From: Mustelus asterias
Lineage: Eukaryota
Reading direction: 5' to 3'
NCBI RefSeq assembly: GCF_964213995.1
Contig: NC_135817.1
Coordinates: forward strand, 44,268,001 to 44,332,000
DNA: 64,000 nucleotides
Shown: positions 1 through 64,000 of the stretch, one piece after another
How positions within the stretch are numbered: position 1 is the first letter of the stretch
Layout of the letters: every line of letters begins with the position of its first letter
Notes under the pieces: model-generated
Told to the model about the DNA's origin: nothing
Database searches by the model: none
What the model saw: the letters and a program-made list of their open reading frames with translations, nothing else
Position numbers and translations under genes: made by a program

Positions 1-1849
1 ATCAAAATATGTATGTATATGATGGTATGAATCAAGGTTCACTACTTTTTTATCATTTATTACTATAATAAATTATAATTATATAATTAGAGAGAGCATA
101 TTGGGGATATATTTTCATCTTTTTCTAAAGTTGTTTTATTAAAACACGTTATTCGTCATGTCTGATGCTGCTGGTTTTGTATTCACCATGAACAATGAGA
201 ATTGTCAGTCAGGGTACACAATTCAAAAAGTTGTTTGTCACATTTCTGAAGCAGTTAATGATTGCTCAATTCATTAAACAACAATCCAGCTGTGAAAAGC
301 ATAAACACTATCAGTTTTAGAAATGACTGTATAAATCTTTACAAACCCTAGTCAGTGCTGCTCCTGACCTAATCTCATCATGAGCAAAAGTCAAGTTAAT
401 AAAGAGGAAGCATTTACTGCAGGTCCTCCACAAAATCTCCACATTTCTTTACAATAATTAATTGATGCGAAATATGCTTTCTTTCATGACTTTTTTGATT
501 GACTGAATCATACTTTTAGATGAAATTTGTGGCTAAGATTTGCAGAAGCTGTTCAACCCGGAGGGGAGGAGGGAGCTTTAACAGATAAACGTCTTGGAAT
601 ATTTAGCGAAAGAGACAAAGGTCTTAAAATTGGGGTGTAACCAATAAGCAGACATTCTTTAAAGCTATACTTCACTTTGATGCATGCCAAGTTAGAACAT
701 AGTGGCCCGCTCAGCACTATGCTGCCGGCCTCTTGGGCGGGAATAGGCCCCACCCCCTACTTTTCAGCGTGAATCTCTCCGAGGTACTCGACATTGCACA
801 GTAAAGGAGATTCATTCAGTTAAGTATTCCCAAAACACAGGCGAGACATTCTCCCATTTTCCCACCCATTGGACACCTAGTTTCGTTTTGGGAGAATCCC
901 AGCCACTCACTCTGCCAACTTCCATCTTTAGCTACAGAGCCTCAGCGACTTCCCTCACATAACAGTGGGTGTCAAACGGGGAGATGTTGAATACATTGCT
1001 TCTTATAGCCTGAAAGGAGTCTGATGCAAAATAAATTCATAACCATGCTCACCCTACATGTGTAAGATTGGACTGAGCCCTTCTTAATGAAGTGGAGACA
1101 TTGCACACACTTTTCCTTGTTTAGGCTGCAGTAGGAGAATTGCTTCCTGAACATGCTAGACAGATGGTTTCCTGCTGACAAAGCAACTTCCCCTCTTCCT
1201 TTGCCCTGTTTGTCATCCTCTGTGTCATCTATGGTTATTCTCCCTATTGTGCTACAGTGAGTTAAAAACTATAGCATCAATAACTGGGAGAAAGTGTTCT
1301 GAGGAGAAGTCAGAACAAAGGCCTTCACCACATGCTACACTGCTTCTTGTAGACTTCAGCAACTTTAAACAGCAATACAAATCATCAAACACCTCTACTC
1401 ATTCAGCAATAACCAATATAGGTCAGTAAGCAACTAAACTGAATGTCAATACTAATCCCCTTAAATAACTGTGCTTGGGAGTCCTGCTTGTACAGGTTAA
1501 GATAGAGTGTTAGCTGGAGCAGTGAGATCAAAAATAGCACTACATGAGTCAATTCAGCATTACAGACTGACTGATTTCACAACCTATCTATTTTGCATAC
1601 TCCTAGTGCTCTCAGCATCTATGCTAATGACCTACCCAAAGTGGGGTCTGCCACAGCCTCCACCAGATGTGTGTGTCTACAATGTAGATGACATTTGATA
1701 CTGAAACAGCACACATAGTGCCAAAATTGCAAATGCTATGCAAATAAATGTTGCAGTCCCAGTGTCCTTCATGAACCATAATTCCTGCTCTTTCTCTCCT
1801 TCGCAGTCCAGGCTGATACTGAGCCTCTGACCTGGGCTGCAGCAAGTAC

Positions 1850-2548
1850 AGTAACAGTTTTAACAACACCAGGTTAAAGTCCAACAGGTTTATTTGGTAG
1901 CAAATACCATTCGCTTTCGGAGCGCTGCTCCTTCGTCAGATGGAGTGGAAATCTGTTCTCAAACAGGGCACAGAGACACAAAATCAAGTTACAGAATACT
2001 GATTAGAATGCAAATCTCTACAGCCAACCAGTTCTTAAAGATACAGACAATGTGAGTGCACGGGCATTCAGCCTCTGATCTTCGGGTAAGCGTTCTCCAA
2101 GGCGGCCTTCACGACACACGACAGTGCAGAGTCGCTGAGCAGAAACTGATAGCCAAGTTCCGCACACATGAGGACGGCCTAAACCAGGATGTTGGGTTTA
2201 TGTCACACTATCTGTAACCCCCACAGCTTGCCTCCTGGACTTGCTGGCTGTCCTGTCTGGAGACAATACACATCTCTTTAACCTGTGCTTAATGCTCCCT
2301 CCACTCACATTGTCTGTATCTTCAAGAACTGGTTGTCTGTAGAGATTTGCATTCTAATTAGTATTCTGTAACTTGATTTTGTGTCTCTGTGCCCTGTTTA
2401 AGAGCAGATTTCCACTCCATGTGACGAAGGAACAGTGCTCCAAAAGCTAATGGTATTTGCTACCAAATAAACCTGTTGAACTTTAACCTGCTGTTGTTAA
2501 AACTGTTACTGTGTTTACCCCAGTCCAACACCGGCATCTCCACATCAT
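1850..2548 (+). mobile_element. Penelope-like element, 5'-truncated with inverted pLTR (fold-back)
   Basis: About 1850-2058 is the reverse complement of about 2303-2512. The middle encodes a GIY-YIG C-terminus (VLQGGLHDTRQCRVAEQKLIAKFRTHEDGLNQDVGFMSHYL*). TSD-like tgcagcaag at 1838-1846 and 2549-2557. Confidence 0.85.
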
Positions 2549-3077
2549 TGCAGCAAGCACCCAGACTCTCTACCTCCAAACATAGTTATGGCAAGCCCGG
2601 AGCACAGGTTCAGACTATGTATCCACCCATACCTCCTGGCCCACACTGGCCTCAAACCTGAAAGTCTTACACCCACAGCCTGCCACAAGTTCCCAGATAT
2701 GGACTGAGACTGCAGCTGCATCAGGATGTGCTTCTTGTTCCACCCACTTCTGTAGTCTAGTCTCAGCCCTACCCCCTAAGTAATCAGAATAACAGAACTA
2801 TTAGAGCACATAAGGAGGCCATTTGGTCCATTGTGTCTGCACTGGCTCTCCAAATGAGCATTATGAGTTACTGTCATTCTCCTGCCTTTTCCCCATATCC
2901 TTACATAATATTTCTATTCGAATAATCATCTAATGCCTCCTTGAATGCCTCAACTGAAATTGCCTCCACCACTCTGCCAGGCAGCACATTCCAGGCTTGA
3001 ACAACTAACATTTACTTCTTTTGCAAATCACTTTAAATCTGTACCCTCTTTGTTCTCAATCCTTTTATGAGCAGGAA

Positions 3078-3875
3078 TAATTTCAATCCTGATAAATGCG
3101 AAGTGATGCATTTTGGTAGAAATAATGTAGGGAGGAGCTATACGATAAATGGCAGAACCATAAAGGGTGTAGATACGCAGAGGGACCTGGGTGTGCAAGT
3201 CCACAGATCCTTGAAGGTGACGTCACAGGTGGAGAAGGTGGTGAAGAAGGCATATGGCATACTTGCCTTTATAGGACGGGGCATAGAGTATAAAAGTTGG
3301 GGTCTGATGTTGCAGATGTATAGAACGTTGGTTCGGCCGCATTTGGAATACTGCGTCCAGTTCTGGTCACCACACTACCAGAAGGACGTGGAGGCTTTGG
3401 AGAGAGTACAGAGGAAGTTTACCAGGATGTTGCCTGATATGGAGGGACTTAGTTATGAGGAGAGATTGGGTAAACTGGGGTTGTTCTCCCTGGAAAGATG
3501 GAGGATGAGGGGAGACTTAATAGAGGTGTATAAAATTATGAAAGGCATAGATAGGGTGAACGGTGGGAAGCTTTTCCCCAGGTCGGTGGTGACGTTCACG
3601 AGGGGTCATAGGTTCAAGGTGAAAGGGGGGAGGTTTCACACAGATATCAGAAGGACATATTTTACACAGAGGGTGGTGGGGGCCTGGAATGCGCTGCCAG
3701 GCAAGGTGGTGGAGGCAGACACACTGGGAACGTTTAAGACTTATCTAGATAGCCACATGAATGGAGTGGGAATGGAGAGATACAAAAGAATGGTCTAGTT
3801 TGGACCAGGGAGCGGCACGTCTTGGAGGGCCGAAGGGCCTGTTCCTGTGCTGTATTGTTCTTTGTTCTTTGTTCT
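3078..3875 (+). mobile_element. Young CR1/HER1-type LINE, 5'-truncated (subfamily A)
   Basis: Open ORF2 C-terminus (FNPDKCEVMHFG...LVRPHLEYCVQFWSPH...RGDLIEVYKIM), 3' UTR gggccgaagggcctgtt and (ttctttg)n tail. Confidence 0.95.
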
Positions 3876-4040
3876 CCCAATCTACTCTGTCCAGACCCCT
3901 CATGATTGTGAACATCTCTATCAGATCTCCTCTTTGCCTTCTCCCCTCCCAGGAGAACAGTCCCAAATCTATCCTCATATCTGAAGTTTCTCATTCCTGG
4001 AACCAGTCTTGTAAACCTCTTCTGCACTCTCTCCAATGCA

Positions 4041-5010
4041 AACAACAAAGAAAATTACTGCACAGGAACAGGCCCTTCGGCCCTCCAAGCCTGCACCGAC
4101 CATGCTGCCTGACTTAACTAAAACCACCTACCCTTCCAGGGACCATATCCCTCTATTCCCATCCTATTCATGTACTTGTCAAGATGCCCCTTAAAAGTCA
4201 CTACCGTATTCGCTTCCACTACCTCCCCCGGCAACGAGTTCCAGGCACCCACTACTCTCTGTGTAAAAAATCTGCCTCGTACATCTCCTTTAAACCTTGC
4301 CCCTCACATCTTTAACCTATGCCCCCTAGTAATTGACTCTTTCACCCTGGGAAAAAGCTTCTGACTATCCACTCTGTCCATGCCTCTCATAATCTTGCAG
4401 ACTTCTATCAGGTCTCCCCTCAACCTCCGTCGCTCCAGTGAGAACAAACCAAGTTTCTCCAACCTCTCCTCATAGCTAATGCCCTCCATACCAGGCAACA
4501 TCCTGGTAAATCTTTTCTGTACCCTCTCCAAAGCCTCCACATCCTTCTGGTAGTGTGGGGACCAGAATTGAACACTATATTCCAAGTGCGGCCTAACTAA
4601 GGTTCTATAAAGCTGCAACATGACTTGCCAATTTTTAAACTCAATACCCCGGCCAATGAAGGCAAGCATGCCGTATGCCTTCTTGACTACCTTCTCCATC
4701 TGCATTGCCACTTCCAGTGACCTATGTACCTGTACACCCAGGTCCCTTTGCCTATCAATACTCTTCAGGGTTCTGCCATTTACTGTATATTTCCTATCTG
4801 TATTAGACCTTCCACAATGCATTACCTCACATTTGTCTGGATTAAACTCCATCTGCCATCTCTCCGCTTAAGTCTCCAACTGATCTATATCCTGCTGCAT
4901 CCTCTGATGGTCCTCATCGCTATCTGCAAATCCACCAACCTTTGTGTCGTCTGCAAACTTAGTAATCAATCCAGTTACATTTTCCTCCAAGTCATTTATA
5001 TATATATATA
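4041..5010 (-). mobile_element. CR1-type LINE, 5'-truncated
   Basis: ORF 4304-4852 with RT C-terminal motifs. The 3' tail is at 4041-4090. Confidence 0.95.
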
Positions 5011-5821
5011 AATGATTTGGAGGAATCATTTCACATAATTGCTATAATTTGGTGCCCAGAACTGTATACAATATTCCAGCTGAGGTCTAACTAATGTCTT
5101 GCATATGTTCAGCACAATCTCCTTGTTGAATGATGAAAATGACAGAACACACACACTAACAATTTAGCTTTTACCTATAGAGCACAAGAATTAGGAGCAG
5201 GAGTAGGCTATGCGATCTCTCAACCTGCTCTGTCATTCGATAAGATCATGGATGGTGTAATTATAGCCTCAACGCCACTTTCTTGTCAGCCCCCAATAAC
5301 CATCCCCTCCCTTGTCAACGAAAATATCTGAGGCTGAATTAGATTTTTGAACTACCCAACCTCCAGCAGCAGATGACAGTGGCAGGTCTATAGGTATGAG
5401 GGCTCTTGATAATATTCACAAGCTCTACTAGTTTTTAAAAGGTAATGTCAATTATCCTAAGGAAAACAATGATAATATTTCAATAAAAAAATGAGAATAC
5501 AGCTAATATGTCAAAATTACAGATAAACTCAGAAATCTAGTGACAGCAGAAATAAAGTTATTGATAGTAAAGAATATATTTAGTTCTTAATCCAGATGAA
5601 CATCCTGTCTCCTTTTCTAGCTTCGGTAAACTGACAGTAGATGGTTTTGCAAAGTTCAACTGCTAATCCCATATGGATAAGGGATTCCAAATTAATCTGC
5701 TCAGAATTCTCAGATTTGGAAGGCCAGAAAATGGATGACGTGAGACAATTCACGTTCTAGTAAGATATTCTCTTCCAATATTCGGTTCCAGGTGCCCAAA
5801 GAGTAGAAGTTTAAAATGAAA

Positions 5822-6240
5822 AAGAAAGACTTGCATTCAAGCAGCACTTTGCATGACCTCTTTAAAGCTCTTTACACTTTCTGAAGTGTGGTCATTGTTG
5901 CCATGTAGGAGACATAGCAGCCAATCCGTTTTCATCCAACTCCCAGAACCAGAAATGCAATAATGACCAGTTAATCTGCTTTTTGGGATGTTGATTGAGA
6001 GGTAAATGTTGGCCAGGACACTGGGGATAACTTCCTGCTCTTCTTCAAAATACTGCCATGAATTCTTTTACATTCACCCGAACAGGTTAGTTCAATGTCT
6101 CAACCAAAGACAGCACCTCTGACGGTGCAGCACTCTCTCAGTACAGTGTTTGGAGTGCCATTGCTGACTTTTGTGCTCAAGCCCTGGAGTGGAAGTTGAA
6201 CCTGGAACTTTGTGATTCAGATGATTGTGCCACAGCTGGC
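5822..6240 (-). mobile_element. DeuSINE (SacSINE1/AmnSINE-like) remnant
   Basis: Reverse complement contains a Deu-domain-like segment (gagagagtgctgcaccgtcagaggtgctgtctttggttgagacatt) and a ...gaatgcaagtctt tail. Confidence 0.65.
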
Positions 6241-7199
6241 ACAGATTGCTGCATCTGCCCTATGCTAAATACACTGTTTGATACTGACACTCAGAGCACA
6301 TCAGTATATGTGCAACCACAAGATAAGTGATTAAATTGAACTATGTCGAGATAATCTTTATAACAATTAAGTGAAGCTTGCAATTGCTGTATTTTGCTTA
6401 TTCCTGCCGACTTGAATCGCTCATATTCTACGTACAACATCCTGTAACTGTGGTAAAATTAATTAGAAATACCAAACTGAAAAACCTCTTAGACTTACAA
6501 AAGTATCCTTTTTGGACAATGCCCAACTCAGCCAAACAAAGAAAGCCTCCCCTATTGTGATAGCAAACTTATCTGAACAGACATGAAAATGTTGCACCTG
6601 ATAACATCAGCTGCATATGCAATTGCAAGAGTACTACTGGTGCAGAAACCCCTCTCAGTAAATTACTCGGCTGAACTGCAGGCAACTGAAAACCACAACT
6701 CTAAACAGGTGGTACAATGTTAGCACTTAGCATTTTTGCACCAAGAACTTATTCGGCCACATTCTTGTTTCAAAACACTTTAAGGGGTTTTCCCTCTTTC
6801 TATTACTGCACTAATCTAATTCATCTTGGTGTTCAAACTTTAAAATTATTGGGATAATTTTGAACTCCACACAATCTCCACATCAAGAACTTTCAAAATA
6901 TTCAATTGGATATCAAAAATACAGCCAAATGTTTTTCCATGTAAGAAACACTTTTCCATGCTAATGTAACCTTAATTCCCACTGTGTCCACTCATATTAT
7001 TTTGGATGTTGTTATAGACCATCACTTCAATATCCTCTGTTGACCTTGCCAATCCCTTTTCTCTTGCCTCTTCCCTTTCATGTAACCCAATCATGCCACA
7101 TTTCACTTACTCTCCCCCCTAACTCCTGCCCCAATCCTTTTCCTATTCCTCTGCATTCCTGTTTTTCTGTCACTGTCCCAGGCTGGATGCGCCTACTGT

Positions 7200-8540
7200 T
7201 TCTATTTGTATTTATCTCAGCATTCTCCAAAGAGCCCATCAAATCACTCATCACTGCCGCATAACAAGCAGCAAGCCCAAGTGTCCCATTCTCCTCTTTG
7301 ACTGTCCTTCCCATGCTGCTCAACAACCTCCTTTGTATTCTGTTCATCCCATCCCACTTGTGGTCTACCAATGATCATTGCACCTCTCTGAATTTCCTTC
7401 CAGAGTATCCAATTACTTACCAACGGGGTTCTTGCTATGTCTATGATCTTATTGTGAATAATTATTGCATTGACATTATGCTTTTAATGAAATCTTGTGT
7501 CATTGATGACAAGACCCTTCCCTTACTGAAGCCTTCACACCTGGCTATATTTTCTGCCTGCTGCTCTGCCCAAATTTCCAAGGTAGTGGTGTAGGCCTTT
7601 TGTCATCGAATCACACTTTAGTCTTTTTGCTTTACTCTTCTGGCACACTTTGTTTCACACCTCTTGCTTCTCCAGAATGTCTTTGTTCTTTGCCATCCTC
7701 TTAAACCCAATTATCACGATTCATCTGCAACTCTAAATCATTCACTCCCTCAGCTTCACTTCTGATATCCTTATCCTCAATAAGTCTCATACACTCTCCC
7801 AATTTGTTCTCTCACCTGGTAAGATCTTTGCTCCTAACATCCATAGTTTGCAGAGAAATCTATTTGGTACACAACTGGTTTAACCATCCATCATTCGATT
7901 TGGCTGTACCACATCAAACACTGTTGGGCCTTTGTCCCTCAGCCAAAACTGTTCACTAGTCTGGAATCACTCTGGAATGTAAAGGTAATCCCTGGCTCAT
8001 TTTCAGTATCGACCATTGCCTTTTAATCCCTCTCCCCTACCCATCCTCTATCACCCCAAAATGTGAAGAACTCATGGTCTTCCTTGCCATTAAAATTGAG
8101 ACCATCCATTCTGTTAGTTTTTCTTCCCCCATCATGCTACGTTCCTCTTGTGGCTCCCATATGTCCTCACCTGACTGCCATTTTTCTATAATTTCACAAC
8201 CACCCATCCACCATCTGCCGTGCCTTCCTGAGCTAATCTCTTCCATGAAACCCAGATAGTGCTCTGTCTTTTTTATTTGTTTGGGGATTTCAGCATCACT
8301 GGCAATCTCAGCATTTATCATCTTTTCCTAATCACTCTTGATCCCCTTACTGTTTAACTGCTGACCCTCCCTGGTCAACACAGACATGCTAACATTTTGA
8401 ACAGTCTTTTCTCCTCAGGTATTGTCAACCTCCTTATGAAGATCTTGGCTTTCTCCATCCTCCTCCAAACCCCATTGTTCTAACCACTGTCTTTGCAAAC
8501 CACGACCCAACCTCCAATCTCCCTTTCTCTCCAAAGTCAC
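7200..8540 (+). mobile_element. Degraded L2-like LINE fragment
   Basis: Pyrimidine-rich decayed ORF2-like text (CEELMVFLAIKIETIH; ...ctccaatctccctttctctccaaag) with many disruptions. Confidence 0.5.
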
Positions 8541-8542
8541 AG

Positions 8543-8830
8543 GGGTTAGCACTGCTGCCTCACAGCGCCAGGGACCAAGATTCGATTCTTGGTTTGGGTC
8601 ACTGTCTGTGCGGAGTTTGCACGTTCTCCTTGTGTCTGCATGGGCTTCCTCTGGGTGTTCTGGTTTCCTCCCATAGCCTGAAAGACGTGCTGGTTAGGTG
8701 CATTGGCCATGCTAAATTTTCCCTCATTGTACCCGAACAAGTGCCAAAGTGTGACGACTAGGGGATTTTCACAGTAACTTCATTGCAGTGTTAAAGTAAG
8801 CCTACTTGTGACACTAATAAATAAACTTTA
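8543..8830 (+). mobile_element. tRNA-derived V-SINE (HE1-related, alternative tail)
   Basis: ggttagcactgctgcctcacag head, B-box-like ttcgattc, V-domain tggtttcctcccatag and tail ...gcctacttgtgacactaataaataaac. Confidence 0.85.
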
Positions 8831-10101
8831 AAAGCCCTTAAAGAGACGACATGGAAGACAGGATTTAGGAAGAACAAAAGAGCACTGAATTCCTTCACCT
8901 TTCCTTGCCTGACTCTCTATTCTCAGATTACATTCATTGTGTCATAATGGCACAGAAGGAGGCTATTCAGCCTATTGAGTCCATACTAGCTCTGTGTCGA
9001 GCAATCCTTTCAGTCCCATTTCCTGCTCTATCTTAGAGCACATGCAAGTTTATTTCCCTCAATTGTCTTGTCGAATTTCCTTTTGAAATCATCAACTGTC
9101 TCCATTTCCAAAACCAGGTCATTACCTGGTTTTCCTTATTTGAGGTTTTCCTCATATCCTCTCTATATTGCTTATATTTTTCCCAGCCAATGTTCTGGAC
9201 AATGAAATGTGAAGATAATTGCTATAATTTGAATGATGGTTTTGTCCACATGATGCAGAACTTCCTACATTTTAATACCAGGTACTGAACCAGCTGTGTA
9301 GTGGTTACGAACCATTTTGGTTTAAACCACGATGCACGCTGTACTTGAATTCAGCAGGTTTCTGCATGTTGTCAACCCATTTTAGGATGAAAATTTCTCT
9401 TGACCATCCAAAATACATAACACTTTTGTTGACAAAAAAATGGTCAAGACCAATGTAAAATGGCCATATTTACTTTACTGCCACATAGATATTGACAACA
9501 CTGCACTGTATGCATTGCAAGTCCCCTGACACTCAATGAGTAGATACTGCTGTGACATGCCGTCCATTTGCAAAATTTGAATACTGTAGGAATCCCAAAC
9601 ACACACTTGATTTAGGCTTGGGACACCGAGATTGGGACATTGTGGAATTTTCCAGCCGTTCTCGCCAGCGGGATCTTCCAGTCCCATTGAAGGTGAACCC
9701 TCACCATGGGTCTACTGGCAGCGGGGGGTGCATAGAATGGGAAACCTTGTTGACATTGGCGGAATATTGGCCTACGGCAGGCCACCTCTGCTGCCACAAA
9801 ACACGCCACGGGCGGGGGGATGGGGAGGTGGGGTGCAAAGTCCCACCCACCATTTTTTGGTAATGAAATTCAATGCACGGTGATTTAGAGGTTGAAATTC
9901 CCTTGAGGTCATATTAGCTGTACACATATTTCAGTTAATGAGCAGATAGTGCTAAAGGTTGCCAAACCATCAACTTCGGAGTGACATTTTGCACATCAAT
10001 GCAGTGGACAGCACGGACCACTGCCAAGCATGCAGTATAACTGCAGCTTTAATATTTTGAAACAGATCAGTACTAAATTATTCCTTATCACAATCCCTTA
10101 C

Positions 10102-10210
10102 ACAGTTCTTTTCACTGCGATATTAGGTAAAAAATGGCCTTGAAAATGCACCTTGATGCATCTTAGTTTTGACAATGTTACTGTTGATTTCTGTGGATTT
10201 TCAGTGACTT
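10102..10210 (-). CDS. Possible internal exon (phase 1 to 2; VTENPQKSTVTLSKLRCIKVHFQGHFLPNIAVKRT)
   Basis: Acceptor ttcatttcactctgccag and donor gtaagg. The single open frame is phase-compatible with 18338-18383. No recognised homology. Confidence 0.3.
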
Positions 10211-13200
10211 CTGGCAGAGTGAAATGAAGGGTACATTCATTTAGTGAATATAATTTAAAATAATGCAGTAATTGCAGGAGTAGAAGCAACTGTTCCATCA
10301 TTACAGCTGCAAATGATTGATGAAGCAAATTGTAGTCTCTGGATCACAATGGTCGAGAGATAATGAAAAAGGCCAGGGGCTGAAAACTTGAGGCATGCAA
10401 GCCACCAAGAGAGAATAAGAAATTAAGGAACTTATTTTCTTGATTTAATTGTTGAATTTTCATTACAGAGACAGAGAGATAATACTAATCCTTCAGTTTG
10501 TGTTATGAACTGTTTCCCTGAATTACAATATTGGCAACACGCTTAAGGTACTTTGTTCATATTTGAAATGCTTTGGGACATGAAAAGTGCTATATAAATG
10601 CAAGTTCTTTCTTTCCTGCTATCTGGGATACATATTATTGCCTTTTTCATTTTTTGCTGACAGTGGAAGATGAAAAGGCAGAATTTTACTTCTGCCACAC
10701 TATTAACTTTATTTTAATTGTTATGGGCATCTGTTAATGTCAAATATTAAACTTCAGTCTGATCATCTAGACTCATAAATTGGAGGGCCGAAGGGCCTGT
10801 TTCCTGTGCTGTACTGTTCTTTGAGTCTTTTTAAAGGCAATTGCAACTGTTAAACAAAGGCACTGATTTTAGATGGTTGCCACAGGTCACCTGACATTCA
10901 GGACTGTAAATTAGCCAAGCTTCTGGAAGCTCATAAAAGATGGATTACAATGAACATCCTTGTAGAACGCTGCAACTGCCATTGTCAGGGCTTGCCTTAA
11001 AACAGCCAGGGCAATAAAGACTCCAGGATTACCAGGTAACAAAGGAGAATTAAGAAAATTAATTATGCCCAAGGGAAGTGTTAAGGACCCACTTATGCTT
11101 CTGCTGTAATGTTGATGGTTTTGACTGTGAGAGGTGGAAACTCCTTTAGTGACATAAATAGACTATTGACTGTTTTCCATTGCATATCAATGGATAGCCA
11201 TCACATAACTGAAACTCTTTGATTTTTGAAAGTCTTTTATTATAAGACTGCTAGCTTCGGAGCAGTCTTGAGAAGGGACATCTAAAATCAGGTTAAAAAG
11301 CTGCTTTCCTCTTTCTCTCAAGTTAAGTAAATGCAGTCTGCTTATATTATACTGTGGACAGCATATTGAGAAATTCTAAAGAAGACTTGAAATTACAAAG
11401 TAGCATTGCAGGGAGGAAGGAAATACAAGGACCACAGCTCTGAGAACTGCCTCAGCCATGAACAACAGAAAAGGACTCATAATCAGTTAACTCTTTATAT
11501 CTTAGCCTTTTATCATTGTATTATAATTTGGCCAAAAGTTAACTTCCTCTACTTTCTAACTTTTAACTCGCAAGTGGGCACGTGCGCGTGAGTGTATGTT
11601 GCAATGATCAGGGCATGTTTACTTTTTTCCCCCCTATATTTTACATCTTATATATTTATATTATATTTAAAGATATTTACCTAGATGAGTTTTTATCACA
11701 TTAAAAACTAATATTTTACTCATTTAAACTTAGGAAAGCCAGTCAGACTGAGCTGTTTGCAATCACAGATGAAGACTGGAATTTTACCATCCTACCCTCC
11801 ATGGGAATTGGAGCAGGTGAGGGAGGACCGTGGAAAAGTCCGTTGACATTGGGCGGGATATTACGGTTTTGGGAAGAGTGGGATTCTTCGTAAAATCCTG
11901 CCCGAAGTTTAGTACATAAACTGGATTTTCATATTCAGCCTTATAAATTTCTAAATACCCTGCTGTGATTAACTAAGGTGTGGCAAACAACTGCAAGAAT
12001 CCTTGCATCATCCTCTTCTGATTGTAACATATTTTTGGGCTACTGACCAGATTTCAACCAATTGACATAATGAGAGAAATTGGAATTAGAAAGTAAATGA
12101 ATCCCAAGATATATATTTAAAATCTCCAATCTATGTTTTCTTGTGTACAGTGCTACAGTACTAACATGATGTCTACTTTTGAAGCTAGCGCTTTTCTAAA
12201 ACAGTTCAAAGCTCCTTTCCTTGAAGAATTGTGGAGTCTAGATATTTCGAGATGAAAATTGGGTGAAAAATTAGAAAACCCGAAATTCAAAACCTAGCAG
12301 CCAACAATTGTGACATTGAATTGTAGAAGACAGAGATAAGCATAGATACTGAAACAGGCAGTTAACTTCAGCAAAACTGCAGCTGGAACAGAAAAAGCTA
12401 GGGCTAGAATTCCACACTGGAGAAAAGAAAAGGGAGAAAGAAGGAAAAGAAAAAGAGAGAAAGGACATGGAGCAAGAAGAAACATTTCAAAAAGAAAAGA
12501 AAAGAAGAGGCAGGCTTTCAACTGAAGTAGCATGAGCTGAGAGTGGTAAGATCCATAGGATACAATGAGAGCATCAATAGCGAGAGAAGAACCAAGTGGC
12601 AAAGTGCTGAACATTTTAAATTTTCCCACATCATTCCATCATTTAAGGGATATGTAGAAGCAGTTTTCATTTCAGTCGACGAGATTTCAAATCAAATAAA
12701 ATGGCCAGCAGAAAATTGGACTCCGCTGATGCAAAATAAGTTAATAGGCAAAACCCACCAAGTGTACGCCATGTTGTCTGATGTGAATTAAGTCAATCAT
12801 GAAATGACTAAGAAAGCTATCCTCATTACTTGTGAACTAGTCCCTGAGGCTTCTGTACCATCTAAAAGCACCCCGGACAAACTTACACCAAGTCTGAAAA
12901 CATCAAGCAACTTGCATTTGACCACTGGATATAGGCATGTAAGATAGAAATCATTAATGAAAGCCTCTGAGATATAGTCCTCCTCATGGAGTTCAAAAAC
13001 TCACTCCCAATTGGAAGAGTAAAAGGTGTCCAAAGCTAGACAGCCAGCTCTCATGGCATATGACCCAGAGACCCCTAAGTTGGAGTATACTGAGATCTAG
13101 TCATTCTCACAGACAAGGGGCAGATAGATAAGGCTGAGAGAGGTTGGATAGAAAAGAGAAATAATGAAGAGCGGCAGAAGGGTACCGAACAGGACCCACA

Positions 13201-13607
13201 GGGAGTCCAGAGCCCACAGGGAGTCCGACATCAAACTAATATCAGTGACCATGGAACTGGTCAGCTTGTGTTCAGGCATTGCTGCTGGCCAGAATAACTA
13301 CCAGGAGTTTGTATTCAAGGGGAAGATGATCCCTAATTGATTAAATGAGCAGGAAAAGGAGATCAGTATTCTCCGAGACACTGGCTGTTTACAAACATGC
13401 CTGAGAGGGAGATTAAAGAACTGCCACACAATAGCAGGGTTAATTTCTAAAAGTTAATCAAGGGACTCAACAGAAGTGAGCCTAGAGGTGTCACTGGTAA
13501 AAATTTACTTGCAGAGTGAGCTCATTATGGGACTAGTAACAGTGGGTGTAATCCCATGCAAGGAGCCAACATTCAGTTGGAAAATGACCTTGCAGGCTGA
13601 AAGGTAA

Positions 13608-14531
13608 TAAGAAATAGGAGCAGGAGTAGGCCATCTAGCCCCTCGAGCCTGCCCCGCCATTCAATAAGATCATGGCTGATCTGAAGTGGATCAGTTCCAC
13701 TTACCCGCCTGCTCCCCATAACCCTTAATTCCCCTACCGATCAGAAATCCATCTATCCGCGACTTAAACATATTCAACGAGGTAGCCTCCACCACTTCAG
13801 TGGGCAGAGAATTCCAGAGATTCACCACCCTCTGAGAGAAGAAGTTCCACCTCAACTCTGTCCTAAACTGACCCCCCTTTATTTTGAGGCTGTGCCCTCT
13901 AGTTCTGGTTTCCTTTCTAAGTGGAAAGAATCTCTCCACTTCTACCCTATCTAGCCCCTTCATTATCTTATATGCCTCTATAAGATCCCACCTCAGCCTT
14001 CTAAACTCCAACGAGTACAAACCCAATCTGCTCAATCTCTCCTCATAATCTACACCCCTCATCTCTGGCACCAACCTGGTGAACCTTCACTGCACTCCCT
14101 CCAAGGCCAATATATCCTTTCGCAAGTAAGGGGACCAAAACTGCACACAGTATTCCAGCTGCGGCCTCACCAATGCCTTGTACAGATGCAACAAGACTTC
14201 TCTGCTTTTATATTCTATCCCCCTCGCGATAAATGCCAACATCCTATTTGCCTTCTTGATCACCTGTTGTACTTGCAGACTGAGTTTTTGCGACTCATGC
14301 ACAAGGACCCCCAGGTCCCTTTGCACAGTAGCATGTTGTAATTTTTTTCCATTTAAATAATAATCCAATTTGCTATTATTTCTTCCAAAGTGAATAACCT
14401 CACATTTGCCAACGTTATACTCCATCTGCCAGATCCTCGCCCACTCACTCAGCCTATTCAAATCTCTCTGCAGACCTTCCACTTCCTCCACGCAATTCAC
14501 TTTCCCACTTATCTTCATGTCGTCAGCAAAT
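13608..14531 (-). mobile_element. CR1-type LINE 3' part nested in the Gypsy remnant
   Basis: FADDMKISG...LEYCVQFWSPYLRKDILALEGVQ and the downstream ORF 13691-14074. The 3' end is ...gcctactcctgctcctatttcttat. Confidence 0.93.
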
Positions 14532-16417
14532 AGCCCTGAAAGATCCAGGATAGTCCAGAGAGGCTTATTACAAGGATGTGTTTTTTTTAAAAAGTATATG
14601 CAATTTAGAACTCTTTTTTTCTGGCTAAGTTTTAATAAATAAATTGTAGTCATATTACAATAATGGAGCACTGGCAGCCAGTTACAATATTAAACTTGCT
14701 TTCCACAAGTGGGATGAAAAGGAAGAAACACGCAAATTCTTTGGAGAGTGTGGAAAGCCCGATTTCCTTTGGCATTTACACTATCCTGAAACTTTTCAAA
14801 AGTTTCTGAAGTGAGACATTAAAATGAAATTACTTAGCAGCAGGCATGGATTAAATGAATATTCAGTCAGCAGGACTTTCAGAACTGTTTACCAAGCCAG
14901 AGAGATGACAGAATGCTGTACTGAAAGGTCTCAAAGAAGATGTTTCCCCTCTCTCCTTCTCTCGAAAGTGTTGTGCCCAGGTTTGCAAAGTAACCATCCT
15001 GACGCAAGAACTCTACTGCAAACTGAGATCTTTTGGGGAAAAACATGGAAATGTGCTCTGTGCGATTCAACCCAGGAAGACAACTGAACAAAACGGTCAC
15101 AATATGGAATTACCATGTCAAGACAAGCCAAAGGACAGCTAACCTGTATACTCGTTTATTTTATCTTCACACAGTAAAAAAAAAGCTTTAAGCCTACTCT
15201 TATTCAACCATCGGTACTCAGGAGTGTGAGGCCCCAGGGAGTGTATGTGATGTATGAATGGTTGTTGCAATTTATCTAGTTTTTTTCATTAATTTGGGAA
15301 GTAGTTTCAATAAACGTATCTTGGCCTTTGTTTAAACTCGGAAACCTTGTCTAATTCTTTCTAACCTGAAAGTGTAAATAGCAGGATTCCTGCAGTATTG
15401 GCAAAGCACATTCTCTCTAACAGTGTCCATCAATCCAATATTTGGGTCACTCTGTTCATGTCTTTTAAACTGCATGGGTCCTTCCTTGATCTCTTTTAAC
15501 TCTACTGCCCTGGCCTTGACCTTTACGTCGAGAAATTGTTACGGTCAGACCTGGACTGGAAGAATAGGGTCATTCTTACCCCACCTCACATGGTCATAAC
15601 AGGCTGAAAAGGCAAGAGGAAGTTTCTCTAGGGGTGCAGAACACTGAAAAAGATTCAGAGGCCTTGCAAAGGGCAATAAAACATGTGAGGGCTGAAGAGG
15701 TTATGGAAAAGCCTGAGTCAGCAGAGGCCAGGGCCAGGCCAGTCGTATTAGAAAGAAGCAGAAGTGAGACTGTTGAGTTAAAAGAAGCAGAAATCTGCCA
15801 AGTGTTCAGAAGGAGAAACCAAAGAAGTTAAAAGGATGAGGCCAGACCAGTGGGGTTAAAAAAACGTCAAGGAAGAAACCAAGCAGTTTAAAAAGATTAA
15901 CTGAGTGACTCAAATATTCGATTGTTAGACACTTCATTTCATATTTAAATGGAGACCAGCGAAGTTTCCAAGCAGACAAGGAGATGGTGAGAGAGAAGCC
16001 CTACATAGTTGATGAGCTACAGTGTGGGGGAGGGGTATAGCAGGAATTGAACAACGACCTGTAGGCAGTAATGTTCCAGAGAACATGGAACAGGTTTGAG
16101 GGAAATCCTTTCCCAAGAGAAAAAAGAAAGGGAAGCGAACATACCCCAAACCCAATGCAACATTTGGAGACCCTAAGGGGTAAACCAGCAAAATCCAAGA
16201 GGAGTTATCACTGGTAAATCAAATGAGTAACCTCAAGTTTTAAACCCCAACAAACCCAGCAATGTAGAGGCTAAGTCCTCCACAAGTGAGGTGCAGAAAG
16301 CAAGTCTAGACAGTGTACCAAGGCTTCAAATCAAATTACAACCCACCAACTTCCTAGAAGTCAGATTTGTAAAGATGCCTGAACCTAAGCAATTAAATCC
16401 ATGGCTTATAGAAGTGT

Positions 16418-16578
16418 TGATGTGGAGATGCCGGCGTTGGACTGGGGTAAACACAGTAAGAAGTTTAACAACACCAGGTTAAAGTCCAACAGGTTTATTT
16501 GGTAGCAAAAGCCACACGTGTGGCTTTTGCTACCAAATAAACCTGTTGGACTTTAACCTGGTGTTGTTAAACTTCTTA
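16418..16578. mobile_element. Penelope terminus forming a perfect 122-bp palindrome
   Basis: 16457-16517 is the exact reverse complement of 16518-16578 with no spacer. 13-bp TSD cttatagaagtgt at 16405-16417 and 16575-16587. Confidence 0.9.
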
Positions 16579-18337
16579 TAGAAGTGTACCATGAAGAGTT
16601 AAAACTGATCAGAGTAGACCAGGCTGGCAGGATTTGCAATGTAAGTGCAATTCTGATAAGCAGCCTGTCGGCATAGTCAATGGAAGATACAGTATCTTCC
16701 TGCCCCAACACTTCTGGTCGCTGGGTACCAAAACTAAGAGTATAGCCATAACAGTAAGGTTAAAAGTGGAGATAGGTGCCATGTGTTTTGCTTCTCCTTA
16801 TATCTTATAATGACAGGTTCCTAACAAATGATGTTTAATTCTGCATGACGGGGAGACGTTACGGAGGCGTGTTGTTGTCAGATATTAAAGTTCAATTTCA
16901 TCTGCTGGACTCACATATCGAACATTTTTTAAAAAGCAGTTTCAACGTTTAAAATATAGACACTGACTTAAGAGGATGCCGTAAGTCATCTGGCATTTGG
17001 GACTGCAAGTTGGCCAAGCTTCTGGAAACTTCTAAGAGGTGGATCGCAATGAACATGCTTGGACTGATCTTTGTGGAATGTCGCACTTACTTTTGTCAGG
17101 GCTTACTCCAAAACAGCAAGGACAACAAGGCCTCAGATTTTCTGACTCCAGGACTACCAAATAACAAATGCGAACTCACAAACCTGATTGTGTACAAGGG
17201 AAGTGCCCGGGACCCCTTTCTACCTCTACTGTATATCAACCGTTTCGACCATGGAAGGTAGAAAATCCTTTGTTAATATCAATATTGTGATCAACAGCCA
17301 GTCATCATATGACTGAAACTCTTTGACTTTTGAAACCATTTTATTACAAACCCTGCTGTCTTTGGGGCAGTGTGTGGAAAAGGAACATCTAAAGGCAGCA
17401 AATAAGCTGCTTGCTTCTCTCTCTCTCTCAGCTAAAGTGAACATTGTCTGCTTATATCCTATTGTGGAGAGATTCTAAAGACTTTTAATCATAAAATAGA
17501 GTTTCCAGGGGAAGACAAAAACAAGGACTACAGCTTTACGAACTGTCCCAGCCAGGAACAATGGAAGAGGATTCATAATCAGTGAACTCTTTATCTCTTC
17601 GCCTTTTATTGCTACATCTTAATTTGGCCAAAAGTTTAACATCTGCTACTTGGTAACTTGCATGCAATATATATGTGTGTGTTTGTTGCAATGGTCAGTT
17701 GACATTTTTTCAATATTTTAATATCCTTACCTGGGTGAGTTTTTACTACTACAAAAAATGAATCCCTTGCTCGAGTAAACTCAAGAAAGCTCATCAGGCT
17801 GAACTATTTGCAAACAGCACATTACTAGTTAAGTATATACACTGAATTGGCACATTCATCCTTATAAATTTACAAATACCCTGTTATGGTCAACCGCAGA
17901 GTGGGGAAAAGTCCTTGCACCCATCCTCCCCTGATCTTAACGGAATACACGTTAGTCAGCTGAGACTCAATGCATCATGTTTGTGTAATGCATTTGAATT
18001 CGAACAACAACTATATATTTCCATATAAGATCTGGACTTCCTTTAAAGTGGTTTTAGATACAACTGTCTTCCTGGAAAACTTGCAACAAATGCATCTCCC
18101 TTTGGGAGTGGGTGGAAAGGAAACAAAATATTTTCAACTCTGGCATGCCTTAGCATATAAATAACATCCAAACTACCAAATGATTATTTCCATGTTGACA
18201 GCATGCCTTTGAAACCAATGTTACTATAAGTGGATCAGTCCAATGCAAAGCGGTCTAACTGAATATGTAGGTGAAGAAGGAAGCAGTTTTCAAACAGACC
18301 CCAAATCTACCATTTTAATGGAAAATACAGACCTTAC

Positions 18338-18383
18338 TGTTAGATTTGGATCTATAACTCAGACTTTTTTTTTCCCATGGAAA
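18338..18383 (-). CDS. Putative internal exon of the MGNCC gene (FPWEKKSLSYRSKSN, phase 0 to 1)
   Basis: Acceptor tttttgtttcacaacag and donor gtaagg. Only one frame is open. FPWEKK resembles the LPWKK segment of GCSAM/HGAL. Confidence 0.45.
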
Positions 18384-21009
18384 CTGTTGTGAAACAAAAA
18401 TTGATGGTGGTAATGTTCAAATACTGAATCCAGTACATTAAAAGCATTGACAGCAGAAAGTAACTGTGAAGAATGTATGATTGATTTTAAGTCAGATAAA
18501 ATTGGGATATTGAAAACTGTTTTAGTTAGACGTACCATAGAGACTACAATCTGGATTCACCTCAGTATGGATTTTCCCTCTTAGTGGTGCGCATAATCTT
18601 ATAGAATAGCCTCAAAGGACTGAATAGCCTACTCCTGCTCCTATTTCTCATGTTCTTATGTTCACAGAGTGTTTCATCTCTTTGTATCAACAGATGGCCA
18701 ATTTTCACGATGATATAGTATGATAGTGAATCAATAAAGCACTTACTGCCAGTTTTAAAAACAATGAGTTGGAGGTTCGATTTGTGGCATCAGAAACAGA
18801 AAGCCTTTGAGTCAGAAACTGTACCCAGAAACCTAAGCAAATCTAAAGAAAATCAATATGTATATTTGGAACATCCCTAAAACACAAGACAAAAAAGAGC
18901 AAGAGACTAAAAAAGTATTAGTCAATGTCATATGATGCAACCCCCTGTTACATCAATCACTGACTGCTCACCCAAAAACAATGTTGTTGCTGAAAATAAC
19001 AGGAATCGTTTACAATTATTTGGATGCTGGGTTCTGTCCTGTAATTTGATTCATAACCTCCCAGTCCTCACACAGAGCTGGTATTTCCTCTCAAAAATGG
19101 TGTTCAGATATGCTCACATATTATTTGTGTATTGTTAGCACGGCACATGCAACGTGTAAATGTCCCAAATGTACAAAGCATTTCTAGATATGAGGGCATG
19201 CCTGCATTTAGTAGGAATTTTATTGCAAGTATAGACACCTTCATTAAAACTGCAAACCTTAGTAATCTGTACCATTTTAAGCTACAAATTTTACCATCTG
19301 ATTTATAAGTGGCCGCTGAAGCTCTCTAATTTCTTCATACCTGATGCTGACAAAGGTTTTAGTTACCCATTCTAATATTTCCTTCTTCGCTTCAATATTA
19401 ACTTTTGCCTCATTGTGCTCTTGTGAAGTTTCTCAGGTGACTTCCTATGTTCAGAGCGCTATATAAATGCAAGTTGTTACTGTAGTGTAAAGGTGCCATA
19501 AGAAAAAAATTACTTAGAGATTTTCAGTAGCCATTTAAAAAGCTAAAATGTGTAGATGTAGTCAGTGGAATAGTGGAATCAAGACAATGGATAGCCAGAG
19601 CAGAACGTAATTAGACAGTAGTACAAAGATGATCATTTGTTTTTAGAGTTGATTTCATTTAGTACCATCTTATAGTACAGTACTACTGAGATGTTATTCT
19701 CTTGTGCTTCATTTTTTCTAGTTTCTGACAGCATAAGACACCAAAAATTAATTGCAGAACCTGGTATATTAAAGATGAATGCAATCAAACTGTATCTATG
19801 CAAAATTCTGTTGCATTGCACTATAGAGTAATCTAACTTTCAGTCTCTCAAAGCACACCAATATATTAATATAATTAGGTTAGCTTGGGGAAGCAAGGCG
19901 GAGAGACATACTGGATAGAAAAACTGAGCAAGGAAAACCGAGAGCCAGAAAACCAAGACAGAAAAAGAGATATCAATATGCGTAAAAGAAAAGTTATAAT
20001 TTATAAATAATAAATTTGGATCGCAATATTAGATCAGTTTTACTGTTTCTTCATGTGTTTCCAGATGTGTTAAGATTCATCTGACTACACAGGCTGAAAC
20101 ATCAAGAAAATACAGGGTAAGTATGACAATGACTTTGGCTCACTGGATTCACCTGCTTAGAACAATATATCAACTATTCATCTCTGCGAACATCTTAAGT
20201 ATCAAAACGTTTTTTCAACTTTCAAATGTAAAATTCAATTTTGTCTGATGAATATTCTCTTCTGTGTAACACATGCAAAAACAATTTGCTTTGCTTTTCC
20301 TGTGCTGAGTGCTGGAAGTAAAATTAGAAAAATGCACAAAATTAAAGAACATTTTGACATTGTATTCTTGAAAGCAGCTTCAAAAATGTAATTTAGTTAT
20401 ATTGCTGTTGGAGTTCTGAAAAATACGTGAAACGCAGCACCTCTTGTGCATCAGTTTCCCCTAGAATTAATTTCATATTTTTAAATTCACACAGGATGTA
20501 ATATGGGTCTATAATTTATTCTCCTTGCTATTCTCCCAAGTCATCAGACCCTTCTTGATCATCAAGCTAATTTTAGTTTTATGAACTAATCTAAAATAAG
20601 GTAAGCAGGCTGGAGCGTACACAGCATGTGCTAGACAACACTTTCATCAAACTTGATGGTTTGGGACTGAAAGGAATCAATGTGCTTTCATGAAGCACTC
20701 ACTTCATTAGTCTGAAATTTACATGTCGATGTCCAAAATAAGTGTGAGCCTTTCCTTGATATTGCAATAAAAAGCAGATGGAGGTTAAATATTTGAAAAA
20801 AACTTTCAGAACTTATTCCCTGAATGTTCCTAAAACTTATATTTATCTATACCAAGCAAATTGTCAGACTACTTTAACTGACTGGCCTTGACGTTAGCCA
20901 ACGGTTATGCTGATATGCTCTCATTGTCACTCTAGCAGGAGACTAGCAGAAGCAGGGAAATGCCAATGACCAAGCTTGCTAGATTTCCACCTTGTCTGGG
21001 GGCACAACT

Positions 21010-21142
21010 CTTCACTCACTTGAAGAAGGAATGACACTCTGGAAGCTTGTGCTACCAAATAAACCTGTTTGACTTTAACCTGGTGTTGTCAGACTTCTTA
21101 CTGTGCTTACCCGAAATCCAACGCTGGCATCTCCACATCACG
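21010..21142 (+). mobile_element. Penelope 3' terminal fragment
   Basis: ctaccaaataaacctgtt...ggcatctccacatca, the same terminus as the other copies. Confidence 0.8.
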
Positions 21143-21649
21143 GTTTGCTTTTTGATATGAAAGGTGCAGAACTTTTGACCTTAAGGGAAGTGATAGACTG
21201 GGAACAGAGTGTTGGCACAGTAAAGGCAGCCGGTAAGCCTAGTTAAGTCAGACATAGCAGCCCCCACAGGACCCAAGACATGAGACACGCAATCTGAAGC
21301 ATTAAAGGAACCCACAGGCTCAGCAGGTCGATCACACCCATGCCCTGGGCAGCCTAGTTCCTGAGTGCAAGGAGCAAGCAGATGCTGGAGATATTTCTGA
21401 AGTGGTGCTAGTTCTCATGTGTCCCATTCATATAGGGTGTCCGCCCACAGACTGTGTAGGTTTGGGTATAAGCCTGGCATAACTGTTAATATTGCATTCC
21501 ACTCAATTCCTCCCCGCTCACCACCCCCCCACCCCCACCCCCCCGCGTCGCCATTTATAATTGAGATCATGCTAATCGAGCTGTCTGTAAAAAGAGGTGA
21601 AGTTTAAAGCGCATTTAAACGAGGCGCAGTCCTGGCAAGATCCGAAATG

Positions 21650-21903
21650 ATGTGGAAATGCCAGCGTTGGACTGGGGTAAACACAGTAAGGAGTCTAACA
21701 ACACCAGTTTAAAGTCCAACAGGTTTATTTGGTAGCAAAGGCCACTAGCTTTGGGAGCGCTGCTCCTTTGTCAGATGGAGTGGAAATCTGCTCTCAGATT
21801 TCCACTCCATCTGACTAAGGAGCAGCGCTCCGAAAGCTAGTGGCGTTTGCTACCAAATAAACCTGTTGGACTTTAGCCTAGTGTTGTTAGACTCCTTACT
21901 GTG
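21650..21903. mobile_element. Fold-back Penelope terminus (~108-bp inverted arms, 4-nt loop)
   Basis: Arms at about 21683-21790 and 21795-21903. 13-bp TSD aagatccgaaatg at 21637-21649 and 21904-21916. Confidence 0.9.
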
Positions 21904-22383
21904 AAGATCCGAAATGCCAGTTTTCATTCATAACTAAATGCAAGAGCCACATTCCCTCACTTTGAGTTGTAAGCATCGCAAGTTTTCATGCTCCAACAGT
22001 CTTTATTTGGAGTGGCATCAAGAAATAGGGGGATGGTGCTAGCAGCTCGCTAGCTTGCTGCTAGCTGGAGCTCCAGCTGCTCCCTCCCTCTCTCCCTGTC
22101 AGTAAAGGCCCCACTTTTTCAAAGCAACTCGCAACTTTCCAACGTATTAAAAGTTGCCCCAGTTCGAAGAGTCATCGTGCGTCTTTCAAAGTGGCATTTT
22201 CTTTCTAAAACCAGGTGAACTACATGGTGTTTTTTTTTCCACACTGGGTTCAAATCTAATAGCAAAGGTCCCGATCAAAATGTCACTTAAAAGATACAAA
22301 CGAGGCATCTGATCAAGGCTCTGATCTATTGAGTTGTGAGTCTTTTACACTTGGTTGGCTAACAGTGCACTTTTTGTACTCAC

Positions 22384-22412
22384 TTTTCTGCTTTCCTGCA
22401 ACAATTCCCCAT
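22384..22412 (-). CDS. First coding exon of a small N-myristoylated/palmitoylated protein (MGNCCRKAE..., GCSAM/C11orf52-like)
   Basis: ATG GGG AAT TGT TGC AGG AAA GCA GAA AA|gtgagt: 29 nt, phase 2, consensus donor, Gly2 plus Cys4/Cys5. It lies in a repeat-poor, CpG-containing segment. Confidence 0.6.
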
Positions 22413-22900
22413 GTCGCTCGGATGTGTCACACAGGGACTGCAGCTGAACACTGACCCTCACAAACTGAACCAGCAACAGCTGGCAACACAGCACTAGCAA
22501 TCGTTAGACGGAAGTTATAGACGTGTCCGGAGGGGGGGGGGGGGGGGGAATATGAGTTATATGTTGGGTTAAGATAAGAGCGTCATTTCCTCTCATCTGT
22601 CAGTCTTGAACGACATGAAGTGGGAGATAATGTCACTCGAGACGGGTTTGATGCAGACTCCGAAACCTGTGCACACAACAGCTTGTCTGACACGCTCTTA
22701 AAAGTAACTTTTTCAAGAGGGAACAGAGTTGAAGAATGATCAGCTAAAGGTGGAAGTACGCAGATCAGATAACATATGAAGAGGGAAAAGGAAATGTTGT
22801 AATTCCGAAAGTGTTTGTTGAAGTCCTCTTTTCTCCTTACAAATGCGGGGTGAACTTCTGTGAATTACCAGTAACGCAGAAATCGGCAAATTAGGAGCAA
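22413..22900 (-). promoter_or_regulatory. Putative 5' UTR/promoter of the MGNCC gene
   Basis: Repeat-free and relatively CpG-rich. E-boxes CAGCTG (22441, ~22477), ETS-like GGAAGT/GGAAAT motifs, GATAAG at ~22573 and a poly-G run at 22532-22548. Confidence 0.35.
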
Positions 22901-23356
22901 CAGATCATTGATTGTTGTAAATATTATACCAATTCTCAGTTCTTGAGCTTCTTTAAAAATTTAGTTCTGGCCAGTTAACGGGATGGTGAAGCATTTCGGA
23001 ATGATAATTGAGCACATGAATTCCTCACCTCCAAACCACGAGTTTCCTTTCTGATATCTCTATTTATAATTTATTTCGCATTTCCTTCTGCAAGTTTTGT
23101 TGAATTTCTTACATGTATGAGAGGGGATGACAATAGTGGAGAAGTCCTAGCTGAGATGTTCAATGGTGAGCTATTAACTTGAAACGTCCCCATATTCGAC
23201 ATTTGCCAATGAATTTTTATCTCCAGCAAAGAAACTAATCTGTGCCAATATGTATATTCTACACAAGAATCCCAGAGCTCTAATGCCATCCCCTTCTTCC
23301 TATTCCTCTATTACTGTATCACTTTGGATAATATCCAGGATTTGGTTGACAAGTGG

Positions 23357-24098
23357 CAACAAAGAACAAGAACAAAGAACAATGCAGCACAGGAACAGGC
23401 CCTTCGGCCCTCCAAGCCCGCGCCGCTCCCTGGTCCAAACTAGACCATTCTTTTGTATCCCTCCATTCCCACTCCATTCATATGGCTGTCTAGATAAGTC
23501 TTAAACGTTCCCAGTGTGTCCGCCTCCACCACCTTGCCTGGCAGCGCATTCCAGGCCCCCACCACCCTCTGTGTAAAATATGTCCTTCTGATATCTGTGT
23601 TAAACCTCCCCCCCTTCACCTTGAACCTATGACCCCTCGTGAACGTCACCACCGACCTGGGGAAAAGCTTCCCACCGTTCACCCTATCTATGCCTTTCAT
23701 AATTTTATACACCTCTATTAAGTCTCCCCTCATCCTCCGTCTTTCCAGGGAGAACAACCCCAGTTTACCCAATCTCTCCTCATAACTAAGCCCCTCCATA
23801 CCAGGCAACATCCTGGTAAACTTCCTCTGTACTCTCTCCAAAGCCTCCACGTCCTTCTGGTAGTGTGGCGACCAGAACTGGACGCAGTATTCCAAATGCG
23901 GCCGAACCAACGTTCTATACATCTGCAACATCAGACCCCAACTTTTATACTCTATGCCCCGTCCTATAAAGGCAAGCATGCCATATGCCTTCTTCACCAC
24001 CTTCTCCACCTGTGACGTCACCTTCAAGGATCTGTGGACTTGCACACTCAGGTCCCTCTGCGTATCTACACCCTTTATGGTTCTGCCATTTATCGTAT
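23357..24098 (-). mobile_element. Young CR1 LINE (subfamily A), 5'-truncated
   Basis: ORF nearly identical to 3067-3798. (caaagaa)n tail at 23357-23381. Confidence 0.95.
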
Positions 24099-25100
24099 AG
24101 GCAAGTAACATTTGTGTCACACAAGTGCCAGGCAATGACCATCTCCAAGAAGAGAGCACTTAACCATCACCTCTTGACATTCAATGGCATTACCATTGCT
24201 GAAATCCCCACTGTCAACATCTTGGTGGTCACCATTGACCAGAAACTGAACTGGACTAGCCATACAAATATGTGGCCACAAGAGTAGGTCAGAGGCTAGG
24301 AATCTTGTGATGAGTAGCTATCCACCTGACTTCCTAAAGCATGTCCACCATCCACAAGGCATAAATCAGGAGTGTGATGGAATATTCTCCTCTTGCCTGT
24401 ATGAGTGCAGTTCCAAAAACTCCCTCCATCACCAAAACAGTGGCAGCAATGTGTACCATCTGCAAGATACACTGCAAGGTGGCATGATGGCACAGTGGTT
24501 CGCACTGCTGCCTCACAGTGCCAGGGACATGGGTTCGATTCCCGGCTTGGGTCACATGTCTGTTGGAGTTTACATGTTCTCCCCGTCTCTGTGTGGGTTT
24601 CCTCTGGGTGCTCCGGTTTCCTCCCACAGTCTGAAAGACGTGCTGGTTAGGTGCATTGACCCAAACAGGTGCCGGAGTGTGGCGACGAGGGGAATTTCAC
24701 AGTAATTTCATTGTAGTGTTAATGTTAGCCTTACTTGTGACTAATAATAAATAAACTTCAAAACTTTAAGGCCCCTTCAACAGCTCCTTCCAAACCCACA
24801 ACCACTATCATCTAGGAGAACAAGGGCAGCAGATACATAGGAAAACCACCACCTGGAAGATCCCCCACCCTCCCCCCACAAGAAACTCGTCAGCCTGCCT
24901 TGCAAATATAATGCTGTTCCTTCACTGTCACTGGGTCAAAATCCTGAAATTCCCTCCCTAACAGCACAATGGTGTACCTAAACCACATGGACTGCAGCGA
25001 TTCAAAAAGGCAGCTCACCACCACTTTCTCAAGGGCAGTTAGGATTGGGTAAAAAATGCTGAATTAGTCAGCAGGGCCCACATCTCATGAATTAATTTTT
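24099..25100 (+). mobile_element. Degraded L2/CR1-group LINE 3' end interrupted by a SINE
   Basis: SHKCQAMTIS...LTFNGITIAE...VTIDQKLNWTSH, with 3' end ggcagctcaccaccactttctcaagggc. Confidence 0.65.
24478..24768 (+). mobile_element. V-SINE (alternative tail)
   Basis: A box tggcacagtggtt, B box ggttcgattccc, V domain and an aataaa-containing tail. Confidence 0.88.
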
Positions 25101-26046
25101 AAAACGTACTTCTGCAACCTTCCTGTTGCTGCTGAATGCAAGTTCAGCAGTGTGAGTTTAAGAGAGAACATTAATTGATGCTAAAAAATGCTCTCTCTAG
25201 AGTCTAGTCAGTGATACATGCTGACATGATTTACCTAACGTGCAAACCTCAGGAGCACGTTCCAAGTGCACACATGAACAACCTCACCAAGCTGACATGC
25301 AAAGTGGCCTGTCCCAGAACAGTGCTCACTTGGCTTGTGAGTACCCATAAGGCTAGAAATACAGATGTGAATGCAACCTAATTTTGCAGCCAAGATGTCT
25401 GATATTTTCAGCGTAATTCTGCAAAAAGCCTTAAAACAGTATAAGTCGTCAACAACTAATGAAACCTGCCATACATACTTCTTTAGAACAATTCATAATC
25501 TTCCCCATTTGTTAACATTTATGCCGTGGACAAATTGATGTAATAAAGTTCATGGTAAGTAAGAAAATACGTTACTTCAAACTGGCAGGAACATTATACT
25601 TCGTAATGTATGATGGATTCTTCGGTTGCTAAGATAGAACTGTACATCATATAGTCTATCCCTTCAAGGCCACAGCATCCAATTGATGAAGATGGTTATA
25701 TTTCAGAGAATAATTAGATGCTTATTACTGTCACTGAAGCAAGCTTGTAGGATGACAGCTGCTTGAAGAACTGCAAGCTCCCAAACAGTGGGTCGCAACA
25801 TAAATAGAGTTGTAGAAAGAGCAAATGAGCTGGGTATTCCCTCCTCCTACACAGGCCCACACCAGCACCATGGCCCAGGTGGCACCTGGCTCTGCCTTGC
25901 CCTGCTCATCTCTCAGTTGTTTTCTCTGAGTTTGATGAGGAGAATTCCACTGAGTGCCAACACTGAACAAGTTTGATGTGTGAGTGGAAGTATTTTCTCC
26001 TCCTCCACTTCATTCTTCTCTCTTCAAATCTTTCCACTTGATCTGT

Positions 26047-26330
26047 TTAAGTTTATTATATTAGTGTCACAAGTAGGCTTACATTAACACTGCAATGAAG
26101 TTAATCCCCCAGTCACCACACTCTGGCACCTGTTCGGGTACACTGAGGGAGAATTTAGCATGGCCAATGCACATAAACAGCATGTCTTTGGGACTGTGGG
26201 AGGAAACTGGAGCACCCGGAGGAAACCCACGCAGACACGGGAAGTATGTGCAGACTCCACACAGACAGTAACCTAAGCCGGAAATTAAACCTGGCACTGT
26301 GAGGCAGCAGTGCTAACCACTGTGCCACCG
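26047..26330 (-). mobile_element. V-SINE (alternative tail)
   Basis: Reverse-complement copy of the same SINE family. Confidence 0.85.
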
Positions 26331-26509
26331 ATCGCAGCATTGGTGACCAGATCCCTGAGGTTTCTACTCTGCTTCCCAAGACCATTTCAAAGTCATACCT
26401 GCAGGGCCACAGCCACACATAGGCTGGGGCTCGTGCTGTCTGGAACTGCTACGCTGACCCAATGGGCACCACCACCAGTTAGCTAAGCTTTCCCCTGGGG
26501 GAAGGGGGG

Positions 26510-29112
26510 AAAAGGGGGATGGTTACAGTGTGTGTGGGTATGGGAGGGAGAGGGCATGGCTACAGTGTGCGTAGGGATGGAGAGGGGTAGTTTACAGTGT
26601 GTGAATGGAGGTGAAGACGGGGTAGTTACAGTGTGTGTGAGGTGGAGAGGGGATGGTTCCAGTGTGTGAATGGGAATGGGGAGGGGGTGGTTACAGTGTG
26701 TGAGTGGGCGGTAGAGGGGGTGGTTACAGTGTGTGAATGGGGGTGGAGAGGGGGTGGTTACAGTCTGTGAATGGGAGTGGAGAGGGAGTGATTACAGAGT
26801 GTGAATTGGGGGGAGAGGGCATGGTTACAGTGTGTGAATTGGGGGGGAGGGAGTGGTTACAGTGTGTGAATTGGGGGGGAGGGGGTGGTTACAGTGTGTG
26901 AATTGGGGGGGAGGGGGTGGTTACAGTGTGTGAATTGGGGGGGAGGGGGTGGTTACAGTGTGTGAATGGGGGTGGAGAGGGGGTGGTTACACTGTGTGAA
27001 TGGGGGGGAGAGGGGGTGGTCACAGTGTGTGAATGGGGGGGAGAGGGGGTGGTTACAGTGTGAGAATTGGGGGGGAGAGGGGGTGGTTACAGTGTGTGAA
27101 TTGGGGGGGAGAAGGGGTGGTTACACTGTGTGAATGGGGGTGGAGAGGGGGTGGTTACAGTGTGTGAATGGGGGGGAGAGGGGATGGTTACAGTGTGCGA
27201 ATGGGGATGGAGAGGGGGTGGTTACAGTGTGTGAATGGGGGGGAGAGGGGGTGGTTACAGTGTGTGAATGGGGATGGAAAGGGGGTGGTTAGAGTGTGTG
27301 AATGGGGAGAGGGGGTGGTTACAGTGTGTGAATGGGGGGGAGAGGGGGTGGTTACAGTGTGCGAATGGGGATGGAGAGGGGGTGGTTACAGTGTGTGAAT
27401 GCGGGGGGAGAGGGGGATGGAGAGGGGGTGGTTACAGTGTGTGAATGGGGGGGAGAGGGGGTGGTTGCAGTGTGTGAATGGGGGGGAGAGGGGGTGGTTA
27501 GAGTGTGTGAATGGGGAGAGGGGGTGGTTGCAGTGTGTGAATGGGGATGGAGAGGGGGTGGTTAGAGTGTGTGAATGGGGAGAGGGGGTGGTTGCAGTGT
27601 GTGAATGGGGGGGAGAGGGGGTGGTTACAGTGTGTGAATGGGGATGGAGAGGGGGTGGTTAGAGTATGTGAATGGGGATGGAGAGGGGGTGGTTACAGTG
27701 TGTGAATGGGGGGGAGAGGGGGTGGTTGCAGTGTGTGAATGGGGGGAGAGGGGGTGGTTACAGTGTGTGAATGGGGAGAGGGGGTGGTTACAGTGTGTGA
27801 ATGGGGGGGAAAGGGGGTGGTTAGAGTGTGTGAATGGGGATGGAGAGGGGGTGGTTAGAGTGTGTGAATGGGGAGAGGGGGTGGTTAGAGTGTGTGAATG
27901 GGGAGAGGGGGTGGTTACAGTGTGCAAATGGGGGAATGGGAATAGTTATAGTGTGTGAATGGGGGATGGAGAGGGAGCGGTCACTGTGTGTGTGGGAAGG
28001 CAGAGGGGGTGGTTACAGTGTGTGAATGGGGGGGAGAGGGGCAGGTTACAGAGCGTGAATGGGGGAATGGAGATGGTTAGAGTGTGTGAATGGGGTTGAG
28101 AGGGGGTGGTTAGAGTGTGTGAATGGAGTGGGGAGGGGGTGGTGACATTGTGTGAATGAGGGGGGGATGGTTACAGTGTGTGTGGGAATGGAGAAGGAGT
28201 GTACAGTGTGTGAATGGGGGGGAGAGGGGCTGGTTACAGAGTGTGAATGGAGTGGAGACGGGATGGTTACAGTGTGTGAATGGGGATGGAGAGGGGGTGG
28301 TTACAGTGTGTGAATGGGGGTGCAGAGGGGATGGGTGGAGAGGGGCTGGTTACAGAGTGTGAATGGAGTGGAGACGGGATGGTTACAGTGTGTGAATGGG
28401 GGTGGAGAGGGGGTGGTTACAGTGTGTGACTGGAGGGGTAGAGGGGATGGTTACAGTTTGTGTGGGGTGGGGAGGGGGTGGTTACAGTGTGAATGGGGAA
28501 AGAGGGGGTGGTTACCGTGTGTGAATGGGGGGGAAGAGATGGTTACAGTGTGTGAATGGGGAGAACTGGTGGTTACAGTGTGTGAATGGGGAGAGCTGGT
28601 GGTTACAGTGTGTGAATGGGGGGGAAGAGATGGTTACAGTGTGTGAATGGGGAGAACTGGTGGTTACAGTGTGTGAATTGGGGGGAAGAGGCGGTGATTA
28701 CAGTGTATGAATGAGGGGAGAGGGTATGGTTGCAGTGTGTGAAAGGGGGGATGGGGGTGGTTACAGTGTATGATTGGGGGTGAGAGGGAGTGGTTACAGA
28801 GCGTGAATGGGGTGGAGAGGGGATGGTTACAGTGTGTGAATGGGTGGAGGAGGTGGTTACAGTGTGTGAATGGGGTGGTGAGGGAGTGGTTACAGTGTGT
28901 GAATGGGGTGGTGAGGGAGTGGTTACAGTGTGTGAATGGGAATGGCGAGGGGTGGTTACAGTGTGTGAATGGGCTGGAGAGCGGGTGGTTATAGTGTGTG
29001 AATGGGGGGGGAGAGGTGGTGATTACAGCATGTGAATGGGGGGAAACGGGGATGGTTACAGTGTGTAAATGGGGGTGGAGAGGGGGTGGTTACAGTGTAT
29101 GAATGGGGATGG
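26510..29112. repeat. G-rich minisatellite, ~30-34-bp unit (ggttacagtgtgtgaatggggggagagggggt), ~2.6 kb
   Basis: Dozens of tandem units, homogeneous in the centre and degenerate at both edges. Confidence 0.97.
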
Positions 29113-29530
29113 GTGTTGAGAGGTACTTATTCTTGATCTTGATCCAACAACAATAAAGGAACAGTGATGCATGTCCAAGTCAGGATGGCATATAACTTGG
29201 AAGGGAACTTGAAAGCAATGGGTCTGAATTATGTAGGGCATCTGGATTCCACAATCCCCAGGCTCACTTATCAGGAAGTGTGGGTGGAGGGTGCTTAATG
29301 GAACACCAGCTTGCCCAAGCTGTTTGATGTAGACTGGAGATGGGACTTCCACCCTCTTGACCAGGCATGCCATCGCGGGAGAGTTGCCGGCCAATTGGAG
29401 GCTCTCCATTACCAACAGTGCCCCTGAGAGCAGTGGTCAATGCACTTGGGGCATGAGGAGGCATTCAGCATTGGATCCAGCCCAGCAGGAGAGTGAGGGG
29501 CCTTCCCCAGGCAGGCCCGGTGAGAAGGGG

Positions 29531-29873
29531 GTAACGGTAGCACAGTGGTTAGCACTGCTGCTTCACAGCTCCAGGGTCCCGGGTTCGATTCCCGGCTCGG
29601 GTCACTGTCTGTGTGGAGTTTGCACATTCTCCTCGTGTCTGCGTGGGTTTCCTCCGGGTGCTCCGGTTTCCTCCCACAGTCCAAAGATGTGCGGGTTAGG
29701 TTGATTGGCCAGGTTAAAAAAATTGCCCCTTAGAGTCCTGGGATGCGTAGATTAGAGGGATTAGCAGGTAAAAATATGTGGGGGTAGGGCCTGGGTGGGA
29801 TTGTGGTCGGTGCAGACTCGATGGGCCGAATGGCCTCCTTCTGCACTGTAGGGTTTCTATGATTTCTTCTATG
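29531..29873 (+). mobile_element. HE1-type V-SINE with CR1/HER1-derived tail
   Basis: tRNA A/B boxes, V domain and tail gggccgaatggcctccttctgcactgtaggg...tctatga shared with CR1 3' ends. Confidence 0.9.
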
Positions 29874-30729
29874 AAGACTGAGGGGGCATGTGGTGGTGCT
29901 TGAGAAACCATGGCAGGAGAGGAAGCTATGTGGGATAACACCTTAGTTGGATGGGATAACATCTATAGGCCTAGGGGCCTGTTTTGGAGGGACGGTCCCC
30001 TGCCAACTATACAGGGCAACCTGCCAGATTGGTCCTTTGGCATGGACCTATCCTACTGTCAGTGAAATCCTGGCAATAATTGTCCATTTAAGGGCCTCAA
30101 CTGACTCACTGGCAGGTGGGCTGCCCAACACCCCGCCGCCACCACTAAAAATGCAGTGGCGGGCAGGGCTAGGCAGCATGTAGGCCACCTGCTGGACTTC
30201 AGTTGGCTTCTTCACATTCAAATCTGCTAGCCGGAGAGCATGTAACCCAGCCCCTGGTGCTCTCATGCCTTTCTTGGTGAGAGTGTTTATGAGCCTGGAA
30301 AATGCTGTCAAATCAAGCATGGCGAGTTGCTACATTGCATTTTGTAGATCGTACAAACTGCAGCCATAGTGCACTGACGGTAGAGGGTGTGGATATTGAG
30401 TCTCATGCCGAAGATGACCAGTGTCAGTTTAATTTTCTAAAGCAGGAAAAGAGGAACTTCTAGTGAGCTGACTAGACGGTTGCAGTAAATAGCTATTTCA
30501 CTGGAAACAGAATTAGCGCCAAGCCATAAGGCTTGCGTAACTCCATGTTGTTATGTAATTCTGCAGAAGCTGCTCACTTATATGAATGCTCATTTATTGA
30601 AGAGGATAAGATGGCATCATCGATTTTTACTCAACATTTGTCAACAATTCTGACTGACAACGTGTATTGACTTTAACAAGGGCATTGAGCTTGGCCTCTT
30701 GAAATACAAACTCCCTGATTGAGCTCTTT

Positions 30730-31375
30730 CCCAGTAGGATCTCCCCCTACTATCTTGGGGACCTAGGGTGGAGGGTGCTGCATGCAGCAGAACCATACAA
30801 TCATAGGTTCTTCTGGTTCACGGGCTCCCAAGCTTGCCCTTTTTGCAACCTTGTGGAGTCCGTTGACCATGTCTATGTTCTGTGTTTAGGCTGCACAACC
30901 TTTTCAGTTTCTCAAAAACCTTTTGTTGATGTTTTGTTTGCACTTCAGCTCCATGCTCCTGATCTACGGGCACCCCGTGCAGAGGGGGGCGGGGAAGGAG
31001 GAGGACCTCCTTGTGAACCTGCTCCTGGGCCTGGCAAGGCGTGCCATCTACAGATCCAGGCAGTGGGCGATTGAGGGGGTCGTCCAACCTGACTGTCTGC
31101 CTCTCTACCGCGCCTGTATTCGCGGCCAGGTGTCCCTGGAAATGGAGCATGCGGTGTCCGAGGGCACAATCGATGTCTTTCATGCCTGCTGGGCACTGCA
31201 GGGACTGGGGTGTATTACTGACCTCTTTAATCACATTTTAATTTGATATTTTAAGTTTCCTTTCCGCTTAGTTTTTTTTTGTTTCAGGCGGTTCCCGTCC
31301 TTTTAGGGAGCTGCCCCTTTTGAGTTGTCCTTAAGTTAGTTTGATTTTGTTTATTTGGTTCAACTGGAGAATATA
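30730..31375 (+). mobile_element. Tx1-clade (L1 group) LINE 3' fragment
   Basis: zf-RVT-like DLGWRVLHAA...CPFCNLVESVDHVYVLC and DLLVNLLLGLARRAIYRSR, followed by a T-rich 3' UTR. 18-bp TSD tccctgaYtgagctcttt at 30712-30729 and 31376-31393. Confidence 0.8.
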
Positions 31376-31609
31376 TCCCTGACTGAGCTCTTTATTGCCT
31401 GTCCAATCAGGGAGTCTTTTCTGTAGATGTAACTGGGAGTGTCAGGTCTCCTGATAGCCTGGATTTTCACACAGAATCTGTAGCATTGTATGAACTATAA
31501 TAGAGTTTGTAAATAAATGGGAATCTGGTGGAGGGATACAGGCCTCCACTGACTTATTTCAAAATGGTTATGTGTTACTCTGAAATTCATATGACCCAAT
31601 TCCAATGTT

Positions 31610-34600
31610 TCTTGGGACTGCAATTGTTTACGATTTACATAGTTGATTTGGAGTTGGGGACCAAGTGTAATGTGTCAAAATTTGCAGATGATACTAAGAT
31701 GGGTGGCAGAGCAAATTGTGCAGAGGACGCTGAAAGTCTGCAAAGGGATATAGATAGTCTAAGTGAGTGGGCGAGGGTCTAGCAGATGGAGTACAATGTT
31801 GGTGAATGTGAGATCATTCATTTTGGTAGGAATAACAGCAAAATGGACTATTAGTTAAATGGTAAAAAATTGCAGCATGCTGCTGTGCAGAGGGACCTGG
31901 GTGTCCTTGTGCAAGAATCACAAAGAGTTGGTTTGCAGATGCAGCAGGTAATTAAGAAGGCAAATGGAATTTTGTCCTTCATTGCTAGAGGGATGGAGTT
32001 TAAAAACAGCGAGGTTATGTTGCAGCTGTATAAGGTGCTGGTGAGGCCACACCTGGAATACTGTGTACAGTTTTGGTCTCCTTACTTGAGAAAGAATATA
32101 CTGGCATTGGAGGGGGTGCAGAGGAGATTCACTAAGTTGATTCCGGAGTTGAGAGGGTTGGTTTATGATGAGAGATTGAGTAGACTGGGGCTATACTCAT
32201 TGGAATTCAGAAGAATGAGGGGAGATCTTATAGCAATGTATAAGATTACAAAGAACAAAGAACAGTACAGCACAGGAAACAGGCCCTTCGGCTCTCCAAG
32301 CCTGTGCCGCTCCTTGGTCCAACGAGACCAATCGTTTGTATCCCTCCATTCCCAGGCTGCTCATGTGACTATCCAGGTAAGTCTTAAACGATGTCAGCGT
32401 GCCTGCCTCCACCACCCTACTTGGCAGCGCATTCCAGGCCCCCACCACCCTCTGTGTAAAAAACATCCCTCTGATGTCTGAGTTATACTTCGCCCCTCTC
32501 ACCTTGAGCCTGTGACCCCTCGTGATCGTCACCTCCGACCTGGGAAAAAGCTTCCCACTGTTCACCCTATCTATCCCCTTCATAATCTTGTACACCTCTA
32601 TTAGATCTCCCCTCATTCTCTGTCTTTCCAGGGAGAACAACCCCAGTTTACCCAATCTCTCCTCATAGCTAAGACCCTCCATACCAGGCAACATCCTGGT
32701 AAACCTTCTCTGCACTCTCTCTAACGCCTCCACGTCCTTCTGGTAGTGTGGCGACCAGAACTGGACGCAGTACTCCAAATGTGGCCTAACCAGCGTTCTA
32801 TACAGCTGCATCATCAGACTCCAGCTTTTATACTCTATACCCCGTCCTATAAAGGCAAGCATACCATATGCCTTCTTCACCACCTTCTCCACCTGTGTTG
32901 CCACCTTCAAGGATTTGTGAACTTGCACACCTAGGTCCCTCTGTGTTTCTATACTCCTGATGACTCTGCCATTTATTGTATAACTCCTCCCTACATTAGT
33001 TCTTCCAAAATGCATCACTTCGCATTTATCCGGATTAAACTCCATCTGCCACCTCTCCACCCAATTTTCCAGCCTATCTATATCCTGCTGTATTGCCCGA
33101 CAATGCTCTTCGCTATCCGCAAGTCCAGCCATCTTCGTGTCATCCGCAAAGTTGCTGATTACACCAGTTACACCTTCTTCCAAATCATTTATATATATCA
33201 CAAATAGCAGAGGTCCCAGTACAGAGCCCTGCGGAACACCACTGGTCACAGACCTCCAGCCGGAAAAAGACCCTTCGACCACTACCCTCTGTCTCCTATG
33301 GCCAAGCCAGTTCTCCACCCATCTAGCCACTTCTCCTTGTATCCCATGAGCCTTAACCTTCTTAACCAACCTGCCATGTGGGACTTTGTCAAATGCCTTA
33401 CTGAAATCCATATAGACGACATCCACGGCCCTGCCTTCATCAACCGTTTTTGTCACTTCCTCAAAGAACTCCACCAAATTTGTAAGGCACGACCTCCCTC
33501 TTACAAAACCATGCTGTCTGTCACTAATGAGATTGTTCCGTTCTAAATGCACATACATCCTGTCTCTAAGAATCCTCTCCAACAACTTCCCTACCACGGA
33601 CGTCAAGCTCACCGGCCTATAATTTCCTGGGTTATCCCTGCTACCCTTCTTAAACAACGGGACCACATTCGCTATCCTCCCATCCTCAGGGACCTCACCC
33701 GTGTCCAAAGAAGCGACAAAGATTTCCATCAGAGGCCCAGCAATTTCATCTCTCGTCTCCCTGAGCAGTCGAGGATAGATGCCATCAGGCCCTGGGGCTT
33801 TGTCAGTTTTAATGTTCCCTAAAAAACCTAACACTTCCTCTCTTGTAATGGAGATTTTCTCTAACGGGTCAACACCTCCCTCCGAGACACTCCCGGTTAA
33901 CACGCCCCTCTCCCTCGTGAATACCGATGCAAAGTATTCATTTAGGATCTCCACTATTCCCTTGGGTTCTAAGCATAATTCCCCTCCTTTGTCCCTGAGA
34001 GGTCCGATTTTCTCCCTGACAACTCTTTTGTTCCTAACGTATGAATAGAATGCCTTAGGATTCTCCTTAATCCTGCCTGCCAAGAACATTTCGTGACCTC
34101 TTTTTGCCCTTCTAACTCCCTGTTTGAGTTATTTCCTACTCTCTCTGTATTCCTCCAGCGCTCCATCTGTTTTCAGTTGCCTGGACTTAACGTACGCCTC
34201 CCTTTTCATTTTAATCAGATCCTCAATTTCCCTGGTTATCCACGGCTCTCGAATCCTACCTTTCCTATCTTTCCTTTTTACAGGCACATGCCTATCCTGC
34301 TATTGTGAAGGGAAAAGATGAGATAGAAGCAGGGAAGTTGTTTCCATTGGCGGGTGAAAGTAGAACTAGGGGGGCATGGCCTCAAAATAAGGAGGAACAG
34401 ATTCAGGACTGAGTTGAGGAGGAACTTCTTCACACAAAGGATTGTGAATCTGTGGAATTCCCTGCCCAGTGAAACAGTTGAGGCTACCTCATTGAATGTT
34501 TTTAAGGCAAGGATAGATAAATTTTTGAACAGTAAAGGAATTAAGGATTATGGTGAGTGGACGGGTAAGTGGAGCTGAGTCCACCAAAATATCAGCCATG

Positions 34601-34670
34601 ATCTTATTGAATGGCGGAGCAGGCTCGAGGGGCCAGATAGCCTACTCCTGCATCTAGTTCTTATGTTCTT
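31610..34670 (+). mobile_element. CR1 LINE 3' part, split by a nested minus-strand CR1
   Basis: SKFADDTKMGG...RGDLIAMYKI stops at ~32248 and resumes at ~34302 through to the 3' tail tcttatgttctt. Confidence 0.9.
32249..34300 (-). mobile_element. Young CR1 LINE (subfamily B), ~2 kb, with uninterrupted RT domain
   Basis: Long open ORF with PGPDGIYP, NYRPVSLTS, DFSKAFDKV, GVPQGSVLGP and FADD. It is 5'-truncated and lacks the APE endonuclease. Confidence 0.97.
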
Positions 34671-35434
34671 AAAATGTTATTTTTCATCACTGAATAATAT
34701 TGACATCTCCACAATTATGGTTATGTCTGAAAATTAAGAGAAACACACAAGCAACTGAACAATAGTTCAATACCTATTTCCAGTTTCAAATATGATTGGT
34801 AGGCTATAATAATTGACACCTTTGGGATACCACACAATGGTGTGGTTAGAAAGTGTAAATCTTGGTCACTCAAAGTTACCTCTAAATTTATATAGCTTTA
34901 CTACACCTCTCATCACATGTTTTTCTGTTTCTGAGCAGTTAAAAAAGTGTTGATCAGACTTTTAAAAAAAACTCTAGAATTATAGAAATGACAACGCTTC
35001 TAGGATGTAATAATAATCAACAATGGTAACCTGTCCACTGTACATCACGCTGTGAGCAACTTACTCAAACAATTACAACTCCACCACTTCAACCCCAGCA
35101 TGCAACAAACCTCCCACAGCCAAATTCTTCAACATCTGCTCGCTGTTGAATCAGAATTATTTATTTCTCTCTATTCGGAGTTTTCAAAGTGTGGTTTAGT
35201 CATCTAATCACAAACAGGGGGGCACAGATAGTGAGACACTGCAGAACTAGGCAAGATAGTCAGTGAAAAAGATGAAGCCACAGAAAGATATGGAGAGGTG
35301 GACAGCGAGACTGTGGACATGTTTCAACACTTAGGCTCAATTGATCTGGTTTCACCTGAAAGCCAACCTGCTCCCATCAGGTGAATAAAAGCCAAGATCA
35401 GCATTCAGCTGCAAAAAAGAGATGGAGAGATAGA

Positions 35435-35745
35435 GTTTAAGTTTAAGTTCATTTATTATTGTCACAAGTAGGCTTACATGAACACTGCAATGAAGTTACT
35501 GTGAAAATCCCCTACTCGCCACACTCCGGCGCCTGTTCAGGTACTCTGAGGGAGAGTTTACCAGGGCCAATGCACCTCACCAGCACATCTTTCGGACTGT
35601 GGGAGGAAACCAAAACACTCAGAGGAAACTGATGCTGACAGAGGATGTGCAAACTCCATGCAGACATTGACCCAAGCCGGGAATCAAACCCAGGTCCCTG
35701 GCACTGTGAAGCAGCAATGCTAACCACTATGCCACCGTGCCGCCC
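35435..35745 (-). mobile_element. V-SINE (alternative tail)
   Basis: Full reverse-complement copy from gggcggcacggtggc to the (aaactt)n tail. Confidence 0.88.
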
Positions 35746-36430
35746 ATAGACAGAATGGGAGTTGGAAAGAGAGCAAAACAGCAGGATTGAAAGACAGACA
35801 GATCAAGAAATACAGGAAACCAGAGACATGGGAAAGAGAAAGACAGTGAGGAAAATTAGAAAATCTGAGATATATTACTTAACTATGGTAAATGATAGGA
35901 ACAAATGTATCTACTTATTTACCTGCAACACTATTGGTTGATGCTGCCTGAGGAAGAATGATACAAGGTATCAAACAGTACAGATCACAGCAAGAAATTA
36001 CACTTATCAGACTGAATTTTCAAGATGGCGAGCACTTGATGGCCACCATCCTGGGAGTTGGCGGGGATGCGATAGGCCTACTGCCATTTTACACTCACGT
36101 GAGCATTGATTGGCAGCAGGCAGGACTTCCATCCACCCTTGGACGGCTGTCATGCCTTGGAGAGCTGTCGTCCAATCAGATTGGCGGACAACTCTCCGGC
36201 AACTCCAGGCATAGCGCTGCATAGCTTCTTGGGCCAGAAGAGGGGGTGGTGGGGTGGGGGGGGGGGGGGTGGTGAAGGGGGTGAGGGGGGTGAGGGGGGT
36301 GGGGGGGTGAGGGGGGTGTGGGGGGGGTGGGGTTGGGGGTGTGGGGGGTGGGGGGGGTGGGGGGGTGGGCGATATCGGAGTCAGAGAGTAGGCCTGGCGG
36401 GGGCAGGAGAGCTGAAGCTCCCAGATCCCT

Positions 36431-37478
36431 GAACAAAGAACAAAGAACAAAGAACAATACAGCACAGGAACAGGCCCTTCGGCCCTCCAAGCCCGCGCCG
36501 CTCCCCGGTCCAGGATTGAATCCTGAATCCAGGATCCCCGCCCAATTTTTTCAGCCTATCTACATACCAATATCCTATCCACCGAGCTGTCCCTCACAGC
36601 TACGATGCTTTGTTCATTACAACCTATTAACTCACCCCCACCCCCTATTCCAGACCATGTGATCCCCAGGGAGAGGCGAAAACCTAGAGTGAAAAACCCC
36701 AGGGCCAATATGGGGAAAAAAAAAATCTGGGAAATTCCTCTCCGACCCCCTGAGGCGATCGAAACGAGTCCAGGAGATCACAATGGCCCTGATCGGAAAA
36801 TGCTTCCCAACCCTAGTCATTTCCACTTCCATGAACACCATATGAATTCCCTGCCCCCGAGACAGGTTCCCAACTATCCGCAGTCTCGCTCTGTACTGGC
36901 ACCAGCAAGATGATCATAGAATGAAGCCTTGAAACGAGAAACAAGGAACAATTAGCCCGCGCCGCTCCCTGGTCCAAACTAGACCACTCTTTTGTATCCC
37001 TCCATTCCCACTCCGGTCATATAGCTGTCTAGATAAGTCTTAAACGTTCCCAGTGTGTCCGCCTCCACCACCTTGCCCGGCAACACATTCCAGGCCCCCA
37101 CGACCCTCTGTGTGAAATATGTCCTTCTGATATCTGTGTTAAACCTCCCCCCCTTCAAAGAACAAAGAACAAAGAACAGTACAGCACAGGAAACAGGCCT
37201 TCGGCCCTCCAAGCCTGTGCCGCTCCTTGGTCCAACTAGACCAATCGTTTGTATCCCTCCATTCCCAGGCTGCTCATGTGACTAACCAGGTAAGTCTTAA
37301 ACGATGTCAGCGTGCCTGCCTCCACCACCCTACTTGGCAGCGCATTCCAGGCCCCCACCACCCTCTGTGTAAAAAACGTCCCTCTGATGTCTGAGTTATA
37401 CTTCGCCCCTCTCAGCTTGAGCCTGTGACCCCTCGTGATCGTCACCTCCGACCTGGGAAAAAGCTTCCCACTGTTCAC
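36431..37478 (-). mobile_element. Composite of two head-to-tail CR1 3' ends (A: 36431-37157, B: 37157-37478)
   Basis: Two (caaagaa)n tails. A matches 3078-3875 and B matches 32249-32560. A carries a ~440-bp insert in its 3' UTR. Confidence 0.9.
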
Positions 37479-38579
37479 TGAAGGGAGTGCACCCTAAATC
37501 TGCCGGTGTCATCAGATTGAGGCAAGCCCCTCTTCCTGCCCAAGAAATAGATTGCTAACTTTTTCTAATTGGCACCCTGTTCCAACTGGTGCCCGCCAGT
37601 CTGAACATTGAGGCTGGATGGGAAAAGGCCATAAATGGCCACTAATAGGCTGAAATAGGGGTATGGGGTGGACTTCTCATCTGAGGCACTGTCTGTTCCA
37701 CTGTGAAATTAGGTGGGGGTCAGGGCCAGTGGGATCTTGGGCAGAATCCCACCCATACAATTTCACCAACCTCGCCACCACGCCTCCCCCCCACCCACAC
37801 ACACAGCCTCAGAACCCACCAGAGGGGTGGGGTTGATTCCAGCCATAAAGAACCTTTAATATAGAAAATTGTTCCCTGACAATACGCAAAGGAAGCCAGG
37901 AGTGGGCACCAAACCTTTGTTATAGAGTTGAGAGATGAAAGGCTTGACAGAGCTTGATTTACAGGAGGGATTTACATAGGAAGTGAGTTCCACAAGTACA
38001 GCACACCAGCTGGAACGGAGTGTAGGACAGGAGGGACGCTCAAAGTCCAGAAACATATGACTGGAGAGCAATGGTTTTTTTCAAAATCTGGCATGAAAGA
38101 TCGTGGAGGAATCTGAAAATAAGAATGAGGACCGGGGACAGGGGGCCAGAGTGGTTCAATGGAGTCATTGAAGGTGTAATGGGCAAGTGGGATTTACTGA
38201 TGGGCAGCAGGTGTTTAGGTAAATTGGAGTGTGTAGAGATTTGGGGGCCTGTGACAGTGGTGAAGCTGAATTTAAACTTCATGTTAATATCGATAAGCAT
38301 TTCAGCAGCAGTGAGGATGCAGTGGGGCAGCAACAAAAGATGTGGGAAAGGTAGAAGTCACCACTTTTGTGGATGAATAAGATAATGATGTTTGAAATTC
38401 CGCTTTGGTCAAAAGGGAATCTGAGCTTTTGCACGGCCTACTTCAGCCAGAGTGAGCTGCCAAGGAAAGGGGTGTAGTCACTGGTAAGGGAATAGTCTTT
38501 ATGATCAAGGAACAAAACAAAGATTCCGTTTTTCTGATATTCCTTTGAAGGAATATAGAAATGGCTGGATTGAAAAAAG

Positions 38580-38850
38580 ACAGTAAGAGTTTTAACAACA
38601 CCAGGTTAAAGTCCAACAGGTTTATTTGGTAGTAAATACCATTAGCTTTCGGAGCGCTGCTCCTTCGTCAGATGGAGTGGAAATGTGCTCTCAGACAGGG
38701 CATACAGAGACACAAAAATCAAGTTACAGACTGATTAGAATGCGAATCCCTACAACCAGCCAGATCTTAAAGATACAGACAATGTGGGTGGAGGGAACAT
38801 TAAGCACAGGTTAAAGAGATGTGTATTGTCTCCAGACAGGACAGCCTGCA
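38580..38850 (-). mobile_element. Penelope pLTR fragment with intact hammerhead motif
   Basis: Same terminus as 1850-2058 and 63251-63560. Confidence 0.85.
38639..38675 (-). ncRNA. Minimal type I hammerhead ribozyme motif
   Basis: CCAT-CTGACGA-A-GGAGC-AGC-GCTCC-GAAA-GC-TA-ATGG: core boxes, stem II, stem I CCAT/ATGG and palindromic AGCT stem III. Confidence 0.8.
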
Positions 38851-39204
38851 CATCTTGTAAAAAGACCACAGTCCATCTAGTTCATCTTCTACCACACTGG
38901 CAGTCATGCTGGTAACAACGAGGTGTTGATGAATAATCAGGGCCTAATGCTGTCCTGATTTGTAACTATCTTGTGAACTGGTATTCGGACTGATATAGGA
39001 GTATGATTCTTCCACCATCCGGTGGTCATTTGCTGCCATTACACCTTCAATAATGCCGATTTCCTTTCCTCCCCAATAATGTGCTGCACAACTGTTCTTG
39101 CTGTCCGTCGTCACCTCAGAGCTGAACTGGCTGCCAACCACAGGGTCAGTTTATTTGCATACCCAGTGGAGATGATTGAGCAGTATCCCATATAATGCAG
39201 GAAT

Positions 39205-39605
39205 ATACTTGATTTTAATTTGATTTATTATTTGATTTGATTTATTATTGTCACATGCATGAGTATACAATGAAAAGTATTGTTTCTTGCAAAGCATACC
39301 ATTCATAGAGAAGGAAAGGAGGGTGTAGAATGTAGTGTTACAGTCATAGCTAGGGTGTAGAGAAAGGTCAACTTAATATAAGGTAGGTCAATTTAAAAGT
39401 CTGACGGCAGCAGGGAAGAAGCTGTTCTTGAGTGACCTCAGACTTTTGTATCTTTTTCCTGACAGAAGAAGGTAGAAGAGAGAATGTCCGGGCTGTGTGG
39501 GGTCCTTGATTATGCTGGTTGCTTTTCCGAGGCAGCGGGAAGTGTAGACGGAGTCAATGGTTTACGTGATTGACTGGGCTTCGTTCATGACCTTTTTTAG
39601 TTTCT
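39205..39605 (-). mobile_element. Rex1/Babar-type LINE 3' fragment
   Basis: Reverse complement of the family at 56180-56745, with a (tcaaa)n tail. Confidence 0.7.
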
Positions 39606-39848
39606 GAAAAGCCAGATAAAAATGTGAAGTGCAGCTTTTTTAATAAAACTAGAATGGCTGAAGGTTCCAACAGCAAGCTGGAGGAGCAGCAGGTAAGTTT
39701 TTTTTATAAAGTAGAGTTGACTGTCAGGTAGTTATAATGGCCCACTCTTGAGAACTTATGGTACTTTAACAAACTGTCTTCAAGTGGACACACAGGCAGT
39801 TGTACTCAAATAAATGTGAGGAGCATTGGAAGGACATAAGAAGAAGGT

Positions 39849-40143
39849 TATTAGTCACAAGTAGGCTTACATTCACACTGCAAATGAAGTTACTATGAAA
39901 ATCCCCTAGTCGCCACACTCGGGCGCCTGTTCGGGTACACTGAAGAAAAATTTAGCAAAGCCAATGCACCTAACCTGCACATCTTTGGACAGTGGGAGGA
40001 AACCGGAGCACCCAAAGGAAACCCACGCAGGCACAGGGAGAACGTGCAAACTCCACACAGGCAGTGACCTAAGCTGGGGATCAAACCTGGGTCCCTGAAG
40101 CTGTGAGGGAGCTGTGCTAACCATTGTGCCACCGTGCTGCCCC
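39849..40143 (-). mobile_element. V-SINE (alternative tail)
   Basis: Reverse-complement copy with A/B boxes and V domain. Confidence 0.88.
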
Positions 40144-41325
40144 AAAGAGAGTAAATGAAATATTCTTTGAGAAATTGCAAGAGAAACATGGGTGGGTGCC
40201 CATGAGCGAAAATCTCCGAAAAATGTATTTTGTGGCATGTAGATGGTGGTGGCTGTGCACTGAGGTCCAGCTCTCTCACCGGCAATACTGTGGGCCACGT
40301 GGAAAATGTCCAATGATCTGAGGAAGGCAGACAAGGTAAGAACCATAAAGACCCAAAACATATTTTTACACTTTAATGCAAAGTATTATGATAAAGTAGA
40401 GGAGAAATTGTTTTCAGTGGCAATTTAGTAACCAGTGGGCCCAAATTTATTGGCAAAAGAACCAGAGGTGACATGAGGAAAAACTAAACTCTGTAACGAG
40501 TTGTTATGATCTGGAATGGACTGCCTGAAAAGGTGCTGGAAGCAGATTCAATCATAACTTTCTAAAGGTATTGGATTAATATTCGAATGGAAAATATTTT
40601 CAGAGCTATGGACATAAAGCAGGGGAACAGGACGAGTTGCATTGCTCTTTCAAAGAGCCAATACAGTGATGGACTGAATGGCCTCCCTCTGGTCTATATT
40701 ATTCGATGATTCTACATATTTTTATGAAAAGCGAACTTATATTGATTAAAATAAGTGAGTGAAAATAGAACTATTTTGATCTGTATGTTTTCTTCCAGTC
40801 TGTGAAGTAAAACAGTTTAACAATCTGTAGTTGAGTGTTCCTTCACAAGAGCTGTTGTAGTCCACCCACCAAAGTATTGGAAAAGAGCACAAGGGGATGC
40901 ATGTGAAAGACATTCAGCTCAGATCACTATTGTTATTCCAATGTATAGTTTGATATTGGGCTGGATGGGCATATTCTTAAACATAAGGTGCACATCCTAG
41001 TCATAACAGTGACTTACACTGCTCTAACAGAGAATATCTAAAGCGGGACCCAATTGGTAGTACTGCCATTTATCAGACGGGTAGCCAAACATTGACCTGT
41101 CCCCTCATAATGACACACAGGCAGAATGTTAAGTGGACAGAAGAAGCTTGAAAGATGCAATTCTCCCCAAGAACTAAGTAGCCATGACAGGTATGATGTG
41201 AGCAATAGGGAACAATGGAACCAAGGTAAGTTAAACCTCTGTCTACCACAGTCACATGACCTTTGCGAACTGCAACAGCTCTAATGGTCTCTTGTCAGTC
41301 TAGCCCTCTGGTTGCATCTTACACA

Positions 41326-41782
41326 TGATGTCGAGATGCCGGCGTTGGACTGGGGTAAACACAGTAAGAAGTTTAACAACACCAGGTTAAAGTCCAACAG
41401 GTTTATTTGGTAGCAAAAGCCACACAAGCTTTCGGAGCCCCAAGCCCCTTCTTCAGGTGAGTAGGAATTCTGTTCACAAACAGGGCATATAAAGACACAA
41501 ACTCAATTTACATGAATAATGGTTGGAACGCGAATACTTACAGCTAATCAAGTCTTTAAGATACAAACAATGTGAGTGGAGAGAGCATCAAGACAGGCTA
41601 AAGAGATGTGTATTGTCTCCAGACAGAACAGCCAGTGAAACTCTGCAGGTCCAGGCAGACTGTGGGGATTACAAATAGTGTGACATGAACCCAATATCCC
41701 GGTTGAGGCCGTCCTCATGTGTGCAGAACTTGGCTATCAGTTTCTGCTCAGCGACTCTGCGCCGTCGTGTGTCGTGAAGGCC
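41326..41782 (-). mobile_element. Penelope 3' part with GIY-YIG C-terminus and hammerhead motif (41423-41459)
   Basis: GLHDTRRRRVAEQKLIAKFCTHEDGLNRDIGFMSHYL*. Motif CAC-CTGAAGA-AGGGGC-TTGGG-GCTCC-GAAA-GC-TT-GTG. Confidence 0.88.
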
Positions 41783-41899
41783 TGAGAATAGGATAAAGAA
41801 AAGTCTGTTCTGACTCCATGGGAAAGCATGATGTGAGGAAAGAGTAGAAAGGCAAGTGCTCAATCCACAACTGATTGCAGGATCTGTGCTCATATATTC

Positions 41900-43086
41900 A
41901 TGGAGATGAACATGGACTTCAGTAAGGCCTTTGGCAAGGTCTCTCATGGCAGACTGGTGCAGAAGGTGAAGTCACATGGGATCAGAGGTGAGATGGCAAA
42001 GTGGATATAGAACTGGCTTGGTCATAGAAGACAGAGGTAGCAGTAGAAAGGTGTGTTTCTGAATGGAGGGCCGTGACAAGTGGCGTTCCTCAGGGATCAG
42101 TGCTGGGACCTTTGCCATTTGTAATATATATAAATGATTTGGAGGAAAATGTAACTAGTTTGATTAGTAAATTTGCAAACGACACAAAGGTTGGTGGATT
42201 TGCGGATAGTGATGAGGACCATCAGAGGATACAGCAGGATATAGATTGGTTGGAGTCTTGGACGGAGAAATGGCAGATGGAGTTTAATCCGGACAAATGT
42301 GAGGTAATGCATTTTGGAAGATCGAATATAGATAGGAAGTTTACAGTAAATGGCAGAACCCTTAAGTGTATTGATAGGCAGAGGGATCTGGGTGTACAGG
42401 TACACAGGTCACTGAAAGTGGCAATGCAGGTGGAGAAGGTAGTCAAGAAGGCATACAGCATGCTTGCCTTCATCGGCCAGGCATTGAGTTTAAAAGTTGG
42501 CAAGTCAAGTTGCAGCTTTATAGAACCTTAGTTAGGCTGCACTTGGAATACAGTGTTCAATTATGTTTGGCACACTACCAGGATGTGGAGGCTATGGAGA
42601 GGGTACAGAAAAGATTTACTAGGACGTTGCCTGGTATGGAGGGCATTAGCTATGAGGAGAGGTTGGAGAAACTTGGTTTGCTCTCACTGGAACGACAGAC
42701 GTTGAGGGGCGACCTGATAGAAGAGTACAAGATTATGAGAGGCATAGACAGAGTGGATAGTCAGAAACTTTTTCCCAGGATGAAAGAGTCAATTACTAGG
42801 GGACATAGGTTTAAGGTGCGAGGGGCAAGGTTTAAAAGAGATGTACAAGGCAAGTTTTGTTACACAGTGGGTGGTGGGTGCTTGGAACCCGCTGCCAGGA
42901 CAGGTAGTGGAAGCAGATACGATAGTGACTTTTAAGGGGCATCTTGACAAATACATGAACAGGTTGGGAATGGAGGGATATGGTCCCCGAAAGGGTAGGG
43001 GGTTTTAGCTAAGTCGGGCAGCATGGTCGGTGCAGGCTTGGAGGGCCGAAGGGCCTGTTCCTGTGCTGTAATTTTCTTTGTTCTAT
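41900..43086 (+). mobile_element. CR1 LINE, 5'-truncated, frameshifted
   Basis: MDFSKA..., GVPQGSVLGP and RT C-terminus, followed by a 3' UTR and tail like those of 4041-5010. Confidence 0.93.
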
Positions 43087-44809
43087 GTTTTTTGAAATTG
43101 TATGAAAGAGGGAATCCTTAACTTCATCCACATTTATCCATGCAGCAGGAGAGGCAATGGGAAAAGGCAGATTTAAACAGTGTGAGAGTCTGCAGCAGGA
43201 GAGGCACTGGGAAGAGGCAGATTTAAACAGTGCATGAGGACCAGCAGCAAAGGCTTTTGGGAGAAGAGAGGCAGACCCCATTCTCAAAATGTGGTGGTGT
43301 AGTCAACACTGAGTGTAGAGTGTTGCAGATAAGTTACTGATAAATATTTATGTCATTGGTGTTTTTGGAGCTAAATGTAAGTAGTTAATTTATTGGGCAG
43401 TGTTTATAGCAGTTAGTGTTTCTTTGCTTAGCATTTGCATTTGGCATTAACTAAATAACGTTAAAAGGTAAAAATAATTTGTACATACATTTTACCTATA
43501 AATAAATTTTGATTAAGATATAGCAGAGCAGGTTGTGTTTCTGCAGTCAATTATGTAGGAAAGTTCGTTAGGCAATTTGAATACCATAAGGTACTAAATT
43601 TCCTCTGGTCACTATTTACTTATGGAATTTGGCCATGCTTTGAATGGTCAAAAATCTGACCTAAATAATGTATATGAATGTAAAATGTTCGTTGTAAATA
43701 TTACCTCATCAGAAATGTCAACATTAAGGTGAAATAAATGATTGATAGCAACCAAAGTTTCAGTGTCATCTCACTGCTATTTTATCTTGAATAATGGGTT
43801 TGACTATATTGTGCCCTGACATTAGACACTGTACTCTATTTCAAGCTGTCACCCTGTTTTATTGTGGTTCACTTACTCTATGAGTGACTTGGAGATGGGC
43901 AGCACATAATTTTTCTTGAAACTATTTATTTACACCATTTCCAAAGATCTCATACTAAGTACATTGTTCTATGGACACAGGTTGTTCTATGTCTTGCTCT
44001 CTAGGAGTCTCTTGGTCATCTGACATCATGTCATACTTCCATCATTATTAACATACTTGTATCATTAACATAACCATTAACCCTTTACTCTGCATTTCCC
44101 CAACATAATCTCAAAACCGTTACATTATTAAACTATTTACATATCATTCCCATCATCTGTTAATCTTTTGTAGTGTTTACAGTTTCCATCCAACTCCTAC
44201 CTCCCTCCGAATGCCCCCCAAACCACTGTTACAAAGGGCATCAATCCCTAACCCAGTGTTCTCAGCTCTCTTGGAGGAGGTCATTGGATGTCAGTGTCCC
44301 ATCATCTTTTCCTTGGAAGGCAAACACTTTTGGTCAAGTGGGATAGCAACTTTACCCAGTAGCTGGCTCCTGGCCTGTGACTTTTACGACAACCAGACAG
44401 TGAAAATCAATGAAGGAAAAACTAATTCAAGAGAGAAATCTTCAGTATTCGAATACTCGCAATCAATTTGAAATTCAGTCTTCTTCTGCATTGCACACCA
44501 GGGAAAGGTGAAAGCACCAGCTTGAGAAAATGAGGCACTTTCAGCTCCTATGAAGAACGTCATAGCTGTATCATTCACTCCTGCTGTGGCCACCAGAGAA
44601 GTATCTAATAGCTTAAACATAAATTAATCTAGTGGAGAAAAAGGATGAAGAATATTCGGAAGACTCTGCAGGATACGATGAAAAGATTTGACAACACACT
44701 CACCCTCCCACTCATTTGCTGAGAAGACCTCCCTACTATTCAGGGTATGAATTCCACTTTCTTTAGGCAGTGACATCATTTTCACACTAACTTCATACAT
44801 ACTTTGTTT

Positions 44810-45185
44810 CTGTCTTCACAAAGGAGGAAACAAATACCATATCAGAAATGTTGGGGAATAGAGGGTTCAGTGAGAGGGAAGAGCTGAAGGAACTCAGTAT
44901 TAGTAGAGAAATTGTGTTGGGGAATTTCTTGGGATTGAAGGCCAATAAATTCGCAGGGCCTGGTAATCACAATCCCAGGGTACTTAAGGAAGTGGCCCCA
45001 GAAATAGTGGATGCACTGGTGGTCATCTTCCAAGGTTCTATAGACTCTGTAACAGTCCCTACAGAGTGGAGGGTACTGACTGTAACCCCACTATTTAAAA
45101 AGGGAGGTAGAGAGTAAGCAGTGAATTATAGACCATTAAGCCTGATATCGGTAGTGGGGAAAATTCTAGAATCCATTATCAGGGG
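44810..45185 (+). mobile_element. CR1 ORF2 internal fragment
   Basis: PRVLKEVAPEIVDALVVIFQ...VTPLFKKGGR, NYRPLSL. Confidence 0.85.
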
Positions 45186-45849
45186 TTTTGGTGAAAAATG
45201 TGCTTGCAAAATATCTATGATCTGTTCATACATTTTAGTGCCTGGCTTCTAAACCTGCACTAAATTTCTGAGGGGATTAAACATTTTTCCCCCTTTTTCC
45301 ACTCAGGAAAGTTGGCACCTTAGTATCTTCAGCTATTTTGATTCCCTGTGCAAAATAGTCAAAACGCTCAGTATAGAAGCTCCATCACTCCACATTTTCA
45401 TCAAAGGGTCGCATGCAAACTTCAAACTGCCGCCATTTTTCCGCTAATGGGGTTTCCCGTATGTACACTTCGCAATGTGTTTTTAGCAGCTAGCTTGATT
45501 TTTCTTTCACACAAGGCAACAACTTGAGCTTTAACCTTTTATTTAACACATCCAGCTCTATAACTTCTGCAGAGTATCGTTACTTGTCCAGCTAGCCTGT
45601 CAGGTCCGGTGCACGTGTGAAAAGCTTATTTTCTCATTTTTCTGTACCCAACGTTTTCCTCGGTAAATTTATCTTCCCGGGTGGCTAGCAAATGCCGTTC
45701 TTTATCCTCGTCACTAGTTTTAAATTGGAGAATGACGCTGGGGAACACAAATAGTTTAAAACAATGGAGCTTTATTTACAGATGTGTGTTCTCTTACATG
45801 TCTGCTTCTTCTCTGCCTGTTTCCCATGCTAAGGACTTATGACATCATG

Positions 45850-48800
45850 TCAAGTAAATCCATGAATACATTAATACGGCAGAGCTCAGTAAGCCAATGA
45901 GAATCAATGTAAATATATAATAATTATCCTCTTCAACGAAAGGATGGTTCTTCTCGAAAGAGACAACAAAGACTTCAGAGGCATTGACGATGGAGTCAAA
46001 GGGATCTAACACGTCTTCTAACAGATCATTTACTTCTGCGGTGACTTCATTCACTTAAACTCTGTTCTGAAATAGCCAGCCAGGGTCTAGAAGCCCCTGT
46101 AGCAGATGGTTACTGCCTTGTTTTTAGTGCATCCTGTTTCCGCCTCATCTAGCCTGTCTTCACAAAGAACTGAGAGATCTGCCATCTCCTCCTGTGATCC
46201 AGTGGATGGTGTTTCTGCAATAAAGACTGGCTCAATTCATAATGAGTCAATTTCAATTTCTTTGACATTTTGAGGTTTCCCGGTCCTGGGAAATTCATGC
46301 CTGAGTATTGCTCCGCTGGTCTCTGCTGTTAGCTCATTGACCAAGTCTTAAACATACTGACCTAACGAGAAGAGAAATTGACTGGTTCTGAAAGATATAG
46401 AGTTTTATTGATTTCTTTATCCGTATGCCTAAGCATTGTAGTGAACTGACCCTTCAATTTGAGATCTCTGTCACCTGGTCCCTGTAGCTTTATGTTAGAT
46501 AGTTGGATTTCTGCTTCTTTAAGCTAGGCTTGAAGCCAGTGTACTTTTTTGAAAAGGCAATGACCCCTGCCCATGTCCACTTTACATCCTGATTTGTATC
46601 CTTGGACTTCCAGCTCTACAGACCAGAACTGCTTATCAGAATCTTTAATTTCTCTGAGGAAATTGTCAGGTTGGAATGCTGTTTTTTTTCAATTTCCTGG
46701 ACTTCAAAGCGGTGGGAAGCTTTTTCCAGCTTACTTGCCTTAAATTGTGCTTTAAATCTGTAGAATTATTCAACATGTCCAGGCTTGCTACTGAGACAGC
46801 ATTCAGCTCCCCCTCCTGGGCAGTCTTCACAGTGATGCTATTTTTGGCACTGCTTCTGGAACATTTTAACACAGGAGAAAGGGTTTTGCCTGCCCCTTCA
46901 GTGGTTTTGGTGAACTTCTTGTGGGCTTTTCAGTAGGCAGAGCTCCCGACTTTGGGTCTAATGGGTGGACCCCTCCCAAATCTCAATGCCAAAGTACACC
47001 ACAATTCGGCTGTCACAGCTCTGCCTGCCATGCAAACTGTTCAGCCTTCTCTAATGTTAAATCCTCTTTGGTTTGCAAAATGCCTGACAGCACATCATTA
47101 AGCATTGCTGATTCTGATGTGGTTATGAATTAACTCATGCTTTAAAGCCCCATAGCCGCAACCACTGGCCAGTCGATACAAGTCATTTCAAAAAGAGAGG
47201 TGGAGAGAAAACAGGGAGCTATAGACCAGTGAGCCTAACCTCAGTACTGGGCAAGTTGCTAGAGTCCATTATCAAGGATTTCAAAGATCAGCATTTGGAA
47301 AGTAATGATGTAATTACTTTCCAAATGCTGATCCAAGTCAGCATGGATTTACAAAGGGGAAATCATGTTTGACGAATCTATTGGAATTCTTTGAGGAGGT
47401 AACTAGTAGAGCTGATGAAGGAAAACCGGTGGATGTGCTTTATTTAGACTTTCAGAAGGCTCTCAACAAAGACATGCATAGCAGACTACTACGTAAAGTT
47501 AAAGCACATCGGATTGTGGGTAGTGTCTTGAGATGGATAGAAAGCTGGTTAGCAGATAGGAAACAAAGAGTTGGCATAAATGGGTCTTTTTCCAATTGGT
47601 GGACAGTGACTAATGGGGTACTGCAGGGATCTGTGCTAGGACTCCAACTATTCACATTATGTATTAACGATTTGGAAGATGATACAAAGTTGGGTGGGAA
47701 GGTGAGCTGTGAGGAGGATGCAGAGATGCTTCAGCGTGATTTAGACAGGCTGAGTGAGTTGGCAGATGCATGGCAGATGCAGTATAATGTGGATAAATGT
47801 GAGGTTATCCATTTTGGTAGCAACAATAGGAAGGCAGATTATTATTTGAATTGGTGTAAATTGGGAGAGGTGAATACTCAGCGAGACCTTGGTGTCCTAG
47901 TGCATCATTCGCTGAAAGTAAACACGCAGGTACAGCAGGCAATAAAGGCAAATGGTACTTTGGCCTTCATAGTGAGAGGATTTGAGTATCGGAGTAGGGA
48001 TGTTTTACTGCAATTATATAGGGCATTGGTGAGGCCACACTTGGAGTATTGTGTGCAGTTTTGGTGTCCTTATCTGAGGAAGAATATTCTCGGTAGGTTT
48101 GTCATATGAGGAGAGACTAAATCATTTAGGATCATATTCATTGGAGTTTAGAAGAGTGAGCGGGGATCTCATAGAAATTTATAAAATTCTAACAGGATTG
48201 AACAGGGTAGATTCAGAAAGAGTGTTCACAATGGTGGGGGAGTCCAGAACTCGGGGTCATGGTTTGAGGATAAGAGGTAAACCTTTAAGGGCTGAAGTGA
48301 GGAGCAACTTCTTCTTCCAGAGAGTGGTGAATCTGTGGCATTCATTACCACAGAAAATAGTTGAAGCCAAAACACTGCATGATTTCAAGATAAAATTAGA
48401 TATAGCTCTTGGGGCTAAAGGGATCAAGTGATATGGGGAAGGCAGGATCAGGATATTGAATTTGATGATCAGCCATGATCAAAATGAATGGCGGAGCGCG
48501 CTCTAAGGACAGAATGGCCTACTCCTGCTTGTATTTTCTGTTTTTCTATTAATAAATGAATCAATAGATTTGTTCAGCTATCGGCTCCTCTGATTGAATC
48601 TTGTCTGTTCAATGATTAGATTCTTCTTAGAACTGAAGCAATTGTTGAAGACCCTCATGATCCTGCTGTAAGACACCAAGGTCTCTTTGATTCCTTGACT
48701 CACCAGGACATCATCAGCTATGGCCACAATTGCATATGGAAGGGTACTGACCTGGTCTTTTTGTGTCTTTTCTTCTAAACTTGAAGCTGTTTGTTACCTT

Positions 48801-49000
48801 TCAAACTGTCTCCTCCAGAGCTCCCTTGATTGTCTTTGGTGTGGACCCTTGATGTCTTGGAAGTGCTGTGAAAGGGTTTATGGCAGTTCAGTGGCTGCTG
48901 ATATCTCTGTCATTTGAATGATTGCTAGTGATATAAATATGATACAGCCCTTGCCCCTCGTCCCCTAAACATGTTGTATTGACTTCAGGATTGTGAACTC
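45850..49000 (-). mobile_element. Degraded Gypsy gag/protease remnant, interrupted by CR1
   Basis: Minus-strand LQTKEDLTLEKAEQFAWQAE (~47020-47085) and KKNLIIEQTRFNQR (~48585-48630) are typical Gypsy gag text. Many stops. Confidence 0.55.
47175..48548 (+). mobile_element. CR1 LINE, 5'-truncated, with internal deletions
   Basis: ORFs 47369-48109 and 48099-48431 carry RT motifs, followed by a 3' UTR. Confidence 0.92.
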
Positions 49001-51499
49001 CATCTTGTGATGCCACTGTTTTCCAACATAACTGGAAAGAATTCTCTTCCCTGCTTTAGCGCTCACTTGGCAAGCAATTGTAATATGGCCTGTCTTTTGA
49101 CATCTAAAGCATTTCGTATTCCTTTACTAACATGCTTCTGCCATTTGCTTATCATCGCAACTACCACAAGGCACTCAACCACTACCACCTTCTGACCAGG
49201 CATTCCCATTCTAAGCTTAGCGAAAGTTATCTGACAGTGGACAGAGCTGTACTCATCACTTGCGTGGATGAAATTCCCTAACATTGTTTGATGCCATCTC
49301 CATGGTAAAAAGCATTCAGCTTACCACTACCTTTTCAAGGCAATTAGGGATCATCAACAAATGCTGTGTTTGCCAATGATATCCATATTCCAAGAACAAA
49401 TGATTTCAATGCCTTGGTATTATAATGGTGGCAAACAAAACTTGACATGAATACCACTGCATTGATCATTACTTTGAGTGTTGGCATAAAATTCCCTGAA
49501 TATCGGTGACTCTGTCTGTCGCCATTCTTTCTTTGTGGGCTTGGACAGTGAGAGCTAATATTTATACAGGTGTGGGGATATCACTGGGTCAAGGTAACGG
49601 AACTCCCTTCCAAACAGCACTGTGGAAGTACCTACACCAGATGAACTGCAGAGGCCTTCTCATGGTAATTTGGATTGGGAAATAAATGGTGGCCTTGCCA
49701 GCAATGCTCACATCCCATGAAATAATTTTTAAAATTAGTGGCCTATAGAATATACCCAATAGTATAATCATGCCTCGAAAGTTTCTTATGTCTAACTAAA
49801 CAGATTCTGTCCTTGTCCTCTCTTGGACATCCTCTCTCTCCAACATAATATTATCTGTAATCAATGCTACTATCTCTTCTCAATTCTTTCTTTCCCTATC
49901 ATTCCTGAGCACCTTGTATCCAGGAATATTTAGTACCCAGTCCTGCAGTTTATTTTGAGACAGGTCTCCATTACCGCCATGCCATCATATTCCCAAGTGA
50001 CTAAGTGCGTCTGCAGCTCACCGACCTTATTTTCCGGACTCTGTACATTCACAAGTATGCGTGACATCTTACGCTGATTCCACCCAATATTTTACAATTT
50101 CTAACTCTCTTTGTCTTTCTTTATGTTTTTCCTCTCTTATGTTACCTCTTGGTTTCCAATCCTTCTACCATGTTAGTTTAAACTTTCCCAATGGCACTAG
50201 CTAACCATCCTGCAAAATGGTGTGCTGGATTTTGTTCCCAGCTCTTTTCAGTGCAACCTATCCAGTCTGCACAGGTCACATCTCCCCAAGAACTGGTCCC
50301 AGTGCTCCAGGAATTTAAAGCCCTCTCACCATGTCTCCAGCCACACATTCACCTGTCACAGCACATGTCTATACTCACTGGCATTTAACAGCAGGAGTAA
50401 TCCGGAGATAATTAACTTTGAGGTTCTTCATGCGAGTTTCTTTCCTAGCTCCAAAATATCTGTGGGCAAGACCTCATTTGTTCTACCTATGTCAATCTAT
50501 GCCTATATATGGTTTAAATGTGGACCACAATTTCAGCAAGCAACCTACAATAAGGTTGTAGATTGAATTCTGCCAAAAGAATTCTACGTGTCGAATTTGC
50601 GTAAAAACTGAGTAACTCCTGCTGCTTTTTTCAGCGGGATTTTCAAAATGAATCTCCCACATTCTGTGCACTGCAGAGTGCACTAGCATGAATCATGATG
50701 AAAATCAATGGGCAGGGCCTATTCCTGCTGGAGAGGCCGGCAGTGTAGCGCTGAGCGGGCCACTGCACATGCGCCAATCTGTCAGTGCTGCGATCGACGC
50801 ATGCACAGTAGCCTGCACTGCCAGCCTCCCGATTGCTGGCCAGCTCAATCGCTGACCAGCCCCGTGACCCTGCAAAGCTGCCCCTCCCCAACCCGCCAAT
50901 GTCTCGATCGCCACCCAAATGTATCCGGGTCAGCCCCGATGTCCCTCCCCCACTCAGCCTGCCTCGGTCTCCCCCCACTCGGCAGTCCCAAAGTTCCCAA
51001 CCCCACCCCTCCATAGCCCTGACCCCCCACCTTGCAGTCCCGACACCCTGCAGCCCCCCCCCCCCCCAGGCAGGCTGATAGGCTGACCCCTCCCTCCACC
51101 CCCACCCCCACTCTGAAGGCCACCCTGATCACTGACCTCTGTCCCTCCATCACCAATCCCGAGGTACAGAGTGGCAGCGGGTCTCCCCCAGCCCCAGCGA
51201 TTGCCCCAAGGCCCTGTCCTTTTAGACCCTGCCCTCCCCTCTCCCGCTCGCTTGACACTGGCTGATGCCCAGTGGGCAGTGTTCATTTTTGGTCAGTCAG
51301 GATGCTGATGATGGTAGATTCAGCTACGGTAATACCATTGAACATTAAAAGAGGTGGCTAGATTCTCTCTTGTTGAAGATGTACATTCCACCGACTTGTG
51401 TGGCACAAATATTACTTGTTATTTTCCATCCAATGCATGAATGTTGCCCAAGTCTTGTTGCATTTGGACATGGACTGCTTCTAAATGCTCACCACCAGG

Positions 51500-53075
51500 G
51501 TGCAGGAGCAGAGGGACCTGGCTGTACATGTGCTCAGATCATTGAAGGTGGCATGACAGGTAGAGAGAACAGTTACTAAAGCTTATTGTATCCTGGTCTT
51601 TATTAATAAAAACATTGAGTGCAAGAGCAAGAAGATTATGTTGAACTTATACATGACACTAGTTAGACCGCAGCTGGAGTATTGTGTACGGTTTTGGGTG
51701 CCACACTATAGGAAGGATGTGAACGCATTGGAGAGAGTGCAAGAACCAAGAATGGTTCCAGGAATGAGAAGCTTCAGTTATGAGGATAGATTGGAGAGGT
51801 TATGACTGTTTTCCTTGGAGAGAAAAAGGCTCAGTGGAGATTTGATAGAGATGTTCAAAATTATGAGGGGGCTGCTCAGAGTAGATAGTTCCCACTCCTA
51901 GAAGGATCAAGACCAAGGATTGAGAACAAAAGAGGGCACAGATTTAAAGTGATTTTCAATAGAAGCAAATGTGATGTGAAAAAAACTTTTTCACACAGCA
52001 AGTGGTTCGTGTCTGGAATGCACTGCCTGGAAGAGTGGTGGAGGCAGGTTTAATCAAGGCATTCAAGGCATTAGGTGATTAGTTGAATAGAAGCAATCTC
52101 CAGGGATAGGGGAAATAGACAGGGGAATGACACTAAGTCATGATGCTCGTTTGGAGAACCAGTGCAGACACACGATGGGCCAAATTGCCTCCTTCACCCC
52201 CATAACAATTCTGCAATTTTATTATTTCTGACTTAAATAGGAGACCTCTTATTTTGAAATGGTTTCCCTAGTCTAGAAGCCATTACAAAGCGAAATGTCC
52301 ATTCCACATCTACCCTATCAAGACCCCTCAGAATTTTACACATTTCAATAAGGTCATATTTCAGTTTTCTAAACATCGTTACGTATAGGCCCAACCTGTT
52401 CAACCTTTTCTCATAACACAACCCCTTCATCCCAGAAATCAACTAAGTGAAGTTTTTCTGAACTTCCTTCAATTTCTTCTTAAGTGAGGTGACCAAAACT
52501 GCACACAGTATTCTAGGTGTGGTCTCATAAATGCCTTATACAGTTGTAACAAGGCTTCCTCACTTCCTCCATCCCCATGGCAATAAAAACCAACACTCCA
52601 TTTACCTCCCTAATTACTTGCTGTTCCTGCATGCTGACCTTTTGTGATTCATGTCCAAAGATGTGTAGGTTAGGTGGATTGGCCATACTAAATTGTCCCT
52701 GAGTGTCCCAAGATGTCTAAGCTAGGGGGATTAGTGGGGCAAATGCATGGGGTTAAGGGAATGGGGAAGTGGTGGGTGTGGGCAAGATACTCTGAGAGTT
52801 GCTGCAGAGCCGATGGGCAGAATGGCCTCCTTCTGCACTGTAGGAATTCTATGATTTACAAGATCCCACTCTACCATAACATTTTGCAATCTCTCTTCAT
52901 TAAATGATGTTCTGCTTTTCTGTTCTTCCCACTAAAGTGGACAACTTCACACGTTCCCACATTATACTCCACGTGCTAAATGTTTGCCTATTCGCTTAAC
53001 TTATCCATATCCTTTGCAAACTCTTTGTATCCTCCTCACAACTTACTTTCCTAACTATCTTCACATTATTAACAA
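51500..53075. mobile_element. Two degraded CR1 3' parts in opposite orientations (+ 51500-52215; - 52230-53075) with an HE1 SINE 3' piece at ~52653-52855
   Basis: LVRPQLEYCVRFW on the + strand and MISGMKGLCYEKRLNRLGL on the - strand. Confidence 0.75.
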
Positions 53076-53574
53076 ATGTGGCTGCAATACAGAGGATATG
53101 CTGGGCCATGAGGGTACAGATTGTGGTTGAATACAATTCTGCTGCTGCTAATGGCCCATAGTGCATCATGGATCCCAGTTTTGAGCTGCTAGATCTGTTC
53201 TGAATCTAATCCATTTAGCACGGTGGTAGTGCCACACAGTAGACTATATCCTCAATGTGAAGTCAGGGCTGGGTAATGGTCACAATTACCAATACTGTAA
53301 TTGACAGATGCTTCCGCAGTAGATCAGTGAGAACATGGTCTTGTAGGTTTTCCTTCTTGTTGCCTCTCTCAATATCAAGCAGAGACTTAGTCTGGCAGCA
53401 ATGTATGTGGGGGCACAGTCAGCTCAGTCAGTACTGGTGTTACAAAACATCTTTTGGTGATGGGCATTGAAATGCCCAACCCAGAATTCAACATGAAGGA
53501 ACACTGATTCATCAGCTAGGAAGGGTGCTAGATGCTTACCAGCAGGGTGTTTCCTTGTCCATGTTTGACCTAAT

Positions 53575-53932
53575 TTTTTAAAAAATACTTTTCCAATTCA
53601 ATCAAATCAAATCCAATTCAGAGTCTCAACAAGTTGAGACATTTCCGATCCAGGCTGACAAGACAGGGCAGGCGACCAAACCACCCTGTCCTGGGCCCGA
53701 TCTACATGAGCCAAACTGATTGGAGAAGGGGGAGGTTCCCACTCCAAGACTTGGGCTCATTTGCATCTTAGCCAAAAGGCCAAGATGCCGCTTTTAAAAA
53801 TTGCTTCATATGAAACATATGAAGCCCCAGCGCAACCCAATGACCTCAACCAAGTGCAGCATCCTCTCCATGCTACACCTGATCTTAGCCAAAAGGCCGA
53901 GAAATACTACACTTGATCTTAGCCAAAAGGCC
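53575..53932 (-). mobile_element. U2 snRNA-headed short retroposon (SINEU/Keno-like non-autonomous element)
   Basis: 16-bp TSD ccatgtttgacctaat at 53559-53574 and 53931-53946. The 5' end is two tandem U2 fragments, a third U2 stem-loop I copy is internal, and the 3' end is A-rich. Confidence 0.8.
53870..53932 (-). pseudogene. RNU2: Two tandem U2 snRNA 5' fragments (U2 nt ~11-39 and ~6-39)
   Basis: Minus strand GGCCTTTTGGCTAAGATCAAGTGTAGTAT then TTCTCGGCCTTTTGGCTAAGATCAgGTGTAGcAT, matching the conserved U2 5' end. Confidence 0.92.
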
Positions 53933-54901
53933 ATGTTTGACCTAATGCCATAAGATTTGATGTGGTCTGAGGTCAATGGTGAGGGCTCCTGGAGTCACTC
54001 CAGCCTGTACAACCTGTACTCACTGCCACCACTTCTGGCGAATCTGCCCTGCACTGGAATGGTGATGGAGGAGTCCAGGACATTTGCTCTAAGGAATGAT
54101 TGAATGAGTATGACTATGTCGGGATGCTGTTGTACAATCACGACACTGGTCCAGAGATGTGAGAGGACTTTGCAGGATTGACTGGGCAAATTGTGCCTTT
54201 TTTATTTCCGGTACCTAGGTCAATGCCAGGTGGTCAGTCTGATTTTTCTGCCTCAGTTTGGTACAGCTGAGTGGGTTGCTAGGTCATTTCAGACACAGGC
54301 CAGACCAGGGAAGGACGGCAGATTTCCAGTATCTGACAGCATAAAGGTATAAGGGCAAGTTTGGGGTGAGGCAGTGGGGAAGCACAAAATGTGCATGGTT
54401 ACACCAACAGTGGCTTGTAATCCAAAGAGATTGTGGGATGAAAGCAGGATGAGGAGGATTAATTATGGGTATACTGCCATTGTCAATGGTTTTAGCCACA
54501 ATGCTGGCCATTCCCTTAGATTTTTCCAGTACTCTCTTCTTCAGGGGGTAAACACATGCAGTTGTGCCTGACCCCTGCTGATTTGCTACTGCTGCCACCT
54601 AGTATGGGTCACCTTATCCAGCAAAAGAGGAGTGCATTTGTCAGTGAGTGTGAAGCACTATGTTTGGGTGATGTGCCTGCCACAGTTGAACAGCTGGCAG
54701 TATATGGCAGTTATGAAATGTGAGGGTGTGGCTGGCAACAATGCTAAGTGTGTAAGGGTGAGATGGGATCATGAAGGTAAATATGAGTTGTGTTTGATAC
54801 AAGCTTTTGTTCGATGAATGATGAGGATTTGATCCATTGGGCAGTATGTGAGACTATTGGTGCGATAGTAGCGTTTGGTATATGATTATATATTCACTAA
54901 T

Positions 54902-55137
54902 CTTGACCACTCATGTGAGATTAGCCATTTTTCATCATTACATACAAGTTCTCAGAGCTAGACTGCCGGCATTGAGTGCAAGGGCTCTCTGCTCTCAATG
55001 GCTCTCCTACCAACTCTGGAGGGCCTTCTAGTCCCCGGAGGGAAGAAACCCTCTCTCCTTTTTTACTCTTCCTCTATCAAGACCTCCAACACAGCATCCA
55101 AGAATCCTGGGGCACATTTTCTGGTCTGTTGTGCCAT
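54902..55137 (-). pseudogene. Myb/SANT-like (Harbinger/PIF ORF2-type) remnant
   Basis: MAQQTRKCAPGFLDAVLEVLIEEE*KRREGFFP...LNAGSLALRT resembles the Myb_DNA-bind_5 (NAIF1-like) N-terminus. Stops are present. Confidence 0.55.
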
Positions 55138-56179
55138 CCCCGTATGTTCTTGCTGGTTTTTAACTCTCTTCAACCAGGTTCAGCTTTGCTGCAGCTACAA
55201 TGCAGATGTGCAGCCTGGCTTTAAGTGATGCAGGCCAACTTTACACCACTTTGGTCGCTGTGATGAGTCGTGCAAGAACTGAAAAGCGCGTTCAGAATTG
55301 CGCTGCACACCACAATAATTATATTTAACAGGCATCACAGAAGCTTGAGTTCTGCCTGCATCACTTTGAACAGGAGCCGGCGAATCGCCCATCGAAATCC
55401 CTCCACCCGATTCTCGGAGCTGTCCAATTTAACACCAACGGATCACATGCATATATGGAGCTACCGAATGAGCGTTCACACAGCGATCCCTTTCAGGCAT
55501 TGCGTAGCCTATAATACTACACTCTACTCTCTTGAACCAGAGCCTGGAGTTGTAGCAAGGGAAGGTATAGTGACATGATAAAACAATCCGCGAAATGGAA
55601 CTCTAACATTAAAGAAAAATGAAAGAACTTAAAGCAGCCCACTTGTGTGTTGTTGGGGGGTGTGGGGGAGGAATCAATTTCTGCAGATGGGTTTTCTGAA
55701 CATAAAGCTAAGGTAGACCATCAGTCAAGATTGCCCTCGCCACCAACACAGTACTAAGATTTCGAGACAGTTCCAAAGGAAGGGGCTCACTCAAGAAGGA
55801 TTCATATTTCCCTCGGCAGCACGTGTTGTATAGCCCCCTGCTGGCTATCTGGGTAGATACAGGGACTTACCAAGAGATTTCGCTTCTTATACTTTTACAC
55901 GCCACCTACCTCAATTTGTTTCACACTCAGACAATTCTATGACTGTGACTCATTGTGTATTTCCCTTTCTAAATTTATCAATCGCCCTAGCGTGTGAATA
56001 TCTGCACTGGTGCTAACTTCAACTCATACCGATTATATATTGGGTACTGTGGTGAGCCTTGTAAGATCCACCATTTGCTACTCCTGAAGTTCAGGTATAT
56101 CTCTGAGAAAAAGGAACCGCACCTGATGAGTACAAGTATAGGTATTACACCCATAAGTGCATCCCTACGCTGTCCATCT

Positions 56180-56746
56180 ACTTTCTCAAGAGGATAAGGA
56201 AAGTAGGCATGTCTGCTATGATTCTCACCAACTTTTACAGATGCACCATAGGAAGCATCCTTTCTGGTTGTATCGCAGCTTGGTATGGCTCCTGCTCTGC
56301 CCCAAGACTGCATGAAACTACAAAGGGTTATGAATGAAGCCCAGTTAATCACTCAAACCAGCCTCCCATCCATTGACTCTGTCTACACTCCCGGTGCCTC
56401 AGAAAAACAGCCAGCGTAATCAAGGACCCTATGTGCCCTGGACATACTCTCTTCCACTCTCTTCCATCAGGAAAATGATACAAAAGCCTGAGATCATGTA
56501 CCAACCAGCTCAAGAACAGCTTCTCCACTGCTGCCATCGGACTTTTGAATGGACCTACCTTATATTAAGTTGATCTTTCTCTGCACCCTAGCAATGACTG
56601 TTACACTACATTCTGCCATCTCTCCTTTCCTACTTCCCAATGTACTCTATGATATGCTTTGTCAATATAGCTTGCAAGAAACAATACTTTTCACTGTATA
56701 CCAATACATGTGATTGAAAATAAATCAAATCAAAACCAAATCAAAT
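56180..56746 (+). mobile_element. Rex1/Babar-type LINE 3' end
   Basis: LTNFYRCTIGSILSGCIAAWYGSCSA-type C-terminus and a (tcaaa)n tail. Confidence 0.8.
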
Positions 56747-56783
56747 TTACTTATTTACAATTATTCAAAAAACTTTTACCATC

Positions 56784-58137
56784 CAAGGTCCAAAACACTC
56801 ATTCCAGGTTAAGCAGTGTTTCACTTGCAACTCTTTCAATTTGGCGTATTGCACTCGCTGCTCCCAATGTGGTCTCCTCTATATCGGAGAGACCAAGTGT
56901 AGATTGGGTGATCGCTTTGCTGAGCATCTTCAGTCTGTGCGCAATCAGGACCCTGACCTTCCAGTTGCTTGCCATTTTAACACACAATCCTGCTCCCATG
57001 CCCACATGACGGAGGATGAGGGGTGAGCTAATAGAGGTGTATAAAATTATGAAAGGCATAGATAGGGTGAACGGTGGGAAGCTTTTTCCCAGGTCGGTGG
57101 TGACGTTCACGAGGGGTCATAGGTTCAAGGTGAGGGGGGGGAGATTTAACACGGATATCAGAAGGACGTATTTTACACAGAGGGTGGTGGGGGCCTGGAA
57201 TGTGCTGCCGGGCAAGGTGGTGGAGGCGGACACACTGGGAACGTTTAAGACTTATCTAGATAGCCACATGAACGGAGTGGGAATGGAGGGATACAAAAGA
57301 ATGGTCTAGTTTGGACCAGGGAGCGGCGTGGGCTTGGAGGGCCAAAGAGCCTGTTCCTGTGCTGTATTGTCCTTTGTTCTTTGTCTGTCCTCGGCTTGCT
57401 GCAATGTTCCAGTGAAGCTCAATGCAAACTGGAGGAATAGCATCTCATCTTCCAGCTAGGCACATTGCAGCCTTCCAGTCTCAACATTGAATTCAACAAC
57501 TTCAGATGATTTGCTCTACCCCAGCTCGGCCCCTTTTGTTTTCATTCCATTTTATTTCATTTTTTACTGTTCTCAACCTTTTATTTCTTTATTATCTTAC
57601 TTCATTTTTCTCCCCCCCCCCCCACTCTTACCCCCCACTTCATCCCCCTTCCCTTACCTTTTCTTCCCCCACTTCCCCTTTTCTACATTGTACCTCTGTC
57701 CCATTCTCCCCCCACCTCCCCCTCCCCCCCACCTCCCCCTCCCCCCACCTCCCCCCCACCTCCCCCCCCACCTCCCCCTCCTACCTCCCCCTCCCTCCCC
57801 ACCTCTCCCCACCTCCCCCCACCTCCCCCCCTCCCCCTCCCCCTCCACCGCCCCCCCTCACCCCCCCCCTCACCCCCCCACATCTTCATCTGTCACAGCT
57901 TACAGCTTCTCTGCCATTTGGCCATTCACACCCTTTATTATCTCTGTCGACAGCTATTAGCAGTCTTTTCCCCTGGTTTCTAAGGCTTTCATAGCCTCCC
58001 CCTACAGTATAAATATCTCCCACTTTCTATGTCTTTTAGCTTTGACAAAGGGTCATCTGGACTCAAAACGTCAGTTCTTTTCTCTCCTTACAAATGCTGC
58101 CAGACCTGCTGAGATTTTCCAGTGTTTTCTCTTTTGG
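56784..58137 (+). mobile_element. Second Penelope family: GIY-YIG endonuclease remnant and 3' pLTR, interrupted by CR1 and a C-rich expansion
   Basis: YCTRCSQCGLLYIGETKCRLGDRFAEHL...LPVACHFN, resuming at ~57383. Degenerate hammerhead at 58038-58076 and terminus gctgccagacctgctgagattttccag. Confidence 0.85.
57009..57382 (+). mobile_element. Young CR1 (subfamily A) 3' end
   Basis: ORF 57016-57309 is nearly identical to the end of 3067-3798 and is followed by the tail. Confidence 0.95.
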
Positions 58138-58229
58138 ATTCAAAAAACTATAATCATCGTCTCGGTTGAGAATCATCAGGAAGGGAAATCCTCCCACGCC
58201 AGGATCTGCATGGTTACTCTCTAGTCTGT

Positions 58230-58512
58230 TTCATTTATTTATTAGTGTCACAAGTAGGCTTACATTAACACTGCAATGAAGTTACTGTGCAAATCCCCTA
58301 GTTGCCACACTCTGGCACTGTTCAGGTACACTGAGGGAGAATTTAGCACCTAACCAGCATGTCTTTCAGATTGTGAGAGGAAACCAGAGCACCCAGAGGA
58401 AACCCATGCAGACATGGGGCAAAAGTGCCAACTCCGCACAGTGACTTAAGCAGGGAATTGAACCTGGACCCTGGTGCTGTGAGGCAGCAGCGCTAACCAC
58501 TGTGCTACTGTC
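58230..58512 (-). mobile_element. V-SINE (alternative tail)
   Basis: Reverse-complement copy of the same SINE family. Confidence 0.82.
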
Positions 58513-59744
58513 CCGCTCTTCATGTGCTGTACTGCATTTGATCTCTGGCTTCTGTTGAACACAGACTCCAGATAAGAACCCAAAAAAGAGCAGATATTTA
58601 GTAATATGCATTTTTGATGTTAAATTTATATATTTCCCGTACAAATGCTGAATGATTTGTAGTGCATATCTATCATTTTCTATTTTATCATCATGTTTTT
58701 ATAACATTATGCATACTGTATCAGAATGTAGAGTCCTGATAAATTCTTATCGACCTGACAACTCAGTTTCTCTCAGTTTCTCTCCACAGATACTGCCTGA
58801 CCTGCTGATTATTTCCAGCATTGCTGTCTGGTGAACTCTGAATAACTACTCCAGTCTGGGCAGCAGACTCCCAGGAGGATAGCAAGAAAAAAATGTTGCA
58901 GGGATGTCCTGCGTCTCTGAGGAAGTCAAACATACCCACCGACTTAAAAAAAGCATTTTGATATGTACATGGATGGGAAAGGGTTAGAGGGATAGTGGCC
59001 AAACGCGGGCAACTGGGACTAGCTGGGAGGGCACCATGGTCAGCATGGACCGCTTGGGCCGAAGGGTCTGTTCCCATGCTGTATTGCTCTATGACTTTAT
59101 GACTGGTGGGAGACCCTGCAGAGGTAAAGTCGAGGAGTTGGAAGGAACGCACAAACTTCTAAAGAACCCGTCCATCCCTTCAAGCAGCACCTGCCTGCAA
59201 GTGGCAGAGCACCCATTGGATTTATCAGCCATTGAACTGGGTGGAAGCAAGTCACCTTCGATCTCGAGAGACTGACTGAGAAGATGCTTTCCAGAATTTT
59301 CAGTTTCTATTACAGATTTCCGGTGTTCACAGTATTTCATTTTTTCTACAATATAAAAACTGAATTAACTGGGTGGGAATTGTCAAGTTTGTATGTGAGT
59401 AATGGTGGATAGAAATCTTTTTGCCTGTTATACCCGTTTCCCGTTCACACCTGCAGTTAATCGTTTCCTCGTTGCAATTCCAAGGGTGTCTGGATCAACT
59501 TATGTTTTAGCGTAATTAACCTGCTTAAGAAAATCCGACTGAAATGCGGAATTCACTTTGTTTGGATCCCTGCCTCCATCTGTGGCTGCCTCAGTTTATT
59601 CGCATTCATCCTTATTATACTTTTTTCCCTCTGTCTTCAGTCGTGTGATGTTGGTAGATACGGGTCTCTGTTTTCATCCTGTGCTTTCTGTTCTGTTAAT
59701 CGTTAAACAACACTCTACACACTCAATGCTACTTTGTCGTATAC

Positions 59745-59905
59745 TGACGCATTGGCTATAAAACCGTTCTCTATTTAAGCCTTTTCCTCCCACACTCCCC
59801 ACCCCCACCACACTGCCCACTCATCAATTCATACACTCCACTGCTGAATACTTACTTTTACATTGGTTAATTAAATGTCTTGCTCACTCAGTGGTATTAG
59901 ATCAG
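59745..59905 (+). promoter_or_regulatory. Putative core promoter and non-coding first exon of the IgSF gene
   Basis: TGACGCA (CRE-like) at 59745, ATTGG at 59751, TATAAAA at 59757-59763 and a perfect donor CAG|gtaagt at 59905/59906. The surrounding region is repeat-free. Confidence 0.5.
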
Positions 59906-61537
59906 GTAAGTTTGTAGTGGTCGGTGATTATTAATTATAGTGTACCTGATGTGAGTGTGGAAATTAAACAAATTAGTAATTTTCGTTTAATTTATCGGGG
60001 AAATGTACGCCTTTACACTGTGTAATAAACATATACATTGTGGGTAACCCCTTTGGGATTTCTTAATTACTGCCAACTTACTTCACTGTATGAACTGCTA
60101 TGAATTTGCACGAAGCAGGTCTGAAATTCTGCAGTTTATCTAACAATGTGAAACAGGAGGCTGCATTCACCAAAATGTGGAATTAATCTGGGAAGAAGCA
60201 ATTCTGCTGCAGCTCCTGTTTTGAGATCAGTAATTACTTAAGGAGCGCCCAAGTATTATCTACCCTGGAACTACCATTTCCTGCCCTGGGCAATGCTGTG
60301 ACACAAAACATGCACACAGCTTCACTCTCAGCAGCTCAAACTAAATATCCAGCAACTGCACGCATTTAATTAATTCCTTGTAAATGTAATTGTCCAGGGG
60401 GTGCAAGTTTTATTTTTTCGAAAACTTGACCACCCCGTCAAATGCAAGTGGTATTAAACTATCTCTTCTAGAATCAGGTCAGGCCAAAATTGGCAGCCTC
60501 GCTCGGAAATAGAACCCCCCATGTAACTGCTATTAATGACTAAACTTGCACCTTTTAAAAATAACTCATTAGTGACGATGGGTACTTCGATGTGCATCTG
60601 ACAGACACACACTGGGACAAACACTGACCTCAAAGCAAACAGTTTTACTAGTTTAATGCTTGTTTTACTGTTGCAACTAAAATGTCTGATCCAAAGATTC
60701 GTGTTGTGGGTCGGAATCGTCCAAGTGTATAGCATTGCATTACTAACCCGGACTGAAAAACCGTTCTGAATTAATTCGTTCTCCGAGATCTGTTTGCAGC
60801 TTCGCCCCGGTTTGTTAACTGTATTTTGAACACTTATTCATTGTAACCCCTAACCATTTGAGTATAATGTGCCAATCTTTTGAGTTTGACTTGAGTTACA
60901 CTCCTTTTAACGAAATCATTTTGACTTTTCTAATTGATAGGGAATCGGGTCAGACATTTGAGGAATTCTCTTCTGCACATAGCCAGGGGTGGGATTTGAA
61001 TTTTAGTCCAGTGCAATCTCCGTTTTCCCAATATATCGAAATACAACGGAATAAAATCTAATGGAAGAAATCACGATTCGGAAGCAAGATACAACATAGA
61101 TAGATGATTTTATATATATGAAGTAAACTTTTAAATTATTAACTATTATTTCGGTGTCGTGATTTTATCAATTTGCTTATTATTCCCTATTCGTTAAACA
61201 GTTTATGTATAATATCAGCACAACACGGAAATTATCTACAAGATAGTTGAGCCCATCATTTCAAAGTTTGACATGAAACATACATTCCCATATTTCAAAT
61301 AGCCATCTTAGGCACTGACTTGCCCCTGCTTTCCATGCATTGACCATCATTGCTATCGGCCTGTTTTTCACTCAACTACCCACCGAGCCTTTTACATTTT
61401 CATTGCAGATTGTTGGCAGTTTGGTTTCGTCGCTCGCCTCTGCTTTCCTCTAACCACAACCGGAGTAGAGGCGAGAATCACTTGCCTCAATTGCGCTTGT
61501 TGCAACAGATTGAAAGCGGTGTGGGCTTGGTTCCGTG

Positions 61538-61592
61538 ATGAAATGGACTAGAAAACCCCGTCTAGCTGCACTGTACAGCTGCTGGCTGCAAG
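61538..61592 (+). CDS. Leader (signal peptide) exon of the IgSF receptor: MKWTRKPRLAALYSCWLQ
   Basis: ATG at 61538 and phase-1 donor CAAG|gtaact. An upstream acceptor ttttcattgcag ends at 61408. A 100-nt intron leads in frame to the V exon. Confidence 0.75.
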
Positions 61593-61692
61593 GTAACTCC
61601 CGTCTGGGACAACTGTCCCATTCTTGTTGCCTCGCCTTGTCTACATTGTAAGAAATCTGTAGCCTAACCCTGTTGTCTCCGATCTCTTTCAG

Positions 61693-62040
61693 TTGTGCTG
61701 CAGGCAGCGGCCACTGGAAGCAATGGCGAGGTTGTACATGGAACGGTCAATGGGAACATCTTCCTGGCAATGCCAGCCAGGGTGGTGGCTGAACAGGTAC
61801 ACACCATAGAGTGGGTGTATGTGAGTTCCAGCACCCGGCGCTCCATCGTTCAGTTCATATCGGATAAGGGCAACCAGGTGCCACATTGGTTCAGCGGCTA
61901 CCGTCTCCGGGCACAGATCTACCCTAACGGCACTCTCTCTCTCCGAAACGTCACGCTGAACGATTCGGGGACATATTCCTGCACCGTCACAGCTCACAGT
62001 GGAGAGGAGTTTACCCAGGACACCATAGTGAAGGTGATCG
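61693..62040 (+). CDS. Ig V-set domain exon of a CD2/SLAM/HEPACAM/CEACAM-like surface glycoprotein
   Basis: Acceptor ctctttcag and donor G|gtgagt, 348 nt, phase 1-1. Motifs IEW, R...YPNGTLSLRNVTLNDSGTYSC and three N-glycan sequons (NGT, NVT, NDS). Confidence 0.9.
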
Positions 62041-62590
62041 GTGAGTACACCTACCTATTCGGTGTTAAATGCAGGTGAAATTAAAACACTAATTAATCAT
62101 TGCAGTCCTTGAAACGAATTTGTATTAATTTTCATAAAATAAAACTATTGGGGGAACATAATTGTAACTTGTCAAACTTCAGAGGTATCTGAAGATTGCA
62201 GATATACAAATTCAATATTACGAAGGGCGGTGTTAGCTTATTCCCCTGCAATTAAATGTTTGGAGCAAAATGTTTTTGACATTTTTGAAACGCAGTTGAT
62301 TGAGCCTCATAGGTTGCATATGCATCTTTGGCATCCATATCCATCTTTCACAGAACCTAGATTACTGAATAGACCAGATAAGATCATGGTCCTTACCTCC
62401 AGAGCTCGTTCCTTAATTCATTGCGATCCAGTTTCAGAAATGTAAATACTTCCACTGGGGAGAAGCTGAGCTGTGATTCTCCCACTCACAACCCCTTCCA
62501 CTCTGGGATATTTCCGTAAAAAGCTCATCCTCAAAACTGAATGACATTTAAAATCCTGCCACACCTCACATTTCTTACAGTCTAGACTTT

Positions 62591-63055
62591 GTAAGAAGTC
62601 TCACAGCACCAAGTTAAAATCCAACAGGTTTATTTGGAATCACGAGCTTTTGCCGCTCCTTCATCAGGTGAATGGAGGTTAGTTCACAAACACAGCATAT
62701 ATAGGCAAAGACACAATTGCAAAATAATTACATATTAGAATGTGAAGAATGGTTGGAATGTGAGTCTTTACAGGTAATCAAGTCTTTACAGGTACAGTGT
62801 GCATGGAGAGAGGGATAATCACATGTTACCTGTAAAGATTTGCATTACAACTGTTCTTCACATTCTAATCAGTAATTATCTTGCAATTGTGTCTTTGCTT
62901 ATATCTGCCATGTTTGTGAACTAACCTCCATTCACCTGATGAAAGGGCAGTGCTCAGAAAGCTAGTGATTCCAAATAAACCTGTTAGACTTTGACGTGGT
63001 GTTGTGAGACTTCTTACTGTGCCTACCTCCATCCAACTCCGGCACCTCCATCTCA
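62591..63055. mobile_element. Fold-back Penelope element (older subfamily)
   Basis: Inverted arms gtaagaagtctcacagcacc... and ...ggtgttgtgagacttcttac. Hammerhead-like motifs at ~62640-62671 (-, partly deleted) and 62932-62968 (+). Confidence 0.8.
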
Positions 63056-63306
63056 AACCTAGATTTTCATCCAGGAATTTAAATCATTCCCTCGTTGATT
63101 TATTATCGTGAATCATTTTGAAATGCATCAGTTATATTCTAGAATTCTCTGGTGATGAATACAACTTCCAGAGCTCTGTACGGTCTCCCTGAGAGCACAG
63201 TGAGAATTGAACTACTTCTGCCTTTGGAAGTCTCTGCTTTTTCTAATGAAGTAAGAGTTTTAAAAGCACCAGGTTAAAGTCCAACAGGTTTATTTGGTAG
63301 CAAATG

Positions 63307-63343
63307 CCATTAGCTTTCGGAGCGCTGCTCCTTCGTCAGATGG
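63307..63343 (-). ncRNA. Minimal type I hammerhead ribozyme motif
   Basis: CCAT-CTGACGA-AGGAGC-AGC-GCTCC-GAAA-GC-TA-ATGG. Confidence 0.8.
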
Positions 63344-63623
63344 AGGGGAAATCTGCTCTCAAACAGGGCATAGAGACACAAAATCAAGTTACAGAATACT
63401 GATTAGAATGCGAATCTCTACAACCAACCAGGTCTTAAAGATACAGACAATGTGAGTGGAGGGAGCATTAAGCACAGGTTAAAGAGATGTGTATTGTCTC
63501 CAGACAGGACAACCACTGAGATTCTACAAGTCCAGGAGGCAAGCTGTAGTGTGACATAAACCCAACATCCCGGTTAGGCTTGGTTTTGTGTCTCTGTGCC
63601 CTGTTTGAGAGCAGATTTCCACT

Positions 63624-63660
63624 CCATCTGATGAAGGAGCAGCGCTCCGAAAGCTAATGG
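63624..63660 (+). ncRNA. Minimal type I hammerhead ribozyme motif
   Basis: CCAT-CTGATGA-AGGAGC-AGC-GCTCC-GAAA-GC-TA-ATGG. Confidence 0.8.
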
Positions 63661-64000
63661 CATTTGCTACCAAATAAACCTGTTGGGCTTTTCTAATGAA
63701 TCCATATGGAATATCTGATCCCAGTGTCTGCAGGTGGCTGTTTTGGCAAAATTAAGAGAACTAGTAAAAACGAAAGTTAAAACAGACAAAAATAAACTTA
63801 TACAATTGGATGATATTATTACGGACAGCGATCTCAAAGAAATTTCAGTGCTCAGATGTCTGGGAAAGGGCATTTTTTTTTAATAGATTGAATCAAAGGT
63901 TGTGTCTTCGGGGGAAGAAACCCCTCAACAATGCAAACAGCGGATGAATCTCTGCTAAATACCAAATAGTCAACGAAAAAGCCTGCATACCTGTGCAAAC

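Follow-up and report, generated by a model that had tools for sequence, protein, structure and literature searches.

A SINEU-type element of a houndshark, likely mobilised by a Keno-like Tx1 LINE of relaxed specificity, with invaded U2 genes as its likely sites of transcription

The window, a 64,000-nucleotide stretch of the Mustelus asterias genome, carries an insert that is a member of a young, dispersed, multi-thousand-copy houndshark family. We take this family to be a SINEU-type element, likely mobilised by a Keno-like Tx1 LINE of relaxed specificity and likely transcribed from U2 genes invaded at nt 38/39, and place the probability of this reading, which draws on genomic sequence, at about two-thirds. 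A preliminary description of the window had proposed a non-autonomous element transcribed from a parasitised U2 gene and mobilised by an L1/Tx1-type enzyme, and this overall interpretation is supported by the DNA evidence, namely the family itself, the Tx1 LINE and the copies lying within U2 genes.

Structure of the insert

The insert measures 356 nt (53575-53930, minus strand) and is bounded by identical 16-nt direct repeats, which confirms the exact 16-bp target-site duplication (TSD) around ~360 bp of the preliminary description (Table 1). The two U2 5' fragments noted at its head, said to end near nt 37-39, were likewise confirmed; both stop at U2 nt 39, directly after the branch-point recognition sequence. 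An A tail is present at the end but is short, with ~5 A following a T run. The characterisation of the remainder as a non-U2 body held for most of its length, but a third U2 segment and an antisense copy of the head are found inside it. In a sister copy (L005), this antisense copy forms the start of the body and is degenerate, being 17/31 identical; 9 of the 14 differences between head and antisense arm are A>G or C>T, with G-U pairing retained. The RNA fold of the window insert gave a z score of -9.08, and none of 100 shuffles was as stable. Because of this fold, and because a 33-mer from the body has 1,814 exact matches in the genome against 0 for the reversed control, the insert is not a chance arrangement.

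Table 1. Parts of the insert and its flanking repeats, in window coordinates
Feature	Position	Strand	Evidence
TSD, element's 5' side, 16 nt	53931-53946		identical to 53559-53574
Additional U2 piece (U2 nt 13-39), a 5' extension seen in few family members	53904-53930	-	27/27 vs the genome's U2 gene
Element's own U2 head, U2 nt 6-39, 2 substitutions	53870-53903	-	32/34 vs the genome's U2 gene
Fold-back arm, complementary to the head; long hairpin predicted, branch-point recognition sequence buried	53832-53862	-	fold prediction and alignment
Internal U2 stem-I-like hairpin, U2 nt 4-27	53765-53788	-	22/24
Hairpin-rich body	53593-53869	-	no match to tRNA, another Rfam family or the Tx1 LINE beyond the U2 motif
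3' end: short motif common to the Tx1 terminus, T run, short A tail	53575-53592	-	
TSD, element's 3' side	53559-53574		identical to 53931-53946

Candidate sources for the body were also considered. No tRNA or other Rfam RNA from which it might derive was found in the window insert and its sister copies, and comparison with the Tx1 LINE and with U2 spacers gave no match beyond the U2 motif. No tRNA was found in four SINE loci examined, and one SINE copy, which has four internal T runs, gave no match to A- and B-box patterns; the lack of an internal Pol III promoter and the presence of oligo-T stretches, as judged from these loci and this copy, are traits of SINEU. An older SINE 5' half, 77% identical, was observed at C1:112.24 Mb (L328/L329), where the internal U2-like hairpin runs on as U2 nt 4-94 and then passes into another LINE-like sequence. 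This locus suggests that the hairpin inside the body is the remnant of a second U2 head and that the SINE may be a dimer.

Elsewhere in the window, an Ig V-set exon of an uncharacterised shark gene (61716-62072, plus strand) shows 69% identity to a protein from a catshark; it is encoded on the strand opposite to the SINE, which is located 8 kb upstream. The window also contains, in many places, reverse transcriptase (RT) fragments that appear CR1-like from their motifs and short palindromic repeats (e.g. 3037-5014, 13607-14689 and 31678-34128), which form a background unrelated to the SINE.

A young and dispersed family

A search of the genome with the body returned 2,086 first-look candidates, of which the 40 with the highest scores are 96-100% identical and are spread over many chromosomes. 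A pattern spanning the head-body junction had 2,101 genome matches (reversed control 0), and in C1 the 33-mer was also present in 32 of the first 100 junction matches. The union of the two marks amounts to at least ~3,200 copies, with a rough estimate of ~5,500 that rests on the 33-mer and junction marks, which are not independent. The multi-copy U2-headed family that had been suspected is thereby borne out, and the possibility of a one-off chimeric retrocopy is ruled out by the genome-wide copies of both body and junction.

Individual copies were sampled from the first 96 matches to the 33-mer on C1, which gave 89 loci read and 94 copies. A U2 head, the U1/U2-derived 5' trait of SINEU, was present in 73 of the 94, the remainder being mostly 5'-truncated. 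The head ended at U2 nt 37/38 in 69 of these 73 and started at nt 1 in 12 and at nt 1-7 in 47, so that the normal copy has one head comprising U2 nt 1-37/38. TSDs were found in 34/73 headed copies, against 40/1,440 shuffled pairings, and none was found in the other 39. More than 99% of copies are dispersed outside U2 genes. As a short (<500 bp), non-coding, multi-copy unit with a 3' A tail, the element has the general make-up of a SINEU.

The likely partner LINE

A search for zf-RVT domains gave 1,389 candidates, of which 150 were scored, and all 22 loci read belong to a single Tx1-type family (86-100% match). Its ORF2 of ~1,140 aa encodes AP endonuclease, RT and zf-RVT domains, its ORF1 encodes ZCCHC3-like RNA-binding domains and a zinc knuckle, and its 5' end also bears a U2 head. 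Relatives include the zebrafish 'transposon TX1 149 kDa protein' (44%), and no protein named Keno is among the 120 matches listed. When either tail was searched for next to U2 nt 39, 28 instances were found, 23 from Tx1 and 5 from the SINE; 15 of the 23 Tx1 tails belong to one amplified 8-kb tandem unit. An autonomous Tx1 element with an AP endonuclease, whose 3' ends adjoin U2 nt 39, is therefore present at the U2 site, as had been anticipated. This element and the SINE have the site in common, but their 3' ends agree over only ~7 nt near the tail, and no LINE among those read has the SINE body in common.

The 3' junction of both Keno and Utopia lies at U2 nt 39, according to sections of PMC4640811 and PMC6136364. 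With its AP-type endonuclease, RT and Tx1-type ORF layout, and with 23 tails at a junction that corresponds to the downstream target given for KenoDr1 in sections of PMC6136364, the shark LINE resembles Keno. It differs in that insertion is not specific to U2 genes; 596 exact 3' ends were found genome-wide, mostly dispersed, against 23 at U2 nt 39, and the LINE is therefore called Keno-like and relaxed. The SINE in turn has no coding sequence and did not arise from the LINE by deletion. Utopia uses the same U2 nt 38/39 site, with 20-bp TSDs in reptiles and weakened specificity in crocodilians, but it is described as having a restriction-like endonuclease (sections of PMC4640811), whereas ORF2 of the shark LINE combines AP endonuclease, RT and zf-RVT.

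At C24:44.81-44.94 Mb (L091, L038-L052, L082-L090), an 8,035-bp tandem unit is present in ~16 near-identical copies, each with one intact U2 gene and one near-full Tx1 at U2 nt 39 flanked by a 20-nt duplication; ORF2 of this Tx1 is split into two frames. This array is a LINE amplified together with a U2 array.

SINE and LINE also occur side by side. A SINE lies within 3.3 kb at 7 of 21 Tx1 loci, against ~0.005 expected per locus, at least two SINE pieces occur at 25 of the 89 SINE loci, and adjacent pairs are on the same strand in 29 cases and inverted in 2. Judged by the common U2 nt 38/39 target and by head-to-tail stacking, Tx1 mobilisation, a further trait of SINEU, appears probable here. 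Nick sites were compared in 122 headed copies, 46 of which had a TSD of at least 8 nt; removal of 9 lying behind another element's tail left 37, and of these 34 had an A run, a proportion that is partly by construction. The A run was preceded by GT at 8 of 34 sites (background 5.9%, p = 6e-4, uncorrected) and by GC at 6 more, so that the dispersed SINE sites resemble the U2 site.

It is highly unlikely that another, L1-type enzyme moves the dispersed copies by way of the A tail, with the Tx1 LINE accounting only for the few copies in U2 genes. The A-rich nick sites and the scant 3' homology between SINE and Tx1 would fit such an enzyme, and other LINE families may exist beyond the 150 scored zf-RVT candidates. 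Yet every zf-RVT locus read belongs to one family that is itself mostly dispersed, SINE and Tx1 are stacked head to tail, and the dispersed sites retain a GTA/GCA bias like that of the U2 site, all of which argues for the Tx1 LINE as the likely partner.

U2 genes invaded by SINE and LINE

Two classes of U2 gene were distinguished, a 1,833-bp array on C24 and a 448-bp unit on C1, C7, C8, C14 and C21, in which intact genes score 175 bits. The 448-bp class is 89-90% identical to the main U2, has different upstream DNA and occurs in small clusters on at least five chromosomes (L307, C21:28.08 Mb; L293, L298, L302, L318), most of which are heavily invaded by Tx1 and SINE.

Copies inserted in U2 genes at about nt 37-39, which the preliminary description had suggested looking for, were found: in five cases the SINE follows U2 upstream DNA in register. 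One is an array gene at C24:43.06 Mb whose upstream DNA is intact and in which U2 1-39 is followed by a SINE body with its tail, then by U2 39-54, a truncated Tx1, U2 39-54 again, a further SINE and U2 39-191; the head of the first SINE is the gene's own start. The other four (C1:80.33, C8:80.29, C14:62.23 and C21:28.06 Mb) stand behind ~200 nt of upstream DNA of the 448-bp unit, and Tx1 copies are likewise found in register behind such DNA. From their position, the upstream regions of these loci would be working promoters, and putative PSE and 3'-box likenesses were noted. The C24 in-register SINE is damaged and is at most 94.5% identical to other copies. The C14 copy is 99.0% identical, gap-free, to a dispersed copy and is the only in-register locus with relatives at 98-99%; either member of this pair may be the ancestor.

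Of 27 C24 array starts read, 17 were intact, 9 were scarred by stacked head fragments at the nt 38/39 site and 1 was SINE-fused. At C24:43.02-43.055 Mb (L362-L365), nt 38-50 are replaced by one or two tandem head fragments while the upstream DNA is intact, and this state accounts for the 9 scarred genes; scarred U2 genes are spreading in the array. On C7 (56.56 Mb; L318:2548-2846, reverse strand), U2 upstream DNA leads into U2 nt 1-39 and then, with nothing in between, into the final ~270 nt of Tx1, a fusion that from its sequence would be a ready-made new U2-headed non-autonomous element.

Traces of U2 genes are also seen among dispersed copies. U2 upstream flank, 5-93 nt before +1, was found at 11 dispersed SINE loci; it lies inside a 12-18-nt TSD in 5, is ambiguous in 1 and has no TSD that could be found in 5. 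An extra U2 piece is present in 8 of these 11, far above the family rate. Two further loci have TSDs that enclose U2 sequence on the far side of the SINE. At L326 the TSD takes in the head and body together with U2 39-191 and 3' flank of the gene, and at L114 it takes in U2 33-53, SINE and U2 39-58. Both could be SINE insertions into older U2 retrocopies, and U2 retrocopies with 3' flank do exist (L341).

Predicted fold and probable editing of the RNA

In 172 of 180 copies, U2 nt 33-37 were predicted to be paired. Sequence variation mostly keeps pairs by one-sided change, and compensatory change was confined to 2 of 90 predicted pairs, so that the fold is to be regarded as predicted rather than proven. 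A strong predicted fold in which stems are conserved and loops vary, together with an AT-rich stretch that the Rfam alignment places at the Sm-site region of U2, would also be expected of a domesticated U2-like small RNA gene whose copies are plain processed pseudogenes. This we consider extremely improbable: many sub-types coexist, differing mainly in the hairpin loops, no homogeneous gene array of the SINE was seen, and the in-register copies differ among themselves and have Tx1 insertions and broken U2 genes as neighbours.

Clustered A>G changes were found in 4 of 215 copies (7/0, 6/1, 9/1 and 18/4 against all other changes), whereas no copy among the 215 had clustered T>C, G>A or C>T. Clusters were noted at L169, L152, L313, L011 and L023, with up to 18 changes in ~90 nt. 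The changed A is preceded by T (0.24) in preference to G (0.07) and is followed by G (0.19), in agreement with the neighbour preference of ADAR. The clusters indicate a probable ADAR-like signature fixed by retrotransposition, and hence passage through double-stranded RNA. Across the body as a whole, A>G (123/10,609) exceeds T>C (125/14,856) only modestly (p = 0.01) and not significantly in the 31 youngest copies, and the editing reading is therefore based on the clustered cases.

Origin of the stacked heads

One search found 38 stacks genome-wide with a gap of at most 30 nt, and a second, overlapping with it, found 33 matches, 17 of them Tx1 in the C24 arrays. Taken together there are ~55 stacks against >3,200 copies, which is under ~2% and rules out tandem heads as the norm of the family. 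In 52 stacked junctions, the end of the upstream piece falls within U2 nt 36-58; this set includes two rows cut short by a mismatch, two loci that contribute a pair of rows each and a few Tx1 junctions. No end lay past nt 58, in a search that reached ~nt 95. Within U2 genes, the TSDs that remain extend to nt 52, 53, 54 and 58. Inside a U2 gene at L301, U2 39-53 is followed by 32 nt of flank and a second head.

The preliminary description attributed the stacked heads to repeated re-insertion into U2. In favour of this, re-insertion followed by transcription fits the range of end points, which matches that of the in-gene TSDs, and the intermediate at L301; on the other side, the stacked junctions are nearly all unique and often microhomologous, and these junctions and the extra pieces on flank carriers fit template jumping equally well. 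Template switching is therefore a live source of extra heads, and it has been invoked for the 5' extensions of crocodile SINEU-2 (sections of PMC4494074). It belongs to a wider alternative on the lines of Kojima's SINEU, in which the family and its Tx1 partner are the same but source copies are passively transcribed, either by read-through or from promoters of neighbouring host genes or transposons. On this view extra heads arise by RT jumping onto U2 RNA, and a copy that lands in a U2 gene, the former target of the enzyme, has reached a dead end. The heavy A>G editing across loops at L169 suggests long duplexes, as in host transcripts, and would suit such passive transcription. If the stacks instead came from U2 genes, their uniqueness calls for a large number of short-lived sources, each leaving about one descendant, and the extra pieces on flank carriers are easier to explain by template jumping. 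The flank-carrying templates, moreover, began upstream of +1, so that they show the locus of origin but not that the copy's own promoter was used.

Several observations make this alternative rather unlikely. The stacks halt at nt 58, the limit of the in-gene TSDs, although the search reached well beyond it, the head ends coincide with the nick site, and head starts pile up toward nt 1. U2-gene upstream DNA is found inside TSD-bounded copies, and a stacked intermediate sits within a U2 gene. These points argue for transcription from invaded U2 genes, in which use of the snRNA promoter is inferred. Counted against that preferred reading are the ~7 nt common to the SINE and LINE 3' ends, the few compensatory pairs, the damage to the C24 in-register copy, the residence of >99% of copies outside U2 genes and the TSDs missing from 39/73 headed copies.

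Discussion

A course of events that would join these observations is as follows. The LINE endonuclease would nick U2 genes precisely and other DNA loosely, at sites resembling GTA/GCA. A SINE arriving in a U2 gene has a head that corresponds to nt 1-38 of the gene itself, and for this reason the 5' junction could close without a duplication, leaving a promoter-bearing source gene. Where the junction is imprecise, U2 nt 1 to 38-58 would be left in front, and later progeny would carry stacked heads such as those of the window insert. Within the arrays, loss or homogenisation would remove invaded genes, and new ones would take their place. Being predicted to hide the bases that pair with the branch point, the fold-back arm may prevent the RNA from behaving like a defective U2. 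In its fullest form this would be a self-renewing promoter-capture cycle, for and against which we see about equal odds: the head is the upstream half of the LINE target, each strike on U2 would rebuild a promoter-driven source, relaxed targeting would scatter thousands of promoter-less progeny, and masking of the branch-point-pairing bases would allow the host to tolerate the RNA.

A partial parallel is provided by R2 and its short non-autonomous derivatives, which are promoter-less and form the 5' junction through homology to the upstream target. They are confined to rDNA, where Pol I transcribes them along with the target gene and a ribozyme sets them free. The shark element would resemble them in lacking a promoter, in transcription from the target gene and in upstream target homology at the 5' junction, but it is U2-headed and overwhelmingly dispersed. 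Co-transcription of R2 elements with the target gene is cited in sections of PMC4494074.

The closest described elements are SINEU-1, -2 and -3, which are known from crocodilians; the sections of Kojima (2015, PMC4494074) that treat them report none detected outside crocodilians, describe them as without an internal promoter and leave their mode of transcription as an open question. They have in common with the shark element a length of <500 bp, a U2-derived head, an A tail, oligo-T stretches, snRNA pieces added repeatedly at the 5' end and tandem insertions, as well as a Tx1 partner related to Keno that also has U1/U2 heads (sections of PMC4494074). The differences are the shark host and the target, which for crocodilian SINEU is by preference Mariner-N4 (Mariner-N4_AMi; sections of PMC4494074) and for the shark SINE the U2 gene itself; in addition, the shark head ends at the Keno site and copies lie in register behind U2 upstream DNA. 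The shark element thus shows the general features of SINEU that were examined and is likened to SINEU-1/-2/-3 by description. No shark SINEU or Keno-dependent SINE was found in the literature searched, whose coverage lay outside Repbase Reports and most subscription papers. Compared with published descriptions, what is new in this SINEU-type element is that its head corresponds to the upstream half of the site targeted by its likely partner, and that candidate source genes can be named.

These findings provide a young shark family, its likely enzyme and five named loci with the SINE in place of the U2 gene body, and with these five in-register loci the question of transcription becomes directly testable. 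They also show that conflict continues at a gene whose splicing RNA is essential, since of the 27 array genes read, 10 are scarred or invaded at the nt 38/39 site. In addition, they offer a small non-coding cargo that appears to be placed at a defined sequence by an endonuclease-guided LINE. If true, the promoter-capture cycle would be a general recipe for the origin and transcription of snRNA-headed SINEs, and the L318 fusion would be such a birth caught in the act.
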